Shown here: piece by piece, positions 1 through 64,000 of the stretch
How positions within the stretch are numbered: position 1 is the stretch's first letter
Layout of the letters: every line of letters begins with the position of its first letter
Virus record (IMG/VR): IMGVR_UViG_3300033066_001917
Span: 136,246-200,245 of that record
DNA from: a virus
Taxonomy: Duplodnaviria > Caudoviricetes
DNA length: 64,000 nt
Strand: one strand, 5' to 3'
Notes under the pieces: generated by a model
What the model saw: only the letters and a program-made list of their open reading frames with translations
What the model was told of the DNA's origin: nothing
Database searches by the model: none
Program-made: the position numbers and the translations under genes

Positions 1-170
1 CTCTGATTTCCTGAGTACCGATCAGGTGTACTGCCGTTGTACTACACCAGCGAGTCTACGTTAGCGGGAACAAGGACACGTTGTCCCTGTTCCCACTGAC
101 GTAGTCTGTGTGCTGATGAAGAACTGGTACATGGCTTCGTTTGGTATTACGCTGGTATAGGCAGAGTAGG

Positions 171-437
171 TTAGAGATTCGACCGACCCTGACGGACGGT
201 TGCAATCTCTTCTGGTGTCCGTGGGTAGTACTCGGCTACTCCGATCAGGGGGCACCCTGGGGCATGCTGGAGGGCAACGGGTCCACCGTATTCCTCGCGG
301 ATCATCCAGCGCAGGCAGGACCGGCACGAACCCCTGGCGCACACGTAGTCAATATCGCAGTCCCGGCAACGACCGTCTGGGCATCCTGCGTCAGGATCAC
401 CACAATCAATGCATGGATGGTCTTCCGTGTCTTCCAT
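171..437 (-). CDS. small Cys-rich hypothetical protein
   Basis: 88 aa ORF packed directly behind the methylase; several CxxC pairs. Confidence 0.55.
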   Translation of the reverse strand: MEDTEDHPCIDCGDPDAGCPDGRCRDCDIDYVCARGSCRSCLRWMIREEYGGPVALQHAPGCPLIGVAEYYPRTPEEIATVRQGRSNL

Positions 438-440
438 GGG

Positions 441-1370
441 TCAGAACATCTCCAGAACGTTCGTCTTGTTGTTGACGCAGTGGGGAGAGTACCACAAAGA
501 CTCCAAACGAGCCCCCTCACCAGGGGCATGATCTGACTGGTTGGCATACCCACCCTTAGCTTTCCAGTGATGGAGGGTCCATCCGTGGTTCTCGATCTCG
601 GTGTGTTCACCAGGGAGTCCGGCCAGGACAATGCGAATGCGTGGGTTGGCTCCCTGCTCGATGCACCACTCCCGGACCTGGGCTGATAGGTTGGTTCCGG
701 TGCCCCCCATCGCATACTGCTGGTTGCCAGTGGCATAGGGGGGGTCAAGGAAAATTCCCACGGTGGAGTTTCCGTGCAGGGTGTGGTCCGCTGGGAAGAG
801 GGTTGTACGTGACCCACACACCCTCTTCCAGTCACCACAACAGACTCGTACCCTAGACAGGCGTTTGGACAGGGACACAATGTGTTCCACCTGGGATGCG
901 GGGTCCCTGCCTACGATTCCCCTCCCGAGGTCACTGAGGGAGGGTAGCTGACGTGAGGGCTTGCTCATCCACCCAGAGCCAATCCAGGAGTTCTGCCCCC
1001 AACACCACCACCCTGCCACCTTGGGGTCACACCACTCAGGGTCAGCCAGGAGTTTCTCTACGAGGCCATCCCTGTTGTCAATGAGCCACTGATGCCGGGC
1101 GTGAAGGTCCACCTCGGAGATGGGCCAATCCAGGTGGTGGGCTACCTCCTCCGGTTTGAGCCTGGAAGCCCGCCAGAAGTTTGCCACCATCCCATCGGCA
1201 TCGTTGAGGGTCTCCAAACGGTCTTTGTTTGGGCGTGCAAGGAGGACTGCGGCAGACCCACAGAAAGGTTCGATGTAGTGGTCCGGGTTTCCAAGGGCTT
1301 CCCACACCTGGGAAGCCGCGCGGCTTTTGCCGCCGAAATAATAGAAGGGTGCTCTGAGAAGGTTCGCCAT
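441..1370 (-). CDS. DNA adenine methyltransferase (Dam/D12-like)
   Basis: YFGGKSR, YIEPFCGSAAV (SAM-binding) and FLDPPY catalytic motif. Confidence 0.9.
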   Translation of the reverse strand: MANLLRAPFYYFGGKSRAASQVWEALGNPDHYIEPFCGSAAVLLARPNKDRLETLNDADGMVANFWRASRLKPEEVAHHLDWPISEVDLHARHQWLIDNRDGLVEKLLADPEWCDPKVAGWWCWGQNSWIGSGWMSKPSRQLPSLSDLGRGIVGRDPASQVEHIVSLSKRLSRVRVCCGDWKRVCGSRTTLFPADHTLHGNSTVGIFLDPPYATGNQQYAMGGTGTNLSAQVREWCIEQGANPRIRIVLAGLPGEHTEIENHGWTLHHWKAKGGYANQSDHAPGEGARLESLWYSPHCVNNKTNVLEMF

Positions 1371-1546
1371 GTGATCTCCAGTGAGATGATACCGGGACTT
1401 ACGATCAGATCACTTGCGGCCAATAATAAAGTGGCCCTCCTCGGCGGGGACCACTATAAATTTGCTGTCTTCATTGGTGAAACGACCACAAACGTAATTT
1501 ACGGTTCGTGTCCACCCGTTGGCAATACCTCACGTAAGGATATAAC

Positions 1547-2479
1547 CTAGCTACCCATCAAAGAGAGAATTGAATCGTCATCCATTTCTTTGAGGCAATG
1601 AGGGCTCATCCAAAGTCTCTCCCGACGAGAATTCTCTTTGGATTGATCCGACCTGCGAATACCACCTGAGACCCAAGCCAGAACATTCCAACCATGCTTT
1701 TCTAATTCCTTATGCTCGGTGTCGTAACCAGCTAGAACAATCCGAAGGGTTGGGTCAGATCCATTTTCCAGACACCACTTCTGAACCTCTTTGCTAAGTT
1801 CCTGGTTATCATTGTCACCATAGCAATTCCCATCACGATCCGGATCGCTGTAGGGGGGATCAAGAAAGACGCCTGCCACCCTCCCCCTACCCAACTCACC
1901 CCACAATACGGACGGAGTAAGAACTCTTTTCCAATCGCCGCACAGGACCCTCACTCTTTTCATCCGGTTATGAAGGGCCGTTAGATCCTCAAAGGCATTG
2001 AAGGCCAACCTATGAACACCATGACCAGCTACATGACCAGAGCATTGAGGTTTGATGTTATGGAGCTTCCCCTCACACCACCCCCCACCAAACCATGTGC
2101 TTTTTCCCCAAGCCCACCAACCAGCTATTTTCGGGTCGCACCACTCCGGGTCAGATTTGAGGCTCTCTAGAAGTTCCTTGTTTTGATTCCACAACCATCT
2201 GTGCCGACAATGTAGATCAACCTCTGATACGGGGAATTGAATGTGCTGGATAACATCTTGCGGTTTGGACGCCACGGAACGCCAGAAGTTGGAAATGAAG
2301 CCGTTTACATCATTAACGGTTTCAATCCAGGGTCCTGAACCAGGGCGGGCCAATAAAACCGCAGCAGATCCACAAAATGGTTCAACGTAGGTATCTACAT
2401 CCCCTAGGGACTTCCAAATCTCATCTGCTATTCTTGATTTCCCACCAAAATAGGGGAACGGGGCTTTCAACTCGGTCAT
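1547..2479 (-). CDS. DNA adenine methyltransferase, tandem paralogue
   Basis: PYFGGKSR, YVEPFCGSAAV, FLDPPY; shares DPEWCDPKxAGWW with 441..1370. Confidence 0.9.
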   Translation of the reverse strand: MTELKAPFPYFGGKSRIADEIWKSLGDVDTYVEPFCGSAAVLLARPGSGPWIETVNDVNGFISNFWRSVASKPQDVIQHIQFPVSEVDLHCRHRWLWNQNKELLESLKSDPEWCDPKIAGWWAWGKSTWFGGGWCEGKLHNIKPQCSGHVAGHGVHRLAFNAFEDLTALHNRMKRVRVLCGDWKRVLTPSVLWGELGRGRVAGVFLDPPYSDPDRDGNCYGDNDNQELSKEVQKWCLENGSDPTLRIVLAGYDTEHKELEKHGWNVLAWVSGGIRRSDQSKENSRRERLWMSPHCLKEMDDDSILSLMGS

Positions 2480-2510
2480 ACAAGAGGTTACCCCTCTTGT
2501 GTGATGGGGA

Positions 2511-2747
2511 TTAAGGATTGATTGATGACACTCTGATTACCCTAATGGGTACCCCCATATAGTCATCCGGCATAAACCCAAGGGATCGCAATTTACGGAC
2601 GTAAACAACGAACTCCCAATACCCCTTCTCGTCGCTTACTCCCACACTAACCAGTGCCCCTCCGACCAACTTTAAGAGAAGGTCATTGAGTTGGAAAGAT
2701 AAATACTCCATCCGCTCTTTGGTGTATTCTTCCGAGGGGTATCCCAT
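2511..2747 (-). CDS. hypothetical protein
   Basis: start moved to ATG 2747 because the longer ORF runs through the tRNA. Confidence 0.5.
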   Translation of the reverse strand: MGYPSEEYTKERMEYLSFQLNDLLLKLVGGALVSVGVSDEKGYWEFVVYVRKLRSLGFMPDDYMGVPIRVIRVSSINP

Positions 2748-2749
2748 AG

Positions 2750-2822
2750 TGTCACTGGTGAGACTTGCACTCACACCCTGCGGCTTATGAAACCGCCGCT
2801 CCACTACTTGAGCTACAGTGAC
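2750..2822 (-). tRNA. tRNA-Met or Ile2 (CAT)
   Basis: acceptor GTCACTG/CAGTGAC, anticodon arm GCGGT-TTCATAA-GCCGC, T loop TGCAAGT. Confidence 0.88.
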
Positions 2823-2824
2823 GT

Positions 2825-3148
2825 TCAAGCCCTTGGGGCTGCTAACAAAACCTTAACCCTGTCGCCAAACTTAGGCCCACGGACTGTTACTTTCCCCGTC
2901 ATAAACTGAATCATTCCGTGGGACTTTTCAACCCTAACTACTTCAGCACCCCATAGAGCCATAACACCGCCCCGAAGGCTGGACAGATTCCCTTGGAAGT
3001 CTATGACTTGGAAATCCTTATCGTTCATGGTGACCTGGGTGACATCGGCCCACTGCTCCGCATCCTCAAAAGCATCATGGATGTCTTCAATCGACGGAGG
3101 CCAGTGGTCAATCGTCAGAGTGATGTCCGGGGATGGGGTTTTAGCCAT
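2825..3148 (-). CDS. hypothetical protein
   Basis: ATG 3148 preceded by GTAA-N7 motif. Confidence 0.55.
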   Translation of the reverse strand: MAKTPSPDITLTIDHWPPSIEDIHDAFEDAEQWADVTQVTMNDKDFQVIDFQGNLSSLRGGVMALWGAEVVRVEKSHGMIQFMTGKVTVRGPKFGDRVKVLLAAPRA

Positions 3149-3171
3149 GGGGATATTACCCCATCTCCTAT

Positions 3172-3534
3172 TTATCGGACATACCAGTGAAGGGCCCATC
3201 CAGGATCGCCAAAAGGGATCCGATATTTCTCACAGAAGGATCGGAGGATGGCATCCATCGAACCTGCGTCCGTACCTTTCGGGAAGTCCCGGAAATAAAC
3301 GAGATTTCTAGGGTCTATATCCCAATGGTAAGCGATATTTCGTCGGCTTTTCATGAGATAGAGGAAAAACCTCCGGTCCTTTGTGTCTTCCGGGTTCGGC
3401 CTCTCAATGTAAACTTGGGGGTCCTTAGTTCCATCCCACTGTACGGCCTGACGAACGGTCATATCCGACCCATAAAGATCAGACTCCTGAATTATGAGAC
3501 CATAAACAACGTCAACTCCAAGATGCATTCCCAT
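3172..3534 (-). CDS. hypothetical protein
   Basis: 120 aa ORF in packed minus-strand run. Confidence 0.55.
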   Translation of the reverse strand: MGMHLGVDVVYGLIIQESDLYGSDMTVRQAVQWDGTKDPQVYIERPNPEDTKDRRFFLYLMKSRRNIAYHWDIDPRNLVYFRDFPKGTDAGSMDAILRSFCEKYRIPFGDPGWALHWYVR

Positions 3535-3539
3535 GAGGA

Positions 3540-3965
3540 CTAACCTTTCAGATGTTGAATTACCAGTTCCGGGACGTCCTTAGATGTCATCGGATCCAAA
3601 ATGTGAAATTGGAGATGTTTCCTACTGAGGGATGTCTTCCAGGAGTTGGGTAGGTCTCCTTTCCACAAAGAGTTGAGTTCCGGGAGGATGGTTAAACCCT
3701 CTAGGGGAAACCCACCGTTAACGAAACACACCAATGATTTGAGTCTCTTTGCCCCATCTATGATTTCCCAATCTCCGCGGATGTCCTGACGGACATAAAT
3801 AGGCGGAAGAGGAAAATCGCAGACAATCGATTCAATCAATTTTGACATTTTATCTGTGGGCCAAATCCCATGGTCCGAAAAATAAATGTCGCTGTGATCA
3901 ATTCGGTCTAGGGTTTCTCTAACCGTAAGCTGGCGGCTGTGCCAGCGAATATATGGCTCTACCAT
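3540..3965 (-). CDS. stand-alone DUF262 (GmrS/ParB-like) domain protein
   Basis: W..SKLIESI..FPLPPIY..WEIIDGAKRL; canonical motif is DGQQR. Confidence 0.75.
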   Translation of the reverse strand: MVEPYIRWHSRQLTVRETLDRIDHSDIYFSDHGIWPTDKMSKLIESIVCDFPLPPIYVRQDIRGDWEIIDGAKRLKSLVCFVNGGFPLEGLTILPELNSLWKGDLPNSWKTSLSRKHLQFHILDPMTSKDVPELVIQHLKG

Positions 3966-3968
3966 GAA

Positions 3969-4262
3969 TCAATGGGCCTTTCCGCATGAAGCGCAGGTTG
4001 GGGAAATGGGGTATTCATCCCGATCTCGAACGGTACAAGCGTGGTAGGCACCGCAGTGGGGACATTTCCGCGGGAGCTTGGGATAGGTCACGTCCGCCAG
4101 GGCATAGGAAGAGAGCTTCCCGTTGTCCCACTGGATGTCAACCATGAACTCCCAATCGCGTTCTCGGCGGTAGTGGCGAACCACCCGACCGACCACACCG
4201 GGTTCGTCAGAGATGAGACGGCTGTCCACGGGAAGGTTCCCACGGTGATACTTGGCATTCAT
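3969..4262 (-). CDS. hypothetical protein with C-terminal Zn ribbon
   Basis: CPHCG and CASCG; SD and both upstream motifs present. Confidence 0.55.
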   Translation of the reverse strand: MNAKYHRGNLPVDSRLISDEPGVVGRVVRHYRRERDWEFMVDIQWDNGKLSSYALADVTYPKLPRKCPHCGAYHACTVRDRDEYPISPTCASCGKAH

Positions 4263-4308
4263 GGTGTTCGTTACCTCTCAACCCTGTATGGGTTGACGGT
4301 TGAGGGAA

Positions 4309-4596
4309 TCAAAACGCTTGGTTGATCAGGTCGTCGAATCCCGCTGGGTGAATCCACGGCCGCGGGGTAGCCCGATACACATGAGCCTGCCTACCCATGA
4401 ACTTGACAGTGTAGGAGATCCAATCCTCACCTTTGGATTCACTTTCAACCTCCACTGTCTCACCTTCCGTAGCGTAGACACCACAGAAGGGGTCAACACC
4501 ACGGAAATAGGGTCGACCTATAGTGTGGAGGAAAAACTCCTCCACAGGTAGTGGTAGCTGAATGATGTCATGATCCGTCAGAGTTAGAGTTGCCAT
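4309..4596 (-). CDS. hypothetical protein
   Basis: GTAA-N7-ATG start. Confidence 0.55.
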   Translation of the reverse strand: MATLTLTDHDIIQLPLPVEEFFLHTIGRPYFRGVDPFCGVYATEGETVEVESESKGEDWISYTVKFMGRQAHVYRATPRPWIHPAGFDDLINQAF

Positions 4597-4615
4597 GACA
4601 CTGTTACTCGAATAG

Positions 4616-4691
4616 TCGGAGTGAGTGGATTCGAACCACCGATCTCTGCGTTCCGAACGCAGCGCCTTAGACCAGACTAGACCACACCCCG
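4616..4691 (-). tRNA. tRNA-Pro (CGG)
   Basis: CTGCG-TTCGGAA-CGCAG arm, TTCGAAT T loop, C1-G72, A73. Confidence 0.92.
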
Positions 4692-4701
4692 GAGAAAATA
4701 G

Positions 4702-4776
4702 TCAGGGTAACAGGATTTGAACCTGCGAACCTCCCGGATCCCGACCGGGCACTCTTCCAGACTGAGCTATACCCTG
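4702..4776 (-). tRNA. tRNA-Pro (GGG), C33
   Basis: CAGGGTA/TACCCTG acceptor, CCCGG-TCGGGAT-CCGGG arm. Confidence 0.85.
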
Positions 4777-4802
4777 ATTTGGGGGTCAACCCCCCGAAGC
4801 TA

Positions 4803-5336
4803 TCAAATCGAAATCGCCAACATCTGCTGACGAAGCTGCTCGCGACGTTTTCCGTACGTCCGAACAACATCATCATGGATACGAGGATCCAAGTAAGAAC
4901 GAACATCCTCCTCGTTAGCCATCATCTTCCGAACCATCGTTGCAGAAATGTTTGGTCGACCGGGGCCAGAACGGTCCCACACTTCTGTGGTGTAACCTCG
5001 GCTAGAGAAGATATCCAGATCTTCTTTGCACCCACCATAAAACACCGGGCAATCCGGATATTCCTGGGCCAGACGGACCAAGTCATTCAGGGCATAAAGC
5101 CAATCATGATCAGAGTTGAAATCCGGGAGTGGTGCGATCCGGAGCTTGGGGTAGCATCGCCGCAACCAAGTACTGCGATCCTCATAGGTGAACAGATTGC
5201 GTTCTGTCATGGGGGAATTGGCGCTCCCCAGGACTACGAGATGCTCTTGTCCATGTCGGCGGAGAAGCTCATCTAGATTCTGCATATGGCCCAGATGAAG
5301 TGGACTGAAGCGACCGACGCAAACGCCTAGGGTCAT
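4803..5336 (-). CDS. NMN adenylyltransferase-like nucleotidyltransferase (NadM type)
   Basis: GRFSPLHLGH (HxGH), LGSAN, NLFTYEDR, ISATMVR. Confidence 0.82.
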   Translation of the reverse strand: MTLGVCVGRFSPLHLGHMQNLDELLRRHGQEHLVVLGSANSPMTERNLFTYEDRSTWLRRCYPKLRIAPLPDFNSDHDWLYALNDLVRLAQEYPDCPVFYGGCKEDLDIFSSRGYTTEVWDRSGPGRPNISATMVRKMMANEEDVRSYLDPRIHDDVVRTYGKRREQLRQQMLAISI

Positions 5337-5363
5337 GGTGGACTCCTTAGGTTATAGGTTGAC

Positions 5364-5609
5364 CTAAACTTCGGCGCCCGTGGATTCCTGGTCCTGGGCC
5401 TCGAAGATTGAGATCACATTCCAGGCAGGGTGTGGGTAGGAGGGATTAGACCCATCCAGGTAGGATCGGAGGTTGTCGAGATTAAGACCCTTGGCCCATA
5501 GAGAGACACGTTCACACCGGAACGTATCACCGGAAAGCTCACCAACACGAACCTTATCCGCACACATCAGAATAACACGCTTCATCATTCGTACCTTTGG
5601 TTGAACCAT
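5364..5609 (-). CDS. hypothetical protein
   Basis: ATG 5609 downstream of tRNA-Ser. Confidence 0.45.
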   Translation of the reverse strand: MVQPKVRMMKRVILMCADKVRVGELSGDTFRCERVSLWAKGLNLDNLRSYLDGSNPSYPHPAWNVISIFEAQDQESTGAEV

Positions 5610-5636
5610 TGAAATCCGACGTTCCTTGTTGTCGGG

Positions 5637-5722
5637 CGGCGGGAGGGGGAGTCGAACCCTCAAGGGCTTGTGGCCTCGGCGGTTTTCAAGACCGTTTTCG
5701 TCACCAATCGATTTGCCCCGCC
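5637..5722 (-). tRNA. tRNA-Ser (TGA)
   Basis: loop CTTGAAA, long variable arm, G73. Confidence 0.88.
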
Positions 5723-5785
5723 ATGTGGGGTCGTTGGATGTTACGCCAACGACCCCGGATATGATTGATCTTTCTTGTGGGTTTC

Positions 5786-6286
5786 CTAAACGTATGGGGC
5801 CCAGGTCGGATGGATCTCAGCCGGGAGGGCGGAATCCACCGAGACCGGACGGGCAGGTACGGTTCGCAGCACCATCTTTGCCTGCTCCGGTGTACGGTCA
5901 GCCTTTTTCGCATTGCAGGGCTGGCACGACGCCACGATATTGGTCCAGTCCGTCTTCCCACCCTTGGAGCGCGGGAGAACGTGATCCAGGGTGAGCTCTA
6001 CCCCGGAGAAGGTCTTGCCGCAGTACTGACAGCAGTAACCGTCTCGGCGGTAAACGTTCGCACGCGAGAACCGGGCACGACGCTCCTGCCGGGCGTACTT
6101 GCGCAGTCTCACGACTGAGGGCATCTGGATCGTGAGAGACGGGGATGAGACAGGGATATCGTAGGATTCTAGGACATCCACCTTTCCGAGGAAGTCGAGC
6201 GTGACCGCCCGCTCCCAGGGGATGACCCCCATCACTTCATACGAGGCATTGAGGAGGAGAGCAACGAGGGACATGACGATGACCAT
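5786..6286 (-). CDS. HNH endonuclease (McrA-like)
   Basis: RDGYCCQYCG, TLDHVLPRSKGG, NIVASCQPCNAKK. Confidence 0.92.
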   Translation of the reverse strand: MVIVMSLVALLLNASYEVMGVIPWERAVTLDFLGKVDVLESYDIPVSSPSLTIQMPSVVRLRKYARQERRARFSRANVYRRDGYCCQYCGKTFSGVELTLDHVLPRSKGGKTDWTNIVASCQPCNAKKADRTPEQAKMVLRTVPARPVSVDSALPAEIHPTWAPYV

Positions 6287-6319
6287 TTCTGCCCCCGCGT
6301 TGTGAGGGGCTAGTGATTG

Positions 6320-6407
6320 CGGAAGGTGAGGGAATTGAACCCACGGACCTTATTAGGGCCAACCGTTTTCGAAACGGTCCCAACAAACCAGCATTTGGCT
6401 ACCTTCC
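6320..6407 (-). tRNA. tRNA-Ser (CGA)
   Basis: ACCGT-TTCGAAA-ACGGT, long variable arm, G73. Confidence 0.9.
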
Positions 6408-6425
6408 ACGAGTTGAATTTCATAG

Positions 6426-6515
6426 CGGTGAGCAAGAGAATTGAACTCTTGGGCCCCTTTTGAGGACCATCTGCTTTCCAGGCAGACCCAGCGAACCAAC
6501 ATCTGGCTGCTCACC
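6426..6515 (-). tRNA. tRNA-Ser (GGA)
   Basis: TCTGC-CTGGAAA-GCAGA, long variable arm, G73. Confidence 0.9.
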
Positions 6516-6574
6516 TTGATATCGGTTAAGAGATAGAGAAACAAAGGGAAAACCGACATTCCCGGGTAATTATT

Positions 6575-6781
6575 TTAGTACGTATCGTCTTCGTACCGCT
6601 TGGGTTTGGGCTTGTTGATGATTCTACGGCACTGAGGACAGGTCACATACCTTACGTCTTCCCCCTCATCATGATCTCTGAATTCAACAATGTCCCCCGG
6701 ATGGAAAGCCACCCGATAGCGACAATGTGGGCAAACTTCTTCCCATTCCCCTTCGGGGCGTTTACTTACGACCCTAGCCAT
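6575..6781 (-). CDS. small Zn-ribbon protein
   Basis: CPHC and CPQC; SD upstream. Confidence 0.6.
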   Translation of the reverse strand: MARVVSKRPEGEWEEVCPHCRYRVAFHPGDIVEFRDHDEGEDVRYVTCPQCRRIINKPKPKRYEDDTY

Positions 6782-6800
6782 TGCTTTCCAACCTACTTAT

Positions 6801-6876
6801 TGGCATCCTCGGCAGGAATCGCACCTGCGACCTTCGGCTTAGGAAGCCGCCGCTCTATCTCCTGAGCTACGAGGAC
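6801..6876 (-). tRNA. tRNA-Arg (CCT)
   Basis: CGGC-TTCCTAA-GCCG, T loop TGCGATT, encoded CCA. Confidence 0.9.
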
Positions 6877-6883
6877 ATCGAAT

Positions 6884-6961
6884 TGGTGCACACGGTGGGA
6901 TTCGAACCCACACTGCTCGGCTTCTGAGACCGATGCCTCCTAACCTTTGGGCTACGTGTGC
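6884..6961 (-). tRNA. tRNA-Leu (CAG), short variable loop
   Basis: TCGGT-CTCAGAA-GCCGA, 5-nt variable region, ACCA end. Confidence 0.9.
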
Positions 6962-6964
6962 TCT

Positions 6965-7042
6965 TGGTCCCCGTGATAGGTCTTGCACCTACACTATATC
7001 TCAGGTTTGAGCTGAGTGCGACTGCTTTTGCGCCACACGGGG
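6965..7042 (-). tRNA. tRNA-Leu (CAA), short variable loop
   Basis: CTCAG-CTCAAAC-CTGAG, T loop TGCAAGA, ACCA end. Confidence 0.85.
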
Positions 7043-7159
7043 GAACAATGTCCGTCTCTCCGGACTGTCAAGCACCCAAAAAGACCCCAACAAACACGCT
7101 CGCTTTGTTGCATTTGCTGGTGGCCGTCTTTCCGACCTGTCTTCTATTAAAGAGCATGT

Positions 7160-7243
7160 CCTTACACGAACGGACAATATTCCGACTGGATTGGACTCAA
7201 GGGGAAACCTTACACGAACGGGTTAATATTCCGACTGGATTGG
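7160..7243. repeat. two-copy ~35 bp direct repeat, probably a duplicated GTAA-class promoter
   Basis: CCTTACACGAACGG(AC/GTT)AATATTCCGACTGGATTGG at 7160-7194 and 7208-7243. Confidence 0.75.
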
Positions 7244-7249
7244 TTTCCT

Positions 7250-7324
7250 TGGCACTCCCGGTGGGAATCGAACCCACGTTTAGAGATTGAAAGGCTCTGA
7301 TCCTAACCTTTAGAAGACGGGAGC
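7250..7324 (-). tRNA. tRNA-Glu (TTC)
   Basis: loop CTTTCAA, TTCGATT T loop, GCCA end. Confidence 0.88.
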
Positions 7325-7378
7325 AACATTCACTATTACGATCGGTAGCGATAACTGATTTACCAAATCGACACTGTT

Positions 7379-7543
7379 TTAGTTGTGGGCCAACAATCGA
7401 TCCGTGAGCTGTTCCCACAAGCTCTCCTCCCAAGGGCTAAGATCCTCACCCCGGGCCTCGGCTTCGTGAAGTTGGAGGGAGAGGGCCTCAGCCTTCACCG
7501 GATCAAAGTTTTCCAAGGCTTCTCGCAACTGCTTTAGATACAT
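7379..7543 (-). CDS. 54-aa acidic helical protein (below ORF-track cutoff)
   Basis: GAGG SD; MYLKQLREALENFDPVKAEALSLQLHEAEARGEDLSPWEE... Confidence 0.55.
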   Translation of the reverse strand: MYLKQLREALENFDPVKAEALSLQLHEAEARGEDLSPWEESLWEQLTDRLLAHN

Positions 7544-7575
7544 CACACACCTCACTGGAATTAGCGGAAATTAAG

Positions 7576-7733
7576 TGCAGCGTGTCGGGCTCGATCCCGA
7601 ATCATCAACCCACCGTACTCACCACCCACGAACGTGGCTTTCGGAAAGGTTGGTGACGACCCATCCCATCCCCTTAACCCCTGGGTTCGTGACCCCCCAA
7701 AGATTAGGCGAAGTGAGATATGTGTCGCGCTGC
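7576..7733 (-). ncRNA. tRNA-like RNA with large internal domain
   Basis: terminal helix GCAGCG/CGCTGC-A and T-arm-like TCGGG-ATCGAG-CCCGA; begins 2 nt after tRNA-Arg. Confidence 0.5.
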
Positions 7734-7734
7734 T

Positions 7735-7807
7735 TGGCACCCCATACAGGAGTCGAACCTGTCATGGCTGGTTTAGAAGACCTGCCTCCGCGTCCGGCGG
7801 ATGGGGC
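7735..7807 (-). tRNA. tRNA-Arg (TCT), atypical D arm
   Basis: GCCCCAT/ATGGGGT, CAGGT-CTTCTAA-ACCAG, TTCGACT T loop, GCCA end; no U8. Confidence 0.72.
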
Positions 7808-7816
7808 ATAGAAACA

Positions 7817-7942
7817 TAGAGATGGTTGGATTTGAACCAACGTCCTGCGCCTGTTTTATCCGATTAAACTACATCCCCCTTACGGAAGAGGTGGGATTCG
7901 AACCCACAATCTGGCACTGTTCCGCCTCAGAACTTCATCTCT
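7817..7942 (-). ncRNA. twin-elbow tRNA-like RNA with no anticodon loop
   Basis: two D arms, two T arms (TTCGAAT, TTCAAAT), AGAGATG/CATCTCT outer stem, shared GTGCC/GGCGC helix. Confidence 0.78.
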
Positions 7943-7950
7943 TCAATCGG

Positions 7951-8022
7951 TAGGTCCGTAGGGTAACGATCCCTCTTCTGCGGCTTAAAAGGCCGCGGCT
8001 CATCCACTAAAGCTTCGGACCC
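7951..8022 (-). tRNA. tRNA-Lys (TTT)
   Basis: GCGGC-CTTTTAA-GCCGC; variant T loop ATCGTTA. Confidence 0.82.
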
Positions 8023-8173
8023 ATGTGACGGGTTGGGTACCGTCCCCGATTAGATCGGACTATTTTTTTGACCCGGAGTTTCCGGTATTCCCCAGCTAGG
8101 GGTCTGCTGCGGGTGCGGCCCCCGATGAGCTGCGATATCATGATCGCAATCGGGACTAAGCGTCACCCTCTCG

Positions 8174-8257
8174 TGTCCGGGGATGGAGTTGAACCACCCC
8201 ACAAAACCGTACGGCTTTTCACCATCATGTTTTATGGGCGCCCTTCGCGCCAGGGAC
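8174..8257 (-). ncRNA. degenerate tRNA-like element
   Basis: GCGC-GAAGG-GCGC hairpin, CCAT/ATGG stem, long extra arm, GGTGG-TTCAACT-CCATC T arm; imperfect acceptor. Confidence 0.45.
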
Positions 8258-8258
8258 C

Positions 8259-8408
8259 TGATTCATTGAATCTAATCAGAGTCGGGGAGTTGAATCCCGC
8301 GCAATTCATCCTGCCACCATGGCATCACGGACTCGAACCGTGCGGACTACTTTACCGAGGTCTCTCGGTTACGCCAACCGTGGATCTCTGATTAGATTCA
8401 ATGAATCA
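8259..8408 (-). ncRNA. structured RNA closed by a perfect 23-bp terminal stem
   Basis: inverted repeat 8259-8281/8386-8408 enclosing several hairpins, two with T-loop-like sequences. Confidence 0.65.
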
Positions 8409-8480
8409 TGGTGGAGGTAGAGGGAGTCGAACCCTCTCGTTTCGCGTGCAAGGCGAAACTCTAGCCCACTAGCTACCCCC
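8409..8480 (-). tRNA. tRNA-Ala (TGC)
   Basis: G3:U70, TTCGC-CTTGCAC-GCGAA, ACCA end; short D loop. Confidence 0.9.
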
Positions 8481-9021
8481 TTTCGTGATAGGGGACCATT
8501 CTTGTTTTCAAGGCATGGCACCAGACACATAAAACTTCAAGATTACTTAGATTATTGTTACTCCTGTTACCATCTATATGGTGAACATCAAGCATTCTAA
8601 TTTCTTTCCCATATCCGCAAAGGGAACAAATCGTACCGTGAAGCCCTAATGCTTTTGCTCTGTAAGAGGTTTTGCCCGTGGCATAATGATCAGGTTGAAC
8701 GGCTGTAATTCCACCAATATGTTGGGCTAGTTCTTTGCATTTTCTGTCGCAGAAAGATAATCCGGATTTTGATACACTTAATTTTGAGGGTATCCGAGCT
8801 ATGGTTTCACCGCACTGGGCACATTGTGTTGTGACTCTATTTTTTCGATGGAGAGACGAACAATGCCGACTGCAAAACACATTGCCCTTCAAAGTATGTT
8901 TTGGTCTATATGTGGGTTTCCCACATTGTAAACAGGATACCTGATATAACTTCCTTACACGGTTGTCATATTCTGACGAAACAATAGCAGTGGGGATCAT
9001 AATCTTATGTTTGCTATGCAA
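8473..9021 (-). CDS. HNH endonuclease with N-terminal Zn fingers
   Basis: LDVHHIDGNRSNNNLSNLEVLCVWCH; AT-richer than flanks; stop codon lies in tRNA-Ala. Confidence 0.88.
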   Translation of the reverse strand: MHSKHKIMIPTAIVSSEYDNRVRKLYQVSCLQCGKPTYRPKHTLKGNVFCSRHCSSLHRKNRVTTQCAQCGETIARIPSKLSVSKSGLSFCDRKCKELAQHIGGITAVQPDHYATGKTSYRAKALGLHGTICSLCGYGKEIRMLDVHHIDGNRSNNNLSNLEVLCVWCHALKTRMVPYHERG

Positions 9022-9309
9022 GGATTATGATCCCCACTTGGGGGTCATTGGATCTTACCCTTAATGACCCCCAAGTGATCGAGGAAATCGCCTTCTACGT
9101 TGCGGGGAGGGTGCGTGCCTCGAAGATGTCTTTTAGACCCATGCCAATCGCGTGGGCCAAACACGCATCGGCCGGGCTCGCATAGACCGGCTGCGAGGGG
9201 TTGCAAGGGGGGCAAGAGTGCCAACCACCACGCCAGGGCCATGCGAAAAAGATCCGCTTGGTCCCATCGAGGAATGTAATCTCGGCTCGACGTGCAGAAC
9301 ACATAGGTT

Positions 9310-9519
9310 TCACTCCTTCGGGGTGGTGGAGAGAGGGCCACACAGGAGAGACTCCAGGCTCAGGTCGTTGCCTGCCTGGAAAGTGAGGTAGGCAAGCTCA
9401 CGGGGAGACACCCCCTTGGCGAGGGCCGCCTCGAAGATGGGCCGGAGTGCAGAGCGAATCTCGTTCTCAAGGTGGAGAGCCTCGTTCGTGTAGTGGTGAT
9501 TGTTGTCGAAGAGTCCCAT
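9310..9519 (-). CDS. hypothetical protein (class-1 promoter gene)
   Basis: SD GGAAGG, motif at 9540-9567, GC-rich third positions. Confidence 0.6.
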   Translation of the reverse strand: MGLFDNNHHYTNEALHLENEIRSALRPIFEAALAKGVSPRELAYLTFQAGNDLSLESLLCGPLSTTPKE

Positions 9520-9539
9520 GATCTGCCTTCCTTCATCTC

Positions 9540-9567
9540 TATATCGACTGGGGGTGGTGGGAACCAA
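9540..9567 (-). promoter_or_regulatory. class-1 promoter-like motif TTGRTT-N11-CArYCGATATA (representative copy)
   Basis: about 15 similar copies upstream of SD-led genes; listed in findings. Confidence 0.72.
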
Positions 9568-9607
9568 TCGAAAACTAACCCAGGATGGTTTTTTTGTGGG
9601 GGTGAAA

Positions 9608-9973
9608 TCACCCCCACGTCACCACACCGATGTCCCCCGCACGGAGACCCAGTTCCCGGAGAAGATTGAGCTTCTCACTGAGATAACCCTTACGCCGACC
9701 GCAGTACACGACTTTGGCCCGACCAGGGGTGCAATCCTCTGTGGCCTCGATCGCCCCATCATCAATCCCGCCGTTGAGTGCCTTGTCGCACTTGGCGACA
9801 AGGTCACGACCACGAACCTCTCCGTAAAGGTCTCCATCCTGGCTACCACTCGGAAGGCCCACCGCGGACAGAACGTCCACCGCATTGGAATTGGACAGGT
9901 TGACGATCCGATCCCAGACGTTGGGGTCGTCATAATCGAGCTTCTCACCACGGATTCCGAACGTGACGCTCAT
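9608..9973 (-). CDS. hypothetical protein (class-1 promoter gene)
   Basis: motif copies near 10000 and 10064 upstream. Confidence 0.6.
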   Translation of the reverse strand: MSVTFGIRGEKLDYDDPNVWDRIVNLSNSNAVDVLSAVGLPSGSQDGDLYGEVRGRDLVAKCDKALNGGIDDGAIEATEDCTPGRAKVVYCGRRKGYLSEKLNLLRELGLRAGDIGVVTWG

Positions 9974-10092
9974 GATGCTTTCCCTTTACTTTCCGTCCCT
10001 ATATCGACTGGGATGAGGGGAATCAACCCGAAATCAACAGGAGACGTTCACCCACTCCCCTTTTGTATCGAGTGGGGACTCTCAAAACCAAG

Positions 10093-10548
10093 TCAAATGT
10101 TAGCGGAAAGAAGATTGCGGAGTTTTTCTGGCGCAAGCGGGATTGTATCGAGAAACCCCACCATCTCCTGACGGTACATTGATAAAAGGCGAGGGTTCCC
10201 ATCACGAAGACAGGACCGAACATTTGCAAGCCGATCCGCTGCCTTTACCGTCTGGGCATCACAATCACCCACCAGCTTCAGTTTGATACTTGCCTGCTTC
10301 TCTTTCCGGTTCCGACCGTAGCCCGAACACTTCTCCACCGTTGGAGCAGCGTGGGGGAATGCTTCCAGGAGCTCGGCGTAGAGAACAGGCGTGTCCTCCA
10401 GGACATCATGTAGATAACCGGCGTCTGAAAGATGACCCATCCCCTCGCTACGAAGGATACCCACCACTTCATCGAGATGATGAACGTAGGGGTGGGAACC
10501 ATACATCTGGCCCCGATGTGCATGTTCAGCATAGCTTCGAGCATCCAT
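10093..10548 (-). CDS. HD-domain small alarmone hydrolase ((p)ppGpp hydrolase, Mesh1/SpoT-HD-like)
   Basis: AHRGQ..PYVHHL, LHDVLEDT, VKAADRLAN. Confidence 0.85.
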   Translation of the reverse strand: MDARSYAEHAHRGQMYGSHPYVHHLDEVVGILRSEGMGHLSDAGYLHDVLEDTPVLYAELLEAFPHAAPTVEKCSGYGRNRKEKQASIKLKLVGDCDAQTVKAADRLANVRSCLRDGNPRLLSMYRQEMVGFLDTIPLAPEKLRNLLSANI

Positions 10549-10556
10549 AGGAATGC

Positions 10557-10560
10557 TTAC
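10557..10560 (-). promoter_or_regulatory. class-2 GTAA element 8 nt before ATG (representative copy)
   Basis: GTAA-N7-9-start recurs at 17 or more minus-strand genes. Confidence 0.65.
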
Positions 10561-11003
10561 GTTTGAGCCGTCAGTTCCAGGACACGCCACGAATAGAAAT
10601 CCGGAAGTTTTTCAGAGATGACCTTTAGAGTATTCCGGTCTCCCAGAATGATCATGGGTCCGCGGACAATGCTAGGGAGAACGTCTCGACTCAAATTGAG
10701 ACTTCCGAGGAGATTCAGCGTAGGGTCTTTCGCGAGGGGCTCAAGACCGTAGAGGACAACTCCTGCACGGGCCTCATTTTCAAGGGCCATTCTAACCTGA
10801 GCCGTCACGTAGTGGTTCGCGTGAACCCCCACGGGGATCAGAGGAGCAATCGGGTGATCTCCTCGGAGACTCCGAAGATAGGACACCATATCCTGGTGAG
10901 TATTTTCGGGGGCCTCAATAAAGACGATGCCGAAATTATCGGCGAGGTCTTCCAGAGTTACAAGGAGTGCTTGGCGGTCTTCCTGGGTGAGCATCACATC
11001 CAC
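10557..11003 (-). CDS. stand-alone inactive STAND/ATPase-like domain protein
   Basis: VVLYGLE..LNLSRDVL..PMIIL..LPDFYSWR resembles the LNxxRE..PDFxxWR N-terminal domain of bacterial TPR proteins. Confidence 0.5.
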   Translation of the reverse strand: MDVMLTQEDRQALLVTLEDLADNFGIVFIEAPENTHQDMVSYLRSLRGDHPIAPLIPVGVHANHYVTAQVRMALENEARAGVVLYGLEPLAKDPTLNLLGSLNLSRDVLPSIVRGPMIILGDRNTLKVISEKLPDFYSWRVLELTAQT

Positions 11004-11674
11004 CCGTGATGCGTTTCCATATCCATGTATGTGGAACGAAAACGAACACCGGCTTCCATGCCATCTACCACGTCTCGAAGGAGGTAGGTATCGCCACCAG
11101 CGGGATTCGGATGATTGGAAATCTCATCCATAATCCGGCGAAGAGCCTCTGGAACCGTAGCCTCGAACTTCTCACGGGTGACACTGGCACCAGGGTTGGA
11201 CGGGGAAAGGAAAGCGATGACCCAGGAACACTTCATGATGAAACCTCCATCCATGTATCGATTGACTAGTCCTCAAACCAACCCCAACCGTGATCAGGGT
11301 GGTATCCGACCCTTAAAACGTCTCCAGACTCAATACAAACGGCCGAAAATTGGTCCCCATCCTCTACCCACGTAGAAGATAGGATGAGGGACTGAAGTTT
11401 GGCGATGGTTTCGTCACGGGAACCATCGAAATCCGACCCGCAGTCCCTAACCGGGGTTAAAGAAGACGTGAATTCGATTCTCCATTTCACAGTGTTTTTA
11501 CCACGGTACGGAGAATGAGGACACGACTGCTGAGTTCAGCATATCGAACTGCCACCTGGAGAATATATTGTGCCTTCTCCGGGGTGATATTTTGGGTAGA
11601 CTCCCGAAGGCGATTTCCGGCCGCTTCGAGGGCTTCCTCCTGGATTTGGAGGATGTTCTGGATAACATCAGGGG

Positions 11675-12091
11675 TCATGTGCCACTCCACCGATAACATA
11701 CCTGAATCTCGGGAGCATACTTTTGAAAGTAAGCCTCCATGGTGGGGGCGTTCCAGGAGGCGTTGTAATATTCCGTACCCTCCCAATTCGGCAGCGCTCG
11801 GCCAAGGCGAGTTCCCAGGATCGTCAGGATCCGGGAGAACTGTTCACCGAAACCACCGTCCCCCTGGTTGGCCACACGATAGACCAGACGACCGTTTTTC
11901 TCGGCCTCGTCCATTACCCGACGCACGTGGCTCTGGAGCTCGGAATCCCCCCCAAGGAGACGAGTGAGCTCATCATCGCGATTCTCCCGGGTCACACCGG
12001 GGCACCAGATGGTGTTGGTGTCATCTTTGAGAGACCAAAGATCGGGGGACCTACAGAGACTGCTGACACTGACGAGAAGTCGAAGGTTCAT
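11675..12091 (-). CDS. hypothetical protein (class-1 promoter gene)
   Basis: ATG 12091 behind motif at about 12113-12140. Confidence 0.55.
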   Translation of the reverse strand: MNLRLLVSVSSLCRSPDLWSLKDDTNTIWCPGVTRENRDDELTRLLGGDSELQSHVRRVMDEAEKNGRLVYRVANQGDGGFGEQFSRILTILGTRLGRALPNWEGTEYYNASWNAPTMEAYFQKYAPEIQVCYRWSGT

Positions 12092-12143
12092 GATTGAGAC
12101 CCCTTTCCCCCATATATCGATTGGGGGAGATGAAAACCAACCC

Positions 12144-12497
12144 CTAAGCCTCGTAAATAGCCGAATACCACCCAGTGCAAGGTTCCGCTTGAACGCCGAT
12201 CTCGCGGAGAGCCCCGTCCATCTCATCCCGCACACTCTGCCACTCGGAGTTGTAGGAGAGGAAGTTGTAAAGGTCTCCACCATCGTATACAACGATAAGA
12301 AGAGACTTGGCCCCATAGGACTCCCCACGTTCCACCCACTCTTTGGGGGAGTAGAAAGCCCTGCACCCCCCTGTATCCGTCATCCCGTGTTTGGCGAGAA
12401 CTTTTTTGATCACGGCGGCAGCAGATCGCCCCTTCCGCGAAAGCCCCTTGGGAATGTCGAGACCTTTGGGTGATGTATTACTCTGGTCCATCGTCAT
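12144..12497 (-). CDS. hypothetical protein
   Basis: ATGA overlap with upstream gene; GC-rich third positions. Confidence 0.6.
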   Translation of the reverse strand: MTMDQSNTSPKGLDIPKGLSRKGRSAAAVIKKVLAKHGMTDTGGCRAFYSPKEWVERGESYGAKSLLIVVYDGGDLYNFLSYNSEWQSVRDEMDGALREIGVQAEPCTGWYSAIYEA

Positions 12498-12814
12498 CTC
12501 CGAATCATCTCTAGGGTTTCTACCACACCACTCACTACAACAGTGAGTTTGATGTGATCAACCATTTTGGCGTCAATCCAACATTCGGCTCGTGTGGAAT
12601 TCTTAGAGAACTCGTAGGTTTCCCTGACCCTTAGAATCCCATGATACAGAGTCCCCTGAACCAAGACGTAAGAATCGTCTTCTTCTCGGAAGGTGAAATG
12701 TGAGTTCTTCTTGAATTTCACCCCAAGAATTGCTTTGTTAGCGCTGGGGTGAAAGTTTACCGCCCCATTGAATGCAGACGGTGGAACCGACATCGGGAAA
12801 CTAGGGTCAGACAT
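12494..12814 (-). CDS. hypothetical protein
   Basis: starts right after tRNA-Arg. Confidence 0.5.
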   Translation of the reverse strand: MSDPSFPMSVPPSAFNGAVNFHPSANKAILGVKFKKNSHFTFREEDDSYVLVQGTLYHGILRVRETYEFSKNSTRAECWIDAKMVDHIKLTVVVSGVVETLEMIRR

Positions 12815-12818
12815 TTAG

Positions 12819-12891
12819 CACTGGCGGAGGGACTCGAACCCCCAACAACCCGGGTAGAAGCCGGGAACTCTATCCATTGAGCTACGCCAGC
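12819..12891 (-). tRNA. tRNA-Arg (TCT)
   Basis: CCCGG-CTTCTAC-CCGGG, canonical D and T arms. Confidence 0.92.
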
Positions 12892-12919
12892 ATTGGAGGC
12901 GGGGTGGGCCGCCCAGCGA

Positions 12920-13201
12920 TCACCGATTGATCATCGCCCAGAGATCCGAGCGAACCTCATCGAATTCACCGTGGAACCGATAACAGACACCCGCCCCATC
13001 CAGGCAGGCGACGGGATTCAGGTTGTCGATCTTCTCTACCTCCATCTCGGCGGTCATGGTAGAAACGGCAACCCGAACATTACCCCAGACATCGTATCGA
13101 TACTGGTCACCATCCAAGGTGGACCATGTGTTGGAGCCCTCCCCATGCGAACGAACATAAGCACGAACCTGATTGAGAAGCTCAGAATTGGTGATTCCCA
13201 T
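12920..13201 (-). CDS. hypothetical protein (class-1 promoter gene)
   Basis: GGAG SD, motif 13219-13246. Confidence 0.6.
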   Translation of the reverse strand: MGITNSELLNQVRAYVRSHGEGSNTWSTLDGDQYRYDVWGNVRVAVSTMTAEMEVEKIDNLNPVACLDGAGVCYRFHGEFDEVRSDLWAMINR

Positions 13202-13252
13202 GGCGATTTCTCCACCCATATATCGATTCGGTTTGAATTACACCAAGAGAAA

Positions 13253-13831
13253 TCAAACCGATCCGTCTCCTTTTACGATTTGCCAGGGGCTACCGGAGAC
13301 CGACATCTCGACCAGCATTCCGGAATCCAGAGCGGAGTTCTCTTTGACACTATTCCGGATTCTCGTGATACCGAAGTATTTCATGGTAGCCAGAGCCACG
13401 CGAAGGCTAGCCCGGCTAGCCATCTCCCGAATGTCCGGGTCGTGCCGACGAGGGCCAAAGTACCCCGCAAGGCATTCGATAGCCTTAGCATAGGCATCGT
13501 TCAGGCGCATGGAACGGTCTGTGCGCCACCCGAATTTGGGATTCCGAAGGAATCCTAGGGTGATCGGGGGGCATTCCGTGACCGTTTTATTGACGGTTGC
13601 GTTGTTAGTGTATCGAAATCGAAGAACCGGAACTTCTTCCCCGTTCCGAAAAGCCCGAGCGGGGTAGGGCGGATCGGTATCGAAAACCGAGAATACCATA
13701 TCATCCTCGAAGGTACCCACAGCGTGGGGGTCCTTCTCTGTGACAAAAGCCTTCTTTCCCGTCTTCCGAACGGTGATGTTCTCGATTCGATCCGTACCCT
13801 CAAAATGGAGAGTCCACACAGCGGTCTTCAT
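13253..13831 (-). CDS. hypothetical protein (class-1 promoter gene)
   Basis: GAGGG SD, motif near 13846. Confidence 0.6.
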   Translation of the reverse strand: MKTAVWTLHFEGTDRIENITVRKTGKKAFVTEKDPHAVGTFEDDMVFSVFDTDPPYPARAFRNGEEVPVLRFRYTNNATVNKTVTECPPITLGFLRNPKFGWRTDRSMRLNDAYAKAIECLAGYFGPRRHDPDIREMASRASLRVALATMKYFGITRIRNSVKENSALDSGMLVEMSVSGSPWQIVKGDGSV

Positions 13832-13867
13832 AGTTCCCTCTGACGTATATCGACTGAGAAGTAGGAA

Positions 13868-14695
13868 TTAAAACTCGTATTTTGTGTGGATCAGCTTGTC
13901 ACTCACAAACCCAGAAGCATGGGGGTGACCACCCCCACTCCCAAATGCCTTAGGGACCAACACAGACAGATCAACCCCATCCTTGGCGTTCCGAAAAGAG
14001 TAGGCCCACCGACCATCCTCGGTCGGTCTCCACGAGAAGGCAAAGAGGAACCCAATCCCAGCTTGATTGAGAACATCGCTTGTAAGGTTACGTGAGCAAC
14101 TAACACCCGGAACAGGAACATCAATTCCTGGAAAGGTGTAAAGGGCCACCCGTGCCAACGTAGCCTCCACCTCTTGACGGTGAATCTCTAGGAGGTGGGC
14201 CCCTTCTTTCTTAGCAAGCTCTAGTCCACGGCTATAGAAGGAGTCCAGATCCTCAAGGGTGTAGCACTGAGAAAGAGCCGCCGCTACAGCTCGGGATTCG
14301 GGAAGGTTGTGTCGATAAAGATCTAGGGCCTCCGCATAGTTCACGAGCCACGGGCGCTCTGTACCACAATAGATATCCCACGTAAGGCCCGATCCAGAAC
14401 GGTTGTCATCATAAAAAACCGTAGCCCCGTCTACTTCGAGAAGTGTAGGGTGGGCCGTGGAATGATGATCCGCTACTTCCACCTTTCGCGCGCGGGTGAT
14501 AACATCTCTGTACCGATCCGCGGTAGGCACAATGTCCAGAAAGTAAACATCCTTACCCACCACATCCTCATCCAGAAGAGGAGTAGCGTGCGCCAGTGGG
14601 ACGAAATTGATGTTGTTGCCGAACGCCTCACGAAGCGACCAAGCAGCAACCAGACCGTCGGTGCAGGGGTGGTGATAGTAGACTGTCTTTGACAT
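13868..14695 (-). CDS. DHH/DHHA1 phosphoesterase (NrnB-like)
   Basis: YHHPCTDG, YFLD, DHH, GGGHPHASG. Confidence 0.88.
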   Translation of the reverse strand: MSKTVYYHHPCTDGLVAAWSLREAFGNNINFVPLAHATPLLDEDVVGKDVYFLDIVPTADRYRDVITRARKVEVADHHSTAHPTLLEVDGATVFYDDNRSGSGLTWDIYCGTERPWLVNYAEALDLYRHNLPESRAVAAALSQCYTLEDLDSFYSRGLELAKKEGAHLLEIHRQEVEATLARVALYTFPGIDVPVPGVSCSRNLTSDVLNQAGIGFLFAFSWRPTEDGRWAYSFRNAKDGVDLSVLVPKAFGSGGGHPHASGFVSDKLIHTKYEF

Positions 14696-14742
14696 GGTTG
14701 GATCCCGTTGGGAAGAAGAATTCGGAAAGCTGCCGCTCTCCG

Positions 14743-14819
14743 TGGCACCCTCAGAAGGACTTGAACCTTCGACCTTCCGGTTCGTAGCCGGACGCTCTAA
14801 TCCACTGAGCTATGGGGGC
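14743..14819 (-). tRNA. tRNA-Arg (ACG)
   Basis: TCCGG-CTACGAA-CCGGA, GCCA end. Confidence 0.93.
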
Positions 14820-14824
14820 ATGAG

Positions 14825-14899
14825 CCCGCCCAACGGGATTTGAACCCGTGATCTCCGGTGTGACAGACCGGCGGCCACTCCTAGCTGGCCCATGAGCGG
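14825..14899 (-). tRNA. tRNA-Asp (GTC)
   Basis: CCGGT-CTGTCAC-ACCGG, G73. Confidence 0.92.
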
Positions 14900-14900
14900 A

Positions 14901-15428
14901 TTAGTTAACATCAACCTGGAGGGTTACTGCCTCCGGGATCAGTTTTCTCTTACGGGGTTTTGGATCTTTCTGAACTTTGGTACCTCGATTTTTCCTGCCC
15001 CACGTTGGAGTCTGACTGTGGCAGTTGGGGCACAAAAATCGAAGGTTGGAAATTCGGTTATCATCTCGAATACCATTTTTGTGGTCTAATTGCAGTGTTA
15101 ATGGCTTACCGTTGTATTCCGGTCCTATTCCACATTCCTCACATTGGTGTTTCTTGTAGCCACCTTTCAGGAATCTAGACCGAAGAGTGGATCCATCTAC
15201 CTCGGACCCTAATCGGAATAACATAGTCTCTGCAACTTTTGGGAAACGTCCGTTGCAAATAGGTTTAATAAAGTGACTTGTATCTAAACCAAGGGCTAGA
15301 ATAACTCGCCTCAAAGCAGATCGGTTGGCCCCTGTTTTCACAAGGTTCAATTTTTTCAAGGTTTGTGATAAATTAGAGGACTTGGCAATCGCTAAAATAA
15401 GCTGTTCGGTATCCCATTTTCTCTTCAT
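14901..15428 (-). CDS. HNH endonuclease
   Basis: CEECG..LQLDHKNGIRDDNRISNLRFLCPNCHSQT. Confidence 0.9.
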   Translation of the reverse strand: MKRKWDTEQLILAIAKSSNLSQTLKKLNLVKTGANRSALRRVILALGLDTSHFIKPICNGRFPKVAETMLFRLGSEVDGSTLRSRFLKGGYKKHQCEECGIGPEYNGKPLTLQLDHKNGIRDDNRISNLRFLCPNCHSQTPTWGRKNRGTKVQKDPKPRKRKLIPEAVTLQVDVN

Positions 15429-15485
15429 CCTGTATATTACGCCCCTTACAATTCGACCTGTGATGGTTTGTTTTCCGGGTACACC

Positions 15486-15707
15486 TCAATTGTAATCTTG
15501 GGGGACCTCGCAGTATTCCTGCCGGTCGTACCCGGCATCATTGACCCACTGGAGCTCGTAAACCCGGCCCCATGAACGACCCTCCCCGTCCGGGTCCAGG
15601 ATGGACTCCATGATGATGGGAGGTACTCCGAAAGTACCCGCCACACGGATAGCTTCGGCAAGGTTGGAACACTTGATACCACGAACAACGAACAGGTTAG
15701 TTTCCAT
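15486..15707 (-). CDS. hypothetical protein (class-1 promoter gene)
   Basis: GAGG SD, motif near 15752. Confidence 0.55.
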   Translation of the reverse strand: METNLFVVRGIKCSNLAEAIRVAGTFGVPPIIMESILDPDGEGRSWGRVYELQWVNDAGYDRQEYCEVPQDYN

Positions 15708-15823
15708 GATGTCCTCGCTCTAGAACCACGAACCTCTGACGGCTCCAACCCAATATCGGTTGAGTTGGTTAGAACTCAACCCGTGGGTCTAGATCCGGAT
15801 GTGGAAAATCGGACTGGTTGGGG

Positions 15824-16459
15824 TTATAGGTTGCGATACGCAGTGGGAACGATTGTATCCGGTGCGTGAGTCCGAAGCCATTTTAGCATTTCGATTGCAA
15901 TGCTATGTGGTGGTGTAGCCCCGGTTGCAGAAGCAGAGAGAGCACTGTTCACGATGGCCCTTCCGAATTTCTTGTGCTCCTCGTCCAGATGATACAAGTC
16001 GGAGGAGGTGACTCCAGCCTCTGTTGCTGAGGGTAGAACTCCGGTCACCAGATATCTAACCCATAAACCAACCCCACCGGCATCCGCTTCTCTTAAGGAT
16101 CGCCAGTCGGGGTCTGTGTAATCCACCCCAGCCTGGAAAGGTCCGTTCTTATCAATTTGCACTTTATGCACCAGTTCGTGAGCCAAAGTGGAAATGTACA
16201 GGTCGCCGCTGGAGACAGCATACTCGGAAAGGAGTATCAGGGTCTTTCCAGGGAAGGGGATCGTCAGGGATACGTTTTTCATCCGGTCCCCAACTAGAGA
16301 CTTTGCAGAAGTCAAAGGGCCCACTACACCAGGAATAAGGGATAGGGAAGCCTCCAGGATAGATAGATACTTCCTAGCCTCTTCCGGCTCCAGAACCTTA
16401 ACGTCGTGGGTGGCTTCAAATTCCTCCGCGCAAAACCGGCCTACGTCAAGTCCGATCAT
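15824..16459 (-). CDS. putative Zn metallopeptidase-fold protein
   Basis: LAHELVH (HExxH) followed by READA. Confidence 0.55.
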   Translation of the reverse strand: MIGLDVGRFCAEEFEATHDVKVLEPEEARKYLSILEASLSLIPGVVGPLTSAKSLVGDRMKNVSLTIPFPGKTLILLSEYAVSSGDLYISTLAHELVHKVQIDKNGPFQAGVDYTDPDWRSLREADAGGVGLWVRYLVTGVLPSATEAGVTSSDLYHLDEEHKKFGRAIVNSALSASATGATPPHSIAIEMLKWLRTHAPDTIVPTAYRNL

Positions 16460-16689
16460 GGGTACACCGTCCCTCGAACACAAGTAGCCTCACCCCTCAC
16501 CATATGACAATGTTGACCGGGTACCCGATTGCACGGACCATCACCAGTTGGATACCATCTGGTTGGGGTGCTTGGGGAGCAAATGTGAGGTTGGTCACCC
16601 TCACACTTCCAGGCGTAGGGTTCACAGTTGGCCACTTCTGGCCTATTCACGCAACCAAGTAGTAACAGAAGACAGAAAAAGTACCTCAT
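16456..16689 (-). CDS. small Cys-rich lipoprotein
   Basis: lipobox LLLGC and six further Cys. Confidence 0.65.
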   Translation of the reverse strand: MRYFFCLLLLLGCVNRPEVANCEPYAWKCEGDQPHICSPSTPTRWYPTGDGPCNRVPGQHCHMVRGEATCVRGTVYP

Positions 16690-16736
16690 TGGTTCCTTCC
16701 TTCCATGGAGTAAATCCTAGAAGGAAGGAACCGAGG

Positions 16737-16811
16737 TGGTGCCCCAGGGTGGGTTCGAACCACCATTTCCCCCCTGGTTGGAGGGCGTCCTGTCCATTAG
16801 ACGACCGGAGC
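16737..16811 (-). tRNA. atypical tRNA, nominal anticodon ACC with A33
   Basis: full cloverleaf with ACCA end; arm CCCTC-CAACCAG-GGGGG. Confidence 0.72.
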
Positions 16812-16869
16812 AAACGAACACCAGAATGTCACAGACCTTGACTCTTTGTGGAGTCGGAGGGAAACTTCT

Positions 16870-16944
16870 TGGCGCCGCTAGCGGGAATCGAACCCGCGTT
16901 TCCAGAGTGAGAGTCTGATGTCCTAACCATTAGACGATAGCGGC
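16870..16944 (-). tRNA. tRNA-Glu (CTC)
   Basis: TCAGA-CTCTCAC-TCTGG, GCCA end. Confidence 0.93.
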
Positions 16945-16964
16945 GGTTCCGGATTCTACATCCG

Positions 16965-17011
16965 GGGGCGCGGCAACCGTCATCTCACTATTTAGACGGT
17001 TGCCGCGCCCC
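16965..17011. repeat. 17-bp perfect inverted repeat (strong hairpin)
   Basis: GGGGCGCGGCAACCGTC-N13-GACGGTTGCCGCGCCCC. Confidence 0.8.
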
Positions 17012-17197
17012 TACGATCCGATAGGGGCGAACTTGAGCGTTCCCGCTCTTTCGCTCGCTCTTTCAATCGTGAGAGTTTCGGTTTCATCGTCTTACTGCTT
17101 TGGTGCTTGTTATAGATGGGAAAACGGGGAAGGCGCAACGTCTATTGATTTTTTTTAACGAAAAAAGTTGAAGGAAGACGTTACATGGCCCCATTAG

Positions 17198-17277
17198 TGG
17201 GAAGTGATGGAATTGAACCATCATTACATTGTAGGGTTAACCCCCTACTTTGGTCCTAGTCTTTGGATGAACTTCCC
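17198..17277 (-). ncRNA. tRNA-like RNA with aberrant anticodon arm
   Basis: GGGAAGT/ACTTCCC-A, GATGG-TTCAATT-CCATC; central arm GTAGGG-GGTTAA-CCCTAC. Confidence 0.62.
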
Positions 17278-17336
17278 TTATGGTCTACTACCTTACGAAT
17301 CCGATAGTCTTCTGATTTGAAAAATCGAACTCCGGG

Positions 17337-17726
17337 TCACAACTCTACTTCAGTTACCCACAAAGTTGGTGGGGACATGGGGTCATGATGGGGGTATGCC
17401 TCGGCCACCCATCGCTCGAAAGGAGACCACAATTCTGTGGCAGATCTAATGCTTTCTTTGTAACGAGTAGGGATTTTGTCGATTGGGCAATTACCCTCCA
17501 AAAAAGCTCCGGATTTGACCCGGCCGACACAACGAGGCAAAGCAACCCAAAACCCTAAGAGTGTATTTTCAGATGCCTGAGATGGCATCCAGAAATCCCC
17601 CCTACCTTGTTTGCGGAGGTGGGCTTCGTACCGTGCCAAGGGCCCAAATTCCGGGTCCTCGTCATCGTAAGGCCATAAACCCATTGGGAGTTTAGACCCA
17701 AACATTATCCCTGAGATATACATCAC
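17337..17726 (-). CDS. hypothetical protein
   Basis: overlapping start/stop in operon. Confidence 0.55.
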   Translation of the reverse strand: MMYISGIMFGSKLPMGLWPYDDEDPEFGPLARYEAHLRKQGRGDFWMPSQASENTLLGFWVALPRCVGRVKSGAFLEGNCPIDKIPTRYKESIRSATELWSPFERWVAEAYPHHDPMSPPTLWVTEVEL

Positions 17727-17998
17727 TCACCTTCTAACTCAAAATAATCCAAGGGATTGGTACCTGTAGACATCCCGTGCTCGTCGAATGTGGCTACGAA
17801 TTCTGAACTTTCAGTGAGAAGCCGAAGGTTTGTTTCGGTTAGTACACAAGAAATGTCCGAATGCTTCCCTAGAACTTCACCGAAATTACATCGTTTGCCA
17901 ACTATTTTTCTGACATCATAGTCTTCAGCAACAAATATACCGGAAAGTTCACCCATACGGCCAAAGTCCTGGTGGAACCTATAGATCCCTAACGTCAT
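17723..17998 (-). CDS. conserved-looking phage protein
   Basis: GRMGELSGIFVA..FGEVLGKHSDI. Confidence 0.6.
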   Translation of the reverse strand: MTLGIYRFHQDFGRMGELSGIFVAEDYDVRKIVGKRCNFGEVLGKHSDISCVLTETNLRLLTESSEFVATFDEHGMSTGTNPLDYFELEGE

Positions 17999-18576
17999 AG
18001 TCCTCTTGTTACCGTCTCTTCTAGAAGATACGCCAAGATAAAGGCATGACCCATTGTCCGATTGGGATCATTGATGACCCCTTTCAATGTCAGACCTAAG
18101 CTGAGATAATCGTACCCATCGAAATCCCATAGGGTGATTGATCCATCTCTCCGATACTGGGCTAGAAGTTGAGCATAAGCATCGGTCTGAACTACTGCCC
18201 TGGCATAAAGAGGAAAATAGACTTTTTTCCTGGCATCTAGATAGGTGAGTTTCTCACCCCCCCACCAGCAAAAGGCCGGTTTTGCTCCTTTCCCCATGGG
18301 GTACCGATCGGCTCTTTTCTTATCCCAACCTGCCGCTGCCCATTGATAATAGTTTTCGGTGGGGAAGCCATCTCCACCTAGCTGATGGGGGTAAACCTTG
18401 GCATACTGCCAAGCGTTTTCCATATTTTGAGAGAACGGACGAGCGGCCCCTGAATATAGGGGCACGGGCCCCAGGTAGAAGGGGGATAACCCCCTACTCC
18501 AATTATCCGAATGACTTGTGGTGTTTATGCACCCCGGGATTCTCGGGTCTCTGGGGCCTATTACTCTAACTGGCAT
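17995..18576 (-). CDS. DUF6939-like protein
   Basis: TTS..LSPF, ENAWQYAKV, YLDARKKVY, LWDFD, GHA. Confidence 0.55.
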   Translation of the reverse strand: MPVRVIGPRDPRIPGCINTTSHSDNWSRGLSPFYLGPVPLYSGAARPFSQNMENAWQYAKVYPHQLGGDGFPTENYYQWAAAGWDKKRADRYPMGKGAKPAFCWWGGEKLTYLDARKKVYFPLYARAVVQTDAYAQLLAQYRRDGSITLWDFDGYDYLSLGLTLKGVINDPNRTMGHAFILAYLLEETVTRGL

Positions 18577-18889
18577 TGATGAAATTACCAGATGGACCTA
18601 ACATAACCCATTCATACCCCAACAAATCTTCGCACTTGCCGCAGTGGGGGGAGCTCAAAGAAGACCACACCCAGGATCCCGTTTGAGATTGGTATGCCTT
18701 GACCAAGGCCAGAAGAACATTTGGACCAAACACCTCTTGCTTTGAGTATTCGGTTCTACTTCTCTGAGCCGGAGTCATGTCGTACCAGGAACTCGGGGCT
18801 TTCTTCCTTCTAAGAAGGAGGTATAGGATTTTTTTCCCTGAGGTAATCTCTTCAATTCGATTTTTGGTTAGAACGTCCGATGTCCACAT

Positions 18890-19510
18890 TTAGAGAATTT
18901 CCTGCAAGAGTTTTGGGTCGTGCCCGTATCGGGTCTTGACTTTCTCAATCCAAGCATGGTTTTTGACTTTGAACATGGTGGGCTGGTACCCCCTCTTAAG
19001 GGGCGCCCCCTTACACACAACCCCCTCGAACGTCATACCTTCAAGGGTGCCGTTCCTAACTGAATCGAGAAAAGGTACCGTAGGATTCCCGGAGTATAGG
19101 ACTCCAGGTATCTCAACCTTTCCCTCGAACAGCTTTAGGAAATCCCTTGCCAGAGGCATCCCTTTCTTATAGATGTCAATGTCTATAAGGGTCGTGGTGA
19201 GGGTTGGGTCCTCCGGATCATGCATTCCCGCGAAAGATTTACTCCCATGAAACTCGAAGAAGCAGGTGACCATTTCAAACCGTTGATCCCGAAATATTCT
19301 GGATAGGTCTTCACCATATTTTTCGAGTGTCAGGTTGATAGCTCTCCCCATAGTGCCGTGGTCCTCAGACAGGAGAACTTTTCGACTTCCAAACTTGTGG
19401 AGACCGTGTTTCTTATCCCACTGGCATCTGACGTTCTGACCATCAAGTTTGTCAAAGGCAACGATTGGGATGTCTATGATTTTTCCGTCAAAAGATGGGT
19501 AGTGTTTCAT
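18890..19510 (-). CDS. ATP-dependent RNA ligase-like (Rnl2-type) nucleotidyltransferase
   Basis: KLDGQN (motif I), FEFHG, EGVVCK, FKVK. Confidence 0.75.
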   Translation of the reverse strand: MKHYPSFDGKIIDIPIVAFDKLDGQNVRCQWDKKHGLHKFGSRKVLLSEDHGTMGRAINLTLEKYGEDLSRIFRDQRFEMVTCFFEFHGSKSFAGMHDPEDPTLTTTLIDIDIYKKGMPLARDFLKLFEGKVEIPGVLYSGNPTVPFLDSVRNGTLEGMTFEGVVCKGAPLKRGYQPTMFKVKNHAWIEKVKTRYGHDPKLLQEIL

Positions 19511-19810
19511 TTTTCCAGCTTTCTCTTCACTCAGGGCTACCCTCGTACTGATCCACCAAAGTAGAACCCTCAATTTCCCACTGAACACCATTCACCGCAA
19601 GTTGGTGGCAGACTTTTCCAAACAATCCATCCATGAGAGCCTTTTTGGTCCTGAAACCTAAAGCGACCTCTGACCTTCGAATAACAGCTTCGGGTCTCAC
19701 CCCTTCAGTTGGCATTGTGCTGTAATCTTGAGCAAGTTCCCCAAAAGTCTTCGCTTCTTTATGGAGATGGCGAGCCAGAAGGATGAGAAATTCCTGATCT
19801 GTGATGGTTT

Positions 19811-20590
19811 TCATAACTGCTCTTTCCCTACAAGAAGATTCAACAGATGTTTTTTCAGTTCCGGGTTGTCAGTATTTTCATTTTCCGATGGTAGGGGGAG
19901 ATTACCCAAAACCTCCCAAGATGAATGCAAGGATTTTGATAGGATAAAGTCAATCATCCCTAGACTCAGGTGGTTTTCTCGAAGGATCTCGAATCCCAGA
20001 AGTCGGTCATATTCCCTTCTTTGAGGTTCCGTAAACAAAGCTCCGATGCAACCCTTCTCGCAAAGCCAAGCATGGACTTCCACATCGTAGAAGGTGTCAC
20101 CAATCCAAGGGGATCGGTAGGACACGGGACGAAAGACTAATGCCCTACCACACTCGGGACAGGTGGAACCTTGCCCCGCCAAATGAAGGTGGTTTCTGTA
20201 TTCGGAAGCTTGAGTTTTCAAATACTGAAGGAAAGAAAGGGGATTGTCCGTTAGCCCTCGAATCCCTCTTTGGGCTAACGCATGAAACAGGGTATGAAGA
20301 TCGGTCGACATATGACGGATCCTCTTCAAATGGTCCTCGGGTGGTTCGGTGACTGACGTACCAAGTTGTCGTCCTATTGCCGAAACGTCGTGCCCGAGGA
20401 TAATTTGGTGAAGTTGAGCTTTAAGATCTGGGGGGAAGTACGGGTGCTCACCACAGAGGGATACTTCCTGGACCAATCTTTCTTCTAGCTGAGAGAGGTC
20501 TTCGGTAATGTATGGGCTTTCTAGATCAACAGCTCTAAGAATGAGATCGAATTTGTCGAAGTAGGAACTCACAGAGAGGTTACTGATCAA
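19811..20590 (-). CDS. protein with YgiT/MqsA-type Zn finger
   Basis: CPECG..VEVHAWLCEKGC. Confidence 0.5.
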   Translation of the reverse strand: MISNLSVSSYFDKFDLILRAVDLESPYITEDLSQLEERLVQEVSLCGEHPYFPPDLKAQLHQIILGHDVSAIGRQLGTSVTEPPEDHLKRIRHMSTDLHTLFHALAQRGIRGLTDNPLSFLQYLKTQASEYRNHLHLAGQGSTCPECGRALVFRPVSYRSPWIGDTFYDVEVHAWLCEKGCIGALFTEPQRREYDRLLGFEILRENHLSLGMIDFILSKSLHSSWEVLGNLPLPSENENTDNPELKKHLLNLLVGKEQL

Positions 20591-21405
20591 TCTTTAGGTC
20601 TGGTCCACTTAACCCTGTTATTGGGGTTCTTTGCCCAAACCTCTTTGCCCTCATCTTCAGCCGCAATGGCGGCATCTTCTTCCTCTTCTGTGAGGTTCCT
20701 TTCCTCTTTCCCACCAAAAAGAAGAGAAATTCTACCCCCGTGATCAAGATGAATGCTATCCGGCTCCTCTTCTACCCATTCATAGAATTCGTCCTCTTCT
20801 TGACGGAGAACGTTCAACGTCAACATGGGTTGAGCAAAGTCAACCAGGATGACTTCATATGGACCACCCCAATAACATCCCTCCACAGCCAAAGTACGTT
20901 TGCTCGGGCTGGCTGTGTATGCCGCCCAACAGAAATTTGGTGGGGACTTGTAGTCTTTTGTCTCCCCAGTAGTCAGATTAACTACGGTTTGCGATTGGTA
21001 ATCCCTACCACACACAAGATAGTCATACCCATCTGGATGACCCTCTACGAAAAGGTACGGGAAGGATGAGTAGTTTCTGCAGATGGTAACGTTGGCCCCA
21101 CCAGAGATTACGCCCCGAGTGTAGGACCAGAAGTTAGCCCCTTGCGGGTGTGTGTGGACAGTAAGGGTGTATTTGCCGCTTGGATTTGTCACTGTTTTTG
21201 TTTTAAGTGGGTCCTCGGTTCCTGGTCGGCACCTGAATTCAACGTGGGCTTTGCTATAAGCTGCAAACACCCCAGGCTCAATAGCTTCAAACAACTCGGC
21301 ACGTTTGGTGCTGGGGCATTGACCTTTCGTAGCATCCAAGTAGGTTTGGAGTGCAGGGGTCATACCGTCAAAATGGAAGTCACTCATTTCCAACATTACT
21401 CCCAC
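20587..21405 (-). CDS. hypothetical protein
   Basis: 272 aa; SPSKRTLAVEGCYWGGPYE. Confidence 0.6.
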   Translation of the reverse strand: MGVMLEMSDFHFDGMTPALQTYLDATKGQCPSTKRAELFEAIEPGVFAAYSKAHVEFRCRPGTEDPLKTKTVTNPSGKYTLTVHTHPQGANFWSYTRGVISGGANVTICRNYSSFPYLFVEGHPDGYDYLVCGRDYQSQTVVNLTTGETKDYKSPPNFCWAAYTASPSKRTLAVEGCYWGGPYEVILVDFAQPMLTLNVLRQEEDEFYEWVEEEPDSIHLDHGGRISLLFGGKEERNLTEEEEDAAIAAEDEGKEVWAKNPNNRVKWTRPKD

Positions 21406-21831
21406 ACACCGATTCTGGCGCTATATCGCTCGAAGGTCTCAAATCGAATAGACTCTATCCCAGGGATCAAAAATTCAAAAGACACGATCCAGGCCCATGC
21501 CTCGTCACAATCTCGACTCTCAAGAATTTTTGCTAGATCCCTTTTGGCTTCGATCACATCAATCCACTCATTGTGTTCATTTTTGTAACCCGCCCACTCC
21601 ATACTAACCGCTTTTCTAGCTACACCTTCGGGCACGTTCTTGGGTCTAACTGATGGTTGGGATGGTTCAGGGGGTATCGGGGATTTTGCAAATTCCTGGA
21701 ACCATTTGTGGTTTAGGATCCAGAACACACTGGTATGAAACTCTTCCCAAGTTCCGGCAGGGAGATATGATGTGCCGTGTCGGGTTGAAACGATAATCAC
21801 ACCGGGGTAAAATACATTATGGGTCACGTTC

Positions 21832-22761
21832 TCACCGATCCTCTTCACACGTCCACCCATAGGACAGTCTCAGGCTGTCTGTAAGAGGGTCGTAATACCA
21901 GCCCGTAGATCCAGCACAAATGTCAAATTCTTTCAAACTGTTATTGATAATGACCGGAAAGAACAGTCTAGACTGACCCGCCCCCAGAAAATCATCGGCT
22001 TTGGGGGATTCCTTCCCATCCGAAGAAAAGTGTGGGTTGAGGCTACGACCGGCGTTAGGGAGTACAGGGTAGAAATCGTTAATCCAACCGGAGATGGTTG
22101 GATTCTCCGTGTGGCCAGAAGGTTGATAAAGGTCAGTCGCACCCACAGTTTCAAATCCCATTTTGTATCGGTATTCCCGAAATCGGTCCAAATGGAGAAG
22201 GATTCTATCCATCCACCCAACAACCCCAAAATCTTCCCAGTCGCAGAAGTTATTGTAAAGCAACTCCCAATCCCTTCTCTCACCACAAAGCATGATTTTG
22301 TCCACCCCTGTTTTCGACCGATTCCTTGTCGGAAATTTAGGCACCCGCCTTCGGTTCGGCTCTCCATTAAAAGCCACCCCGGCTTGTATGCCCATATCGG
22401 CGAATCCAACGGTAGTATTACCTTCAATTTGCTCCGAAAACAAAACGGTTAGGCTGGGCCTTTCCGGAAGGAAGCCGTTGATAAGATGTGCCTCAAATAC
22501 ATCTCTCGGCCCCAGAACCACAGGGATTTTAGCGGGCTTGGTATCTACGTCCAGGTCAACGGCGTGCAGCAAAGAAAGCAGATCCTTTGCCGGACCTTTG
22601 GTAGTCTTGCAGTGAAGTCCAAATTGACGGACAAGGGTTAACCACACATCGGTGGGGCTAATCATCGGACAGATGCCCGTCTCATGAGCCATGTCCATCA
22701 GACCCACAAGACCCCGCGTATCGTGGAAAACAGTATAACCATTTTGACAGGAGCAATTCAT
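21832..22761 (-). CDS. divergent DUF4419-family protein
   Basis: ISPTDVWL, LCGERRDW, ISGWINDFYP match the two clearer paralogues. Confidence 0.6.
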   Translation of the reverse strand: MNCSCQNGYTVFHDTRGLVGLMDMAHETGICPMISPTDVWLTLVRQFGLHCKTTKGPAKDLLSLLHAVDLDVDTKPAKIPVVLGPRDVFEAHLINGFLPERPSLTVLFSEQIEGNTTVGFADMGIQAGVAFNGEPNRRRVPKFPTRNRSKTGVDKIMLCGERRDWELLYNNFCDWEDFGVVGWMDRILLHLDRFREYRYKMGFETVGATDLYQPSGHTENPTISGWINDFYPVLPNAGRSLNPHFSSDGKESPKADDFLGAGQSRLFFPVIINNSLKEFDICAGSTGWYYDPLTDSLRLSYGWTCEEDR

Positions 22762-23294
22762 TGGTTTCTCCGAGCCATCATTTGCCGAATGAGAGGAAAT
22801 CTCATGTCTTCTTCCCCTTCTGACGCTAGACCTAACACTGCCTCCATGAAATCGAAAATAGTATTTTTGAAAGCGGTTAGTGGCACATCAACCTCCCCAG
22901 GAGGCTCACTGAATCGATAGTCCCCCCACGGGTAGGATTCTGGCCTCATGACCCACGAGATGTTCATTGCATCCCCTTTTCTCTGGAAAATGACATGAGG
23001 AAGACAGAAATAGGATGCCGCAAACTCCAGGTTGTGGATCTCTAGCCAGTCATAGGCTTCATCCGAGAAACGGGTTTCAATAGATGCCCGTTGAGCGAAA
23101 GGCATAGTCGAATCGCCCGGAAGGGACGACGGTGGCTCCATGTGATCCAGGAAATAAGGCCAGGAATAAGCTAACCAAGACGCGATATCTCGAAGATCCG
23201 CCATCTCTACGGTTCGCCCAACCACACCGGACACGGATGTTCCGGCCGTGAGAGATTTACCCCCCACAACAAGTTCAAAGGGTAGGGTTGTAGT

Positions 23295-23498
23295 ATGCCT
23301 ACCCTAATTGAATTGGGAGAAATGATCCCGGAAATCCTTGCCAAACTATCGACTCGATGGGCTTGGTTTCCACATAATATGATTGGCCACCCGCTCTCTG
23401 AAATCCTTTTCCAATTGGGAGAGCAGGAATGGTCCAACCGAATCCACGATTGGACCATTCCTGCTGGAGGGGCCACCTCAAAGACCGCTAGGGGTTGA
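23295..23498 (+). CDS. small His-motif protein on the plus strand
   Basis: WFPHNMIGHPLSE..IHDWTIP; fills the gap between minus-strand genes. Confidence 0.55.
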   Translation: MPTLIELGEMIPEILAKLSTRWAWFPHNMIGHPLSEILFQLGEQEWSNRIHDWTIPAGGATSKTARG

Positions 23499-23501
23499 CT
23501 T

Positions 23502-24536
23502 CTATTTGTCCTGTCTATCAACCACCGCCCAACCCATTACAGGGCGAACAGATTTATTATCAATGGTTATCCCTAGGTGCCCGGCGTAGAAATTCATAGG
23601 GTGCGACGACCCGCACACCCAATCAAAAGGAACTACCGTGTGCCCGCGTGGTACATTTGATGTACTGAGCTGGGATTTCGGTACCCCAACATAAGGGCTT
23701 TTGAAAAACTGAGTCCCCTTCGACAAATAAGGGAAAAGATTGATAAAAGATCCACTGATCGACCCACCACCTGACATTGACCGCTGTTTGTAGATGGTTT
23801 CCCAAAAATCCAAATCCACATCACCTTTTGAGGCACGAACGAATTGATCCAGGATTGGGGTCAAAGCATCAACCCACCAATCCAAGCCACACACCCGAAA
23901 ACCTTCTACTCTGGTTCGTATGGATTCCCAGTCACTTGTCTCTCCAAGCAAGGTGATTGTGGGGATACCGCAAGCCGTCATCATACCATAGGTGAAATAC
24001 TTCTGCATGGCACCCATAAGTTGTACATGCCCTACAACTTTCTCCACAGGTCCAGTCGTGGTGAAGTTATGGGCTGTGATGTCACCCGTTCCGGGAGTTG
24101 TGTTTCGATCAATCAACCTTTGAAATTCGGATAAAACCGAATCCCATGGGATTCCCGGTGATCCTTTTGAAAAAGGTACTACGACGGTAAGGGGTTTCTT
24201 ACCGTCGTGGGACACAAACTTGTGTCTTAGGCTCTCACTGTTTTCGTTGATGTGGGCCGAAAGCCCGCCACATAGAACACACCACAAGTCATCTGGGGAT
24301 AGGGTTAGTGGGATATGACCGTCGTAAGCAATGTGTACGGCCCCCAGAAATGGGTTGGCTAAAGGCTCCCATATCAAATCTCCGGGTAGGTTGAAAGCGT
24401 AGGCATCAGGTGTGACGTCCTTACACTTCTTTTTTACAAACGAGTCTTGAGGCGTGGGGTGGAACCCAAGGTATGGGTCATCCGATGTAGTACCAGTATT
24501 GATTTCAACGTCTGAAACTGGAAATGTGATTGGCAT
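23502..24536 (-). CDS. DUF4419-family protein
   Basis: AYDGHIPLTLSPDDLW, FTTT, CGIPTITLLGETSDW. Confidence 0.85.
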   Translation of the reverse strand: MPITFPVSDVEINTGTTSDDPYLGFHPTPQDSFVKKKCKDVTPDAYAFNLPGDLIWEPLANPFLGAVHIAYDGHIPLTLSPDDLWCVLCGGLSAHINENSESLRHKFVSHDGKKPLTVVVPFSKGSPGIPWDSVLSEFQRLIDRNTTPGTGDITAHNFTTTGPVEKVVGHVQLMGAMQKYFTYGMMTACGIPTITLLGETSDWESIRTRVEGFRVCGLDWWVDALTPILDQFVRASKGDVDLDFWETIYKQRSMSGGGSISGSFINLFPYLSKGTQFFKSPYVGVPKSQLSTSNVPRGHTVVPFDWVCGSSHPMNFYAGHLGITIDNKSVRPVMGWAVVDRQDK

Positions 24537-24544
24537 ACGGTTTG

Positions 24545-24844
24545 TTACCCCTCAAAACCATCCAGGACTTCCGATAACCCCAAATCTGGTAGGGCATCGG
24601 CTAACTTTGCTAAGGTGTCGCCGTGGCAAGGGCTTGGACTGCACCAACACCCCAGACGTTTCCCTTTTAGCTCCCGAAGCCTCGCTATGAGATGTGGCTG
24701 TGTCACAACCCATTCGCGGTGTTTGGTAATCACTTCTTCCCGGGTTCCATCTACCCCACACTTGAACGGATTCCCCCACACGGAAGGTCGACCTACATAG
24801 ATGTCATGGGGGTCCCTACAATGGACTACGGTAGTTTTAGGCAT
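24545..24844 (-). CDS. DUF4326-family protein
   Basis: YVGRPSVWGNPF..LKGKRLGCWCSPSPCHGD. Confidence 0.88.
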   Translation of the reverse strand: MPKTTVVHCRDPHDIYVGRPSVWGNPFKCGVDGTREEVITKHREWVVTQPHLIARLRELKGKRLGCWCSPSPCHGDTLAKLADALPDLGLSEVLDGFEG

Positions 24845-24868
24845 TCTTTTTGTACGCCCAGCGGTGGC

Positions 24869-25174
24869 CTATTCCTTTTGGTGAAGGTACTCGTGCAGAG
24901 CTCCGGGGAGGGGGACACCGGAAGGGAACCAGTTTTCCCCGTTGTCCCGATGGTACTCCTTGTCACTCTCGTGGGGACACGGGACTACATCGAAACAGGG
25001 GAGACCGCCGGATTCCCCGTCCAGGGTGACTAGGATGCTGAACGCCAGACCCTCCAGCTTCTCCTTCACATCGGGAACCCGATCCTCCCGTGCCCAATAC
25101 TTCACGAGCCCACGAATATAGTCAAGGAACATCGTGCGGACTTCTTCGGGGGTGTACTCTCTGGGCTCACTCAT
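24869..25174 (-). CDS. hypothetical protein
   Basis: GTAA-N8-ATG start. Confidence 0.6.
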   Translation of the reverse strand: MSEPREYTPEEVRTMFLDYIRGLVKYWAREDRVPDVKEKLEGLAFSILVTLDGESGGLPCFDVVPCPHESDKEYHRDNGENWFPSGVPLPGALHEYLHQKE

Positions 25175-25238
25175 GTTGACTCTTACTTCAACTGAAATCT
25201 ATTCAGATCACTTACAAGGTAATAGATAGCAACGTTCT

Positions 25239-26444
25239 ATGGATCCAAAAAACGTTACCTTTCGATACCTTATTGCTTCCAGTGGTTGGGGCAGAACACT
25301 GGATATGTTGATTTCAGAACTGGAATCTAAACTCCGTACGGCCAAAGCTGGGCCGTGGAAGTTCACCCCAACTGTCAATCAGACCCCTCTGGCACTGGGT
25401 AGGAAAACTGACTTCTTTGGAAAACGAACCGGACCTCTTGTTTCTGTGCCCCACGTTGGAGTGTCTCTACGGGCACAACTTAATCCCAACAATCCTTATG
25501 GGATCAAACCGGATAGCATCGGTTACTCCATTTTGGTTGCTATCACCGAGGACGGTGGTGCGATTTACAAACGCATTGGGAGCAAAGTCCAAGCGATCAG
25601 TTTGCTGAAACTGGTTGAGGATTCTGTCAAATGGATTCGTGACTTTGAGGATGGAGAAATAAACCTGATAGCTTTCAAGGCCCAGGTTTCACCACCGACC
25701 CCCAAACCCAGTGCCCCAGAGAGGAATGTAGAATCGGAATACAAGAAGTTCTACAATACCCTGGAAAATATTGCCCGGGGGATCAGCAAAGACCACCCAC
25801 TCTCTGGGCCCTATACTGTTGGTAAGGAGCGCCTTTTTGACCACCACAGTAACTCAGTTACTTTCATACCATTTCTTGAAATGAATCCGGATAAGGGAAA
25901 AAAGTACAAGGCTCATTACGTTTACCATAACCACCCCAGTCCTTTCCATACCCTCAAATTTGACTCTAAAGGGATATGGGAGCAAAAGCAAAAGAGCTTT
26001 TTAGCATGGAATTGGGAACCAAGAACGTTTGAGGAGCTTACCCGTGGATATAAACAAAGTTGGACCACTTTAGCTGACAAAATAGAGGCCGAAGCAGTTA
26101 AAGTGGAGAAAGAGGAATCGGAGCTACGGGCATTACCAGATGATAATAGTGTAGACATCCTAGATGTCGTCAAAGGGGCTATCTCCACCGTGTCCCGTCG
26201 TTTAGGGTGGGACAAAGATCCCGTAGAGGTTCACGGGAAAACAATCATTGGGTTCTACCGTAGCAAAAGTCTCCCAAAAGAAATGGAATATTACGATGAC
26301 TACGAAAGTGAAGTTGGAGCCGAGCTTACTAAAGCCGAAGACATCTTTCGGGGTCAGGTTGGGACTTGGATCCAGGAAATCCAATCACTAGATGTCGGTT
26401 TGGAAGATAAGGACTGGGTTTCCATCACCGTCACCCTCAAATGA
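25239..26444 (+). CDS. 401-aa hypothetical protein on the opposite strand
   Basis: long ORF, divergent from 25174 and convergent with 26446. Confidence 0.75.
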   Translation: MDPKNVTFRYLIASSGWGRTLDMLISELESKLRTAKAGPWKFTPTVNQTPLALGRKTDFFGKRTGPLVSVPHVGVSLRAQLNPNNPYGIKPDSIGYSILVAITEDGGAIYKRIGSKVQAISLLKLVEDSVKWIRDFEDGEINLIAFKAQVSPPTPKPSAPERNVESEYKKFYNTLENIARGISKDHPLSGPYTVGKERLFDHHSNSVTFIPFLEMNPDKGKKYKAHYVYHNHPSPFHTLKFDSKGIWEQKQKSFLAWNWEPRTFEELTRGYKQSWTTLADKIEAEAVKVEKEESELRALPDDNSVDILDVVKGAISTVSRRLGWDKDPVEVHGKTIIGFYRSKSLPKEMEYYDDYESEVGAELTKAEDIFRGQVGTWIQEIQSLDVGLEDKDWVSITVTLK

Positions 26445-26445
26445 G

Positions 26446-26769
26446 TCACCACTGATGGTTTTCTAGAGATTTTGCAGTTGACTCAAAGCTAACCCGCATG
26501 ATTTCTGGGAGCGTCGAATCTCTAGAAAGCTCCTTAGAGATTTGTAGAGCACGAAGATAATCACCGCTCTTTTTCATCCACACGATCGCCAGTTGGCACA
26601 TAGCACCTCGCGCCGTGGGAGTCCTGGCTCTCATGGCCAACTGAAGCTGGCGATCGGCTGCTCGTTGGTACAAACCAGAAGCAATGGTTGGTAGTCCCAT
26701 ACGCTCGGCTAGCCCAGCGGCAGAAATAATGTCCTCAATCTCTCTGTTTAGACTTTCCATGTTACTCAT
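26446..26769 (-). CDS. small helical (TPR-like) protein
   Basis: LYQRAA..KSGDYLRA; SD GGGGGG/GGTGA upstream. Confidence 0.5.
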   Translation of the reverse strand: MSNMESLNREIEDIISAAGLAERMGLPTIASGLYQRAADRQLQLAMRARTPTARGAMCQLAIVWMKKSGDYLRALQISKELSRDSTLPEIMRVSFESTAKSLENHQW

Positions 26770-26773
26770 CTCA

Positions 26774-27340
26774 TCACCCACCCCACGGAACCCACTCGAA
26801 AATATGAGTTGGGTCTTCCAAGCAAAAAGCCAACGAAGAATGACTATAATCACATTTTGACATGCACCAGGGACAAGGCATCCCCCCTGGCATCGAAGCC
26901 ATAGCTCCCTCTTCGAGATGATAACGGGGCTCTTGGACCATGTAATAATCGATTTCCGGGTGGAGATGTCCCATATCAACCGGAAGACCTCGTTTATCAA
27001 CGATTCTCTTTACAACCCACACACCTGGGACCGCAACGTACCCGGGATCCCATGTATTCCCGTAGTGTGGCTCACAGGAATAATGTGGGTAAGGACAAGC
27101 CCGTCGGTTTGATGTCGGTCGATAATAGGTATAGGAAATAGGTTTCCCAGAGGGGTCAGGCGTGCCGCGACCCCCCACCGTTGGTCCCCCGTAAAGACAT
27201 TTGAAGCAGCCTGGGGGTTTGTGGTAGGTTGGGTCTACGTAATCTTGGGGGGCAGTGATCCATTGCCATCCCATTCCATACATAGAATCATGGGCTGAAA
27301 GCATTCGGATGGGGTAGGTGGGTTTAGCAGTGACGGACAT
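26774..27340 (-). CDS. hypothetical Cys/Pro/Tyr-rich protein
   Basis: GTAA-N8-ATG start. Confidence 0.55.
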   Translation of the reverse strand: MSVTAKPTYPIRMLSAHDSMYGMGWQWITAPQDYVDPTYHKPPGCFKCLYGGPTVGGRGTPDPSGKPISYTYYRPTSNRRACPYPHYSCEPHYGNTWDPGYVAVPGVWVVKRIVDKRGLPVDMGHLHPEIDYYMVQEPRYHLEEGAMASMPGGMPCPWCMSKCDYSHSSLAFCLEDPTHIFEWVPWGG

Positions 27341-27361
27341 GAGTCCTTTTACGGATAGTCA

Positions 27362-28040
27362 CTACTTCTGGACCGTGTATCGACCACTCAAATAATCCTT
27401 GAGTCGGAATTTCTGGCCCGTTGGATGGTAGGTTACACGATCATTTTGAACTTGAACGGTCCAGTTTTTGTCCCCCCGTTGACCCGTTCCGATCTGCGAC
27501 CTCCTATCCTTAGACCGTTGCTGATGCTCTCGTTCCTGGATGGATTGCCAGATCCTGGACCGAAGGAATCCCAAAGCTAGAATTTTGTTCTGATTCTGAG
27601 ATCGTTCGGATTCACAGTGAACTACCACACCAGTAGGGACGTGCTTAAGGTCTACCGCGGTTTCAGTTTTGTTTTTGTTCTGACCACCGGGACCAGATCC
27701 ACGAGAAAACGTCCACTCCAGATCATTCGGGTGGATTGTCAACTGTGTTTGTGTTGGTTCGGGAAGTACCGACACGGTTACGGTTGACGTTTGAGTCCTC
27801 CCCCTTTTTTCATTCGGGGGTACTCTCTGCCACCTGTGGCCACCAATCTCTGGTTGAAGCAATTCCTCGGCCCTATCACCGATGACCTTGAACGAGATCG
27901 AACCCGTTCTAATGTCTAAGACCTCAAGGTCAAAGACCCTCCAGGCCAACCTTCTTCGCAAGTACAGAAAACTGCTCGTGAACTAAGTCTTTGGCATCAT
28001 CGCCGCCTTCTGCGGCTCGAATTTCTACGTGTACACTCAT
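27362..28040 (-). CDS. class-1 peptide chain release factor homologue (RF1-like, no domain 1), made by +1 frameshift
   Basis: GGAGG SD, ATG 28040, EIRAAEGG; CTT TGA C at 27935-27929; +1 frame gives HRWQRVPPNEKRGRTQTS and GPGGQ. Confidence 0.88.
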
Positions 28041-28119
28041 GATGTGAACCTCCAAAGAAGAGGAGAAAGAGAACGAAAAACAATACCATTACGCTTCCGG
28101 TGGGTAGGTGGTAAAGATA

Positions 28120-28890
28120 TTAACCCTTAGAGGTACGAAGAGTTAGGGTTGGTAGATATGTTTCTGAGGGTTGACGAATCCACTGGACGAAATTGGGTGG
28201 CACGTGATGTGGGTCCACGGATATCATGTGGGCACGCTGACTTCTCGCAATCCCCATCACAGCATCAGTCAAGGATACTGAAAACGATGTCCCCACAAAC
28301 AAAACAGTTTTGGCGTTGTAGACGGCTTCTTGAATTGCGTCGAACTGATACGAACAATGATCCTCGTAAAACTCGTCAAACAGCAAAGCATGAGGCCGAA
28401 GAATGGAATGACATCTTGGACACTTAGGGAGGTTATCCAAAGTGGGATGGTCAAGAAATCTATTCCAGTCGCTAGAATGATAGGTCAATAGCCCATTCGG
28501 GCTACCAAAAAGGCAACCATAGTCGGAAGAGCATCTAACTCGATCCGCGGATCCATGAGCTTTGATGGGCTTAGACCCGGCCTGCTCGTGGAGAGTGTCC
28601 ACGTTTTGGGTCACTAAGGTGAACTTGAAGGGATAAGACTTCTCCAAATCTGCTAATGCAAAATGTGCCGCATTCGGCTCTTTTTCTAGAATGGACCCAA
28701 AACGATGGAGGTACCATTGCCAGAACTCAACCGGGTTATTCCGAAAAAATGCATTTGTGGCCAGATCCGTGACATCTTTTGACCATATTGCATCGGGATC
28801 TTTCCCCCGAAACGTAGGTATCCCACTGGCTAGACTAATACCGGCCCCCGTGACAACGACGAGGTCCCCTGAGAGTTCAATGCTGTTCAT
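28120..28890 (-). CDS. Sir2/CobB-family NAD-dependent deacylase
   Basis: TGAGISLASGIPTFRG, TQNVDTLH, HGS, LRP..LF, VGTS. Confidence 0.92.
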   Translation of the reverse strand: MNSIELSGDLVVVTGAGISLASGIPTFRGKDPDAIWSKDVTDLATNAFFRNNPVEFWQWYLHRFGSILEKEPNAAHFALADLEKSYPFKFTLVTQNVDTLHEQAGSKPIKAHGSADRVRCSSDYGCLFGSPNGLLTYHSSDWNRFLDHPTLDNLPKCPRCHSILRPHALLFDEFYEDHCSYQFDAIQEAVYNAKTVLFVGTSFSVSLTDAVMGIARSQRAHMISVDPHHVPPNFVQWIRQPSETYLPTLTLRTSKG

Positions 28891-29206
28891 GCGGGGTCAG
28901 TTTTCGCTTCGTAGGAGGAAAGTTCGTACCTGTGTTGGTAGGGGCCATCATATGGAGACGGTAGGGAGTCAAAAGGAACCACGGGGTTGATACTCTCCCA
29001 GATGGACTGGCAAATCCACATATCCGGGTCAAGGCGGTGGAAGCACTCGTGACACACAATGACCATTTTCCAGCCCCCACCTCCGGGACTGACCGAACAG
29101 TCAAAGGTAATCAAAGGTTCCATCGGATCATCCGTTAGACCATCCGAGGGATACGGATACACTTCTTTGACGCTTGGATCTTTTTCAACTCCGCATCCGT
29201 GACATT

Positions 29207-29575
29207 TCATTTGCTGGTCGCCTTTTCATTGCAAGCATCACAGAGGGTAGAAAGCCACCCACCAATGGTTCTGCGCTTGGCAGTGCCATCACCGCAAGCC
29301 TCGCACGTGGTCTCGGAGATGGTTTCCGCTTGTGCACATCGGTCCTCGCACCGTTTGCGGATGTCATCCTGACCATCCTCAGGATGATCCAGGTAGATCC
29401 TGAGAGCTCCGAACTTCTCTTTCACCTGGACCACGGTTCCGGAGAACCCGTAGCTGCTCAGGTCCCGGAACGTATCCTGAATGATGCCGTACCACCCATC
29501 CCCACACTCAGCATAGGGGGCGTTCTTGAACTCAGGGAACTGACCTACGAGTTCCTTCCACTTGTCTCGGTTCAT
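29207..29575 (-). CDS. conserved phage protein
   Basis: CGDGW..QVKEKFGALRIY..CEACG..TLC. Confidence 0.7.
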   Translation of the reverse strand: MNRDKWKELVGQFPEFKNAPYAECGDGWYGIIQDTFRDLSSYGFSGTVVQVKEKFGALRIYLDHPEDGQDDIRKRCEDRCAQAETISETTCEACGDGTAKRRTIGGWLSTLCDACNEKATSK

Positions 29576-29976
29576 AGCTTGGGCTTACGCGGTTTCCGCA
29601 CCGTTTTGAATTGGAAACTCTCGTAGGGATCCTCTCTCCTACCTAACAGAGAAACCCAACGCCACTTTCCATCACGGAACCAGTAGACCTTGTCAGACCA
29701 ATTCTCATTGGCTTCCACCCACACTGATTCCATGGTGTCGTGGGTCCTTGGTGGGTTCCAGTAAGTCAGGGTGTTGCAGAACTCCGGCCATTGACCCACA
29801 GCCGGGTTTTCACCGAGACAGAAGAGATCCCCAAGATCAATGAGGGAGTGAGCGAGATCCAGGGTCGCATAGTGCTGGCGAAGCACCGGACCCGTTTCAT
29901 GGGTTGGACCCGTCGCTAGGTAGGAGGAGAGAAACTTGCCGTCCCTCTCTACTACAATGGTGGAGCTATCTCCCAT
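29572..29976 (-). CDS. hypothetical protein
   Basis: SD AGGA; ATGA overlap downstream. Confidence 0.55.
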   Translation of the reverse strand: MGDSSTIVVERDGKFLSSYLATGPTHETGPVLRQHYATLDLAHSLIDLGDLFCLGENPAVGQWPEFCNTLTYWNPPRTHDTMESVWVEANENWSDKVYWFRDGKWRWVSLLGRREDPYESFQFKTVRKPRKPKL

Positions 29977-30015
29977 GATGATGTCCTGTCTTTACGAATT
30001 TCGGTTTCGAGTCGA

Positions 30016-31005
30016 TTGAGTCACAATTGCATGGAAAAGAAGACATGCCCCCACTGCGGAACGGAATTCGTGAGTAGGTGGAGTAGTCGATTCTGCTCGA
30101 AATCGTGTTGGTATGACAGTATCAGACCGAAGGTTAGCGGGATTTGCGGTCATTGTGGCAATGGTGCTCTAGATCCGTTGCGAACCAGACTAGCAAGGAG
30201 GTCCAAGTCGGGTCACATCTTCTGCAACCATTCGTGTGCGGCAAAATACAGCAACACCCACAAAACCACTGGCACCCGTAGGTCCAAACTGGAGGTGTGG
30301 CTAGAAGAGAGGCTTCGGGAACGCTACCCGGACCTTGACATCCACTGTAACCGAACTGATGCAATCAATGGCGAGCTGGACATCTATTTCCCAGGACTGA
30401 AGCTAGCTTTCGAGCTCAACGGGATTTTCCATTACGAACCCATCTACGGGGAGAAAAACTTGGGGAGGACCCAAACTAACGATGCCAGGAAATTTGCGGC
30501 CTGTACCGAACGAGGGATTGAATTGTGTGTGATTGACACGAGCAGGATGCTTTACTTCAAAGAGAGGTGGGCTCACGAACACCTGAAGGTGGTTTGTGAG
30601 GTTCTTGATGGGGTGATTGCTCAGAGAGTTGGAGATGGGTGGGATATTGGATCAACGGATCCCACAAGAGGGAGAGCGAGCACTCCCGAACCGGTCAAAC
30701 CAAGAGAGTTGCCGTTTGGTGCGGCAAAACTGTTGGAGAGGGCTATGACGTGGGATGTTGAGATGAGAGACAATGGATGGAGCCAAGGAGATTTGGCTAA
30801 ACGGGAGGGGATTCACGTTAGCATTGTAGCTAGAACAATGTCCACTTTGAGGATTCCAGAGGAAATGAAACAGAAACTGCTGTCCAGAGATCCATCTCTT
30901 GGTAAATTGACAACCCGTCAAATTCTCAGTTTAGCTCGGAGTCAACCAAAAAGTGGGAAATATAACTCTAAATTTGGAGTGAGGAGGGAGACTCGAACTC
31001 CCTAG
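30016..31005 (+). CDS. Zn finger + PD-(D/E)xK-like nuclease + HTH protein
   Basis: CxxC and FCxxxC repeats; ELDIYFP..AFELNGIFHY; QGDLAKREG..LRIPEE; likely ATG 30031. Confidence 0.78.
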   Translation: MSHNCMEKKTCPHCGTEFVSRWSSRFCSKSCWYDSIRPKVSGICGHCGNGALDPLRTRLARRSKSGHIFCNHSCAAKYSNTHKTTGTRRSKLEVWLEERLRERYPDLDIHCNRTDAINGELDIYFPGLKLAFELNGIFHYEPIYGEKNLGRTQTNDARKFAACTERGIELCVIDTSRMLYFKERWAHEHLKVVCEVLDGVIAQRVGDGWDIGSTDPTRGRASTPEPVKPRELPFGAAKLLERAMTWDVEMRDNGWSQGDLAKREGIHVSIVARTMSTLRIPEEMKQKLLSRDPSLGKLTTRQILSLARSQPKSGKYNSKFGVRRETRTP

Positions 31006-31064
31006 ATCCCATTACGGGCACAGGGGCCACAACCCTGCCGCTGGACCACTTTGCGCTTCCTCAC
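30975..31064 (-). tRNA. tRNA with His anticodon (GTG) and long variable arm
   Basis: CAGGG-TTGTGGC-CCCTG, extra arm CCCG-TAA-TGGG, U73, CCA. Confidence 0.82.
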
Positions 31065-31076
31065 AAACAAAAACCA

Positions 31077-31161
31077 TGCAGCGTGAGGGAATCGAACCCC
31101 CTCTGATCCTAAGACCTCCCGGGTTACGGCCGGGACCCTTCCCATTCAGGCGCAACGCTGC
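31077..31161 (-). tRNA. tRNA-Tyr (GTA), C33
   Basis: CCCGG-CCGTAAC-CCGGG, long variable arm, A73. Confidence 0.8.
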
Positions 31162-31173
31162 GTCAATCATGAG

Positions 31174-31257
31174 TGGAAGTGGTAGGATTTGCACCTACGG
31201 GGGTTTTTAGGCCAACGGGTTTACAGCCCATCGCTATCGCTACTCAGCCACACTTCC
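31174..31257 (-). tRNA. tRNA-Tyr (GTA)
   Basis: ATGGG-CTGTAAA-CCCGT, T loop TGCAAAT, A73. Confidence 0.88.
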
Positions 31258-31404
31258 ATATTATTGACGTGTCTTGCAGGGGATACCAGACCCCTGGACA
31301 TTGGGGTCAATAACTATGGTGGTGATGGTGCGTCATGGTGTTGTATCCGTCTTACGCTTCTGAAGCTCGTTCGATCTAAAGAACTGACCGATAGGCAAAT
31401 TATT

Positions 31405-31749
31405 TTAACTTGGTTTTTGTTTCAAACATTCACGGCAAGTTACCCGGCCCCATACCCAGGCTCTAATCGAGTGGGGGGGCGCTAAACCACACACGGAATC
31501 CCCCCACTCGGTACTAGCGTGGACCCCACATTGTGTGCAACCATGGGTACCACATGGGTGACTGACACCAGCACATCCCGTTTTGATGCGGCGGCACTCG
31601 GAACACCACCCAGCGCACGTATCATAACAACTCAAATCCGGTGGGGCTGTGAGTTCACACTCTCTCCCACAAGGGAGAACGTGCCTTACTTTCAAACCAT
31701 CGGGATCTTGACCACATAGGGTTCCACATCGCTCACAGTTTACGAACAT
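31405..31749 (-). CDS. Cys-rich hypothetical protein
   Basis: many CxxC pairs. Confidence 0.5.
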   Translation of the reverse strand: MFVNCERCGTLCGQDPDGLKVRHVLPCGRECELTAPPDLSCYDTCAGWCSECRRIKTGCAGVSHPCGTHGCTQCGVHASTEWGDSVCGLAPPHSIRAWVWGRVTCRECLKQKPS

Positions 31750-31752
31750 GAT

Positions 31753-32217
31753 TCAAAGCTCCAAAATCGTTGGTAGGATGTCAACCATTGGATCGTTGCC
31801 AAGAGTATGGCATAGATCTTGCCAAGTTGTGAGCCGTTTCGATAGCTGACCAAATCTAACAATGCTTCCGTCTCGCCCGTAGCCATAGAATTGAATGAGA
31901 GCTACGCGCCACGTATTGTTCGAGGGGTCAAATACAATGGAACCTCCTACAAGTGGTTCAAGTTTCCCGTCCTCCCATCTATCCCCTTCTTTCTCAATCC
32001 AGCAATCCAACCCCAACCATTTTATGTCCGCGTGGAGAACATGGTATGCATCCCCAAAGAGAATCTCTCCGGTTTGAAGAACCACAAATCGGGCCAGCTT
32101 ATGGTTTCCAAGGGGGGTGAGATTGTCGAACCAATCCCTAGTAGGGTCGGATACAATTGAAATAGGTGCTTTGGACTCGTATTTTCTCCACGCTGGGATA
32201 ACTTGACGGATTCTCAT
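31753..32217 (-). CDS. hypothetical protein
   Basis: GAGG SD. Confidence 0.55.
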   Translation of the reverse strand: MRIRQVIPAWRKYESKAPISIVSDPTRDWFDNLTPLGNHKLARFVVLQTGEILFGDAYHVLHADIKWLGLDCWIEKEGDRWEDGKLEPLVGGSIVFDPSNNTWRVALIQFYGYGRDGSIVRFGQLSKRLTTWQDLCHTLGNDPMVDILPTILEL

Positions 32218-32225
32218 GCCTCACC

Positions 32226-33122
32226 TTAAGTCCGCACCCAATTATAGTCCCCTTGATAGGACCAGTTATTCAACCCAGCTCCAGTTGTGATGTCATTACC
32301 ACCAAGTGGCCGAAGGGTGGCATTTCCATCGCGAGTGATAGTGAGATGCTTCGCCATATCCTGAGGATAGGAAACCACCGCATTTCCAGATACATGGACT
32401 TTTACACTGGGATCGAAAATAGAAACTTGGGCATTTTCCGATGCTTCGATGAATCCACCGTAAGCTTTGACTTTCACTTCACCCGAAGCCAGAACTTTCG
32501 TGCTGTTGTGGGCATCCACATGACAGGACCCCCGGGCAACAATTTGGGCGCGGTGTACCGCGTAGATATGAGCATCCCCCTCGGCATTCACCACCGAATC
32601 ACCGTGTGGGAAGATCATCCCCGACCCGGAGACTTCAAGAATGCTTTGATTATGGGCGGAAATAGCCCGAAATCGACCAGTTGCTTTCAAACGGGAATTG
32701 TCATGGAGGAATACCCCACCGGGGCTGGAAGACATGACACATGCATCACCCTTGAGAATGAGAGGGAAGTCCGGACTATTCAAATGATGGGTACCCGAAG
32801 CAAATACTCCGACAACCGCCAAATCTTCAGTGGTTGCCGGTCTCAAGAGTCTCACGGATTCTGCCGCAATATTTGACAAATCCGTTTCTGATTCCCCTCG
32901 AATCTCCGCTAAGTAAATATCCAGATCCCAGGCATAAGGACTCAAATGATGCCAAAAAGTTGGCTGATCCGTTACGTGATACCCAGATTTTCCTAGAGAG
33001 ACGGGAACGGGTGGCATCCACTCTCCGGGTACCCATGTCCCATTTTCCATCTTGGGGAGGTTCCACACACAGGATCCAAAGCAAGGAGAAGTTCCCCGCC
33101 AAAGAAGTTTGAACAGTGTCAT
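32226..33122 (-). CDS. beta-solenoid repeat protein, paralogue A
   Basis: W.LP..W.PGEW..GYH N-domain plus about 8-residue VxAxxx repeats. Confidence 0.65.
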   Translation of the reverse strand: MTLFKLLWRGTSPCFGSCVWNLPKMENGTWVPGEWMPPVPVSLGKSGYHVTDQPTFWHHLSPYAWDLDIYLAEIRGESETDLSNIAAESVRLLRPATTEDLAVVGVFASGTHHLNSPDFPLILKGDACVMSSSPGGVFLHDNSRLKATGRFRAISAHNQSILEVSGSGMIFPHGDSVVNAEGDAHIYAVHRAQIVARGSCHVDAHNSTKVLASGEVKVKAYGGFIEASENAQVSIFDPSVKVHVSGNAVVSYPQDMAKHLTITRDGNATLRPLGGNDITTGAGLNNWSYQGDYNWVRT

Positions 33123-34042
33123 TTTTTACCCCAAGTGAAACTGCCCTGGTACACCCACCGACTTTCCCCTTTCTTAACGAGGATGTCCTTTCCTCTCTTG
33201 CTCACCACGGCAACCGCGGATTGGCTAAGGGTTAGAATTCGAGGGCTACCTTCGCACCTAACGACAGCACTCTCTCCGGCGTGGATCCGGGTTTTGTTGG
33301 CACCTTTAGACGTGTCCAACACATAAGCGTTTTCATACGCCTCGACGATTACTTGCCCCTCGTCGACTTGCACAACGCTGTCACCGTGAGCCAGAATTTT
33401 GGTGCTTTCTGACCCCACGACCCTAGCTGTCATACTAGCCTCCACCCTAGAATTGCCTGAAGCAAGGACGGAAGAGTTACCTTCTGCTAACACATAAGCT
33501 TCCTCGCAAACGTCAACTGTTGTGTTACCAAAGGCGTGGATCTCAGCGTGGCCCTTAGCCTCGCAGTGGGTCCCACCCGTGATTACAACCTCGGCATAAT
33601 CATCAGCATAAACTGAAGTGCAATCATGCGCTTCAACCCTGGCTTTCCCCCCCACAAGAACTCGTCCCACCACCCCTGAGATTTTATGGCTTCCGCTCGT
33701 GTAAATATGGAAAGATTTGAGCTCGGATACCGTCAAGGGACGTAGCAACCGGCAAGAGGCCACGGCAAATTTTGTGCCCTGGGTAGCAGTTTTCCTTCCT
33801 CTGTATTGAGTTAGATATGCTACCGGGTTGTCAATCTCCCACCAACATTCCGGACGGTGAGTTAGGTGGTATCCACGATGGCAAATAATGGGGGTAATTG
33901 ACTGGGTCCACTCACCGGGAATCCATTTCCCACCTTTGCGTTTTGGGAGATCCCACGTGTAGTCCCCTCCGTGACTAGACTTGTTTCCGGACAGAACTTT
34001 GATTGCAGTATTTTTGGGGAATTGCATGGTTAAGTTACCCAC
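33119..34042 (-). CDS. beta-solenoid repeat protein, paralogue B
   Basis: same architecture; both end in WxYQGxxxW. Confidence 0.65.
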   Translation of the reverse strand: MGNLTMQFPKNTAIKVLSGNKSSHGGDYTWDLPKRKGGKWIPGEWTQSITPIICHRGYHLTHRPECWWEIDNPVAYLTQYRGRKTATQGTKFAVASCRLLRPLTVSELKSFHIYTSGSHKISGVVGRVLVGGKARVEAHDCTSVYADDYAEVVITGGTHCEAKGHAEIHAFGNTTVDVCEEAYVLAEGNSSVLASGNSRVEASMTARVVGSESTKILAHGDSVVQVDEGQVIVEAYENAYVLDTSKGANKTRIHAGESAVVRCEGSPRILTLSQSAVAVVSKRGKDILVKKGESRWVYQGSFTWGKK

Positions 34043-35184
34043 CCATTGAAATCAGTGGTGCTGGTTCTCCACTCCTGATGAAGTTTCCGATACCTAGGGA
34101 GTTCCGTAGCCTTACCAAATAGAACTTTGTGACTGGGGAGGAGAGCTACCTGTCCATTCTCTAGGGCCATTGCGTGGAGCAGGAGGTTATCATCTACCCA
34201 ATCCACTGTGAAAAGGTACAGAGCCTGGACCCATCTATTCTGCCGAACGAAAAAGGCTTTGGCTTTCTCTCCAGTTAGCAGATTATAGGAGTCTACTGAG
34301 ATTCGACCCTCGGGACACAAAGCATAAGTAAGGTCTTTCTCCTCCAATAGATCAACTGACTCTTCGGATCCGGGTTCCATCCAACGAATCATATGAGCAG
34401 GAACGTAGCTGAAAACCGCTCCCGTTCCCAACAAAACCTCGAACGTGAGGGAGTGACCCTTATAGCTGTTGACGGCGAAAATACGTCCTTTCGTCCACCC
34501 TTTAGCTTCCGGATCCATGTCCTGAAGAACGCGATTGTCTACCCAGACGTTGTTGGGGTAGACGTACCCATGATGTGTTGAACTTTTTCTAGGCATGGGG
34601 GAAGCCTTACCCACCCAACCCAGAACATTTTCTATTGCTTCATCCAGATTTCGACAAGCAATTGGCATGGGCGTTTCATATCTATCATTAGCGGGTGGAT
34701 CCACGTCCCCATGAAGACCACCAAGATTGATTTTCAACACCCTGGAAGGATCGAGGATCCCAGTGGAAGTCATCCATTCCACCGTGTCTCTAATCACCCT
34801 AACCCCATGGCGCTCAAAGTCAGACGGGACTATAGGGTTGTTGGGGTAGTTCAACAGAATGAGCAGATCCTCATCCGGTCGGAATAGAAGAGTGAAATCC
34901 CTTGGGTTACGCAGCCCCTCAATCACCAGGAATCCCTCCTCAACGCAGTGGTGTGCATGAATGTAATCCACACACACGTTAGGGTTTGAGGCTAACTGGC
35001 TACAGGAATAATTCGTGATATCTCGAAGATAATCCGGACTGCCCACCACAACACCAGGAGGGGGCACATAACGGCTTTTGACCCACGTAGACCCGGAAAC
35101 AAGTTCGTAGCTAAGTTTTTTGGCTACCCGACCGGCAATCGTGGTTTTGCCAGTTTTGGTCAACCCCAGGACAAAGATATTCAT
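34030..35184 (-). CDS. P-loop nucleotide-kinase-like domain fused to unknown domain
   Basis: GLTKTGKT Walker A, VIEGLRNPRD. Confidence 0.65.
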   Translation of the reverse strand: MNIFVLGLTKTGKTTIAGRVAKKLSYELVSGSTWVKSRYVPPPGVVVGSPDYLRDITNYSCSQLASNPNVCVDYIHAHHCVEEGFLVIEGLRNPRDFTLLFRPDEDLLILLNYPNNPIVPSDFERHGVRVIRDTVEWMTSTGILDPSRVLKINLGGLHGDVDPPANDRYETPMPIACRNLDEAIENVLGWVGKASPMPRKSSTHHGYVYPNNVWVDNRVLQDMDPEAKGWTKGRIFAVNSYKGHSLTFEVLLGTGAVFSYVPAHMIRWMEPGSEESVDLLEEKDLTYALCPEGRISVDSYNLLTGEKAKAFFVRQNRWVQALYLFTVDWVDDNLLLHAMALENGQVALLPSHKVLFGKATELPRYRKLHQEWRTSTTDFNGWVT

Positions 35185-35220
35185 GGGTTTTTTACGTTCC
35201 AGTTGGGTGTATGGGACGTT

Positions 35221-35757
35221 CTAGCATGGATTGACGGCGGATTTCCACTCGTGGGTCTTTTGGTCCAATTCCGCAATTAGAGCGAAAACAATATGACCTT
35301 GAGGGATCCACGGAACCGAAGTCTTTCGAATCACAACACCAACACCCTCTCGCTTGACCCCATTGATTTCGACGGTGATATACTTACACTCCATCTCATC
35401 TCCGGGGAAGAGGCAAATAGAAGCATATCGTTCTACATGCCAACCGACTTCGGTCATCGCTTTCTCATCCGGTTCACTACGCGCCTCACCCCACGTAACG
35501 AAACGTTCTGGGCAAGCCTCGAAAGCATATCCGAACTCATAGGCCACGCGCTCATGTAAGGCGTGACTCTGCACGTTCATCCCAATAGCGTGGTTTTTAC
35601 GGAGAGTGCCGGATCCCTTTGTCTCGATGAACTCGGCCATACCCATATTGCGGGTAGCCACTCGGCGCTCAACCCATGGAGACCTGTCCTCCGGCATAGG
35701 AATGATTTCAGTTGCCCTGGATCCACTAACCCGCAAACCAATTGCTGTTGGAATCAT
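35221..35757 (-). CDS. hypothetical protein
   Basis: ATGA overlap with PRTase gene. Confidence 0.6.
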   Translation of the reverse strand: MIPTAIGLRVSGSRATEIIPMPEDRSPWVERRVATRNMGMAEFIETKGSGTLRKNHAIGMNVQSHALHERVAYEFGYAFEACPERFVTWGEARSEPDEKAMTEVGWHVERYASICLFPGDEMECKYITVEINGVKREGVGVVIRKTSVPWIPQGHIVFALIAELDQKTHEWKSAVNPC

Positions 35758-36335
35758 GCCGCGCTCGGGGGTGGCTGAAGTGGGAGGTGGCCCAGGGTGT
35801 AGACATCACCTCTTCGCTTACCCTCGGAGAACACAGCTACAGCTCCATGATAGATACCACCCGCCATTTCAATAAGGCGCTTGGTAGCTTCCAGGCTCTC
35901 TCCGGTGCTTACAACATCATCCACCACAACTGCCCGACGCCCGCGAATTTTCTCAGCATCCACTTCAGGGAGGTAAAGCTTTCGTACCTGACCCGAAGCA
36001 TCCTTAGACCCGGAAGTGATCGAAGACAGATTGGTCTCCAAGCACGGACCCATATATCCCTTTTTTTCTTTGGGGGCAACAATGGTCTTGAGTCCAGACT
36101 CTCGTCCCACCACATGGAGAATGCACTCGGCTTTCCCCGCTGGCATAACCAGGATCTCAGTACCAGGAGGAAGAATTCGGGCCAGACCTCTCCCAGTACG
36201 TTCACACATAAGCCAATCCCCACGTGGATTGAATACAGCCAGATGGATCCCGGGGGCTACTTCAAGAATAGGTAGCTCCAGTTGGCAAAATTCGTAGATG
36301 CCATACCGAATAGAAACTGTGTGTGTTCTTGTCAT
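35754..36335 (-). CDS. type I phosphoribosyltransferase (adenine PRTase-like)
   Basis: PRPP-binding VVVDDVVSTGES. Confidence 0.85.
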   Translation of the reverse strand: MTRTHTVSIRYGIYEFCQLELPILEVAPGIHLAVFNPRGDWLMCERTGRGLARILPPGTEILVMPAGKAECILHVVGRESGLKTIVAPKEKKGYMGPCLETNLSSITSGSKDASGQVRKLYLPEVDAEKIRGRRAVVVDDVVSTGESLEATKRLIEMAGGIYHGAVAVFSEGKRRGDVYTLGHLPLQPPPSAA

Positions 36336-36556
36336 ACTTTGTTTTCCGCAACCGTTAATGCGTTCGAAATAGCTTCCCGTTGGATGTCTACGGCCTGAAG
36401 TTGATCCCTGAGAACCCGAACCCCAAGGGCAGATGCTTCCTTGAGATCCTCTGGTCTAGTGAGGAGGCCCTGAAGTGAAAGACCGATTAGCCTTAGCTCG
36501 GCTTTGGTCAGTTCCACACTGTAGGTTATTCTAGCTGTCATGGATCCCATGTAATG

Positions 36557-36880
36557 CTAACTCCTTGATCGAACGGATCGGGGCCATGTTTTGACCTTTT
36601 CCAAACCGTCGTATTCATCAATGTCCCAGTTGTACCCTGGAGCAACATAAAAAACACGTAACCTAGCGCATTCTCCGTTAGCGTCTTTCCCCAATTCTTC
36701 GATGCACTCCACCACAAGTGGATCGTCACGATCTACCTCATGGAGGTACCAGTTTGAAGGATTAGGATCCTGAGCCATCACGGCCAAAGACTGAGGGTGA
36801 CCCTTGGCAGCAAGCCATTCGATGGCTTGGACGCTTAGACCGAAGCCACCGTATTCGCTGTTGCCAACTACTTTTGGCAC
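36557..36880 (-). CDS. conserved phage protein
   Basis: YGGFGLS..RDDPLVVECIEELG..IDEYDGLE; GTG start with GTAA-N7. Confidence 0.65.
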   Translation of the reverse strand: MPKVVGNSEYGGFGLSVQAIEWLAAKGHPQSLAVMAQDPNPSNWYLHEVDRDDPLVVECIEELGKDANGECARLRVFYVAPGYNWDIDEYDGLEKVKTWPRSVRSRS

Positions 36881-36887
36881 AACTGCA

Positions 36888-37427
36888 TTACGAACTAAGC
36901 TGATGATCCGGTACTGACAGATATTGTAAGACAAGGGGTACAATCGGACGGATGGTATCCACCAGAAGTTGAACTCTGGGGGTTCCCGTTAGGTGACTAT
37001 GTGGATTTTTGGGATCACACCCGTGACGTTCGGCATACACGTCCCCCCATGTCAGTTTCCTCTCCTTGGATACCCTGTCTTCCCATTCCCGATAAATGGT
37101 ACCGGGGACTACAACCGAGGGTCCGGTAACCATCAGTTCTTTTTCATTGGGAAAAATAATGTGGAAAACCGGAAAGTCCACCACTCTACCATCCAAGTTT
37201 TGTTGGATTCCATTCTCTATTGCCGTATAGAAGGCACCATGTACCCTGCATTGATCTCTGGCCCCAATACATCGGCTGCGAGCACCCTCAAAAGTTTCTG
37301 ATCCATAGGGGCCTTCGGGTACAAAAGAGAATACTTTTACACCTCGAATCTCTGGATCTAACGCTTCAAAGGCGATTTTATGCGCCCGGATTTTGATGGG
37401 GGACTCGGATCCAACGACAAAAATCAT
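36888..37427 (-). CDS. YjjX-like inosine/xanthosine triphosphatase
   Basis: VGSESPIKIRA, P..ETFEGARSR, AIENGI. Confidence 0.75.
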   Translation of the reverse strand: MIFVVGSESPIKIRAHKIAFEALDPEIRGVKVFSFVPEGPYGSETFEGARSRCIGARDQCRVHGAFYTAIENGIQQNLDGRVVDFPVFHIIFPNEKELMVTGPSVVVPGTIYREWEDRVSKERKLTWGDVYAERHGCDPKNPHSHLTGTPRVQLLVDTIRPIVPLVLQYLSVPDHQLSS

Positions 37428-38149
37428 GATTTGCCCTTGGGGAACTGGACAAAGGCCCGATCGAAGCTCTTATGGCTTTTGTCCCAAGAGGGAAAGGTGG
37501 CTTTCAACTCGACAAGCAGCTTATGGAGGTAGTGGATCTCCGGGGTATCCCTTTCCTCAACGGGGATGTTCGACAGAGAATCCGTAATTGTCCACAGAAG
37601 GGAGGGGATCGCAAAAGGCTTCTGAATGAAAAGCTCTGCTCGATTCCACATAGCCAAGGGAGCCGTGTAGAAAAACAGATGGATTAGAGCCCCATATTGA
37701 CTCTGCTCCATGCCAGCCTCTAGTCGGTCGTAGATATACAAAGCCCGTTCGGCAATTCCCGGACACTCAACTTTTGCATGGAACATTGCGGACTCGGCTA
37801 GGTAAACGCGATGCCAATGTTCTGGTGTCTTTGGAAGATCAAATCCGGATAGCATTTCCTTAGCCGTATCCAGTTCGGACTCACGATCCCAAGGACAGAA
37901 GCCAGCAACCAGATCTCTTAACTCAATTAGCGTGGGGGACCGAAAGTTGCCCTGGAACTCTCCAGTTTTGTTCCGAATAAGCAATCCCTCGAAAATGCGA
38001 ATCCCAGCCGGTGCGTTATCAATTCCGAGACTAGCAAACGACACGGCACCATTGAACATGCGGTCAAAAGTGTCACTGTTATGGCACAAAAGATTCGATG
38101 TTCTACGTCCACCCCCCACGGAGGTAGCAATTGCAACTAGGAGTGGCAT
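37424..38149 (-). CDS. hypothetical protein
   Basis: 241 aa, ATGA overlap downstream. Confidence 0.55.
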   Translation of the reverse strand: MPLLVAIATSVGGGRRTSNLLCHNSDTFDRMFNGAVSFASLGIDNAPAGIRIFEGLLIRNKTGEFQGNFRSPTLIELRDLVAGFCPWDRESELDTAKEMLSGFDLPKTPEHWHRVYLAESAMFHAKVECPGIAERALYIYDRLEAGMEQSQYGALIHLFFYTAPLAMWNRAELFIQKPFAIPSLLWTITDSLSNIPVEERDTPEIHYLHKLLVELKATFPSWDKSHKSFDRAFVQFPKGKS

Positions 38150-38161
38150 TGAAAAAATCTT

Positions 38162-38428
38162 TCAGGGAATGCGAACGGTGCAGCTCTTGTAATACCCGCA
38201 ACACACCAAGACTGTCACGGGAGACCCTGCGGGGTTCGTTGTGTTAACAGTGGCACCGTAGGTGTCTCCGGTCCCACACCCATTGGTACGGGCCGTGAAT
38301 TGGAATTCTTCGGTGATATTGCACCCACTGAACCCGGCGGTGCGAACGGTGCGACAGGTTCGCTCGGGACCATTGTCATCACAGCCGAGGGGGAGGAGAA
38401 GGAGGGTTAGAAGAATGAGATTTTTCAT
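38162..38428 (-). CDS. small lipoprotein
   Basis: MKNLILLTLLLLPLGC lipobox; GTAA-N8-ATG. Confidence 0.7.
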   Translation of the reverse strand: MKNLILLTLLLLPLGCDDNGPERTCRTVRTAGFSGCNITEEFQFTARTNGCGTGDTYGATVNTTNPAGSPVTVLVCCGYYKSCTVRIP

Positions 38429-38697
38429 GGATTCTCTTACTGGAAAGGGGATCAAATTGGGCTCAAAATACTTTAGTGGTGTTGGTTTTGAAGACGAAAC
38501 TACACGGCCCAACAACCCCCAAAATATCCACCATCGATTTTTCAAGGTCGGATCCGGAAGACAAAAAACCATCCCGAACGTGGATGACTACCACGGGGGA
38601 TCCATCTTCGTCTACTTCGATGTCAAGGCCAGACACGAACGGTAGAACTTCGAGAATCTCCCACACCCTATCCGAAACTTCCGATGAAAGCATGTAT

Positions 38698-39723
38698 TCA
38701 CTCTTGAGTTAGAACCGCCCACCCAAGAGCGGGCCGCATTGCCAGTGTGTGAGGGTCTTGAGAAGTACCAACGAACCCACCCGCGAACTCCATCTTGAAT
38801 GTCTGGTCAAAATACTTCCAGACGAAAGGAGCAAGGGTCATGCTCGGAGGAAACGAACTAGAGGTGGGCCCGGACCAAGGATTTGAAGGGTCCTTTAGCG
38901 CGGAAAATTCATTTTTCTTGTAGTATTTCCCATTTCTTGACCTTTCCAAGAGATAAGGGAAAAACGCCGTCACCCACCCGCTGATTCTATCCCCACCACT
39001 TGCTTGGTGGAGTTTATAGAGATTCTTCCAGAACCGAGCATCGGCCGAACCCTCTGACGCCTTGACGAACTGATCCAGGATGGGGAGAAGGTGAGTGGTC
39101 CACCACCCAAGATCATACTCGGCTAGGACTTCAGCCTTAGCACGAACCTTCTGCCAATCTTCTGGGGTACCTAGCAAAGTGATGCTGGGGATTCCGCATT
39201 TGGTATGAACCTCGTATGCAAAGTACCCCTGCATTGCTCCCATGAGAACGATCTCGGATGCTGCCCTCTCTACGAGTCCCGTCGTGGAGAAGTCCGAAAC
39301 AATGGCGTCTCTTTTCTTCCCAATGTAGCCCGAAATTTGTTCACTGAACTCAGAAAAGCACCCCGGCCAGTCGTTGAGGTGGCTACCCTTCACGAAATTG
39401 TCCCGGCGGACAATGAGCGTAGCCTTCCCATCGTGGGACACGAATTGGTTTCGCAGAGCTTCGACATTCTGGTTGACATGGGTTGCAAACCCTTGAGCAA
39501 TCACCGTCCACACATCATCCGGGCTGAGAGTCAGTGGGAAATGGTATGCATAAGCAAGATGCATAGCTTCCACAAACGGATTGGTGTTGGTTCCCACCAG
39601 ATTGGGATGGGTAGAGGAAGCTTCTACCCCCTTTAGCCCCATCACCCCCAAAGATTGTTGAAGGCCCTCAACGGGGAGGGGGTTTTTACACAAACTGACC
39701 TTATCTACGGGGAAGGTTACCAT
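38698..39723 (-). CDS. DUF4419-family protein
   Basis: AYAYHFPLTLSPDDVW, DFSTT, CGIPSITLLGTPEDW. Confidence 0.85.
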   Translation of the reverse strand: MVTFPVDKVSLCKNPLPVEGLQQSLGVMGLKGVEASSTHPNLVGTNTNPFVEAMHLAYAYHFPLTLSPDDVWTVIAQGFATHVNQNVEALRNQFVSHDGKATLIVRRDNFVKGSHLNDWPGCFSEFSEQISGYIGKKRDAIVSDFSTTGLVERAASEIVLMGAMQGYFAYEVHTKCGIPSITLLGTPEDWQKVRAKAEVLAEYDLGWWTTHLLPILDQFVKASEGSADARFWKNLYKLHQASGGDRISGWVTAFFPYLLERSRNGKYYKKNEFSALKDPSNPWSGPTSSSFPPSMTLAPFVWKYFDQTFKMEFAGGFVGTSQDPHTLAMRPALGWAVLTQE

Positions 39724-39744
39724 GCCATGCCTTACTGTTCTGGG

Positions 39745-40332
39745 CTAGTAATATAGCTTGCGGAAATTTCGATGTTTTTCAGTTCGGGCTCGGTCTACCT
39801 TCCAAATCATGAGTGGGTTGGGGGATTTAGACCCACGGTAAACGAAGGTCTCACCATTAGCGTTTTTACCCGTCATGAGTACCATTTGTGTGACGCCAAT
39901 AGAAAGGGCTTTTTCCCCCAGTTTCCGGGCCTCATCTTCTGACCGAACGGTCAGGGAGAATGGCCACCGAGAACCGGGCAGAAGCATTGTTACCTCCGAC
40001 CCGTGGGGAAAATGATGGCTTTTCATCTTCTCCAGGGATGTGATGAAGTTCGTCACCTCTTGACGAACTTTCCCCGGCTTGGGCTCCATACTAATAGCTT
40101 CGTTGGCGAGAGCCACGAGCTCCGAGCTAGGATTATGAACCCGCATGGAGTCAGGAAGGGTCTCCCAGTTTTTGCGGATAGCCCGACCACGAACGGGTAC
40201 CCCATATCGGGTTACCTCCCGGAAAGGATATCGAGTGTAGGAGTATCGATGGGAGGGAGGGTCCTCAAGAGGGGCATCACTGGTCTGTACGAAAACGGAC
40301 TGCCGGACTTGAAATAGATCGCCTTTTGCCAT
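39745..40332 (-). CDS. hypothetical protein
   Basis: AAGGAG SD before ATG 40332. Confidence 0.6.
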   Translation of the reverse strand: MAKGDLFQVRQSVFVQTSDAPLEDPPSHRYSYTRYPFREVTRYGVPVRGRAIRKNWETLPDSMRVHNPSSELVALANEAISMEPKPGKVRQEVTNFITSLEKMKSHHFPHGSEVTMLLPGSRWPFSLTVRSEDEARKLGEKALSIGVTQMVLMTGKNANGETFVYRGSKSPNPLMIWKVDRARTEKHRNFRKLYY

Positions 40333-40351
40333 GTTGATACTCTCCTTCCGG

Positions 40352-40435
40352 ACGCAGATGGTGGAGTCGAACCACCACAATACCCCACACACCCTGGCGG
40401 GCGACTCACCGGAGTCCTTTTCGTTGGGATCTGCG
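40352..40435 (-). ncRNA. tRNA-like element (acceptor + T arm, non-tRNA middle)
   Basis: CGCAGAT/ATCTGCG, GGTGG-TTCGACT-CCACC. Confidence 0.6.
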
Positions 40436-41125
40436 ATAGGGGCAATCACCCCTGATTCATGCAATCACTACAAATGCAAGAGTAAGCGACCCCGGGACAG
40501 GGGGCAAGACACCATTCACACTCGTTGATCTCAGGATCCCGAAGGCACTTCGGACAAACAGACCAAGGATGGTCCGTCTCTTCACCACAAACGGTACACG
40601 GAACAACGATTTCCATGGGATTCATTGTGAGAGCCCGAAGGAGACCCGGGGAAACATCCACATGCTGGCGTGTGAAGGACTCCTCAAGGTCAAGGAAACC
40701 GTCACCAAGGTCTTGGCGAATCGTCAAAACCGTGCCCTTGGAGAAAACCTCCCGATACACAGCCTTGATTGACCCATTGACCGTCTTCCCACACCACTGG
40801 TAGAGAGGATATGTTAGGGTCGTAACGTCTCCCGTGTTCATACCTCAAACTCCTGATGGGGGGCCCAACCGTCGCCCTCGCCCGGATAATAGACCCGGCT
40901 ATCGAGATACAGAGTCCCGGTGTGACTGATGGCTACACAATTAGCCGTCACAACCCCTGGGCGAATCAGAGTTGGATTGTGAACAGAAACACCCTTTGAC
41001 CGAAGATTATCGATCCTGGAACGGATTTCCTTCTTATCCATCTCAGTGATTGACCGGCCCGTTTCATTGATGAGAACCATAAGTACCTCACAACCTCTTA
41101 CGGAGCATGGCTTGCTTTTGGTTGG

Positions 41126-41437
41126 TTAGAAATGAAGGCAGAGACCGATCCGGCCCTCGATCGTTTCGACGAGGTTGTCGCAGTACACATCCTCCACGCA
41201 CCCCATATCATCCCATTTGGCCGAGCACCGAATTCGGTAGAAGTTGACCGTGTAGGTATCCAGGGGAGTGAGGGTCACCTTGAAGCAGTTGATCCCATCC
41301 TTCCCATGGGCCTTGAACTTGACCCGAACGGAGGACTCATCTCCTGCAAACTGGGTCACGCCCAGAAGCGCCCCCACGAGACCCTGACCACCCAGTTGAC
41401 GAAGGATCGTATGCGCGACGGTCATATCAGTAGCCAT
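41126..41437 (-). CDS. conserved phage protein
   Basis: VAHTILRQLGG..DTYTVNF..EDVYCDNL; AGGAG SD. Confidence 0.7.
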   Translation of the reverse strand: MATDMTVAHTILRQLGGQGLVGALLGVTQFAGDESSVRVKFKAHGKDGINCFKVTLTPLDTYTVNFYRIRCSAKWDDMGCVEDVYCDNLVETIEGRIGLCLHF

Positions 41438-41453
41438 GGTGAACTCCTACTTT

Positions 41454-41708
41454 TCAGGGACTGCCAGTGATCTTCGAGAAACTGGTTGCGATTTCCTTGG
41501 TGATGCGATCGATCATGCCGGACTTGACAGCGGCATTGAAAACCTTCTCACTCCGATTGGCCATCCACCACTGCGTTCGGATGTGGCCCTCAGCCATTTG
41601 GGGGAAGGAATCCTTCCACGTAAAATTGGGACCGCGCATCCCGGGCTCGGCTAAACGGATTGCATGGCTCTGCGCCACGAGGGTGGCGAACTGTTCGATG
41701 TTGAGCAT
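41454..41708 (-). CDS. hypothetical protein
   Basis: GAGGA SD before ATG 41708. Confidence 0.5.
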   Translation of the reverse strand: MLNIEQFATLVAQSHAIRLAEPGMRGPNFTWKDSFPQMAEGHIRTQWWMANRSEKVFNAAVKSGMIDRITKEIATSFSKITGSP

Positions 41709-42226
41709 AATCAATCCTCGCCGCGCGAGCGGGTCAGGGACATCTTCGAACCGCCGCGCTCGGAGCGGCGGTCCTTCATGGGACCACCCTTGCAGTGGTT
41801 GAGCATCGCAACGACCATGCCGTTGCGCGGGGCGTGAGACTTCTTGGAGTTCTTCATGGCTTCGTTTCCCTTCGACTTTATATCGGTTGACAACCGCGGG
41901 AAACAACCGGATTTGAGATTTTTGTTGGTGTGTGCCCCAGTTAGTACCGACCCGAAAGGAACTCCCGGTATTCGCTCACGGACATCAGGGGATCAGGGCG
42001 CAGTCCAGAGATGCGGTTGAGGGGTCGGGAATACATCGCCTCCCGAACTTCGCTTGGAGAAGCGTATCCCCACCGATCCGAAGCCGGGGATCCCTCATAG
42101 TTACGGGCGCTGGGGTAGTCACGGGTCATTGCACTCACCGTTTCCCTTCAACCTTATATTGATTGAGACAGACGAAAACCTACTTCTGAGGCCAATTTTT
42201 GATGGTGTATTACGGACTGGGAGGTT

Positions 42227-42673
42227 TTATGGTGGTGTTATTTTTGCGAGAAAACGAGCCGCTACTTTTTTTTCATCGGCTGAGTCCATTTGCTTTTTGA
42301 TTTTCTCAGCCCACGCTTTCCCTGGATCCCCACCCCAAATAAGCCATGCCACATTACCCTTGTCGTTCCACGGGGCTTTTCTATGCTCCGGCGAAACCCC
42401 CTTATTTTTCTCGTGTCTGGAGAAAAATGCTATCATTTGCCGAATAACCTCGGGTGATATGTTGTCACGATTTTTTAGGTTCACGGCTCTCTGAACCCCA
42501 CTACCGATGCCCTGCTCTGCTGCTTCGGAAGGGGTTAACCCACCTTTGTTGGAAGGGGAAGCTTTCGCCCGATATTCCAAACCTTTGGTAGCAGCATCTG
42601 CCACGGCTTGGGGGGGTTTGAAATCAATGTGCTTATACTTCTCGGGCACGGAAGCGGTAAAAGAAAAAGCCAT
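42227..42673 (-). CDS. conserved phage protein (possibly head-associated)
   Basis: FKPPQAVA..FFSRHEKN..VAWLIWGGDPG. Confidence 0.65.
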   Translation of the reverse strand: MAFSFTASVPEKYKHIDFKPPQAVADAATKGLEYRAKASPSNKGGLTPSEAAEQGIGSGVQRAVNLKNRDNISPEVIRQMIAFFSRHEKNKGVSPEHRKAPWNDKGNVAWLIWGGDPGKAWAEKIKKQMDSADEKKVAARFLAKITPP

Positions 42674-42697
42674 TGATCCAAATCAACAATAAAACGG

Positions 42698-43216
42698 TTA
42701 GTGCCATCGTATGGGTTTCAGGTCTCCGGATAGATATAACGGGTGTCCCGGATACCCCTCTTTGGTTAGTATGAGATAGTGAAGAGGGTGGTGCTTGAGC
42801 ATATCGACCACCACCAGTCCTCTCCCCCGATGCGAAGCATGTGCCCCCATGCCGCACAGAATGATTCCACCCTCCGATATTATCTCCTCGGCATACTTGA
42901 GAATGTACGAATCGGATTCGGAATCATCCCCGGGAGAAGAAGAAGCCTTCATGTCTTTTGGGCTTGTGGCTTTTATGCTAAAAGCATTAACAACCACAAG
43001 ACCCCCAAATCCCCACGCTTGAGTGTAGGCAATACACTTACGGAGGGTTGGATCGTTGCGGCTTTCGTCTGCTGTTGACGGATTGAGCAAAACCCACAGC
43101 ACCCTTGGTCCTGGTGCCCATCGTCGAAAGAGAGCATACCTACGGGTTCTGTCCGCATTGTGAATAGCATCACTTTTGTGGTTTGAACCAACGTCAAACA
43201 GATCCTCAAGATTCAA
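42698..43216 (-). CDS. DUF1643-family protein
   Basis: RYAL.R.W, LNPSTAD..DPT, VVNAF..ATSP, HPLY; start (TTG) uncertain. Confidence 0.85.
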   Translation of the reverse strand: MNLEDLFDVGSNHKSDAIHNADRTRRYALFRRWAPGPRVLWVLLNPSTADESRNDPTLRKCIAYTQAWGFGGLVVVNAFSIKATSPKDMKASSSPGDDSESDSYILKYAEEIISEGGIILCGMGAHASHRGRGLVVVDMLKHHPLHYLILTKEGYPGHPLYLSGDLKPIRWH

Positions 43217-43841
43217 AGTGCCACCCCCGAACTCGACAGGCACCATTGACAAATTGAATTCCCCAACGGTAGTCACCCGTGCCTCCCTCTTCGTGGATGT
43301 GACCAAAGAAATGCATACGAACAGTATGACCCCCGGCCTCTAGTAGCCTACGAGCACCCATAAGGCCCCAGGATTGGTTGACACCACATAACACACCTGA
43401 AGGCGGAGCATGTGTGACAAGGATCTGAGGTTTAGAAGCCAAAGACCGAACTGTCATTTCTTCCAAGCCCATTTGATCCATCTCTAATGGAGTCTCACCA
43501 AAACCTGCCCATCTTACCCCCAGAAGATCGAACCCTTTTGGTGTGATAGTGTAGGTTGGATGGATGTGCTCCATGTACTTGTGTAGGTCCACGCCATCGT
43601 GATTCCCCATGCACGTGATCAGAGGAATACCATCCAATTTCCTGAGGATTGCATCCTTATTCTTGTGGAACCACTGTTTTTGATAGAGCTTCGTTTTCTC
43701 ACGGGGGGCACTCCCAATATACGGATCCAAGGGGAAATCTGGGAAAAGATCCCCGGTGTTGAGCCACACATCGGGTTTCCCCTCGAAAGCCAGAAAATGC
43801 CTTAGATTCCCGTGTAAATCGGAAAGGTGGGCTATAAGCAT
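43206..43841 (-). CDS. calcineurin-like metallophosphoesterase
   Basis: SDLHG, TGD, GNHD, THAPP, GHIHE. Confidence 0.9.
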   Translation of the reverse strand: MLIAHLSDLHGNLRHFLAFEGKPDVWLNTGDLFPDFPLDPYIGSAPREKTKLYQKQWFHKNKDAILRKLDGIPLITCMGNHDGVDLHKYMEHIHPTYTITPKGFDLLGVRWAGFGETPLEMDQMGLEEMTVRSLASKPQILVTHAPPSGVLCGVNQSWGLMGARRLLEAGGHTVRMHFFGHIHEEGGTGDYRWGIQFVNGACRVRGWHFES

Positions 43842-43876
43842 GATCTTTATTTACACCATCCGTTAAGACAGTTCTT

Positions 43877-44428
43877 TCATGGATGGACCAACCCTTTAGT
43901 TCGTTGGTAAATTGCGAATTTTACCACCCCATAGTTTGGATCCGTTGAATTATCTAAATGCAGAATATCCCACTCTTCCGGTGGTAAGATGGGAAAAAAT
44001 ACATCCCCCATCATCTCCCGATCTGCCAACGTCGTGAGGTACACACGACTGACAATAGGAAGAGTTTGCTGGTAAATTTGGCCCCCCCCGATTACCATAA
44101 TCTCTGGGTGCCACCCGGAGTGGACTAATCTAGGAATTGTGTCCCATACGGCTTCACCTAGAGATCCAACAACCTCACCATGTTCCGCCACTTTTGCCGA
44201 TTGGTCAGGATCTCCATCCCAAGTGCTGGATACAACAAGGTGGTATCGGTGAACAAGAGGGCGAGGCAGAGATTCGTAGGTTGTTCGGCCCATGAGGCAA
44301 ATTTTGCCCACGGTCAACATTCGAAACCTTTTCATATCCGCGGGTATACTCCACGGAATACCCCCCTTAGCTCCAATACCTCTCGTTGCGTCCTGAGCGG
44401 CGATGGCGGAGAAGGTGTGGATGTTCAC
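43877..44428 (-). CDS. folA: dihydrofolate reductase
   Basis: GIG..IPWSIPADMKRF, MGRTTYESL, IGGGQIY, GDVFFP. Confidence 0.92.
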   Translation of the reverse strand: MNIHTFSAIAAQDATRGIGAKGGIPWSIPADMKRFRMLTVGKICLMGRTTYESLPRPLVHRYHLVVSSTWDGDPDQSAKVAEHGEVVGSLGEAVWDTIPRLVHSGWHPEIMVIGGGQIYQQTLPIVSRVYLTTLADREMMGDVFFPILPPEEWDILHLDNSTDPNYGVVKFAIYQRTKGLVHP

Positions 44429-44964
44429 CTAAACTCCTTGCAGTCTCTAAGAATGTCCTGAAAAACGGAATGGAGAATTGGGCTAGCGCGAACCTCTTGC
44501 CGATAGAATTCCAGAGAGTCGTAGATGTCTGACTTATATTTAGCCGTCATCAGACCATGAGTAGCAAGGATAGCAGCCTTTACTTTTGCACCGCAGGAAT
44601 AGGCAAACTTCGCCGCCTCCAAATGCAGCCTGGAATTCTCTTCCAGGGTTTCTAGGGCCTTCTCTCCGGCCATCATACGGAATCGGAAGTTGCCTTTGAC
44701 AGATGCGTCCTCCCACCAATCTTTCGTCAGCGGCAAAAGATAGAAATGGGGATGCCTGTAAACAATCAGCTCGGATCCGGAAACGTCACCCACATCTATC
44801 GGTGTAAGTGGAGTTATGTAACCCACGTACCGATCTAACTCTGCGACATTAATACTACGTCCGTCAAACGTAAACCAACGGTCACTCTCACCATCGGAAA
44901 ATATAGGAGTGAGGGCACCAAAAGCTCCGGGTACAGGAGTACCATCAAAACCGACTAGCAACAT
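44425..44964 (-). CDS. hypothetical protein
   Basis: GTGA overlap with DHFR gene. Confidence 0.55.
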   Translation of the reverse strand: MLLVGFDGTPVPGAFGALTPIFSDGESDRWFTFDGRSINVAELDRYVGYITPLTPIDVGDVSGSELIVYRHPHFYLLPLTKDWWEDASVKGNFRFRMMAGEKALETLEENSRLHLEAAKFAYSCGAKVKAAILATHGLMTAKYKSDIYDSLEFYRQEVRASPILHSVFQDILRDCKEFR

Positions 44965-44966
44965 AC

Positions 44967-45386
44967 TTACACCACGACAATCTTACGAGCCTGTGGGCAA
45001 GGTGGGTGGACTCTGAGGTCTACCAACTCATTCCGTGGGTGGAGAAGTTCGAAATCGGTTTCCTTTTCGTAGAATTGATCGAACACATCCGAACCACCCT
45101 TGCCCGTGATGATGACATTACGAAGGTAATGATAGTCTGCCCAGAACATCCTAGAGTAGTAGACCAGATCCTCTGAGGAAACAGGGGATCCATCTCGAAT
45201 AGAATGGTGGATGAGAGCCAATCCAAGCTCCGCCGCCTCTCTCTCATGAGAGAGAAGAAGATACTCCTCCTCTTCGGACATGGATCCGGGCTGACGATAT
45301 GGGTTTACAACTTCGATGGTGGTCAACGACCCGGGGGTTTCACCCGGACCCAAGCGCGCGCTGCTTGGATGGAACACGTGCCCCAT
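44967..45386 (-). CDS. hypothetical protein
   Basis: ATG just after tRNA-Leu; exact start uncertain. Confidence 0.5.
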   Translation of the reverse strand: MGHVFHPSSARLGPGETPGSLTTIEVVNPYRQPGSMSEEEEYLLLSHEREAAELGLALIHHSIRDGSPVSSEDLVYYSRMFWADYHYLRNVIITGKGGSDVFDQFYEKETDFELLHPRNELVDLRVHPPCPQARKIVVV

Positions 45387-45389
45387 CGT

Positions 45390-45466
45390 TGGTGCTTGCA
45401 GAGGGACTCGAACCCTCACTGTCCAGATCCTAAGTCTGGTGCCTCCTGCCATTGGGCTATACAAGC
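45390..45466 (-). tRNA. tRNA-Leu (TAG), short variable loop
   Basis: CCAGA-CTTAGGA-TCTGG, ACCA end. Confidence 0.9.
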
Positions 45467-45594
45467 GTCGCGGTTTATTAGAGTTACATCACCGCAAGTT
45501 TTTTAATCACACTCTAACTTTGTTCCACAATATCAACGAGTAAGGTGTGGACAAGCCTTTACACTCGAGGTCGGATGATTCTAACCATCCGCGG

Positions 45595-45669
45595 TGCACA
45601 CGGTGGGATTCGAACCCACACTGTCTAGTACCTCAAACTAGCGCCTCCTAACCTTTGGGCTACGTGTGC
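45595..45669 (-). tRNA. tRNA-Leu (GAG), short variable loop
   Basis: CTAGT-TTGAGGT-ACTAG; body matches tRNA-Leu(CAG) at 6884. Confidence 0.9.
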
Positions 45670-45717
45670 TTCGTGAAGGTATTACGATTCAGTGAAGAGG
45701 GTGGTTCGATAAAACGA

Positions 45718-46329
45718 TTAACGATTCAATTTTCCCCACCATGCATCCGGATATTGCCACGAAACCTCCCAAATACGGGGGGATGACGCCAGACACCGAG
45801 TCTTACATTCCTGGATTTTAGGCTCCAGAACTTCCATCCACCGATCGATCCCCTGAAGTCTATCCCTCAGGTATCCGCCCAGACCCACCCACTCTAGGCA
45901 TCTCAGAACCCCCTCCAGTATGTCCCGACGTTCGGCGAGAAAGAAGAGATCCTCTGGATCCCCATCCCACGAAGCAAGTTCATCCATAAGAGCAAAAGCA
46001 TCATTAACTGCAAGACCATCGGCACAACTGGAGAAGTCATCAGGAAGATTTTGTACCCACTGACGAAGGTAAAAAGAAATATCCGTCCCTTCCATAATAT
46101 GTTTGAGAGCTAATGCTTTCTCTTTTGGATTGGGAACCCACAGCCGGTACACCGTTCCGATAACGGAAAAAGTATACAGGGGGCACACGTCATGTTGCAC
46201 CCTATCCGTGTGGTACTCTTGCGCAATCCACGGCGGGACCGAGAAACCTCCAGTTAGGGATTCAACCGGAGGGAGGTTGATAAGGGGGGTGGGAGCTGGA
46301 ACCCAGTTTTTGAGGTCTTGGATGCTCAT
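45718..46329 (-). CDS. hypothetical protein
   Basis: AGGAGGT SD. Confidence 0.65.
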   Translation of the reverse strand: MSIQDLKNWVPAPTPLINLPPVESLTGGFSVPPWIAQEYHTDRVQHDVCPLYTFSVIGTVYRLWVPNPKEKALALKHIMEGTDISFYLRQWVQNLPDDFSSCADGLAVNDAFALMDELASWDGDPEDLFFLAERRDILEGVLRCLEWVGLGGYLRDRLQGIDRWMEVLEPKIQECKTRCLASSPRIWEVSWQYPDAWWGKLNR

Positions 46330-46367
46330 ACCTCCTCTAGACGCTCAGTTACGGAAGCACATGACAC

Positions 46368-48194
46368 TCAACGGGAGCGAACGCACCTGAATCCGGTACC
46401 CCGTTCCATTGTTGTGAGGGGTCTGGAAATTCTACTGGCAGTTCGCAAATTTGCGGGGACAGTTGTTTCCCAACTACCCCCACGAACTACCCTAGAGGAT
46501 GTCATCCCACTAAGCTGCCCACACAACGGGTTGACGTTTTCCGGAACTGACCAGCAACCAGCATAGTTGTAATTCTGGAAACTATCCGCCATCCACTCGT
46601 AAACTCCGCCCCCCATATCATGAACCCCATCGGGAGTGGTACCGTCAGGAAACCCACCCACCACACAGGCACCCGTACGGGTACTATTTCCTGACCAGCA
46701 CACCAACCCATCTTCCGGGTTCGTTGACCCCCACGGATATGGGTTGGAATTCCCGCCCCTCGCCACCCACTCCCATTCAGCTTCAGTTGGGAGCCTCCCA
46801 CCATCCCAAACACAAAAAGCTTGAGCCGTGGTCCAATTCACACAGTTGATCGGGGACGTTAAGGAAGGACCTCTCCATGTACAACCAACACCGGATCCAG
46901 GTTCAGTGACACTTCCAGCCGTGGGATAGGATCCCGAGGGGTATAGAACGGAAGAAGGGGATGGGTGTCCGGCATTCCAGTAGGATCGAAATCTCTCAAC
47001 AGTTACCTCGTAGGTATCCACATAAAGGGGGGAAATGGTCACTCGACGTTGGATGGGGGTGGAGTTAACACCCAAAACATCACCCATCTCAAACATACCC
47101 CCCCTCACAGTCGTAATACCACAGGAGGATGAGGCCATGCAGGAAATGGGGACCATGCACTCACCTGAAACACATGGGAAACCAGTTCGGCAAGCTCTAC
47201 CGCAAGCACCACAATGGCTAACGTCATCGGTAAGCCTACGGCATACTCCACCACACGAAACAAGATCCCCGGAGCAAGTGCCCCCACCACATGCCCTCAA
47301 CCCTATCGTCCCACAGGGAACGCAAGAGTTACCATCCCTAATATAGCCCGGATTGCACAAGAATTCGCACACCCCAAGGATACAAGAAGTTGACGCATTA
47401 GGTGTGGTGGGGCAAGGTGAACACCCGCCACAGTGAGCTGGATCCGTCAAATGTGGGGTGCAAACCCCTGCGCACACCGTAGTACCCGAAGGGCAGGAAC
47501 ACACACCGGCAGAGCATGTAGATCCCCGGGGGCACACAAATCCACATCTGCCACAGTGAGAGGGATTGGTTGACGTATCAATTTCGCACCCCGTAAGTGA
47601 GTCCGAGTCACAATCCTGAAGGGATCCGCGGCACAATCGAATTGCGCAAGATCCCATTGAGCATTCATTCTCGGCACCCGGAAGGTTGCAAATGACCCCA
47701 CAACCCCCACAATGGGAGGGGTCCGAACGAGTGTCTACACAACGGGATCCACACAGAGTTAATCCGTGGCATGGATCTGCATCGGGAGGAGCACTAACTT
47801 CCCTGTCTACCATAACATCCACACCCATCTCAGGTGTGATATCCACCGAGGCATCGGGGGATGGTTCTGGAGAATGCTCTACTGCCGATTCAAAAGATGG
47901 TTCCTGAATCTCCACTGGTGGTGAGTCCACTACGGGAGACAGCTCATCCGGAGTCTCTTCCAAAGCATCGGGTGTGTCCCACGAATCACCGGGAGAGTCA
48001 TCCATAGACAGATCCGGAGTAGTGTCGGGTAAAGCATCCGGTGGGGGGGTATCCACCACCACTTCTTCCCGTGTAACTATCTCCGAGGGTGAATCCACCA
48101 CCTCTACCAACGATCCATCAAAGTTCACAATGATGGTGTCGGGAGTACAAGCACCCAGGAGCAACAAGCAAGCACTTAAGTTTCGAAGATTCAT
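46368..48194 (-). CDS. lipoprotein with acidic Pro-rich linker, Cys-rich DPxHCGxC repeats and FGE-sulfatase (C-lectin fold) domain
   Basis: LLLGAC lipobox; four HCGxC repeats; EVT, RLPTEAEWE, YPWG, RGGSW, GFRC. Confidence 0.88.
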   Translation of the reverse strand: MNLRNLSACLLLLGACTPDTIIVNFDGSLVEVVDSPSEIVTREEVVVDTPPPDALPDTTPDLSMDDSPGDSWDTPDALEETPDELSPVVDSPPVEIQEPSFESAVEHSPEPSPDASVDITPEMGVDVMVDREVSAPPDADPCHGLTLCGSRCVDTRSDPSHCGGCGVICNLPGAENECSMGSCAIRLCRGSLQDCDSDSLTGCEIDTSTNPSHCGRCGFVCPRGSTCSAGVCSCPSGTTVCAGVCTPHLTDPAHCGGCSPCPTTPNASTSCILGVCEFLCNPGYIRDGNSCVPCGTIGLRACGGGTCSGDLVSCGGVCRRLTDDVSHCGACGRACRTGFPCVSGECMVPISCMASSSCGITTVRGGMFEMGDVLGVNSTPIQRRVTISPLYVDTYEVTVERFRSYWNAGHPSPSSVLYPSGSYPTAGSVTEPGSGVGCTWRGPSLTSPINCVNWTTAQAFCVWDGGRLPTEAEWEWVARGGNSNPYPWGSTNPEDGLVCWSGNSTRTGACVVGGFPDGTTPDGVHDMGGGVYEWMADSFQNYNYAGCWSVPENVNPLCGQLSGMTSSRVVRGGSWETTVPANLRTASRISRPLTTMERGTGFRCVRSR

Positions 48195-48296
48195 TGTGCC
48201 TCAATGGCACAGGGTAATAAATCAGAACTGAAACTGTGCCAACATTTTACCTTTACCCTTATAGGGTGGCCTTAAACATAAAAAATGCGAAACTCG

Positions 48297-48674
48297 TCAG
48301 GAATACGTGAGAACACCCATCACGTTCCCGGAGTTTGTATAGACCACACGACGGACGCCAGCCTTCCGAATGGCACGGTCGCAAGAAGAACAGGGACGAC
48401 TGTCCCCCCACTTCCCCCCACAGGAACGAGCCACATAAAGCGTGGCACCGTGCAGCGCCGAAGGGGGAACCTTCTTCATCGCCCGAACCTCGGCGTGATG
48501 GTCCGGAAGACGGCGATCCTGCGTAGTCACATTGACCGCTACAGCCGTGGAGTCCTTCGTAACCACGATGGCCCCGTGGTAGGACTCCCGCTTGACACCC
48601 AGAGCCTTGCCTTTGATCTCCTCGGCCGCGGCAACCGTGTGCGCTTCCTGAAGACGGCGATAGCTGTTAGCCAT
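48297..48674 (-). CDS. Zn-dependent nucleotide/nucleic-acid deaminase
   Basis: HAE and SRPCSSC; class-1 motif upstream. Confidence 0.8.
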   Translation of the reverse strand: MANSYRRLQEAHTVAAAEEIKGKALGVKRESYHGAIVVTKDSTAVAVNVTTQDRRLPDHHAEVRAMKKVPPSALHGATLYVARSCGGKWGDSRPCSSCDRAIRKAGVRRVVYTNSGNVMGVLTYS

Positions 48675-49085
48675 GGTGATCCTCCAAACCTATATCGGAT
48701 GAGGAGGGTGAAAACCTACCTGTAAATAAGGTTTTCGGTATTTCTCAGTTTGGCCGCACAATCCCGAAGAAGAAATCTATCCCGAGGGTTGAGAACCTCC
48801 CTCAGGTTATCCGTTTCAACGTGGCCAACTTTTTCGCGGGGGACAAAAAACAGGGGTTCAAGACTCATCCGCCAAGAGCGAACGGGTTTAAGTTCTCTTA
48901 GGGCTTCTAGACAAACGCAGACGACACTATCAACGGGCCAGTGAAAAGAGAGGATATCTTTCGGTGTGCAAAGGAGGTACCATTTCCGATTACTTTCGTA
49001 GAGGGTTCCTTCAGGATCTACAACATCTCCAGGTACCAATTCCCCCGTTAACCAAGTGGGTTTCCATAAATCTTTAGCAAACAAT

Positions 49086-50030
49086 TCAGAAACCCAATTC
49101 CATGAAAGTTAGATCAGCGCAAGTCAAGTAACCCTCCACCATATCGGTGTCGACCTCTGTGTTAGATCCGTAAATGATATAAGTGAGGAGGGAATTTGGA
49201 TCCACAGGGGTGATTCGAACAGGAACGCCAAAATTGGTTTCTTGACCAACCTCTACGAAGATATCACCGTAAATGGAAATCCCTTCCTCTCCCATCGTCA
49301 CACGAAGTGTGGGACGAGTGGAACCTTTTTCTGCCGCTAGAACATATCGATTTTGGTAGGTCATGTTTGTGTTACCCCTGGATCTCCCTAAGGATCCACC
49401 CAAAAATGATTCAAGTTGGAACTTGACCCCATACCCAAAACACATCAAAAGAGCCAATCCGTAGAATTGAGCTTCCGTTGGGTTTTTTCGATAAGATTGA
49501 ATTAAGGAGGGGAGAAAAAGAAGGGCGGAGACTATGGTTTCCATGTCTCCTATTCGATCGGGGAGTGGTTTCGTTACTGTCGACGAAAGGCGCCAGGACG
49601 GTATGTTGGAGTGGTGCCTCCGAACAAGGAAAGTAACCACGGAATCTGAGTCGTACATGGCAATATCCTCTTGGGCGCCAGTGGGGACACCGTCTATCCG
49701 TTCCCAATCCCAATAGGTAAAAGATCCCTCACGGTAAATGCGATATGTGGCAACATTACCATTTTCCAGGACTAAGACCCAAATCTGAGATTCCGGATTT
49801 TCTCTATCACCACCACTTAAGGTAGATGCTGTATGTGGCATCCACTCTGTGACCACATACCAATCGTCCTTATCTCCGTATGTAAGAGTGCCATCCCTAG
49901 TGCATTCTTTGAGGGAATCCAGGATCCCCTCCATATCATAGCCTTCCGAAAGAAGGCTAGCCACTAGAGTTTGATGGCAAGATCCCTTATCCACATGGAA
50001 GGTTACGGATTTTTTATCTGGCTTCTTCAT
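49086..50030 (-). CDS. hypothetical protein
   Basis: 314 aa ORF. Confidence 0.65.
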   Translation of the reverse strand: MKKPDKKSVTFHVDKGSCHQTLVASLLSEGYDMEGILDSLKECTRDGTLTYGDKDDWYVVTEWMPHTASTLSGGDRENPESQIWVLVLENGNVATYRIYREGSFTYWDWERIDGVPTGAQEDIAMYDSDSVVTFLVRRHHSNIPSWRLSSTVTKPLPDRIGDMETIVSALLFLPSLIQSYRKNPTEAQFYGLALLMCFGYGVKFQLESFLGGSLGRSRGNTNMTYQNRYVLAAEKGSTRPTLRVTMGEEGISIYGDIFVEVGQETNFGVPVRITPVDPNSLLTYIIYGSNTEVDTDMVEGYLTCADLTFMELGF

Positions 50031-50033
50031 AAG

Positions 50034-50077
50034 AGCGTGTGATGGGGGTCGAACCCATGACCTTTAGTTTAGTTGGA
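50034..50077 (-). pseudogene. 3' half of a tRNA (U73, Gly-like)
   Basis: GGTC-ATGGG-TTCGACC-CCCAT-CACACGC-T; no matching 5' half seen nearby. Confidence 0.6.
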
Positions 50078-50112
50078 CTTTAATTGTTGGGTTTGGCTGG
50101 TACTGTGGGAGT

Positions 50113-50796
50113 ATGCGATATTCTCTACGATGCGATGATGAGACTTTCAGGTCTCTAGTCAAAAAACACACCAATCGAGCCTCGATTCTGCGTGAGTTGG
50201 GTTACGCCCCTGGCAACGGTTCCACCAACAGGATTTTGAACAAAAGGGTATCTGCCCTCGGTTTAGATACATCGCACTGGAAATTGGGCAGTGGTGGGAA
50301 AAAAAGAACACCCACAGCCCAATTATGTTTGCCGGACATCGAATACTCTTCCAGTAGATTAAAAGAGAGATTGTGGAGAGAGGGTCTGCTTTTACGGATG
50401 TGTGCGCTCTGTGGTTTGGGTGAGTTGTGGCAAGGGAAATTTCTCTGCCTTCATATGGACCACATCGACGGAAATCGAAAAAACAACACCCTGGAAAATC
50501 TGCGCATCCTGTGTCCCAATTGCCATCAACAGACTGAGACCCACGGGACAAAATCCCTGAAAGGGACGGGCAAAAAATGGTTTTGCAATTCGTGCGGGAG
50601 GAAAACATCCTATGGGGCCAAAAAATGCAACCCGTGCAATTCCAAAGAGAGAAATAACCCCACCAAAATAACGTGGCCATCCCAGGATGAATTGATTGAT
50701 AGAATACGCCAGAAATCGATAACTTCAGTGGCTCTTGAATTGGGGGTATCCAATACCGCCGTCCGTAAAAGGTTGAAGGCCGCTAGGAATTCCTAG
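50113..50796 (+). CDS. HNH endonuclease with C-terminal HTH
   Basis: LHMDHIDGNRKNNTLENLRILCPNCHQQT; VALELGVSNTAVRKR. Confidence 0.9.
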   Translation: MRYSLRCDDETFRSLVKKHTNRASILRELGYAPGNGSTNRILNKRVSALGLDTSHWKLGSGGKKRTPTAQLCLPDIEYSSSRLKERLWREGLLLRMCALCGLGELWQGKFLCLHMDHIDGNRKNNTLENLRILCPNCHQQTETHGTKSLKGTGKKWFCNSCGRKTSYGAKKCNPCNSKERNNPTKITWPSQDELIDRIRQKSITSVALELGVSNTAVRKRLKAARNS

Positions 50797-50804
50797 CGGC
50801 CTTC
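50775..50804. terminator. 30-bp perfect palindrome between convergent HNH and tRNA-Gly
   Basis: GAAGGCCGCTAGGAATTCCTAGCGGCCTTC. Confidence 0.6.
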
Positions 50805-50805
50805 G

Positions 50806-50879
50806 TGGAGCAGGCGGCGGGAATCAAACCCGCCCCAAGAGAGTGGAAGTCTCGTATGCGATCAATACACCACGCCTGC
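50806..50879 (-). tRNA. tRNA-Gly (TCC)
   Basis: GAGA-CTTCCAC-TCTC, U73, CCA. Confidence 0.88.
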
Positions 50880-51395
50880 GATTGACCGTTATGGGATAGG
50901 CGACGGTCACGCCGGGATAACAAGTCCCACTCTTACTTTAGTTCATTCCAGAGTTGTACCAACTCCCTGGAATATACCCACCTTACCGTGGTAGGTGGCG
51001 AATCATATTACTCACCTGAAGTCGTCATCGGTTCGAAGAACTCATCTCCCGGACCAGATTTCCATTGATGTAGGTGAACTGGTCAGCCTTCCGGTAGTTT
51101 TCAGCCCCCGGATCGCTTCTTTTCCACAGACACAACAGGTAAGAGCTCTCCTCGCTTTCCGCATAGAACGGGTCTTTGCGTAGAATTCGAAAAACCACGC
51201 GATGTGATGGGTTTTCCGCGAGGTATCGTTTCACCTGTCGTTTTAGTGACCAGAAAGAATCCGCTCTGCGAACGATCGTACCCTCGGTCCAAAGGTAAGG
51301 CCGATTCGATTTTTGATCAAGAAAAGTTCGATTGCTGTTGAACTTACGTGGGGAACACACAAAAACAACGGTCATAATGCCTCATTTGTGATGTT

Positions 51396-51427
51396 GTAGG
51401 TGGACACCCAACAGGGTGTCCACCTAC
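51396..51427. terminator. intergenic hairpin
   Basis: GTAGGTGGACACCC-AACA-GGGTGTCCACCTAC just after stop of 51440..52222. Confidence 0.6.
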
Positions 51428-51439
51428 AAACCATTCCGA

Positions 51440-52222
51440 TTACTTGGAGACTTTGGCAGGAATCCGTCCGAATCGAGCCATCATCAGGCTGCGAGCCTTT
51501 CGGAGATACTTGAACACGGAAGGAAGGTCATCCTGGGTGACGATCTTGACTGTCACCCCACGGGAACAACCCTTTCGGGGGTGGAGGAACCAGAGAACAA
51601 GCTCCATGTGGGGGGCTTCCTCTGTGAAAACGTGACCATGACCACCGCACTCGGGACAAGTCGTCGGAATCCCCCGACGATCACACCGGGCACGAATCAG
51701 GATGCTACGGTTGATAGCATCGTGGTGGTAATCCCCAAGCCCACCGTGCGCGTTGGTATTGTTGACCTTGTTCAGGAAATCCTGGTCAACGACCGGCTTA
51801 ACTCGCTCCCCCCTCTGAGAACCCCAACACCGACCGGCATCCACAAGAGCCTGAAGCTCATCCAGGGTGATATTGGAGCCCCACCCACCGTAGAAGGAGT
51901 CCACGATGCTTCGTGCCATTGGATGATAACCACTTCCATCACACTCTGAACAGGTGGTGGAATTCCGAACGATCTCGAAGTGGAAATTGGCGACCACATT
52001 GAGATCATCCTGGCCCCACTCGAACTCGGCCCAGGATGGAATATCAATTCCGGCGTCCCATCCACCATGGCCCTCTTTGGCAGGACCCTTCATGTAATCC
52101 TCCCCCGGACCCCACGAATTGTAGTCAGGATTCAGAGCGAGGGTCGAAAGCATCCAAGGAAGGGCACCAAGCCGGGCCGCCTCCTCAACATCATACTTGT
52201 CATCGGCTTTGTAGTTCCGCAT
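51440..52222 (-). CDS. protein with split DnaJ-type Zn finger
   Basis: CSECDGSG and CPECGGHG about 100 aa apart. Confidence 0.65.
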   Translation of the reverse strand: MRNYKADDKYDVEEAARLGALPWMLSTLALNPDYNSWGPGEDYMKGPAKEGHGGWDAGIDIPSWAEFEWGQDDLNVVANFHFEIVRNSTTCSECDGSGYHPMARSIVDSFYGGWGSNITLDELQALVDAGRCWGSQRGERVKPVVDQDFLNKVNNTNAHGGLGDYHHDAINRSILIRARCDRRGIPTTCPECGGHGHVFTEEAPHMELVLWFLHPRKGCSRGVTVKIVTQDDLPSVFKYLRKARSLMMARFGRIPAKVSK

Positions 52223-52279
52223 CGTTTCCTCTTTCCTTGCTTCTTACGCTAAAGACTTGGGAACGGTTGAAGAAAAGTA

Positions 52280-52678
52280 TCAGAAATGATCGGCTCCCCA
52301 GAACACATCGTCCCAGTCGCGGCGGATAACACCGCCTACCTCCAAGTACCCACCCATGATCTTCATGACTTGTTCAGATGGGACTTTCTCTCCCATTCGG
52401 GCGGTCCCCACATCCACGTTATACAATCCACCCCCAACTTCAGTAACTTTGAGGGAGTTCATGGTGCCATAAGCGGGACGTGTTTCCACGATAACACCCT
52501 CTTCCATTGGTTTACGGAAAAGAGTACCCAGGAACTGGATTGTTTCTACGGCGGAAACGGGAGTGGGGAAAACCCTGACATTGTCCAGAAGGACAATGTG
52601 ATCGTGATCGTCTGTCCGACGAACTATCAAATTTCGAGTGGGGGATCGTAGTAGGATATCCAAGAGGACTTCTGACAT
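52280..52678 (-). CDS. hypothetical protein
   Basis: GAGG SD; GGGLYNVDVG resembles GGWYDVRVG of neighbour. Confidence 0.55.
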   Translation of the reverse strand: MSEVLLDILLRSPTRNLIVRRTDDHDHIVLLDNVRVFPTPVSAVETIQFLGTLFRKPMEEGVIVETRPAYGTMNSLKVTEVGGGLYNVDVGTARMGEKVPSEQVMKIMGGYLEVGGVIRRDWDDVFWGADHF

Positions 52679-52700
52679 AGTCCTCTTTTACGTTGGGGAT

Positions 52701-53081
52701 CTACGTTGCGGAAGCGAAAACCCCATCAAACGAAATGGAAAAATTCGCCACCATGAGGTAATTCCCCAAAGCTCTTAGAACACCCTCTCCGGAACACCCT
52801 GGATGGCGTAGAACCCCGTCCACGGAAACGTCGTAACGGTCGCCCTCCTTCCGAACAACAATAGCCCGTTCGGTTTGACCGGAGAAACCAATGTACTCTC
52901 CGAGAATATACATCGTCTCCAAGAGAGTGCGGTGGTAATAGTGGAAGAAATTACCTACACGAACGTCGTACCAACCACCGTCCAACCGTTCCACGGTTAA
53001 GGTCATCTCCGGATTCGCCTGAATTTCTGTCTCAACAATTACCACACTAAGCGTTACGCACGGTTGCTTGTTTGCGGTCAA
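52701..53081 (-). CDS. hypothetical protein
   Basis: internal repeat YDVxV..LGxY; start uncertain. Confidence 0.5.
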   Translation of the reverse strand: MTANKQPCVTLSVVIVETEIQANPEMTLTVERLDGGWYDVRVGNFFHYYHRTLLETMYILGEYIGFSGQTERAIVVRKEGDRYDVSVDGVLRHPGCSGEGVLRALGNYLMVANFSISFDGVFASAT

Positions 53082-53813
53082 TTGTTTCTTGTTCTAGAAG
53101 AACAATCAAAACTACGACAGTCTTACCCGAACCTGACCCTTCACTGTAATCGGAGGGATGCGGTCAATGCCGAGCTTGATTTCTACTTTCCCGATTTGAG
53201 ATTGGCTTTTGAACTCAACGGCATCTGCCACTATGAACCGATCTATGGCCCTGAAAAACTGTTGAACGTTCGGACCAACGATTGCCGAAAATGGGCGGCA
53301 TGTTTGGAAAAAGGAATAGAGCTATGTGTGTTGGACTCAAGCACTATGATTCATTTCAAACCCCAGAAAGCTGAGGCGTTCCTGAGCCTTATCCAGGGTG
53401 TGGTTGATAGAGTTGTAGGGGATAGGCTCCAGAGTGGAATCAACGTTCAATCCACGGATCCAACGAGAGGGAAAGCCGAAGTAGCAACAACCCAAAGCCC
53501 AATGCCACCTTTCGCCGTGTCCACGATGTTGGAAGAAGTCCTCCAATGGCAGAGGGAAATTCAACAGGGGGCCACGAAACGGTCTCAGATTGCTAAAAGA
53601 GAGGGGATCACGGGTGCAGCCGTTACCCAGAGGATGTACCTCTTGCTGCTTCCGCCCGAAGTTCGCCAGAAGATTTTGGATAGGGACCCGTCTTATGGTT
53701 GGGTCACACCGACCGAAGCTATTCGGTCGGCAATGGCTTTTAGGGGTGGTGATGAGAAGAGAGGTAGAAACAGGTGGGTCAGGCGGAAGTCGAATCCGCA
53801 ACTTCCAGATTAA
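53064..53813 (+). CDS. 5'-truncated paralogue of the 30016 nuclease-HTH protein
   Basis: ELDFYFP..AFELNGICHYEPIYG, STDPTRG linker, IAKREG..LLLPPEV; no Zn fingers. Confidence 0.72.
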   Translation: MLVCGQLFLVLEEQSKLRQSYPNLTLHCNRRDAVNAELDFYFPDLRLAFELNGICHYEPIYGPEKLLNVRTNDCRKWAACLEKGIELCVLDSSTMIHFKPQKAEAFLSLIQGVVDRVVGDRLQSGINVQSTDPTRGKAEVATTQSPMPPFAVSTMLEEVLQWQREIQQGATKRSQIAKREGITGAAVTQRMYLLLLPPEVRQKILDRDPSYGWVTPTEAIRSAMAFRGGDEKRGRNRWVRRKSNPQLPD

Positions 53814-53847
53814 GAATCTGATACTCTGCCGATTGAGTTACTGACCC
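53775..53847 (-). tRNA. tRNA-Lys (CTT)
   Basis: TCAGA-TTCTTAA-TCTGG, A73. Confidence 0.9.
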
Positions 53848-53852
53848 GAAGA

Positions 53853-53930
53853 TGGCGGGACCGGAAAGATTTGAACTTTCAACCGTCGATTTAACAAAAC
53901 GCCGCTCTAACCAGTTGGAGCTACGGTCCC
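53853..53930 (-). tRNA. tRNA-Asn (GTT)
   Basis: loop TTGTTAA, GCCA end; weak anticodon stem. Confidence 0.82.
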
Positions 53931-53937
53931 GAATGCG

Positions 53938-54045
53938 ATCCATAGGCTGCGGTCGAATCCGCAGCCGTTCTATTCTGGATGTTCATCTGGGGGGTCATGG
54001 TTTGAGCCTTCGGACTACTTTACTCTACTGAAGAGGACTATGGGT
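53938..54045 (-). ncRNA. structured RNA related to 8259..8408
   Basis: shares GTAAAGTAGTCCG and GATGAA; CCATAG/CTATGG closing stem. Confidence 0.55.
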
Positions 54046-54333
54046 GGAAAAACGACCACTGAACCGGAAATAATTTTTCAGTAGACCAGGATTCCTTTTT
54101 CACTCACAAAAACAAACATCTCGGGGGGCTTGGGGTTTACTCTGGAGACAAGAGGAAATACCCAAAAACCGCCACTAGAAAAACCTTCACCATGGATAAG
54201 GTGCGGGTAGTGAAAATAGCAAAATCCCCACGCCGCTTTGAAAGAGGTTTCTTTGTCCCCTTGACCAGAAATGATACGGCTAAATTTGGAGTTACATCTG
54301 GATAGGTGGTTATCCCTGGTTTCTACCAAGGAT

Positions 54334-54663
54334 TCACTTCCACGCATGGTTTTCCACCGTAGCCATTTCGTCGTCTGAACCGTACGAAATCTCTGCCCAC
54401 TCAAGGGAAGTGGACCCATCATCATATCGCTTACTGTTCAAGTAAGCAATAAACTCAGCCCTCTGCCTGTCTCCCCGGTGACTCTCGGCCCATCCTTCCT
54501 TACTCCCATCCGGACACACCATCATTGATGCAAAACCGTTAATGAGAGGGGCAGAAGGACCCAAAACTGCGCACCCAAGCTTACGGGCTTGATCCGCTGC
54601 ATCTTGAATGAGTTTATCATTATGACTGGTAACAACGATTGTGTGATGAAGCATGTACCCCAT
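54334..54663 (-). CDS. conserved-looking phage protein
   Basis: MGYMLHHTIVVT..PDGSKEGW. Confidence 0.65.
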   Translation of the reverse strand: MGYMLHHTIVVTSHNDKLIQDAADQARKLGCAVLGPSAPLINGFASMMVCPDGSKEGWAESHRGDRQRAEFIAYLNSKRYDDGSTSLEWAEISYGSDDEMATVENHAWK

Positions 54664-55273
54664 ATAAACCTCAGAGTTTTGTGGTCATCCACCGAAGTGC
54701 GGTAGAAACATTGGGCTCATTACCCTCTGGCTCCCAACCGTGCGCCATTCGATGGACACGGTAGACCATTCTTGGTTGCTCACCGGAGATGGTCTCCATG
54801 AGCCGAATGGCCTCCTTTTCTTTCGTTGACGCAAGGGTGGGAAGCGTGAGCCAACCACCCCGATTGAAGCATCCTTGAACGGCGTAGTATCTAGCACTCA
54901 TGGGGGGTTTACGCCGGGGAAATGAAATTGATTTCACCAATCCCACTCGTCCCCAACTAAATGATAAACGCCATTATCCCCGGCATACACCCACTGGAGG
55001 ATGGGGTCATCATCATGTTGCACCGAGTCTCCTGAATAGGAGACGGAAAAAATCCAACCCCCGGATACACGAAACATAGTGTGTGGCATCGCATCAAAAA
55101 GACGGCCCTTGTCGTCGCTGAAGTGATGAAAAAGGTAGGCTCTTGTACGTCGATAAGCCTCCCAGGCCCCTTCTTTGGAATCCCAGAATCCTCCGGACGA
55201 AGATCCTTTGGCCGTGTAGAAACGGCGGATAAGACACGACTTGGGGCCGTGACCACCGCAATCGGGGCAAATG

Positions 55274-56293
55274 TTAGGCAGCATCGGTCCAAGAAGGGTT
55301 CAGATGACGCATAAGGGTGTTAGCGTATCTTACGGCCTCCTCCCGCAGATAGAATGACTCCTGGTCAACAAGATCGTTCCAAGTGAGGGTGTTCCACACT
55401 TTGCCCCCGAACCGATGAGACACGACATAGGGGCGACGGTCCCACGGTTGGTGATGAATTTGGAACACACCAACCACCTCGGGAAGATCGCTCTGGCGCT
55501 CCCAGTCCGGAAAATTGGGGCGGATAGGCAGTGCTGCGGGGTCATCAAGGAAAATGAATTCCGGCTCATCCGCCGGGCGAAGGTAACCCATGTCTTCGAG
55601 GGCCTCCTCCTCTTCCTCGGGATCTTCGTCCGGTTCGGGAAACCAGGAGATTACCTCTGTCTCCATCTGTTCCCCGGCAAGGTACCGCTCCTTCAGACTC
55701 TCAGCCTCCTCGGGGTCATGGGGGGATGTCCCATAGGGCATCACTGAGGGGATGTATCCAACGGTAGGTTCGCTAAGAACCAGCGAATCAAACAGGTACT
55801 CCATAAAGGAATCATCATCGTAGCCCATATCATCATCGTAGCACGATCCATCGTCCTGTTGGAGGGATGCGCAACCCCGATCTTCCTCACACACCACAGT
55901 AACCACGAACCCACTACGCCGAAGGTCACGAACGAGAGACTTGGGGAGTGCCCGATGCCGATGACCACAGCAGCACCCCTGAAAAGGAGGGCCCTCTTGG
56001 CGCCAGTTAAAAAGGATATTCCGAGCATCTCCGACCCACTCATCCGGCAGGGCATTGATATCGGCGCCCGGAACGGGGTATACGCAATGATAATCCCCGG
56101 GGCAGAGATCCGTCTCGTAATCATCCGGGTCCTCCCCAAACCCATCGGTGTTCACCAGGATTCCAGAGTTGGGGGGGAGCAGCCGAAGTTCGTGGCATTC
56201 CTCGGAGCAATGGGTATCCGTCCACCCGCTTTCCACGGGAAAGGTTTGCTGGCACGCACGACAAACGGACATTTCGGTGGCTTCGTAGTTCAT
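55274..56293 (-). CDS. acidic Cys-containing hypothetical protein
   Basis: GAGGAG SD, class-1 motif upstream. Confidence 0.65.
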   Translation of the reverse strand: MNYEATEMSVCRACQQTFPVESGWTDTHCSEECHELRLLPPNSGILVNTDGFGEDPDDYETDLCPGDYHCVYPVPGADINALPDEWVGDARNILFNWRQEGPPFQGCCCGHRHRALPKSLVRDLRRSGFVVTVVCEEDRGCASLQQDDGSCYDDDMGYDDDSFMEYLFDSLVLSEPTVGYIPSVMPYGTSPHDPEEAESLKERYLAGEQMETEVISWFPEPDEDPEEEEEALEDMGYLRPADEPEFIFLDDPAALPIRPNFPDWERQSDLPEVVGVFQIHHQPWDRRPYVVSHRFGGKVWNTLTWNDLVDQESFYLREEAVRYANTLMRHLNPSWTDAA

Positions 56294-56352
56294 CCTAGAC
56301 TCCTCTTACGTCTGTACCCCTACACATATTGCCTGAGGCCCACAAAAATCAA

Positions 56353-57804
56353 TCAGAAGTCTTCATTTTCTTCACGGTTTCCCCAACCCAAACCCACAGA
56401 AGCATGAACCTGAACAAGGCCCTTCCGTGGAGTTACGGACACCGCGGTACCCCGGGGGAATCGTTTCATCGCGCCAGGGATTCGTAGGATGGGAATGTTT
56501 CGCACCATTGCCTCTTGTGCAAGGTGACAGGTAGCACCCCCCTCTTCCGTGATCACAGCTTTGGCTTGCATAACTCGATCCAGATAATCAGGGCTCAGAT
56601 TTGGGAGGACAAGGATTTCCTGCCCCACGGTGCCAAAGACATAAGGCTCTTCACCCTCAGAAAGTACGGTGGCAGAGAAACCACCCATCTCATGCTGGAT
56701 TTTACCCATCGTGACAATGAAAGCCCGGTGTTCCGGACCATCGTAGGGATAACCTCCAGCGTAGGAAAACGGTAGGTCATTCCCATGAACATCATAGGCA
56801 CCAAGGTAGGCGTCCGAATGGTCCGGGTTGTCACTACCGAGTTTCAGACCCTGCGGTGAAATGTTTTTCCACGTTGGGGCCATGTCGGATAGAACAGTTC
56901 TCCCCAGAGCGTAGTTCAGAAAAGGAACTCGCGGAACCCTCCCAACAACGTTATCCATCTCGTCGTAAAGGGGAATGTAGTCATCTCCGCAAGCATCTCG
57001 GATCTGCTTTCGATACCCTTTGAGCTGAAAGTTGAACTGGAATTCCTGGAAGACCGGATCCTGTCGCTTTGCCGCCCGAACTTTATCCAGAGTATCCTCC
57101 GGGTATCTCTCCGGAGGGGTTACCTCTTCCGTGGGGGGCTCGATGATATCGAGGGTGCGGTTAACTTGAGCCATACTCCGAAGGGCATCCGCGGGTGTCC
57201 GGAGAGGTTCCCACCAGCTTGGGGGTGGGTCACACGGTTCGAAGATGACCATAGGATTCTTCCCCAAGGTCTCGAAATCACCCTTCACAATCGCCCCCAC
57301 TTCTCCGTCTTCGGTGAAGTAGGAAGCCCGATTGGCCAACATCTCATCCGTCCATGTACCTACGTACTGGTTTCGGAGAGATGAACGCTTACGTGCAAAT
57401 TCAGCATCTCGGTTTCCCGGATTGACCACCCAAGCCCTAGGAACAAACCACCCTTTTTTCCCAGGGAACTTCACCCTGCCTGCGTACACCCAGCGGGTCT
57501 TCTCCAGATACTCTGGGTCGGAGTCTTCCTCCACGTTGAAGCCATCGGTCTCGTTTCCGGAGAACCGATGGCTCCCATCCAGAATCTTCCGGGCAATATC
57601 TTCGATGCCATCTCCGTTGAGTCCCTTCACAATCATCCGAAGGGCCTTCGCGTAGTCCCCCTCAAGGAAAACGGCCCTCACCAAATCGGTGAAACCTTCG
57701 CCAGAAAGGCGAAAATGAAGTGCTGTCATATGACACTCCGCTGTGGAAAGGTCAGGAATTGAGAAGCTCCCGAGCCGACCGTACCTGATCGGCTGCGAAC
57801 TCAA
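56353..57804 (-). CDS. protein with C-terminal PEP-utilising swivel (phosphohistidine) domain
   Basis: AKAVITEEGGATCHLA..IP. Confidence 0.7.
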   Translation of the reverse strand: MSSQPIRYGRLGSFSIPDLSTAECHMTALHFRLSGEGFTDLVRAVFLEGDYAKALRMIVKGLNGDGIEDIARKILDGSHRFSGNETDGFNVEEDSDPEYLEKTRWVYAGRVKFPGKKGWFVPRAWVVNPGNRDAEFARKRSSLRNQYVGTWTDEMLANRASYFTEDGEVGAIVKGDFETLGKNPMVIFEPCDPPPSWWEPLRTPADALRSMAQVNRTLDIIEPPTEEVTPPERYPEDTLDKVRAAKRQDPVFQEFQFNFQLKGYRKQIRDACGDDYIPLYDEMDNVVGRVPRVPFLNYALGRTVLSDMAPTWKNISPQGLKLGSDNPDHSDAYLGAYDVHGNDLPFSYAGGYPYDGPEHRAFIVTMGKIQHEMGGFSATVLSEGEEPYVFGTVGQEILVLPNLSPDYLDRVMQAKAVITEEGGATCHLAQEAMVRNIPILRIPGAMKRFPRGTAVSVTPRKGLVQVHASVGLGWGNREENEDF

Positions 57805-58321
57805 CCAGTAGCCATAGATCCTTCTCGGCCGTGGGATTCATGTTCTTCGGTCGGGTCTCCCACTCCCGCAGGAGGGTGGAATGACGGTTGATGGAATCGA
57901 GCAGGTATCGGGCAGGAGACTTGGGTTTCATAGGGTTTTCCTCTCAGGTTGGATCAGGTGTTCTCGGTGATGCCGTTCCCTTTGGGGTCACACGTTGTCG
58001 CGTAGACACGAGCGGGACCGTCGTACGTGTTAGTTCCCTTGGGGCCGTCGTCCCCCACGGTTTGTTCGTAGACGGCAACCATCTCCTCGCGGGTGTCGAA
58101 GAAGAGGTAGACGCACCCCTCTACGCGCAGGTGGAACCACAGCATTGGATCACTGGCGAGCCACGGTGCGGCCAGGGTGACCTCCACCTCATCCTCTCCA
58201 GGGGTGGAAAGAGAGGCATACATACCCCACTTCCCATTAACCTTGCAAAGAGCGGAAAGAATCGTGGCTGAATCAGACTTAGCGATTTTCATGCCGTACC
58301 TCGTGTTGAATCGTGTTGAAC

Positions 58322-58627
58322 TCACACCAGATCCAGGGAGACCCACCGAACAGCCCCCTCGACCTCGTTGTAATGGTAAGCAAGCTCCTGGAGAGCCTTG
58401 ACCGTGGTAATGGGACGAGGGAACTGTTCTCCCTGAGCGTGCTCAAACGTGCCAACAACGGGATCGGCATCGTACCCATCCCATTCTTCAGGGAGCTGCG
58501 GGGAGGAACCCTCACACCAGTGAATCGTGGCGGAAACTTGAACGCCATCCATCCGCTGCGTGACCTCAATGGGAACGCGGGTACCGTTGGCGAGAAGGAA
58601 CGAGGGATTGAAGGTCGACTTTCCCAT
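58322..58627 (-). CDS. hypothetical protein (class-1 promoter gene)
   Basis: GAGG SD, motif 58644-58670. Confidence 0.6.
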   Translation of the reverse strand: MGKSTFNPSFLLANGTRVPIEVTQRMDGVQVSATIHWCEGSSPQLPEEWDGYDADPVVGTFEHAQGEQFPRPITTVKALQELAYHYNEVEGAVRWVSLDLV

Positions 58628-58677
58628 GGTGTTTCCTCACCCCTATATCGGGTGAACACGGAGAAAGTAACTGAAAA

Positions 58678-60231
58678 TCAGCGCCAACTTTTACGTTTGG
58701 TGATTTTGTCGGATGCCAGCTTCCAACTCATTTTCGCTACTTCCCGCTGCATAGGGAGGTTTCCGCACTGCCAACCGCTATTGGTTGGCTGAAATAAGCG
58801 GTTGCAAGCTCCCATTGAAAAATCAAATAACAAAAGTGCTTCCAGCATTGGAAGGAAGTCCTGGGACAGAACCTTGCCGTGGTATATGTACGCCATTTCC
58901 CTAGCAAAACCGCGCAAATGAACCTCATCGTAACCATATCGATCCGGCATACGTGAGCGAACTTTGCTTTTGTAGCCCTGCTGTTTCAGAGCCTCAAGGA
59001 CATCGTCGGAGAACCTAAATGGAGCCTTGTGCCCCAGGTAATGATCACGATTGGTTACGTCACTGTCCGTGCAGTCACATTTTGTAATGGTAAACTCCGT
59101 GGGGTCACCCTCAAGAGTAGACGTGGTCGTAGTAACGTGAAAAATCCCCTTGCGTTTACTACCCCCTGTTAGGGAGCGATTACAAAAAGTGCGAATATAT
59201 GGAATTTGAAACTCCGGCCCCAAATTCTGGTCCAAACGTTTGAAAGGTACCGACTTATCCTTCAAATGGTCCAAAGAAGCTTGGAATCGTCGGTGGAGCT
59301 CGGCCTTGGTTTCCTTGGTGAAGTTGTCAAGAATTTGCTCCCATCCAAGGGTGGGATTTCTTTGCATCCCCTCTTCAAGTAAGCGGTTGAGCCTAATTTC
59401 TTTCGCCCTCTTAGACTTCAGCTCAAGAAGAATTGGATAGTAGAAAGTATGACTTTTAGCCCAAACCAAGGCTTGGGATGGAAAGGTCATACCCAACTTC
59501 TTGACCAAAGCACAAAGATCCTTCACATGATAGCCAAGGTCAACTTTTTTGCCACGATACGAAGCCTTACTGGACATATAACCGTCATACCAGACGGTCA
59601 GATCCGGAAGTTCGGGGTGGGTGTATGGGATGTTGTACCTATCCCCATCGTGAACACCGGAACCAAAGATAGAAATGGCAAGGGACGAATCCTGCTTGCC
59701 CTTGAGAAAACCCATCCCCTTGAGGACTTGGCCCGTTACCCAAGATCCAACATATGAGGATGTAATGTTTTCTCCGGATTCGTCCAGAACCTGACTGGAA
59801 AATTTGTCCCAAGCCTCCTTAGCCACCCAACATCCCCTCAGGCCCCCGTCCCAGGAGGCACAATGGGAGAGCCTGTGTTTTCTAGACTTGGCCGCAAGTT
59901 TGACCGTATAAGGAGTGGTACCACCGTGAGCTACGGCTTCTAAAAAGTCTCTGAAATTCTTTTCCCCGCCCATTTTTCGGGTCAAGTATTCCGTGTTGGC
60001 ATCTCGGGTGTATTCCTCCATCTCACCATAATCCCCAACAACCCCGAAGATTGGAAGGGTCAAAGGAGCCGGAATGGCACAAGCCCCTTCATTTGAAATA
60101 ACCCTAGATCCAAGGTCGAAACACGGCCGTCTACGATCACCGCTTATAGCCGGGGCTAGAGGGATGAGAACAGCAGATTCATTTGCGAGAGTGGCCCCAG
60201 TGAGCACACATGAAACACTTGAAGATCCCAT
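58678..60231 (-). CDS. large hypothetical protein
   Basis: start moved to MGSSSVSC (GTAA-N8-ATG); longer ORF overlaps 60257..60601. Confidence 0.7.
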   Translation of the reverse strand: MGSSSVSCVLTGATLANESAVLIPLAPAISGDRRRPCFDLGSRVISNEGACAIPAPLTLPIFGVVGDYGEMEEYTRDANTEYLTRKMGGEKNFRDFLEAVAHGGTTPYTVKLAAKSRKHRLSHCASWDGGLRGCWVAKEAWDKFSSQVLDESGENITSSYVGSWVTGQVLKGMGFLKGKQDSSLAISIFGSGVHDGDRYNIPYTHPELPDLTVWYDGYMSSKASYRGKKVDLGYHVKDLCALVKKLGMTFPSQALVWAKSHTFYYPILLELKSKRAKEIRLNRLLEEGMQRNPTLGWEQILDNFTKETKAELHRRFQASLDHLKDKSVPFKRLDQNLGPEFQIPYIRTFCNRSLTGGSKRKGIFHVTTTTSTLEGDPTEFTITKCDCTDSDVTNRDHYLGHKAPFRFSDDVLEALKQQGYKSKVRSRMPDRYGYDEVHLRGFAREMAYIYHGKVLSQDFLPMLEALLLFDFSMGACNRLFQPTNSGWQCGNLPMQREVAKMSWKLASDKITKRKSWR

Positions 60232-60838
60232 AGTACCGATTACACCCGAAAATGAATCATGGGTTAGCCCAGGAAGGGAATTCGACCCAATTAGGAAGAA
60301 CCCACCCTTTGGTGGGGAGAACCCGGTCGAAAACCTCACCCATGGGTGCGAGCTTAAAGGATCCTGTAAGAATGTCACTGGGATCAGCCGAGCACTCCTG
60401 AATCCCGTTCCCTTTGAAAATAGAACAGAGAGGAGTCGTACGCGCCGCAAGGATTCCGGGAAAAGGAGCAGCCAGCCACCGACACCCGTCGAGATTTTCC
60501 TCAATGATCAAAAAGAGGATCTGAGAACCGGAGGTATCAACCCGAAGAATGAGTTCTGGAATGTCCGTTTCAATGAGAATAGCAGTGTTAGGCATGGTCA
60601 CACCGTATACTTGAGGGAGAATTCTTTGACCGGATTTCCATCACCCCACGACCGGGCAGAGGCACTCACTTCCCAGCGACCGTCGGCAGCACGCGAAACC
60701 GTGAAGTTGTCGAAGACGATATTTTTTGCTTCGACCGAACCACAACATCCACACCCGGTCAACCAGATGTCATTCTGGATGAAAAGGTTGGCCGTGGACC
60801 GAACCGCGGAGTCAAATTCATCTTCAGACAGATTTTTA

Positions 60839-61768
60839 TTATGGTCGTCCATATTCACCCCTACCAGAATCAGTTAGTTTGGTTGTTTCGTAGATTCGGA
60901 GAAGATACCCCTCCACGTCGTCTACAATTCGTTGTGCATATTGTGTATTATGAGCTCCGACCAATGCCCCCCACAGATCATCAAAGTCATACGAAACACC
61001 AACGGGGCGGATATCAGCCAGAAATACAAGGTCAACCCTATCCGGCTCTCCAGGGTCGTAATTTTCCGGGGGACCATTTCTACCCGAAGGGCGTGATCCT
61101 GGTTCAAACTTGCCCACAACTTGACAGGTACCAATCACGGGAAGATGAACGTACCCATAAACACGATCTTTTTGCAGTTTGGACAAGTCAACTTTCGCAG
61201 TGTTAATCGCCAAAGCAATCTGTGCGAGAGTTAAGGACTTCTCGTCATCTTCAACAAACGCCTGCGGTTTAACCTCCACACCACCGGAATTGAGGGCAGA
61301 AATGGATATAACTTTGTCCGGGGTACCCGGAACGTAACTATCCGGCCAATAGGGAGCACCGGAATCAGGGATCCCTTTTCGAATACGAGCGGTGATATCA
61401 CAGAATCCATTGCCTTTGAGGTAAGCCCCAAATTGAACGGTGGTGTACTTCTCCGCTACTTCCTCACGGGCTAGGCGGATAACTTCGGATAGGTTGTAAG
61501 CAGCTCGGGTAAACCATCCGCTAGTCGAGGGTAGATGCCCCTCCTTCTGAAGCCGAAGAATGTCCTGGAACATTTTTTCTGACTCCTCTTTTCCAGCTTT
61601 CAGCAGTAGACTCTGAGCCGTATCTACGGCTTCATCCATAGTCTGTGCCGTACCCTGATCCTCACCGCAGCACAGAATCATTTTGGACTTTGAATCCCAA
61701 ACCCAGTTCTCCAGACCTATTGCGGTCGCGAGAATCTCGTAGCGATCTGAAAGGTTGATATGTGGCAT
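60839..61768 (-). CDS. hypothetical protein
   Basis: GTAA-N8-ATG; 309 aa. Confidence 0.65.
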   Translation of the reverse strand: MPHINLSDRYEILATAIGLENWVWDSKSKMILCCGEDQGTAQTMDEAVDTAQSLLLKAGKEESEKMFQDILRLQKEGHLPSTSGWFTRAAYNLSEVIRLAREEVAEKYTTVQFGAYLKGNGFCDITARIRKGIPDSGAPYWPDSYVPGTPDKVISISALNSGGVEVKPQAFVEDDEKSLTLAQIALAINTAKVDLSKLQKDRVYGYVHLPVIGTCQVVGKFEPGSRPSGRNGPPENYDPGEPDRVDLVFLADIRPVGVSYDFDDLWGALVGAHNTQYAQRIVDDVEGYLLRIYETTKLTDSGRGEYGRP

Positions 61769-62085
61769 AGTAAAATTTACGCTTGCTTAGACAATTGTGG
61801 TTGAGTACCCCACTACGGGCCGCCAGAGTCACAGCTACCCGAAGAACTTCGAGGTTGGGGTCATAAATGGGAAGGGCCGTGTTCACTCTCCGAAATAGGT
61901 TTCGTGAAATTCGAGAAGATCCGGGTATTGGTAGAGTTTGTCTTTGTCCGTGAGGTAACGGACCCGAGCCGTCTCTACGTCCCCGCACGCGAGATACTTC
62001 GCGGTATCTCGCGCGCAACTTACCCCCATTCTGGGGTTGGCTTCGGATTGAAGGCGCATGATCTCTTCCGATACCTGCTCTGGTG

Positions 62086-62458
62086 TCATCGATTGACTCC
62101 CTCCCACGTAGCGAACCCGAAGATGGAAGAACCACCACCCCCACCGGAACCAGGATTCCCATTCCACCGTGTGTTAGGGTTGGAGTGAATTCCGCGAACG
62201 GGGGTGGTTGAGGGGAGCTCGGCTACGTAGACCTTCTGCCCCCACTCCTGAGCACACTCCGTCAGGAGTTGGATGAGAACCTTGATCGGGTACAGGTTCC
62301 CGTTCGGATCCCGGAGATTGCGCTGGAGAATGGCAATCTCCGGGCGACGAAGAACAATCTGCCCGAATTCATTCACGCGCTCGTCGTCAATCATGTACTG
62401 AAGGAACCCCTCCAGGCTTTGAGCCGCGGGGTCATCCGGGGAAAGATCGATCACCATG
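62086..62458 (-). CDS. hypothetical protein (class-1 promoter gene)
   Basis: GGAGG SD, motif about 62475-62502. Confidence 0.6.
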
Positions 62459-62513
62459 TTGCCTCCACATCCTCTATATAGGTTGAGAAGGGAGAAAAAC
62501 AACTAAGAAGCTA

Positions 62514-63737
62514 TCAGGGAACGAGGCCCTTGGATTTCAAATGTGTGTAGAGATTGACCAAAGACCCGTTCTGTCGAATATAGCCAAACCACGAATAAGG
62601 ATCCATGGGGTAGGGTCCGGTGAGAGACTCTTCCCTCATCCCCCCGACGAGTGCGGCTTTTCTTCGTTCCTGAACCGGCATATTGTTGAAGGATCGATGG
62701 AGCTCATTGACATCAAAGTAGCCCTCATAAATGGGACCAAGTTGAATTGGATGCTGCCGGTACATCGCCTCGACAAACTCCGAAAGTCTCCCCCTGGATT
62801 CGAACTTGGTAACGGCATCAAACCAGATGTACTTGGAAGCACCACTAAGGGCTACTTCTGTGTGCATCCCATACTCACGCAGAAGTGGTAGAATCTCATC
62901 TATGGTTGAGTATATCGACCCAAGAGCTTCGTAGAAAAATTTGTTGAAGATTCTAGGCTCAACGGGCTTGGATCCACGGACAAATTGGACCGAAACCGAC
63001 TTCCTCTCCTGCCGCTCATCCACAGCAGTAGTTTGACCCACGTCCAGAAGAACACGTCGGAGGTAAAGCCGAAGGGCTACGGGATCAACGGCTAGATTGT
63101 GGTAGCTTTCGAGTTTTTTGAGGGTTTCGGAAGGATTCTGAGTGCTCTGATTGATATGGGCACACAGCTTTACAAGGGGCATGTGTGTAGCGGGCTCCCC
63201 CAGGGCTAACAGAATTTCTCTATCCACCGGAGTACCCCTCGTGACCATGAGAGAAATAAGGGCCTGATCGGTCAACGGGTTTCGATTCTCGTCCACCTCT
63301 GTTCCAGGATCATAGGTTCTGCCATTGACCCAAGAAGTGGGTCCCTGATCGAATACAACACTCTCATAGATCCCATTCCCACAACGACAACAGGAACCAC
63401 TTTCAATTTTCTGCCACTTTCCAGCTTTAGGACGAAGGTCTAATGAACGGCATGACCCACAGAATCTAAGGTTGGGAGTCAAAAGAGGGAGAAGATTGAG
63501 GAGGTATTCCACACGAGTTTCAGGAACTTCAATCCCAGCCGACGCCGTCACCTTATCCAAGGTGCGAGTGATAGCCCGTTCTGGAAGATTGTTTATCTCC
63601 TCGTATGTGACTCCGGGTGCCACCAGAAGAGAAACAATCTTTGCTACCGCTTCTGGTTTCTCTTGCAAAAGGAGAGCTTCGGAGATAGCCAGTAAAAACC
63701 CTGTTTTGTGGGCTTCATGGACAGGACGTTCATTCAT
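62514..63737 (-). CDS. Zn-ribbon protein with tandem effector-associated-domain-like helical modules
   Basis: CGSC..CCRC; ALGSIY..WFDAVTKFESRGRLSEFVEAMYRQHP resembles EAD1. Confidence 0.55.
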   Translation of the reverse strand: MNERPVHEAHKTGFLLAISEALLLQEKPEAVAKIVSLLVAPGVTYEEINNLPERAITRTLDKVTASAGIEVPETRVEYLLNLLPLLTPNLRFCGSCRSLDLRPKAGKWQKIESGSCCRCGNGIYESVVFDQGPTSWVNGRTYDPGTEVDENRNPLTDQALISLMVTRGTPVDREILLALGEPATHMPLVKLCAHINQSTQNPSETLKKLESYHNLAVDPVALRLYLRRVLLDVGQTTAVDERQERKSVSVQFVRGSKPVEPRIFNKFFYEALGSIYSTIDEILPLLREYGMHTEVALSGASKYIWFDAVTKFESRGRLSEFVEAMYRQHPIQLGPIYEGYFDVNELHRSFNNMPVQERRKAALVGGMREESLTGPYPMDPYSWFGYIRQNGSLVNLYTHLKSKGLVP

Positions 63738-64000
63738 GGCAGAAGTTACCCACCATTTGAAGAACTGGCATAGGGCTTCCGAAGATCTGCTAGAACCCGA
63801 GCAAGGTCCCCAGCTAAAGAAAATCCAACATTTTCAGGGGTTGGGTTGTTACCTATTTTCAGTTGGTGAGACCGCTCCTCCAGAACTGATTGATGGAAAC
63901 TATCCATAGGCCAACGAAGAGAGGCCACATACTCCTGAAATGTTTGACCCTCCGGACCAACTTTCAGTGCCAGCACTTCTTGCGTAAAATCGTCCATAGG

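Follow-up and report, generated by a model that had tools for sequence, protein, structure and literature searches.

What is the 150-nt stretch that lies among the tRNA genes of a large uncultured wastewater and river phage, on the same strand as the tRNAs? We analyzed a window of 64,000 nucleotides of this phage, which carries a tRNA array with all 22 tRNAs on the minus strand. From the letters of the window, the original prediction had proposed an unrecognised structured RNA motif present twice, each time beside tRNA genes. The first copy (element 1) occupies positions 8408-8259 of the minus strand, and the second (element 2) occupies positions 54045-53938 of the same strand, 9 nt upstream of tRNA-Asn. 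The 23-bp stem, the hairpins and the 13-mer common to the two sites all proved to be where they had been placed, on the minus strand (Table 1).

Table 1. Positions in the window of the parts of elements 1 and 2 and of the adjoining tRNA gene
Feature	Positions	Strand	Remarks
tRNA-Ala(UGC)	8409-8480	-	CCA encoded; called by ARAGORN and Rfam; directly upstream of element 1
Element 1, P1 5' strand, UGAUUCAUUGAAUCUAAUCAGAG	8386-8408	-	23 nt; perfect pairing with 8259-8281
Element 1, D-like hairpin CCA-CGGU-UGG	8374-8383	-	Invariant GG in loop
Element 1, helix Ha 5' strand CGUA	8370-8373	-	Partner 8300-8303, as predicted by RNAalifold
Element 1, hairpin P2 ACCGAG-AGAC-CUCGGU	8354-8369	-	6 bp, AGAY tetraloop
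Element 1, 13-mer GUAAAGUAGUCCG	8343-8355	-	End of P2, AGUA strand of the proposed bulged-G motif, and GUCC (Hb 5' strand); GUCC partners GGAU at 8308-8311 in the RNAalifold prediction
Element 1, T arm 1 CACGG-UUCGAGU-CCGUG	8326-8342	-	Canonical T-arm motif (motif scan)
Element 1, small hairpin P4 GCCA-UGG-UGGC	8313-8323	-	GG in loop
Element 1, invariant AGGAUGAAUUGC plus G	8300-8312	-	GGAU (Hb 3' strand), GAA of the proposed bulged-G motif, and UUGCG (Ha 3' strand)
Element 1, T arm 2 CGGGA-UUCAACU-CCCCG	8283-8299	-	Adjoins P1 3' strand; includes GGGA-UUCAAC-UCCC
Element 1, P1 3' strand	8259-8281	-	Partner of 8408-8386
Element 2, closing stem CCAUAG/CUAUGG, 5' strand CCAUAG	54038-54043	-	Partner 53940-53945
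Element 2, hairpin CUCU-UCAGU-AGAG	54023-54035	-	From sequence and fold
Element 2, 13-mer GUAAAGUAGUCCG	54011-54023	-	AGUA, then GUC; identical to the 13-mer of element 1
Element 2, GAUGAA (within AGAUGAA)	53982-53987	-	GAU partners GUC of the 13-mer; GAA opposite AGUA
Element 2, T-arm-like hairpin GGCUGCGG-AUUCGA-CCGCAGCC	53945-53966	-	Adjoins closing-stem 3' strand 53940-53945

The predicted fold of element 1 has an energy of -69.8 kcal/mol (z = -6.8 when compared to shuffled sequences). No separated perfect inverted repeat in the 200-kb record is longer than its terminal helix P1, and each of the two P1 arms is unique in the genome, even when five mismatches are allowed. Evidence on the individual helices came from a divergent allele of element 1 in a river strain of the same phage (L058:596-741), which was recovered in three runs (L058, L059 and L090) and retains every helix. 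P1 of this allele is an unrelated 22-nt sequence with all pairs intact, 12 to 14 of the 22 being changed on both sides. In the core, 98.5% of the 35 pairs compared between the two alleles are paired and eight have changed on both sides. None of 500 shuffles was as good, and when partners were slid by one to three columns only zero or one double change was left. The changes can be followed helix by helix: in the allele the D-like hairpin reads UCU-UGGG-AGA (two of three pairs changed on both sides), P2 reads ACCAGG-AGAU-UCUGGU (two double changes and one G-C to G-U), P4 reads GCU-UGGA-AGC (one double change) and T arm 2 is the canonical GGUGG-UUCGAGU-CCACC (two double changes). Helix Ha goes from CGUA/UUGCG to GGCA/UUGCU through one double and one single compatible change, and RNAalifold recovers both Ha and Hb independently. 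P4 is the least certain helix of the modelled fold, owing to competing pairings, and for either allele the fold that we propose is 8 kcal/mol less stable than the minimum-free-energy structure.

The remaining parts barely vary. The stem of T arm 1 is invariant and its loop differs at one position (G>A in the allele); since their sequence is invariant and the independent alleles number two, Hb and T arm 1 receive no covariation support. The block AAGUAGUCCG is invariant across element 1, the L058 allele and element 2, and AGGAUGAAUUGC is identical at 12 of 12 positions in the allele although the flanking stems differ. The claim that stems differ while linkers are kept is thus strictly true of element 1 and its allele, but only loosely true of elements 1 and 2. 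Read on the opposite strand, the G-U pairs that the alleles have in P1, Ha, P2 and Hb would become A-C mismatches, and the structure therefore belongs to the minus-strand RNA. Element 1 is a genuine, conserved structured RNA, as had been supposed, with helices backed by covariation and no match in Rfam, and we are highly confident that its RNA structure is under selection.

The fold that we propose for element 1 is a tRNA-like four-way junction. P1, a perfect helix of 22-23 bp, would take the position of the acceptor, with T arm 2 adjoining its 3' strand, and a short hairpin with GG in its loop would fill the position of the D arm. The anticodon arm would be replaced by helix Ha, opening into a branched domain that bears P2 with its AGAY tetraloop, Hb, another canonical T arm and another hairpin with GG in its loop. 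An inner helix resembling an acceptor (UGGCGU/AUGCCA) was dropped because it needs a two-column register shift in the allele; Da, Ha and P4 were preferred.

In the branched domain, AAGUA-GUCC would face GGAU-GAA and form with it helix Hb and a bulged-G motif of the sarcin-ricin/loop-E type, rather than linkers. Complementarity between AAGUAGUCCG and AGGAUGAAUUGC extends over GUCC/GGAU and over UUGC/(G)GCA or CGUA, and AGUA ends up opposite GAA. Compared with what we take to be the consensus of such modules (5'-AGUA-helix...helix-GAA-3'), element 1 and its allele read AGUA-GUCC...GGAU-GAA and element 2 reads AGUA-GUC...GAU-GAA. We propose a bulged-G motif in both elements, as read from their sequence. 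Formation of Hb and of this putative motif would explain why the linker sequence stays fixed while the stems drift. As in the sarcin-ricin loop and loop E, AGUA runs straight into a Watson-Crick helix and the opposite strand straight into GAA, invariantly so in the three sequences. The helix, however, closes a three-way junction in element 1 and a 25-nt loop in element 2, instead of a GAGA tetraloop.

The two T-loop hairpins that had been recognised in element 1 are indeed tRNA-type T arms, but the interdigitated T-loop platform that they might form is not supported. Two T-loop motifs also occur within one RNA in T-box Stem I, which has an S-turn as well, in the RNase P S-domain and in the L1 stalk. 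In these RNAs the T-loops interlock from a bulge and the apical loop of one helix region, whereas those of element 1 cap ordinary T arms (5 bp, 7 nt) in separate hairpins, each with its own GG-loop partner nearby in the manner of a normal D-loop/T-loop elbow, and models of T-box and RNase P are unmatched.

To find out whether element 1 belongs to a known kind of RNA, we compared both copies with Rfam 15, the check that the original prediction had named. Neither copy is explained by a known family. At the gathering score the only matches over the window are tRNAs, none of them on element 1 or 2; at E <= 10 nothing but noise falls on either element; and the best match on the L058 allele is tRNA-Sec, with 20 bits compared to a cut-off of 47. 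Other candidates were discarded. A mini RNase P RNA, considered for the resemblance of the GGAAAGUCC and AGAUGAAU blocks, has no P4-type partner for the 13-mer and no Rfam match, and nothing supports a C/D-box RNA, kink-turn, hammerhead, T-box or tmRNA in either element. The 25-codon frames of the two elements have only 'MN' in common, which disfavors a short ORF, and no match to the reverse transcriptase that would accompany a retron ncRNA (PF00078) was found in 200 kb.

Searches beyond the phage gave a similar outcome. Motif-pattern scans of viral, metagenome and genome contigs returned no true homologue outside the phage lineage. The pattern TAAAGTAGTCCG-N15-45-GATGAA has 23 matches in viral contigs, all coding-like and devoid of the architecture, which is about the number expected by chance. 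The pattern AAGTAGTCCG-N5-TTCRA-N12-40-GATGAA has none in viral contigs, 29 in metagenome contigs, none of which has a 5-bp T stem, and 20 in genome contigs. The best of these 20 reaches 11.9 bits (E > 0.6) with R1, the covariance model of copy 1 built from element 1 and the L058 allele. In 76 kb searched with this model, the only other match is an unannotated class-II-like tRNA (22.4 bits, E 9e-4). When the region was compared to GenBank phages, blastn found only T-arm-sized matches within tRNA genes. A search for related loci with two neighbouring proteins retrieved no relatives, and the protein upstream of element 2 has no homologue except itself among 5.8 billion proteins. To date, the family of element 1 is known from one uncultured phage lineage only.

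A resemblance to Y RNA stems had been called weak, and our results agree. Phages are known to encode YrlA, the bacterial type of Y RNA (PMC4201824). In a YrlA-like reading, the GUCCG motif of element 1 would bind Ro60/Rsr of the host, or of the missing part of the phage genome, and its tRNA-like part would recruit an exonuclease. Both RNAs have a long terminal stem around tRNA-like hairpins and would be non-decoding tRNA mimics, and AGUCCG(A) resembles the GGUCCGA contacted by Ro60. In YrlA, however, this motif (GNCGAAN0-1G / GGUCCGA) lies near the 5' end (PMC4201824), while in element 1 AGUCCG is internal (positions 61-66 of 150), reads GUCCGC and is paired in our model. The module order of YrlA (V-T-AS-D) also differs, and so do the termini. 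Those of YrlA are on the anticodon-stem side, with the acceptor closed by a loop; those of element 1 are on the acceptor side, where they close an acceptor-like helix beside a T arm. The YrlA model (RF02553) finds nothing on either element, and its best score in the 200-kb record, 25.9 bits compared to a cut-off of 69, falls at tRNA junctions, as it does in 13 of 14 control genomes. Moreover, nearly all best YrlA matches lie no more than 4 kb from a Ro60 gene on the same strand (PMC4201824). The 200,245 bp of our record, only about 38% of the genome, contain no match to the TROVE/Ro60 gene (PF05731), for which control genomes were positive, and no RtcB gene. A YrlA-like identity of element 1 is thus largely refuted, and the probability that we leave to it is very small.

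Could element 1 be a working tRNA of a non-canonical type, for example Ser(CGA)-like or Sec/allo-tRNA-like, released from P1 by processing? It shares with class II tRNAs, tRNA-Sec and allo-tRNAs a four-way junction with acceptor, D-like, T-arm and extra-arm elements, T loops of the sequence UUCGAGU and UUCAACU, and a place among tRNA genes. T arm 1 can formally be read as an anticodon arm (CGA), and P2, with 6 bp and a 4-nt loop, is like the D arm of tRNA-Sec. ARAGORN finds nothing on element 1 at default settings and calls only a poor tRNA-Ser(cga) at its 80% threshold. This call and the tRNA-Sec match of the allele score far below threshold, however, and the alignment is full of non-pairs; the tRNA models have no match on element 1. 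The geometry is also foreign to a tRNA, with spacings of 11 nt from the 'D arm' to the 'anticodon arm' and of 12 nt ahead of the T arm. Its acceptor measures 22-23 bp, compared with 7 bp in tRNA (RF00005) and 8-9 bp in tRNA-Sec (RF01852), and a second T arm and a branched domain stand in place of a 7-nt anticodon loop. Loop position 37 is a G in one allele, though the codon read would start with U, and the phage already has a normal tRNA-Ser(CGA). We regard a decoding role of this kind as extremely unlikely.

The claim that the motif is present twice stood only in part. The 200,245-bp record contains exactly two copies of the sequence GTAAAGTAGTCCG, each on the minus strand, and none is added when one mismatch is allowed. 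By our own estimate, it is not unusual for two arbitrary places in a 200-kb genome to share a 13-mer, whereas it is for two tRNA-adjacent spacers on the same strand (approximately 0.01-0.07 after multiple testing). The GATGAA match is not significant by itself and becomes meaningful only through its pairing with the 13-mer, AGUA-GUC...GAU-GAA, in both copies; the GUC/GAU pairs are present in the minimum-free-energy fold of element 2. The two elements truly share a hairpin followed by this module within a tRNA-like frame, of which element 2 would retain the acceptor and T arm. What does not carry over is the rest of the architecture: element 2 is devoid of the central T arm and the small hairpin of element 1, its fold is weaker (z = -2.9), and the covariance model built from element 1 and its allele gives it 2.9 bits (E 0.38 in 600 nt, filters off). 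Its closing stem has the same sequence in all strains, hence no covariation test applies to it.

Element 2 is also interrupted in some strains. The sister strains L033 and L038 have 948 extra bases, corresponding to a C5-methylase ORF, exactly at its GATGAA (between 53987 and 53986), so that the halves of the closing stem lie approximately 1 kb apart. In one low-coverage contig (L039), the closing stem is destroyed. Since some strains carry the methylase gene inside it, element 2 is dispensable as one piece, and it is a simplified relative of element 1, probably a decaying one.

The same process might be extended to both elements, which would then be functionless pseudogenes of tRNAs left by rearrangement in an array with fast turnover. 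Their T arms, acceptor-like closures and D-like hairpins would be expected of such remnants. The 3' hairpin of element 2 has the 11 nt GCGGAUUCGAC in common with the T arm of the neighbouring tRNA-Lys, and the split or damaged copies of element 2 and the cassette indels in the array point in the same direction. Element 1 behaves differently: eight core pairs and 12 to 14 pairs of P1 have changed on both sides with pairing kept, which is the signature of selection, and two blocks have remained invariant amid changed surroundings. Decay therefore suits element 2 much better than element 1, and as an account of the two together it seems to us improbable.

The surroundings of element 1 bear on how it may be expressed and maintained. 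On the minus strand, we found neither a sigma-70-type promoter nor a terminator between the upstream gene and element 1. Contigs of two metatranscriptome runs span positions 8178-8557 and 8123-8476 with no mismatch; these RNA-library contigs (Logan) have low coverage and are possibly derived from DNA, so they indicate presence in RNA libraries and neither transcription, processing, ends nor levels. The high read depth over tRNA positions comes from tRNAs of other organisms, which makes depth and uncovered bins uninformative. Nearly every spacer of the tRNA array holds another tRNA-like structure, and cassette indels occur elsewhere in the array. Many non-tRNA elements composed of an acceptor plus a T arm are present in the genome, one of which (40355-40454) lies just upstream of a ribosome-binding site.

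These features could mean that element 1 only punctuates the processing of its transcript. It would then have no function in trans, and RNase P, RNase Z and RNase III would cut at its junction and long helix, giving tRNA-Ala a clean 3' end and separating the neighbouring RNAs, like the tRNA-like punctuation of mitochondrial transcripts. The 0 nt between the CCA of tRNA-Ala and P1, the many acceptor-plus-T-arm elements of the same genome, the absence of promoters and terminators inside the array and the length of P1, which at 22-23 bp is that of an RNase III substrate, all favor such a role. On the other hand, RNase P measures approximately 12 bp from the T loop, which places the base of a 23-bp helix out of its reach. 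The L058 allele, moreover, keeps the whole structure where tRNA-Ala is absent and no tRNA precedes it, and two invariant blocks of 10-12 nt, a second T arm and a compensated, branched interior would be superfluous for a processing signal. Punctuation alone is, in our judgment, unlikely, though it deserves to be kept in mind.

Strain comparison revealed three arrangements that diverge precisely at the 5' boundary of element 1, where HNH and tRNA-Ala, a 145-aa gene and tRNA-Ala, or another gene of 115 aa without a tRNA are found. The last of these, upstream of the L058 allele, is unrelated to the 115-aa ORF upstream of element 2 and is absent from the window's record. In addition, HNH genes flank the tRNA array. 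In a natural recombinant (L089, L091), the 5' half comes from one allele and the 3' half from the other, with the crossover inside the 20-nt identical core of the alleles. This recombinant has no P1 complementarity, yet is present in two runs, and P1 is therefore dispensable for viability. These observations would fit an element acting at the DNA level, in which the variable upstream block (HNH endonuclease, tRNA-Ala and small genes) has its recombination or homing boundary at the inverted repeat and core, and the RNA structure is incidental. The almost purely Watson-Crick pairing of P1, unusual for an old RNA helix, would fit as well, and there is a precedent in T4, where segB, annotated as a homing endonuclease, is located in the tRNA cluster and drives inheritance of the tRNA region. 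However, an RNA rather than a DNA element is indicated by the tRNA-type T arms, by G-U pairs that suit one strand only and by six short internal helices with compensatory changes. The arms of the inverted repeat are unique and show no target-site duplication, and a recombination hot spot is compatible with an RNA gene. A purely DNA-level role thus has a low probability. A miniature inverted-repeat element was rejected, given the unique arms, the flanks (...ACCA on one side and GGUCC on the other) without duplication and the unrelated arms of the allele at the same place.

Extra small stable RNAs have been known in phage tRNA clusters since the 1970s, and by analogy the closest known kind to element 1 would be rnaC (species 1) and rnaD (species 2) of phage T4. 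These RNAs (rnaD, 119 nt; rnaC, 139 nt) follow tRNA-Arg with gaps of 1 and 6 nt, in a tRNA cluster beside a homing endonuclease gene. Element 1, known here from its gene sequence, is likewise a non-tRNA RNA directly beside a tRNA, on the same strand of a phage tRNA cluster. In rnaC, a canonical T arm (CCGGG-UUCGAAU-CCCGG) stands next to the 3' strand of the closing stem. The similarity ends with the T arm: R1, run over the T4 cluster with filters off, gives a local T-arm match on rnaC (8.8 bits), and rnaC, unlike element 1, has one T arm, no helix of 22-23 bp and no AGUA...GAA module. As of 2022, rnaC and rnaD were RNAs of yet unknown function (PMC9697503).

Taken as a whole, we give roughly an even chance to the reading that element 1 encodes a small structured RNA descended from tRNA, which is transcribed with the tRNA array and acts as a mimic. 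Descent from a tRNA is indicated by the two canonical T arms, the class-II-like tRNA match of the model and the weak tRNA-Sec-like alignment of the allele (20 bits). Host tRNA-processing enzymes, together with RNase III at P1, would release the RNA from a polycistronic tRNA transcript, after which it would accumulate as a stable species; that element 1 gives rise to a discrete stable RNA is somewhat probable. This RNA would be unable to decode, because no anticodon loop stands in the position of the anticodon arm. It may instead be a tRNA mimic, in which the tRNA elbows and the putative bulged-G motif would offer a binding surface to a protein that recognises tRNA. The partner would be a host factor that targets or modifies tRNAs, or else a phage protein. 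No candidate for it emerged from our analysis, in which genes for CCA-adding enzyme were also sought and found nowhere in the 200 kb. Such a mimic or decoy mechanism is a tentative suggestion, on which we would put rather less than an even chance.

Element 1 would be a second example, unrelated to T4 rnaC and rnaD, with a much clearer architecture, in which a tRNA frame is combined with two T arms and with an invariant module of the bulged-G type that resembles a protein-binding site. The comparison of strains further indicates that elements of the tRNA array act as recombination boundaries for gene cassettes. As a more distant and decidedly speculative prospect, element 1 could be the first to be characterised in a class of phage RNAs for anti-defence or host takeover. 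These RNAs would be non-decoding and tRNA-shaped, with two elbows and a bulged-G motif like that of the sarcin-ricin loop, and would tie up one of the host's factors for recognising tRNA or the ribosomal GTPase centre. This factor could be a defence nuclease that cleaves tRNAs, an enzyme that modifies them or a translation factor; the neighbours in the array and T4 rnaC and rnaD would be functional analogues. The invariant AGUA/GAA module offers an immediate handle for mutagenesis and pull-down. Should such RNAs be directed at host factors as tRNA mimics, they would constitute an RNA layer of the conflict between phage and host, beside the phage tRNAs.

Both elements, one beside tRNA-Ala and the other beside tRNA-Asn, matched the description in the original prediction. 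The closing helix of element 1 is the longest separated perfect inverted repeat of the record, with arms found nowhere else, and the 200-kb record has exactly two copies of the 13-mer GTAAAGTAGTCCG, both on the minus strand. Rfam returned no family at gathering score on either element and relaxed scans gave noise only, in agreement with the view that the motif is unrecognised. The window is the final 64 kb of the 200,245-bp IMG/VR record (completeness about 38%, CheckV), and near-identical contigs come from wastewater and river metagenomes of 12 studies. The minus strand carries almost all window genes and all 22 window tRNAs called by ARAGORN (37 in the whole record). Few of the record's proteins match phage families; the recognisable products are a T4 Rnl1-like RNA ligase, DNA methyltransferases and two HNH endonucleases, whose genes flank the tRNA array in a setting resembling that of segB in the T4 tRNA cluster. 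Outside the window, a CUA-anticodon tRNA labelled tRNA-Pyl by ARAGORN (G000:C1:94376-94449 of the whole record, minus strand) is possibly an amber suppressor tRNA of this phage.

We collected contigs of close strains from public assemblies by exact-protein look-ups. Most were uninformative because they are 99-100% identical over both elements. Three contigs from river samples (L058, L059, L090), about 99% identical to the array downstream, carry a divergent version of element 1. The sequence of its terminal helix, P1, differs (GGAGACCUAAACCAAACCGAGG / CUUCGGUUUGGUUUAGGUCUCC) and pairing is kept over 22 bp: between the window and river alleles, 12-14 of the 22 pairs changed on both sides, with one G-U. 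Compensatory substitutions also occur in hairpin P2, the D-like hairpin, the small hairpin P4 and T arm 2, and the blocks unchanged in both alleles are AAGUAGUCCG plus T arm 1, and AGGAUGAAUUGC. The first structure model had 28 core pairs, 96% paired, seven of them changed on both sides. RNAalifold added two long-range helices, Ha (CGUA/UUGCG in the window allele, GGCA/UUGCU in the river allele) and Hb (GUCC/GGAU), giving 35 core pairs, 98.5% paired, with eight changed on both sides. None of 500 shuffles reached eight double changes at that pairing, and shifted partners gave 0-1. Because of G-U pairs in P1, Ha, P2 and Hb, the structure is specific to the minus-strand transcript. In each allele the proposed fold is less stable than the minimum-free-energy structure by 8 kcal/mol, which is not unusual for a junction-rich RNA, and the model therefore rests on comparison rather than energy. 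Element 1 is very probably an RNA structure under selection.

In this model, P1, the D-like hairpin, Ha and T arm 2 would form a tRNA-like four-way junction in which the T arm adjoins the 3' strand of the terminal helix, and a branched domain would stand in place of the anticodon arm. The two 'linkers' appear from their sequence to have the sarcin-ricin/loop-E bulged-G topology, whose consensus is a 5'-AGUA leading into a helix and the other strand of that helix leading into GAA-3'. Such a topology would account for the fixed sequence of the linkers beside stems that drift. With its two T loops and two GG loops, element 1 could form two elbows of the ordinary tRNA type. The interdigitated T-loops proposed originally found no support: no T-box or RNase P model matched, and the T loops are arranged differently from the double T-loops of those RNAs.

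Coordinates and composition of element 1, element 2 and associated features (window positions unless a contig is named)
Feature	Position	Strand	Description
Element 1	8408-8259	-	0 nt after encoded CCA of tRNA-Ala; closed by perfect 23-bp helix
Element 1, 5' to 3', first part			P1 (22-23 bp); two nt; 3-bp hairpin with NGGN loop at D-arm position; Ha
Element 1, middle			P2 (6 bp, AGAY tetraloop); AAAGUA; GUCC (Hb); T arm 1 CACGG-UUCGAGU-CCGUG
Element 1, last part			P4 (UGG loop); GGAU (Hb); GAA; UUGC (Ha); T arm 2; P1
River allele of element 1	L058:596-741		146 nt
Element 2	54045-53938	-	9 nt upstream of tRNA-Asn
948-nt segment in element 2	L033:3367-4314 (also L038)		Insertion point between window 53987 and 53986
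HNH endonuclease genes	8473-9021 and 5786-6286	-	Flank tRNA array
Class-II-like tRNA gene	30981-31067	-	Beside tRNA-Tyr; 7-bp acceptor, D loop AAAGUGGUCCA, anticodon loop UUGUGGC (GUG), 18-nt variable region, canonical T arm, encoded U-CCA end
T-arm motifs outside tRNAs, window	31068-31150, 40355-40454, 17206-17222, 7817-7942	-	
T-arm motifs outside tRNAs, whole record (G000:C1)	about 4129, 131694, 131777		

Element 1 is a conserved, tRNA-derived structured RNA without a described family. R1, a covariance model built from the core of its window and river alleles, scores element 1 and its alleles at 122-135 bits. Over the whole 200-kb record R1 gave no match besides element 1. In a search of 76 kb its sole other significant match was an unannotated class-II-like tRNA (22.4 bits), which was missed by ARAGORN and by the Rfam tRNA model at gathering score. 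The river allele aligned weakly with the tRNA-Sec model (20 bits against 47), and ARAGORN at low threshold forced a tRNA-Ser(cga) onto element 1; these matches do not establish membership among tRNAs. A weak resemblance to Y RNAs had also been suggested. We rejected membership of the YrlA or Y RNAs, since the YrlA model RF02553 gave sub-threshold matches at tRNA junctions only, no TROVE or RtcB gene was found in 200 kb of this roughly 38% complete record, and YrlA as published (PMC4201824) differs from element 1 in motif position, module order and position of the termini. The reading of element 1 as a mobile element, a retron and others was not supported, and exact-motif scans found no homologues outside this phage lineage. 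The closest parallel in kind is T4, where the order is segB, tRNA-Arg, rnaD (119 nt) and rnaC (139 nt). With its closing stem and canonical T arm, T4 rnaC resembles a tRNA at its 3' end; the function of rnaC and rnaD is still unknown (PMC9697503). Element 1 matches rnaC and rnaD in gene type and in location, but R1 detects no homology to them. Within rnaC (species 1 RNA; L100:1909-2047 of the T4 sequence, minus strand), the octamer GAGUAGCG is present twice.

The claim that the motif is present twice held only in part. Both elements have a closing stem (6 bp in element 2), a hairpin ending at the 13-mer, AGUA-GUC...GAU-GAA, whose pairs are present in the minimum-free-energy fold of element 2, and a T-arm-like hairpin, which in element 2 abuts the closing stem and has 11 nt identical to the T arm of the neighbouring tRNA-Lys. 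A rough estimate puts this combination far beyond chance. However, R1 scores element 2 at only 2.9 bits (E 0.38 in 600 nt, filters off), and we therefore read it as a reduced paralogue or partial copy rather than a second full member. In L033 and L038, contigs of related strains, 948 extra bases lie within the GAUGAA of element 2, exactly between CAG and AUGAAC. This segment has 68% G+C versus 51-53% in its flanks and shares the reading frame of a short ORF present in the window version. Its product is a C5 cytosine methyltransferase (Pfam PF00145, 1e-33), to which phage homologues align over residues 53-325 of 341. The start codon of the methyltransferase ORF is an AUG that follows the 13-mer by 14 nt and has GAAGG before it; the ORF continues in frame through the 3' hairpin of element 2 into tRNA-Asn. 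Both junctions are RUGAA, and the difference between strains may be an insertion, or a deletion between RUGAA repeats; either way, strains live with the halves of the closing stem about 1 kb apart. The 3' strand of this closing stem is lost in L039, a low-coverage ENA contig (coverage 2.5), through a 9-nt block substitution at about 1255-1265 (window 53936-53944), possibly an assembly error. Element 2 is a reduced, dispensable relative. The methylase strains keep the module as AGUA-GUC...GGU-GAA, enclosing the methylase ribosome-binding site and start codon, a hint that the module may have a role by itself.

Element 1 is also a recombination point. In contigs from two runs (L089, positions 1855-2001, and L091), element 1 combines a 5' half from the river allele with a 3' half from the window allele, the crossover lying inside the 20-nt identical core. 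The P1 strands of this natural recombinant consequently no longer pair, so P1 is not essential for viability. Three gene arrangements diverge at the 5' edge of element 1 (HNH and tRNA-Ala; a 145-aa gene and tRNA-Ala; an unrelated 115-aa gene without tRNA), and the same edge bounds the upstream block of HNH, tRNA-Ala and small genes, which is present, shortened or absent by strain. A further cassette, 1,261 nt long and made up of small ORFs, is present in the array of several strains (L040:2230-3490; window site 6787-6796) and is flanked by GGTTGGA repeats that lie at ribosome-binding sites. Short repeats at translation starts seem to be the route by which cassettes are gained and lost. In the river strain, the element directly downstream of element 1 (window 8167-8258, minus strand) is also swapped for a divergent allele (L058:742-835), with its T arm changed and pairing kept (GGGGUGG-UUCAACU-CCAUCCCC versus GUGGAGG-UUCGAGU-CCUUCCC).

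Within the array, the minus strand has no sigma-70-type promoter or terminator. Contigs of two metatranscriptome libraries cover 8178-8557 and 8123-8476 with no mismatch and, being contigs, prove neither transcription nor processing; they are compatible with read-through transcription from the upstream gene. The likeliest role for element 1, which we advance tentatively, is that of a non-decoding tRNA mimic that would be co-transcribed, then processed, and would bind a protein through its elbows and bulged-G module. Its main rival is that element 1 acts as processing punctuation.

Besides the ARAGORN tRNAs, canonical T-arm motifs occur at 14 places in the 200-kb record, and in most cases a 7-bp acceptor-type helix adjoins the T arm and the interior is unlike that of a tRNA; the one at 40355-40454 lies directly upstream of a ribosome-binding site. 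Elements that are tRNA-like without being tRNAs are thus a general feature of this phage.

Follow-up and report, generated by a model that had tools for sequence, protein, structure and literature searches.

The window analysed here is a 64,000-nucleotide stretch (positions 136,246 to 200,245) of the IMG/VR virus record IMGVR_UViG_3300033066_001917, a 200 kb sequence estimated to be 38% complete, and contains 22 tRNA genes. On its minus strand, at 62514..63737, lies the gene P0001, for which the open reading frame list and the translation give 407 codons and a TAA stop. Upstream of the start (63738..63749, minus strand), a GTAA that overlaps the TAA stop of the preceding gene is followed by 8 nt and the ATG, and no well-placed Shine-Dalgarno sequence was seen before the ATG when this segment was read. 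Small co-directional genes with no assigned function form a long run around the gene. Syntenic phage contigs carry homologues of the protein at 51-65% identity, while searches of PHROGs, PADLOC and NCBIfam with the query, as well as searches of the GenBank phage collection (6 kb of DNA by megablast, the protein by tblastn), returned no match.

The AlphaFold2 (AF2) model of the 407-aa protein has a mean pLDDT of 95.2. Residues 1-90 (63468..63737, minus), delimited by the model and by homologue identity, form a five-helix N-terminal domain with helices at 8-22, 28-38, 45-49, 53-67 and 73-85. A Zn ribbon with an extended beta region follows (residues 91-152; 63282..63467, minus), recognised in both the alignments and the model, in which four cysteines are arranged as C93-x2-C96 ... 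C116-x2-C119 and strands run at 101-104, 107-110 and 123-125. AF2 then places a second helical region with a beta hairpin at 235-249 (block 1; residues 153-250; 62988..63281, minus). Next come a Death-like helical bundle supported by Pfam, hhalign and VIA-align (block 2; residues 259-342; 62712..62963, minus) and a C-terminal five-helix module defined by AF2 and alignment (block 3; residues 343-407; 62517..62711, minus), whose helices span 343-351, 355-364, 369-373, 380-390 and 393-402. This layout agrees with the first-pass annotation of the gene, which had described three helical blocks after a Zn ribbon: AF2 puts these at about 157-232, 261-338 and 343-402, and every sequence string quoted in that annotation was found in the translation of the 407-aa reading frame. 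Because all pairwise hhalign comparisons among the five blocks gave Prob <6%, the protein is not one module repeated, and that candidate was rejected.

The three helical blocks had been likened to the adaptor modules EAD5, EAD1 and GAAD, respectively, with EAD1 named as the best match. For the middle block this proved right. The query alone scored 15.3 bits (E 0.028, aa 268-330) against the Pfam EAD1 model PF19955, whose curated cut-off is 24.2 bits. PF19955 also matched four of four close homologues in a Pfam search and 35 of the 39 family members at E <= 0.1 (best E 2e-32), and the cut-off was exceeded at the aligned position in homologues P0005 (35.5 bits), P0006 (27.0 bits), P0010 (31.9 bits), P0013 (70.7 bits) and P0014 (111.8 bits). 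When an alignment of block 2 from 12 clade sequences was compared by hhalign with 8 cellular EAD1 domains from one Gemmatales genome, the two profiles matched over 76 columns with Prob 95.0% and E 3.7e-8, and the remaining four blocks each gave Prob <2% against the same 8 domains.

The predicted structure of this region is in line with the profile results. Within residues 261-338, AF2 placed five helices at pLDDT >90, and block 2 has the build of an EAD1 domain, namely a small all-alpha unit of about 85-90 residues with no enzymatic features. In the VIA-align comparison of residues 259-342, Death-fold domains made up nearly all of the 50 listed matches; the best were CARD, DD, DED and PYD domains and the bacterial death-like domain 8ss1, at Z 5.0-6.3 (modest for a helical bundle), rmsd 2.6-3.2 and 72-93 aligned residues. 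The viral protein MC159 (PDB 2bbz) was among the structural matches of residues 262-341 (Z 5.0). EADs have been proposed as bacterial counterparts of the Death, CARD and PYD adaptors. Co-folding of residues 259-407 with a Gemmatales EAD1 stand-in, run without controls, gave a score of 0.00 and a mark of 0.32, which says nothing either way on binding. On the profile and fold evidence, the middle block (residues 259-342) is a genuine EAD1 and the sole effector-associated domain in the protein.

The other two assignments did not survive the profile searches. For block 1, the Pfam EAD5 model (PF19957), although present in the library, found no match at E <= 10 in the query and three close homologues and none at E <= 0.1 among the 39 family members, and EAD5 sequences occurred in 0 of 301 Planctomycetota genomes. 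No other Pfam family matched block 1 either. In the AF2 model block 1 is all-helical and 80 residues long; EAD5, by contrast, has a model of 135 positions and is predicted to be mixed alpha+beta (PMC7159879). Comparisons of block 1 with EAD1, GAAD and EAD7-like modules by hhalign gave Prob <2%, and in the alignments of family members it was never seen without the Zn-ribbon core. Block 1 is an integral part of a conserved core of about 258 aa rather than an adaptor module.

The C-terminal block did not behave as a GAAD. None of the 39 members matched the GAAD model PF19976 (62 positions; present in the library), and block 3 scored Prob 1.6% by hhalign against two GAAD domains from Planctomycetota, 1.5% against EAD1 and 1.1% against the EAD7-like module. 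It had no Pfam match of any kind, and a GAAD profile search of the phage's own genome scored one candidate, which did not match. A GAAD would be expected only in GAP1-N1 GTPase systems, where it would couple an effector to GAP1; the Pfam lists of the neighbourhoods contained no GAP1 or DO-GTPase genes. Of the 12 nearest family members, 11 have block 3, which all remaining members lack, so it is a clade-specific five-helix tail that matches no known adaptor. Two Death-domain-containing clusters were among the top ESM Atlas structures for this block, for which the Atlas's own model is poor (pLDDT 0.49); a Death-like assignment was rejected, as the TM of 0.60-0.63 normalised by the query is too weak for 64 residues.

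The N-terminal five-helix domain, the Zn ribbon and the second helical domain together make up the conserved core (aa 1-258). Its identity among close homologues is 73-80%, compared with 41-43% for EAD1 and the tail; within the core, the N-terminal domain reaches 73% and the Zn ribbon, the most conserved block, 80%. H10 and T44-Y45 are near-invariant in the N-terminal domain, W108, W136 and D149 are invariant or nearly so in the Zn-ribbon region, and an invariant P154-x-T156 opens the second helical half. The adaptors thus evolve about twice as fast as the core, which fits the lineage-specific pairing reported for EADs (PMC7159879).

Structure and profile searches with the core gave no convincing match. 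With residues 1-258, VIA-align against 48,161 chains reached at best Z 5.0 (1u84, a five-helix unit), with HhH glycosylases at about Z 4; for the N-terminal domain, too, the matches were weak (SAM/HhH-like five-helix units, Z 5.0 or less). Foldseek found nothing in the PDB better than E 0.26, the ESM Atlas returned TM 0.29 or less in the shape search and 0.81 or less in the feature search, which is chance level, and a profile search of PDB sequences found no match. The whole model fared no better in Foldseek against the PDB and BFVD, where nothing fell below E 0.01 and TM scores were all about 0.1. We therefore name no fold for the core, which does not imply that its fold is novel. Several other leads were discarded: H7-E8-A9-H10 as a zincin HExxH motif, since H10 alone is kept across the family; a HEWD match over the CxxC region (E >= 0.058) and several Zn-ribbon Pfam matches, which were judged noise; and a 389-aa 'X-EAD1' protein of Gemmatales as a homologue of the core (Prob 0.8%).

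Clustered at 50% identity, the family comprises at least 36 groups, and all genomic contexts read for it were phage-like: homologues lie among small unknown open reading frames and genes for an SNF2 helicase, a dNMP kinase, a dCMP deaminase and a DNA methylase, one of them on a contig of 413 kb. No relative was found in 185,579 species genomes (peptide-pattern scan followed by tblastn confirmation), scans of IMG/VR yielded no further relatives, and the core was not found in the 301 Planctomycetota genomes. Around the same core, relatives carry one or two EAD1 domains or an EAD7-like module, in the orders EAD1-core-EAD1, EAD7-like-core-EAD1, core-EAD1-EAD7-like and core-EAD1-block 3. In distant relatives, the core is joined instead to a kinase, which matches the PD-T4-6, MkoA and PglW models at E 1e-7 to 1e-5, or to an M48 peptidase (E 2e-25). 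These fusion proteins retain the signature residues of the core and match the query at E 1e-5 to 1e-4, and they come from short or ambiguous contigs. Such fusions argue for an independent function of the core rather than a place as filler in a pure decoy. The first-pass annotation had also stated that the protein contains no effector; indeed, no known enzyme domain was detected in the query (Pfam, PHROGs, PADLOC and NCBIfam), but the conserved core of about 258 aa occupies the position of an effector or sensor.

A possible partner was sought in the surroundings of the gene. A second open reading frame with an EAD1, block 3 or core was absent from the 200 kb of the phage (the record estimated to be 38% complete), and a Pfam search of the record likewise showed no second EAD1. 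In five other contexts, pre-computed Pfam lists contained neither an EAD1 nor an NTPase hub within 8-10 kb, and no neighbour was conserved across the family. With no partner near the gene, a homotypic partner would have to be the host's, although a phage-encoded EAD1 partner could sit in the missing part of the record.

EAD1 is part of NTPase-centred conflict systems (Kaur, Burroughs, Iyer and Aravind 2020, PMC7159879; 2021, PMC8195603). The phage protein resembles these cellular systems in that block 2 belongs to PF19955 by profile, profile-profile comparison and fold, and in that its EAD1 is terminal to a larger module of non-adaptor type, may be single or paired and is exchangeable for other EADs or enzymes. 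It differs from them in being encoded by a giant phage rather than a cellular operon, with neither an EAD1 hub (vWA-MoxR, GAP1 GTPase or STAND) nor an EAD1 effector adjoining it or elsewhere in the phage sequence. Its fused module, moreover, is an undescribed Zn-ribbon core, and the EAD1 of the query is divergent (15.3 bits against the 24.2-bit cut-off). The EAD10-TPR-GreA/B-C-PIN proteins (PMC8195603) and the PD-T4-6 kinases are similar in combining a constant module with either an EAD or a fused enzyme and in having few conserved neighbours, but their constant module is unrelated in sequence and fold, and they are found on bacterial chromosomes rather than phage-like contigs. Another parallel comes from animal viruses. 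Their Death-fold proteins (vFLIPs such as MC159, CARD-only and PYD-only proteins) block adaptor assembly. There too a virus carries the homotypic Death-fold docking domain of its host, a likeness of mechanism and not of family membership; those proteins, however, are little more than adaptors, while here the adaptor accounts for about 20% of the 407 aa and is the less conserved part.

As the EAD1 is genuine and the gene is phage-borne, a link to EAD1-coupled conflict systems of the host is reasonable, and the phage probably plugs into the host EAD1 network through this domain. It is more likely that the core is the working part and that EAD1 links it to this network. In the explanation that we favour, the core (aa 1-258), seen solely in phage-like contexts among those read, would be a working or recognition part, and during infection the EAD1 would dock homotypically on host EAD1-bearing proteins. 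These could be hubs, EAD1-tagged proteases or other effectors of NTPase-centred suicide and immunity systems. The docked EAD1 would carry the core to that complex, and occupied or sequestered docking sites, possibly with the help of an activity of the core, would disturb effector recruitment. We hold this sequence of docking, core delivery and interference only tentatively, at somewhat less than even chances. What was observed here is which domains the protein contains, how the family is spread over phage-like contigs, how its modules are swapped and how conservation declines from core to adaptor; from this we infer binding to host EAD1 proteins and an inhibitory outcome. To our knowledge, no EAD1 interaction has been measured so far. 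Homotypic EAD1 binding is a computational proposal (PMC7159879). Against interference speaks the 258-aa core itself, which is better conserved than the adaptor and which a protein that only blocked docking sites could do without, and a kinase or M48 peptidase at the adaptor position, read by the published 'EAD principle', favours recruiting effectors over blocking them.

This last point leads to a possible, if less probable, explanation, in which the protein is a sensor or hub owned by the phage: the core would recognise a target (such as a protein or nucleic acid of a rival phage or of a host) and EAD1 would recruit EAD1-tagged effectors to act on it, the effectors being encoded by the host or in the unsequenced part of the phage and serving superinfection exclusion or host takeover. 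A constant core, conserved better than the rest of the protein, is combined with a C-terminus that varies (EAD1, EAD7-like, kinase or M48 peptidase). From this pattern Kaur et al. inferred that a partner fused directly in some proteins is recruited in trans by the EAD in others, with EAD10/GreA-PIN as an example (PMC8195603), and several members have two adaptors, as hub proteins do. On the other hand, an EAD1-tagged effector is absent from the 200 kb of phage sequence and from the surroundings of the homologues, and host suicide proteases would seem risky for a phage to recruit. The members fused to a kinase or M48 peptidase are only distantly related and lie on contigs that are short or ambiguous, and no fold was matched for the core. 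In a more specific version, which we consider rather unlikely, the protein would be a viral re-addressing adaptor whose core singles out, for instance, a rival phage or a component of host defence, and whose fast-evolving EAD1 tail turns the host's own EAD1-tagged suicide proteases or nucleases on that target; sister lineages would do likewise with a fused kinase or M48 peptidase.

Two further explanations seem less probable still. It is improbable, in our view, that the protein has no link to immunity and that its EAD1 fold is the docking module of a phage-internal complex for regulation, assembly or replication, with a partner gene in the roughly 60% of the genome missing from the assembly. 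Such a complex would suit the generic role of Death-fold domains in oligomerisation, the low estimated completeness of the record (38%) and the position of the gene within a long run of small co-directional genes. Yet the adaptor evolves faster than the core, which fits an arms race better, relatives exchange it for conflict-type enzymes, and neither a conserved neighbour nor a second EAD1 gene was found in the contexts read; published surveys, moreover, report EAD1 only in conflict-system contexts (PMC7159879). The first-pass annotation itself had proposed a decoy consisting purely of host adaptor modules (EAD5, EAD1 and GAAD), devoid of a working domain and able to titrate several immune adaptors at once. 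Of this multivalent stack without an effector, the EAD1 module is real, but the EAD5 and GAAD modules are absent and the core dominates the protein. The genuine EAD1, the two adaptors of some relatives (EAD1 twice, or EAD1 and EAD7-like) and the lack of a known enzyme domain in the query would be compatible with a decoy; the profile tests, in which no member matched EAD5 (PF19957) or GAAD (PF19976), largely refute it. Block 1 always accompanies the Zn ribbon and is better conserved than EAD1, and filler would not be the most conserved part of a protein, as the 258-aa core is. We regard such a decoy as very improbable.

A rapidly evolving, genuine EAD1 in phage-like contigs constitutes indirect evidence for a role of these adaptors in infection, and it would carry over to phages a strategy familiar from animal viruses, in which Death-fold adaptors are captured. 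The phage protein could also serve as a natural probe, whose binding should reveal the host hubs and effectors against which it evolved. Furthermore, the family reveals an undescribed, well-conserved Zn-ribbon core that is combined with adaptors or with a defence-type kinase or peptidase, and the target of this core is likely a central player in the conflict. If the re-addressing version held, a virus would for the first time be seen to exploit, rather than block, the bacterial Death-like adaptor network, and the core would be a new recognition domain.

As for the host, the phage contains a high-GC C5 methylase island whose identity to genes of Planctomycetota (Gemmatales, Isosphaeraceae and Phycisphaerales) is 62-76%. 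This single mobile methylase gene points to a plausible, putative host group, in which EAD1 systems do occur. EAD1 is rare across the phylum, occurring in 2 of the 301 genomes sampled, and was found in 12 of 151 genomes of the order Gemmatales, with 1-8 matches per genome. The one Gemmatales genome examined encodes EAD1-trypsin proteins as well as an adaptor protein composed of tandem EAD1-EAD1 domains.

The 407-codon gene (ATG start, minus strand, 62514-63737) encoding the protein lies 263 bases from the contig end and starts 8 nt past the stop codon of an upstream 83-codon gene (GTAA-N8-ATG). The window, which is the final 64 kb of a 200,245-base IMG/VR virus record with an estimated completeness of 38%, carries small, mostly minus-strand genes interspersed with 22 tRNA genes (2749-53930, all on the minus strand), including pairs for Pro, Ser, Leu, and Arg. 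Three homologues (51-65% identity) were found, the nearest on syntenic metagenomic contigs that share its neighbouring genes, and the AlphaFold2 model, built with 39 family sequences as input, had a mean pLDDT of 95; the gene is therefore real.

The model and the alignments divided the protein into six parts: an N-terminal five-helix domain (aa 8-85), a Zn ribbon (C93-x2-C96 and C116-x2-C119, with strands at 101-125 and an extended loop region reaching roughly residue 152), a further helical unit (block 1, aa 157-232), a beta hairpin (aa 235-249), a helical bundle (block 2, aa 261-338), and a last five-helix unit (block 3, aa 343-402). The first-pass annotation had placed three helical blocks after a Zn ribbon, a correct layout, and the sequence strings that it quoted were all found in the translation. 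It had likened the three blocks to the adaptor domains EAD5, EAD1, and GAAD, respectively.

Of these likenesses, that of block 2 to EAD1 was borne out. The protein alone gave a sub-threshold match to Pfam PF19955 (aa 268-330, E 0.028; 15.3 bits, below the 24.2-bit cut-off). When 1.84 billion representatives were searched exhaustively with HMMER, 36 clusters of relatives emerged, and 35 of the 39 family sequences matched EAD1 at the aligned position (best E 2e-32). As an independent check, eight cellular EAD1 domains were taken from one Gemmatales genome; the block 2 profile of the query clade matched them with 95% hhalign probability (E 3.7e-8, 76 columns), the four remaining blocks with less than 2%. 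Furthermore, in a scan of 48,161 PDB chains independent of Foldseek, Death-fold domains (CARD, DD, DED, PYD, the bacterial death-like 8ss1, and the poxvirus vFLIP MC159) filled nearly all of the 50 matches listed, over residues 259-342; their scores were modest (Z 5.0-6.3, rmsd 2.6-3.2), but in kind the matches were uniform. These three lines of evidence demonstrate that block 2 is a genuine EAD1 domain.

The other two likenesses did not hold. The Pfam library searched contains PF19957 (EAD5, 135 positions) and PF19976 (GAAD, 62 positions), and neither matched a single one of the 39 family members. PMC7159879 describes EAD5 as mixed alpha+beta, whereas block 1 consists of about 80 helical residues and always accompanies the Zn ribbon in the constant core. 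Block 3 showed no likeness to two real GAAD domains recovered from Planctomycetota genomes (hhalign probability 1.6%), to EAD1, or to the EAD7-like module of the family; it was restricted to the query's clade, being present in 11 of the 12 nearest family members.

The best conserved part of the protein is the core (residues 1-258), which folded alone with a pLDDT of 93. Its family-wide signature comprises H10, T/S44-Y45, CxxC, W108, C116, W136, G145, D149, and P154-x-T156. No convincing match to the core was found in the PDB by fold (VIA-align best Z 5.0; Foldseek best E 0.26) or by sequence, or in the ESM Atlas, and it had no recognisable catalytic motif. Two members with EAD1 at both ends, P0026 and P0030, have lost the first Zn-ribbon CxxC (Ser for Cys, plus one gap position in P0030) and retain W108, C116, W136, D149, and P154, so that the core may not need to bind zinc. 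Among four close homologues, identity was 73% in the N-terminal domain, 80% in the Zn ribbon, and 62% in block 1, compared with 41% in EAD1 and 43% in block 3; the adaptors thus evolve at roughly double the rate of the core.

Domain mapping showed that the adaptors are modular and sometimes doubled: the family includes EAD1-core, core-EAD1, EAD1-core-EAD1 (P0014, P0016, P0017, P0026, and P0030), EAD7-like-core-EAD1 (P0013, P0018, and P0020), core-EAD1-EAD7-like (P0031 and P0035), and, in the query's clade, core-EAD1-block 3. The EAD7-like module was sub-threshold in Pfam and matched cellular EAD1 with 91% hhalign probability. Distant members with the core signature carry an enzyme instead of the adaptor: P0033 (L008:10001-11746) lacks EAD1 and has a kinase domain whose matches are the defence kinases PD-T4-6, MkoA, and PglW, and P0037 has an M48 peptidase in EAD1's place. 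Five of the six genomic contexts examined, one of them a 413-kb groundwater contig, were phage-like, with many small uncharacterised ORFs and genes for SNF2 helicase, dNMP kinase, dCMP deaminase, nucleotidase, and DNA methylase. The P0033 contig, which also codes for an NMN transporter, a NadR-like protein, and adenylosuccinate synthetase, was ambiguous. Neither 301 Planctomycetota genomes nor the species-genome collection, scanned by pattern, yielded the core. No conserved neighbours extended past the closest relative, and no homotypic partner is encoded nearby: within 8-10 kb, all six contexts lacked both a further EAD1 gene and an NTPase hub, and no other ORF in the phage's 200 kb carried EAD1, block 3, the EAD7-like module, or the core.

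As to the host, the phage, of 51% GC elsewhere, has an island of 66-68% GC (G000:C1:53400-55200, locus L010, outside the window) with a gene for a C5 DNA methylase, which shares 62-76% identity with Phycisphaerales, Isosphaeraceae, Gemmatales, and Gemmataceae genes, versus about 30% with everything else. Since the closest relatives of this methylase are Planctomycetota genes, we propose a planctomycete host, with only moderate confidence because the basis is one mobile gene. EAD1 was rare in the Planctomycetota sample (2 of 301 genomes) and occurred in 12 of 151 genomes of the order Gemmatales, with 1-8 matches each. The one Gemmatales genome examined (G003) encodes two EAD1-trypsin proteins and one protein joining an unknown domain to EAD1, which are clustered, and, on a different contig, a 209-aa tandem EAD1-EAD1 protein consisting of the two adaptors and nothing else (genes at L037:1465-2091, plus strand; L043:41-1189, L043:1202-2368, and L041:562-1752, minus strand). 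Proteins of the sort proposed as targets are therefore present in the candidate host group.

Overall, a genuine host-type Death-like adaptor is present in this phage as part of a protein whose conserved core was found, among the contexts examined, solely in phage-like contigs. As PMC7159879 proposes that EADs pair homotypically and lineage-specifically, the EAD1 tail would dock onto host EAD1 proteins, and the docked protein could disturb effector recruitment. Such interference, which would run parallel to viral Death-fold proteins, is our first choice, held tentatively and with somewhat less than even confidence. Less likely, though plausible, is that the core recognises a target to which the protein instead recruits or redirects effectors tagged with EAD1, a reading favoured, by the reasoning set out in PMC8195603, by the relatives that swap EAD1 for a kinase or peptidase. 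With lower probability, the EAD1 fold could have a phage-internal use, for which the incomplete phage genome leaves room. The pure decoy of three stacked adaptors put forward in the first-pass annotation is largely ruled out: its EAD1 component is genuine, and its EAD5 and GAAD components are not matched by blocks 1 and 3. The EAD1 domain itself is already known; in the literature searched, the two Aravind-laboratory papers on EAD1 (PMC7159879 and PMC8195603) do not use the term "phage-encoded", and those of their passages on phages that were read treat other topics. On this basis, neither the giant-phage setting nor the architecture has been described before, and the core domain that goes with them is new as well.

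Several other genes were also observed. In the closest relatives, the genes a few positions upstream of the homologue include an IS200-type Y1 transposase and a SAM methyltransferase (L001:426-929, L002:2492-2995, and L003:321-824), and the matching region falls past the end of the query's window and contig. A 483-aa protein (56356-57804, minus strand), whose sole domain is a PEP-utilising-enzyme mobile domain near the C-terminus, is conserved in L001 and L003, two related contigs, at an equivalent relative position. The window also encodes two paralogous DUF4419 proteins (23505-24536 and 38701-39723, both minus strand; Pfam E 9e-69 and 1e-79) and a 608-aa protein (46371-48194, minus strand) in which Cys-rich Stig1-like repeats precede an FGE-sulfatase (formylglycine-generating-enzyme-like lectin) domain, a fold that DGR and conflict systems employ for variable binding modules.
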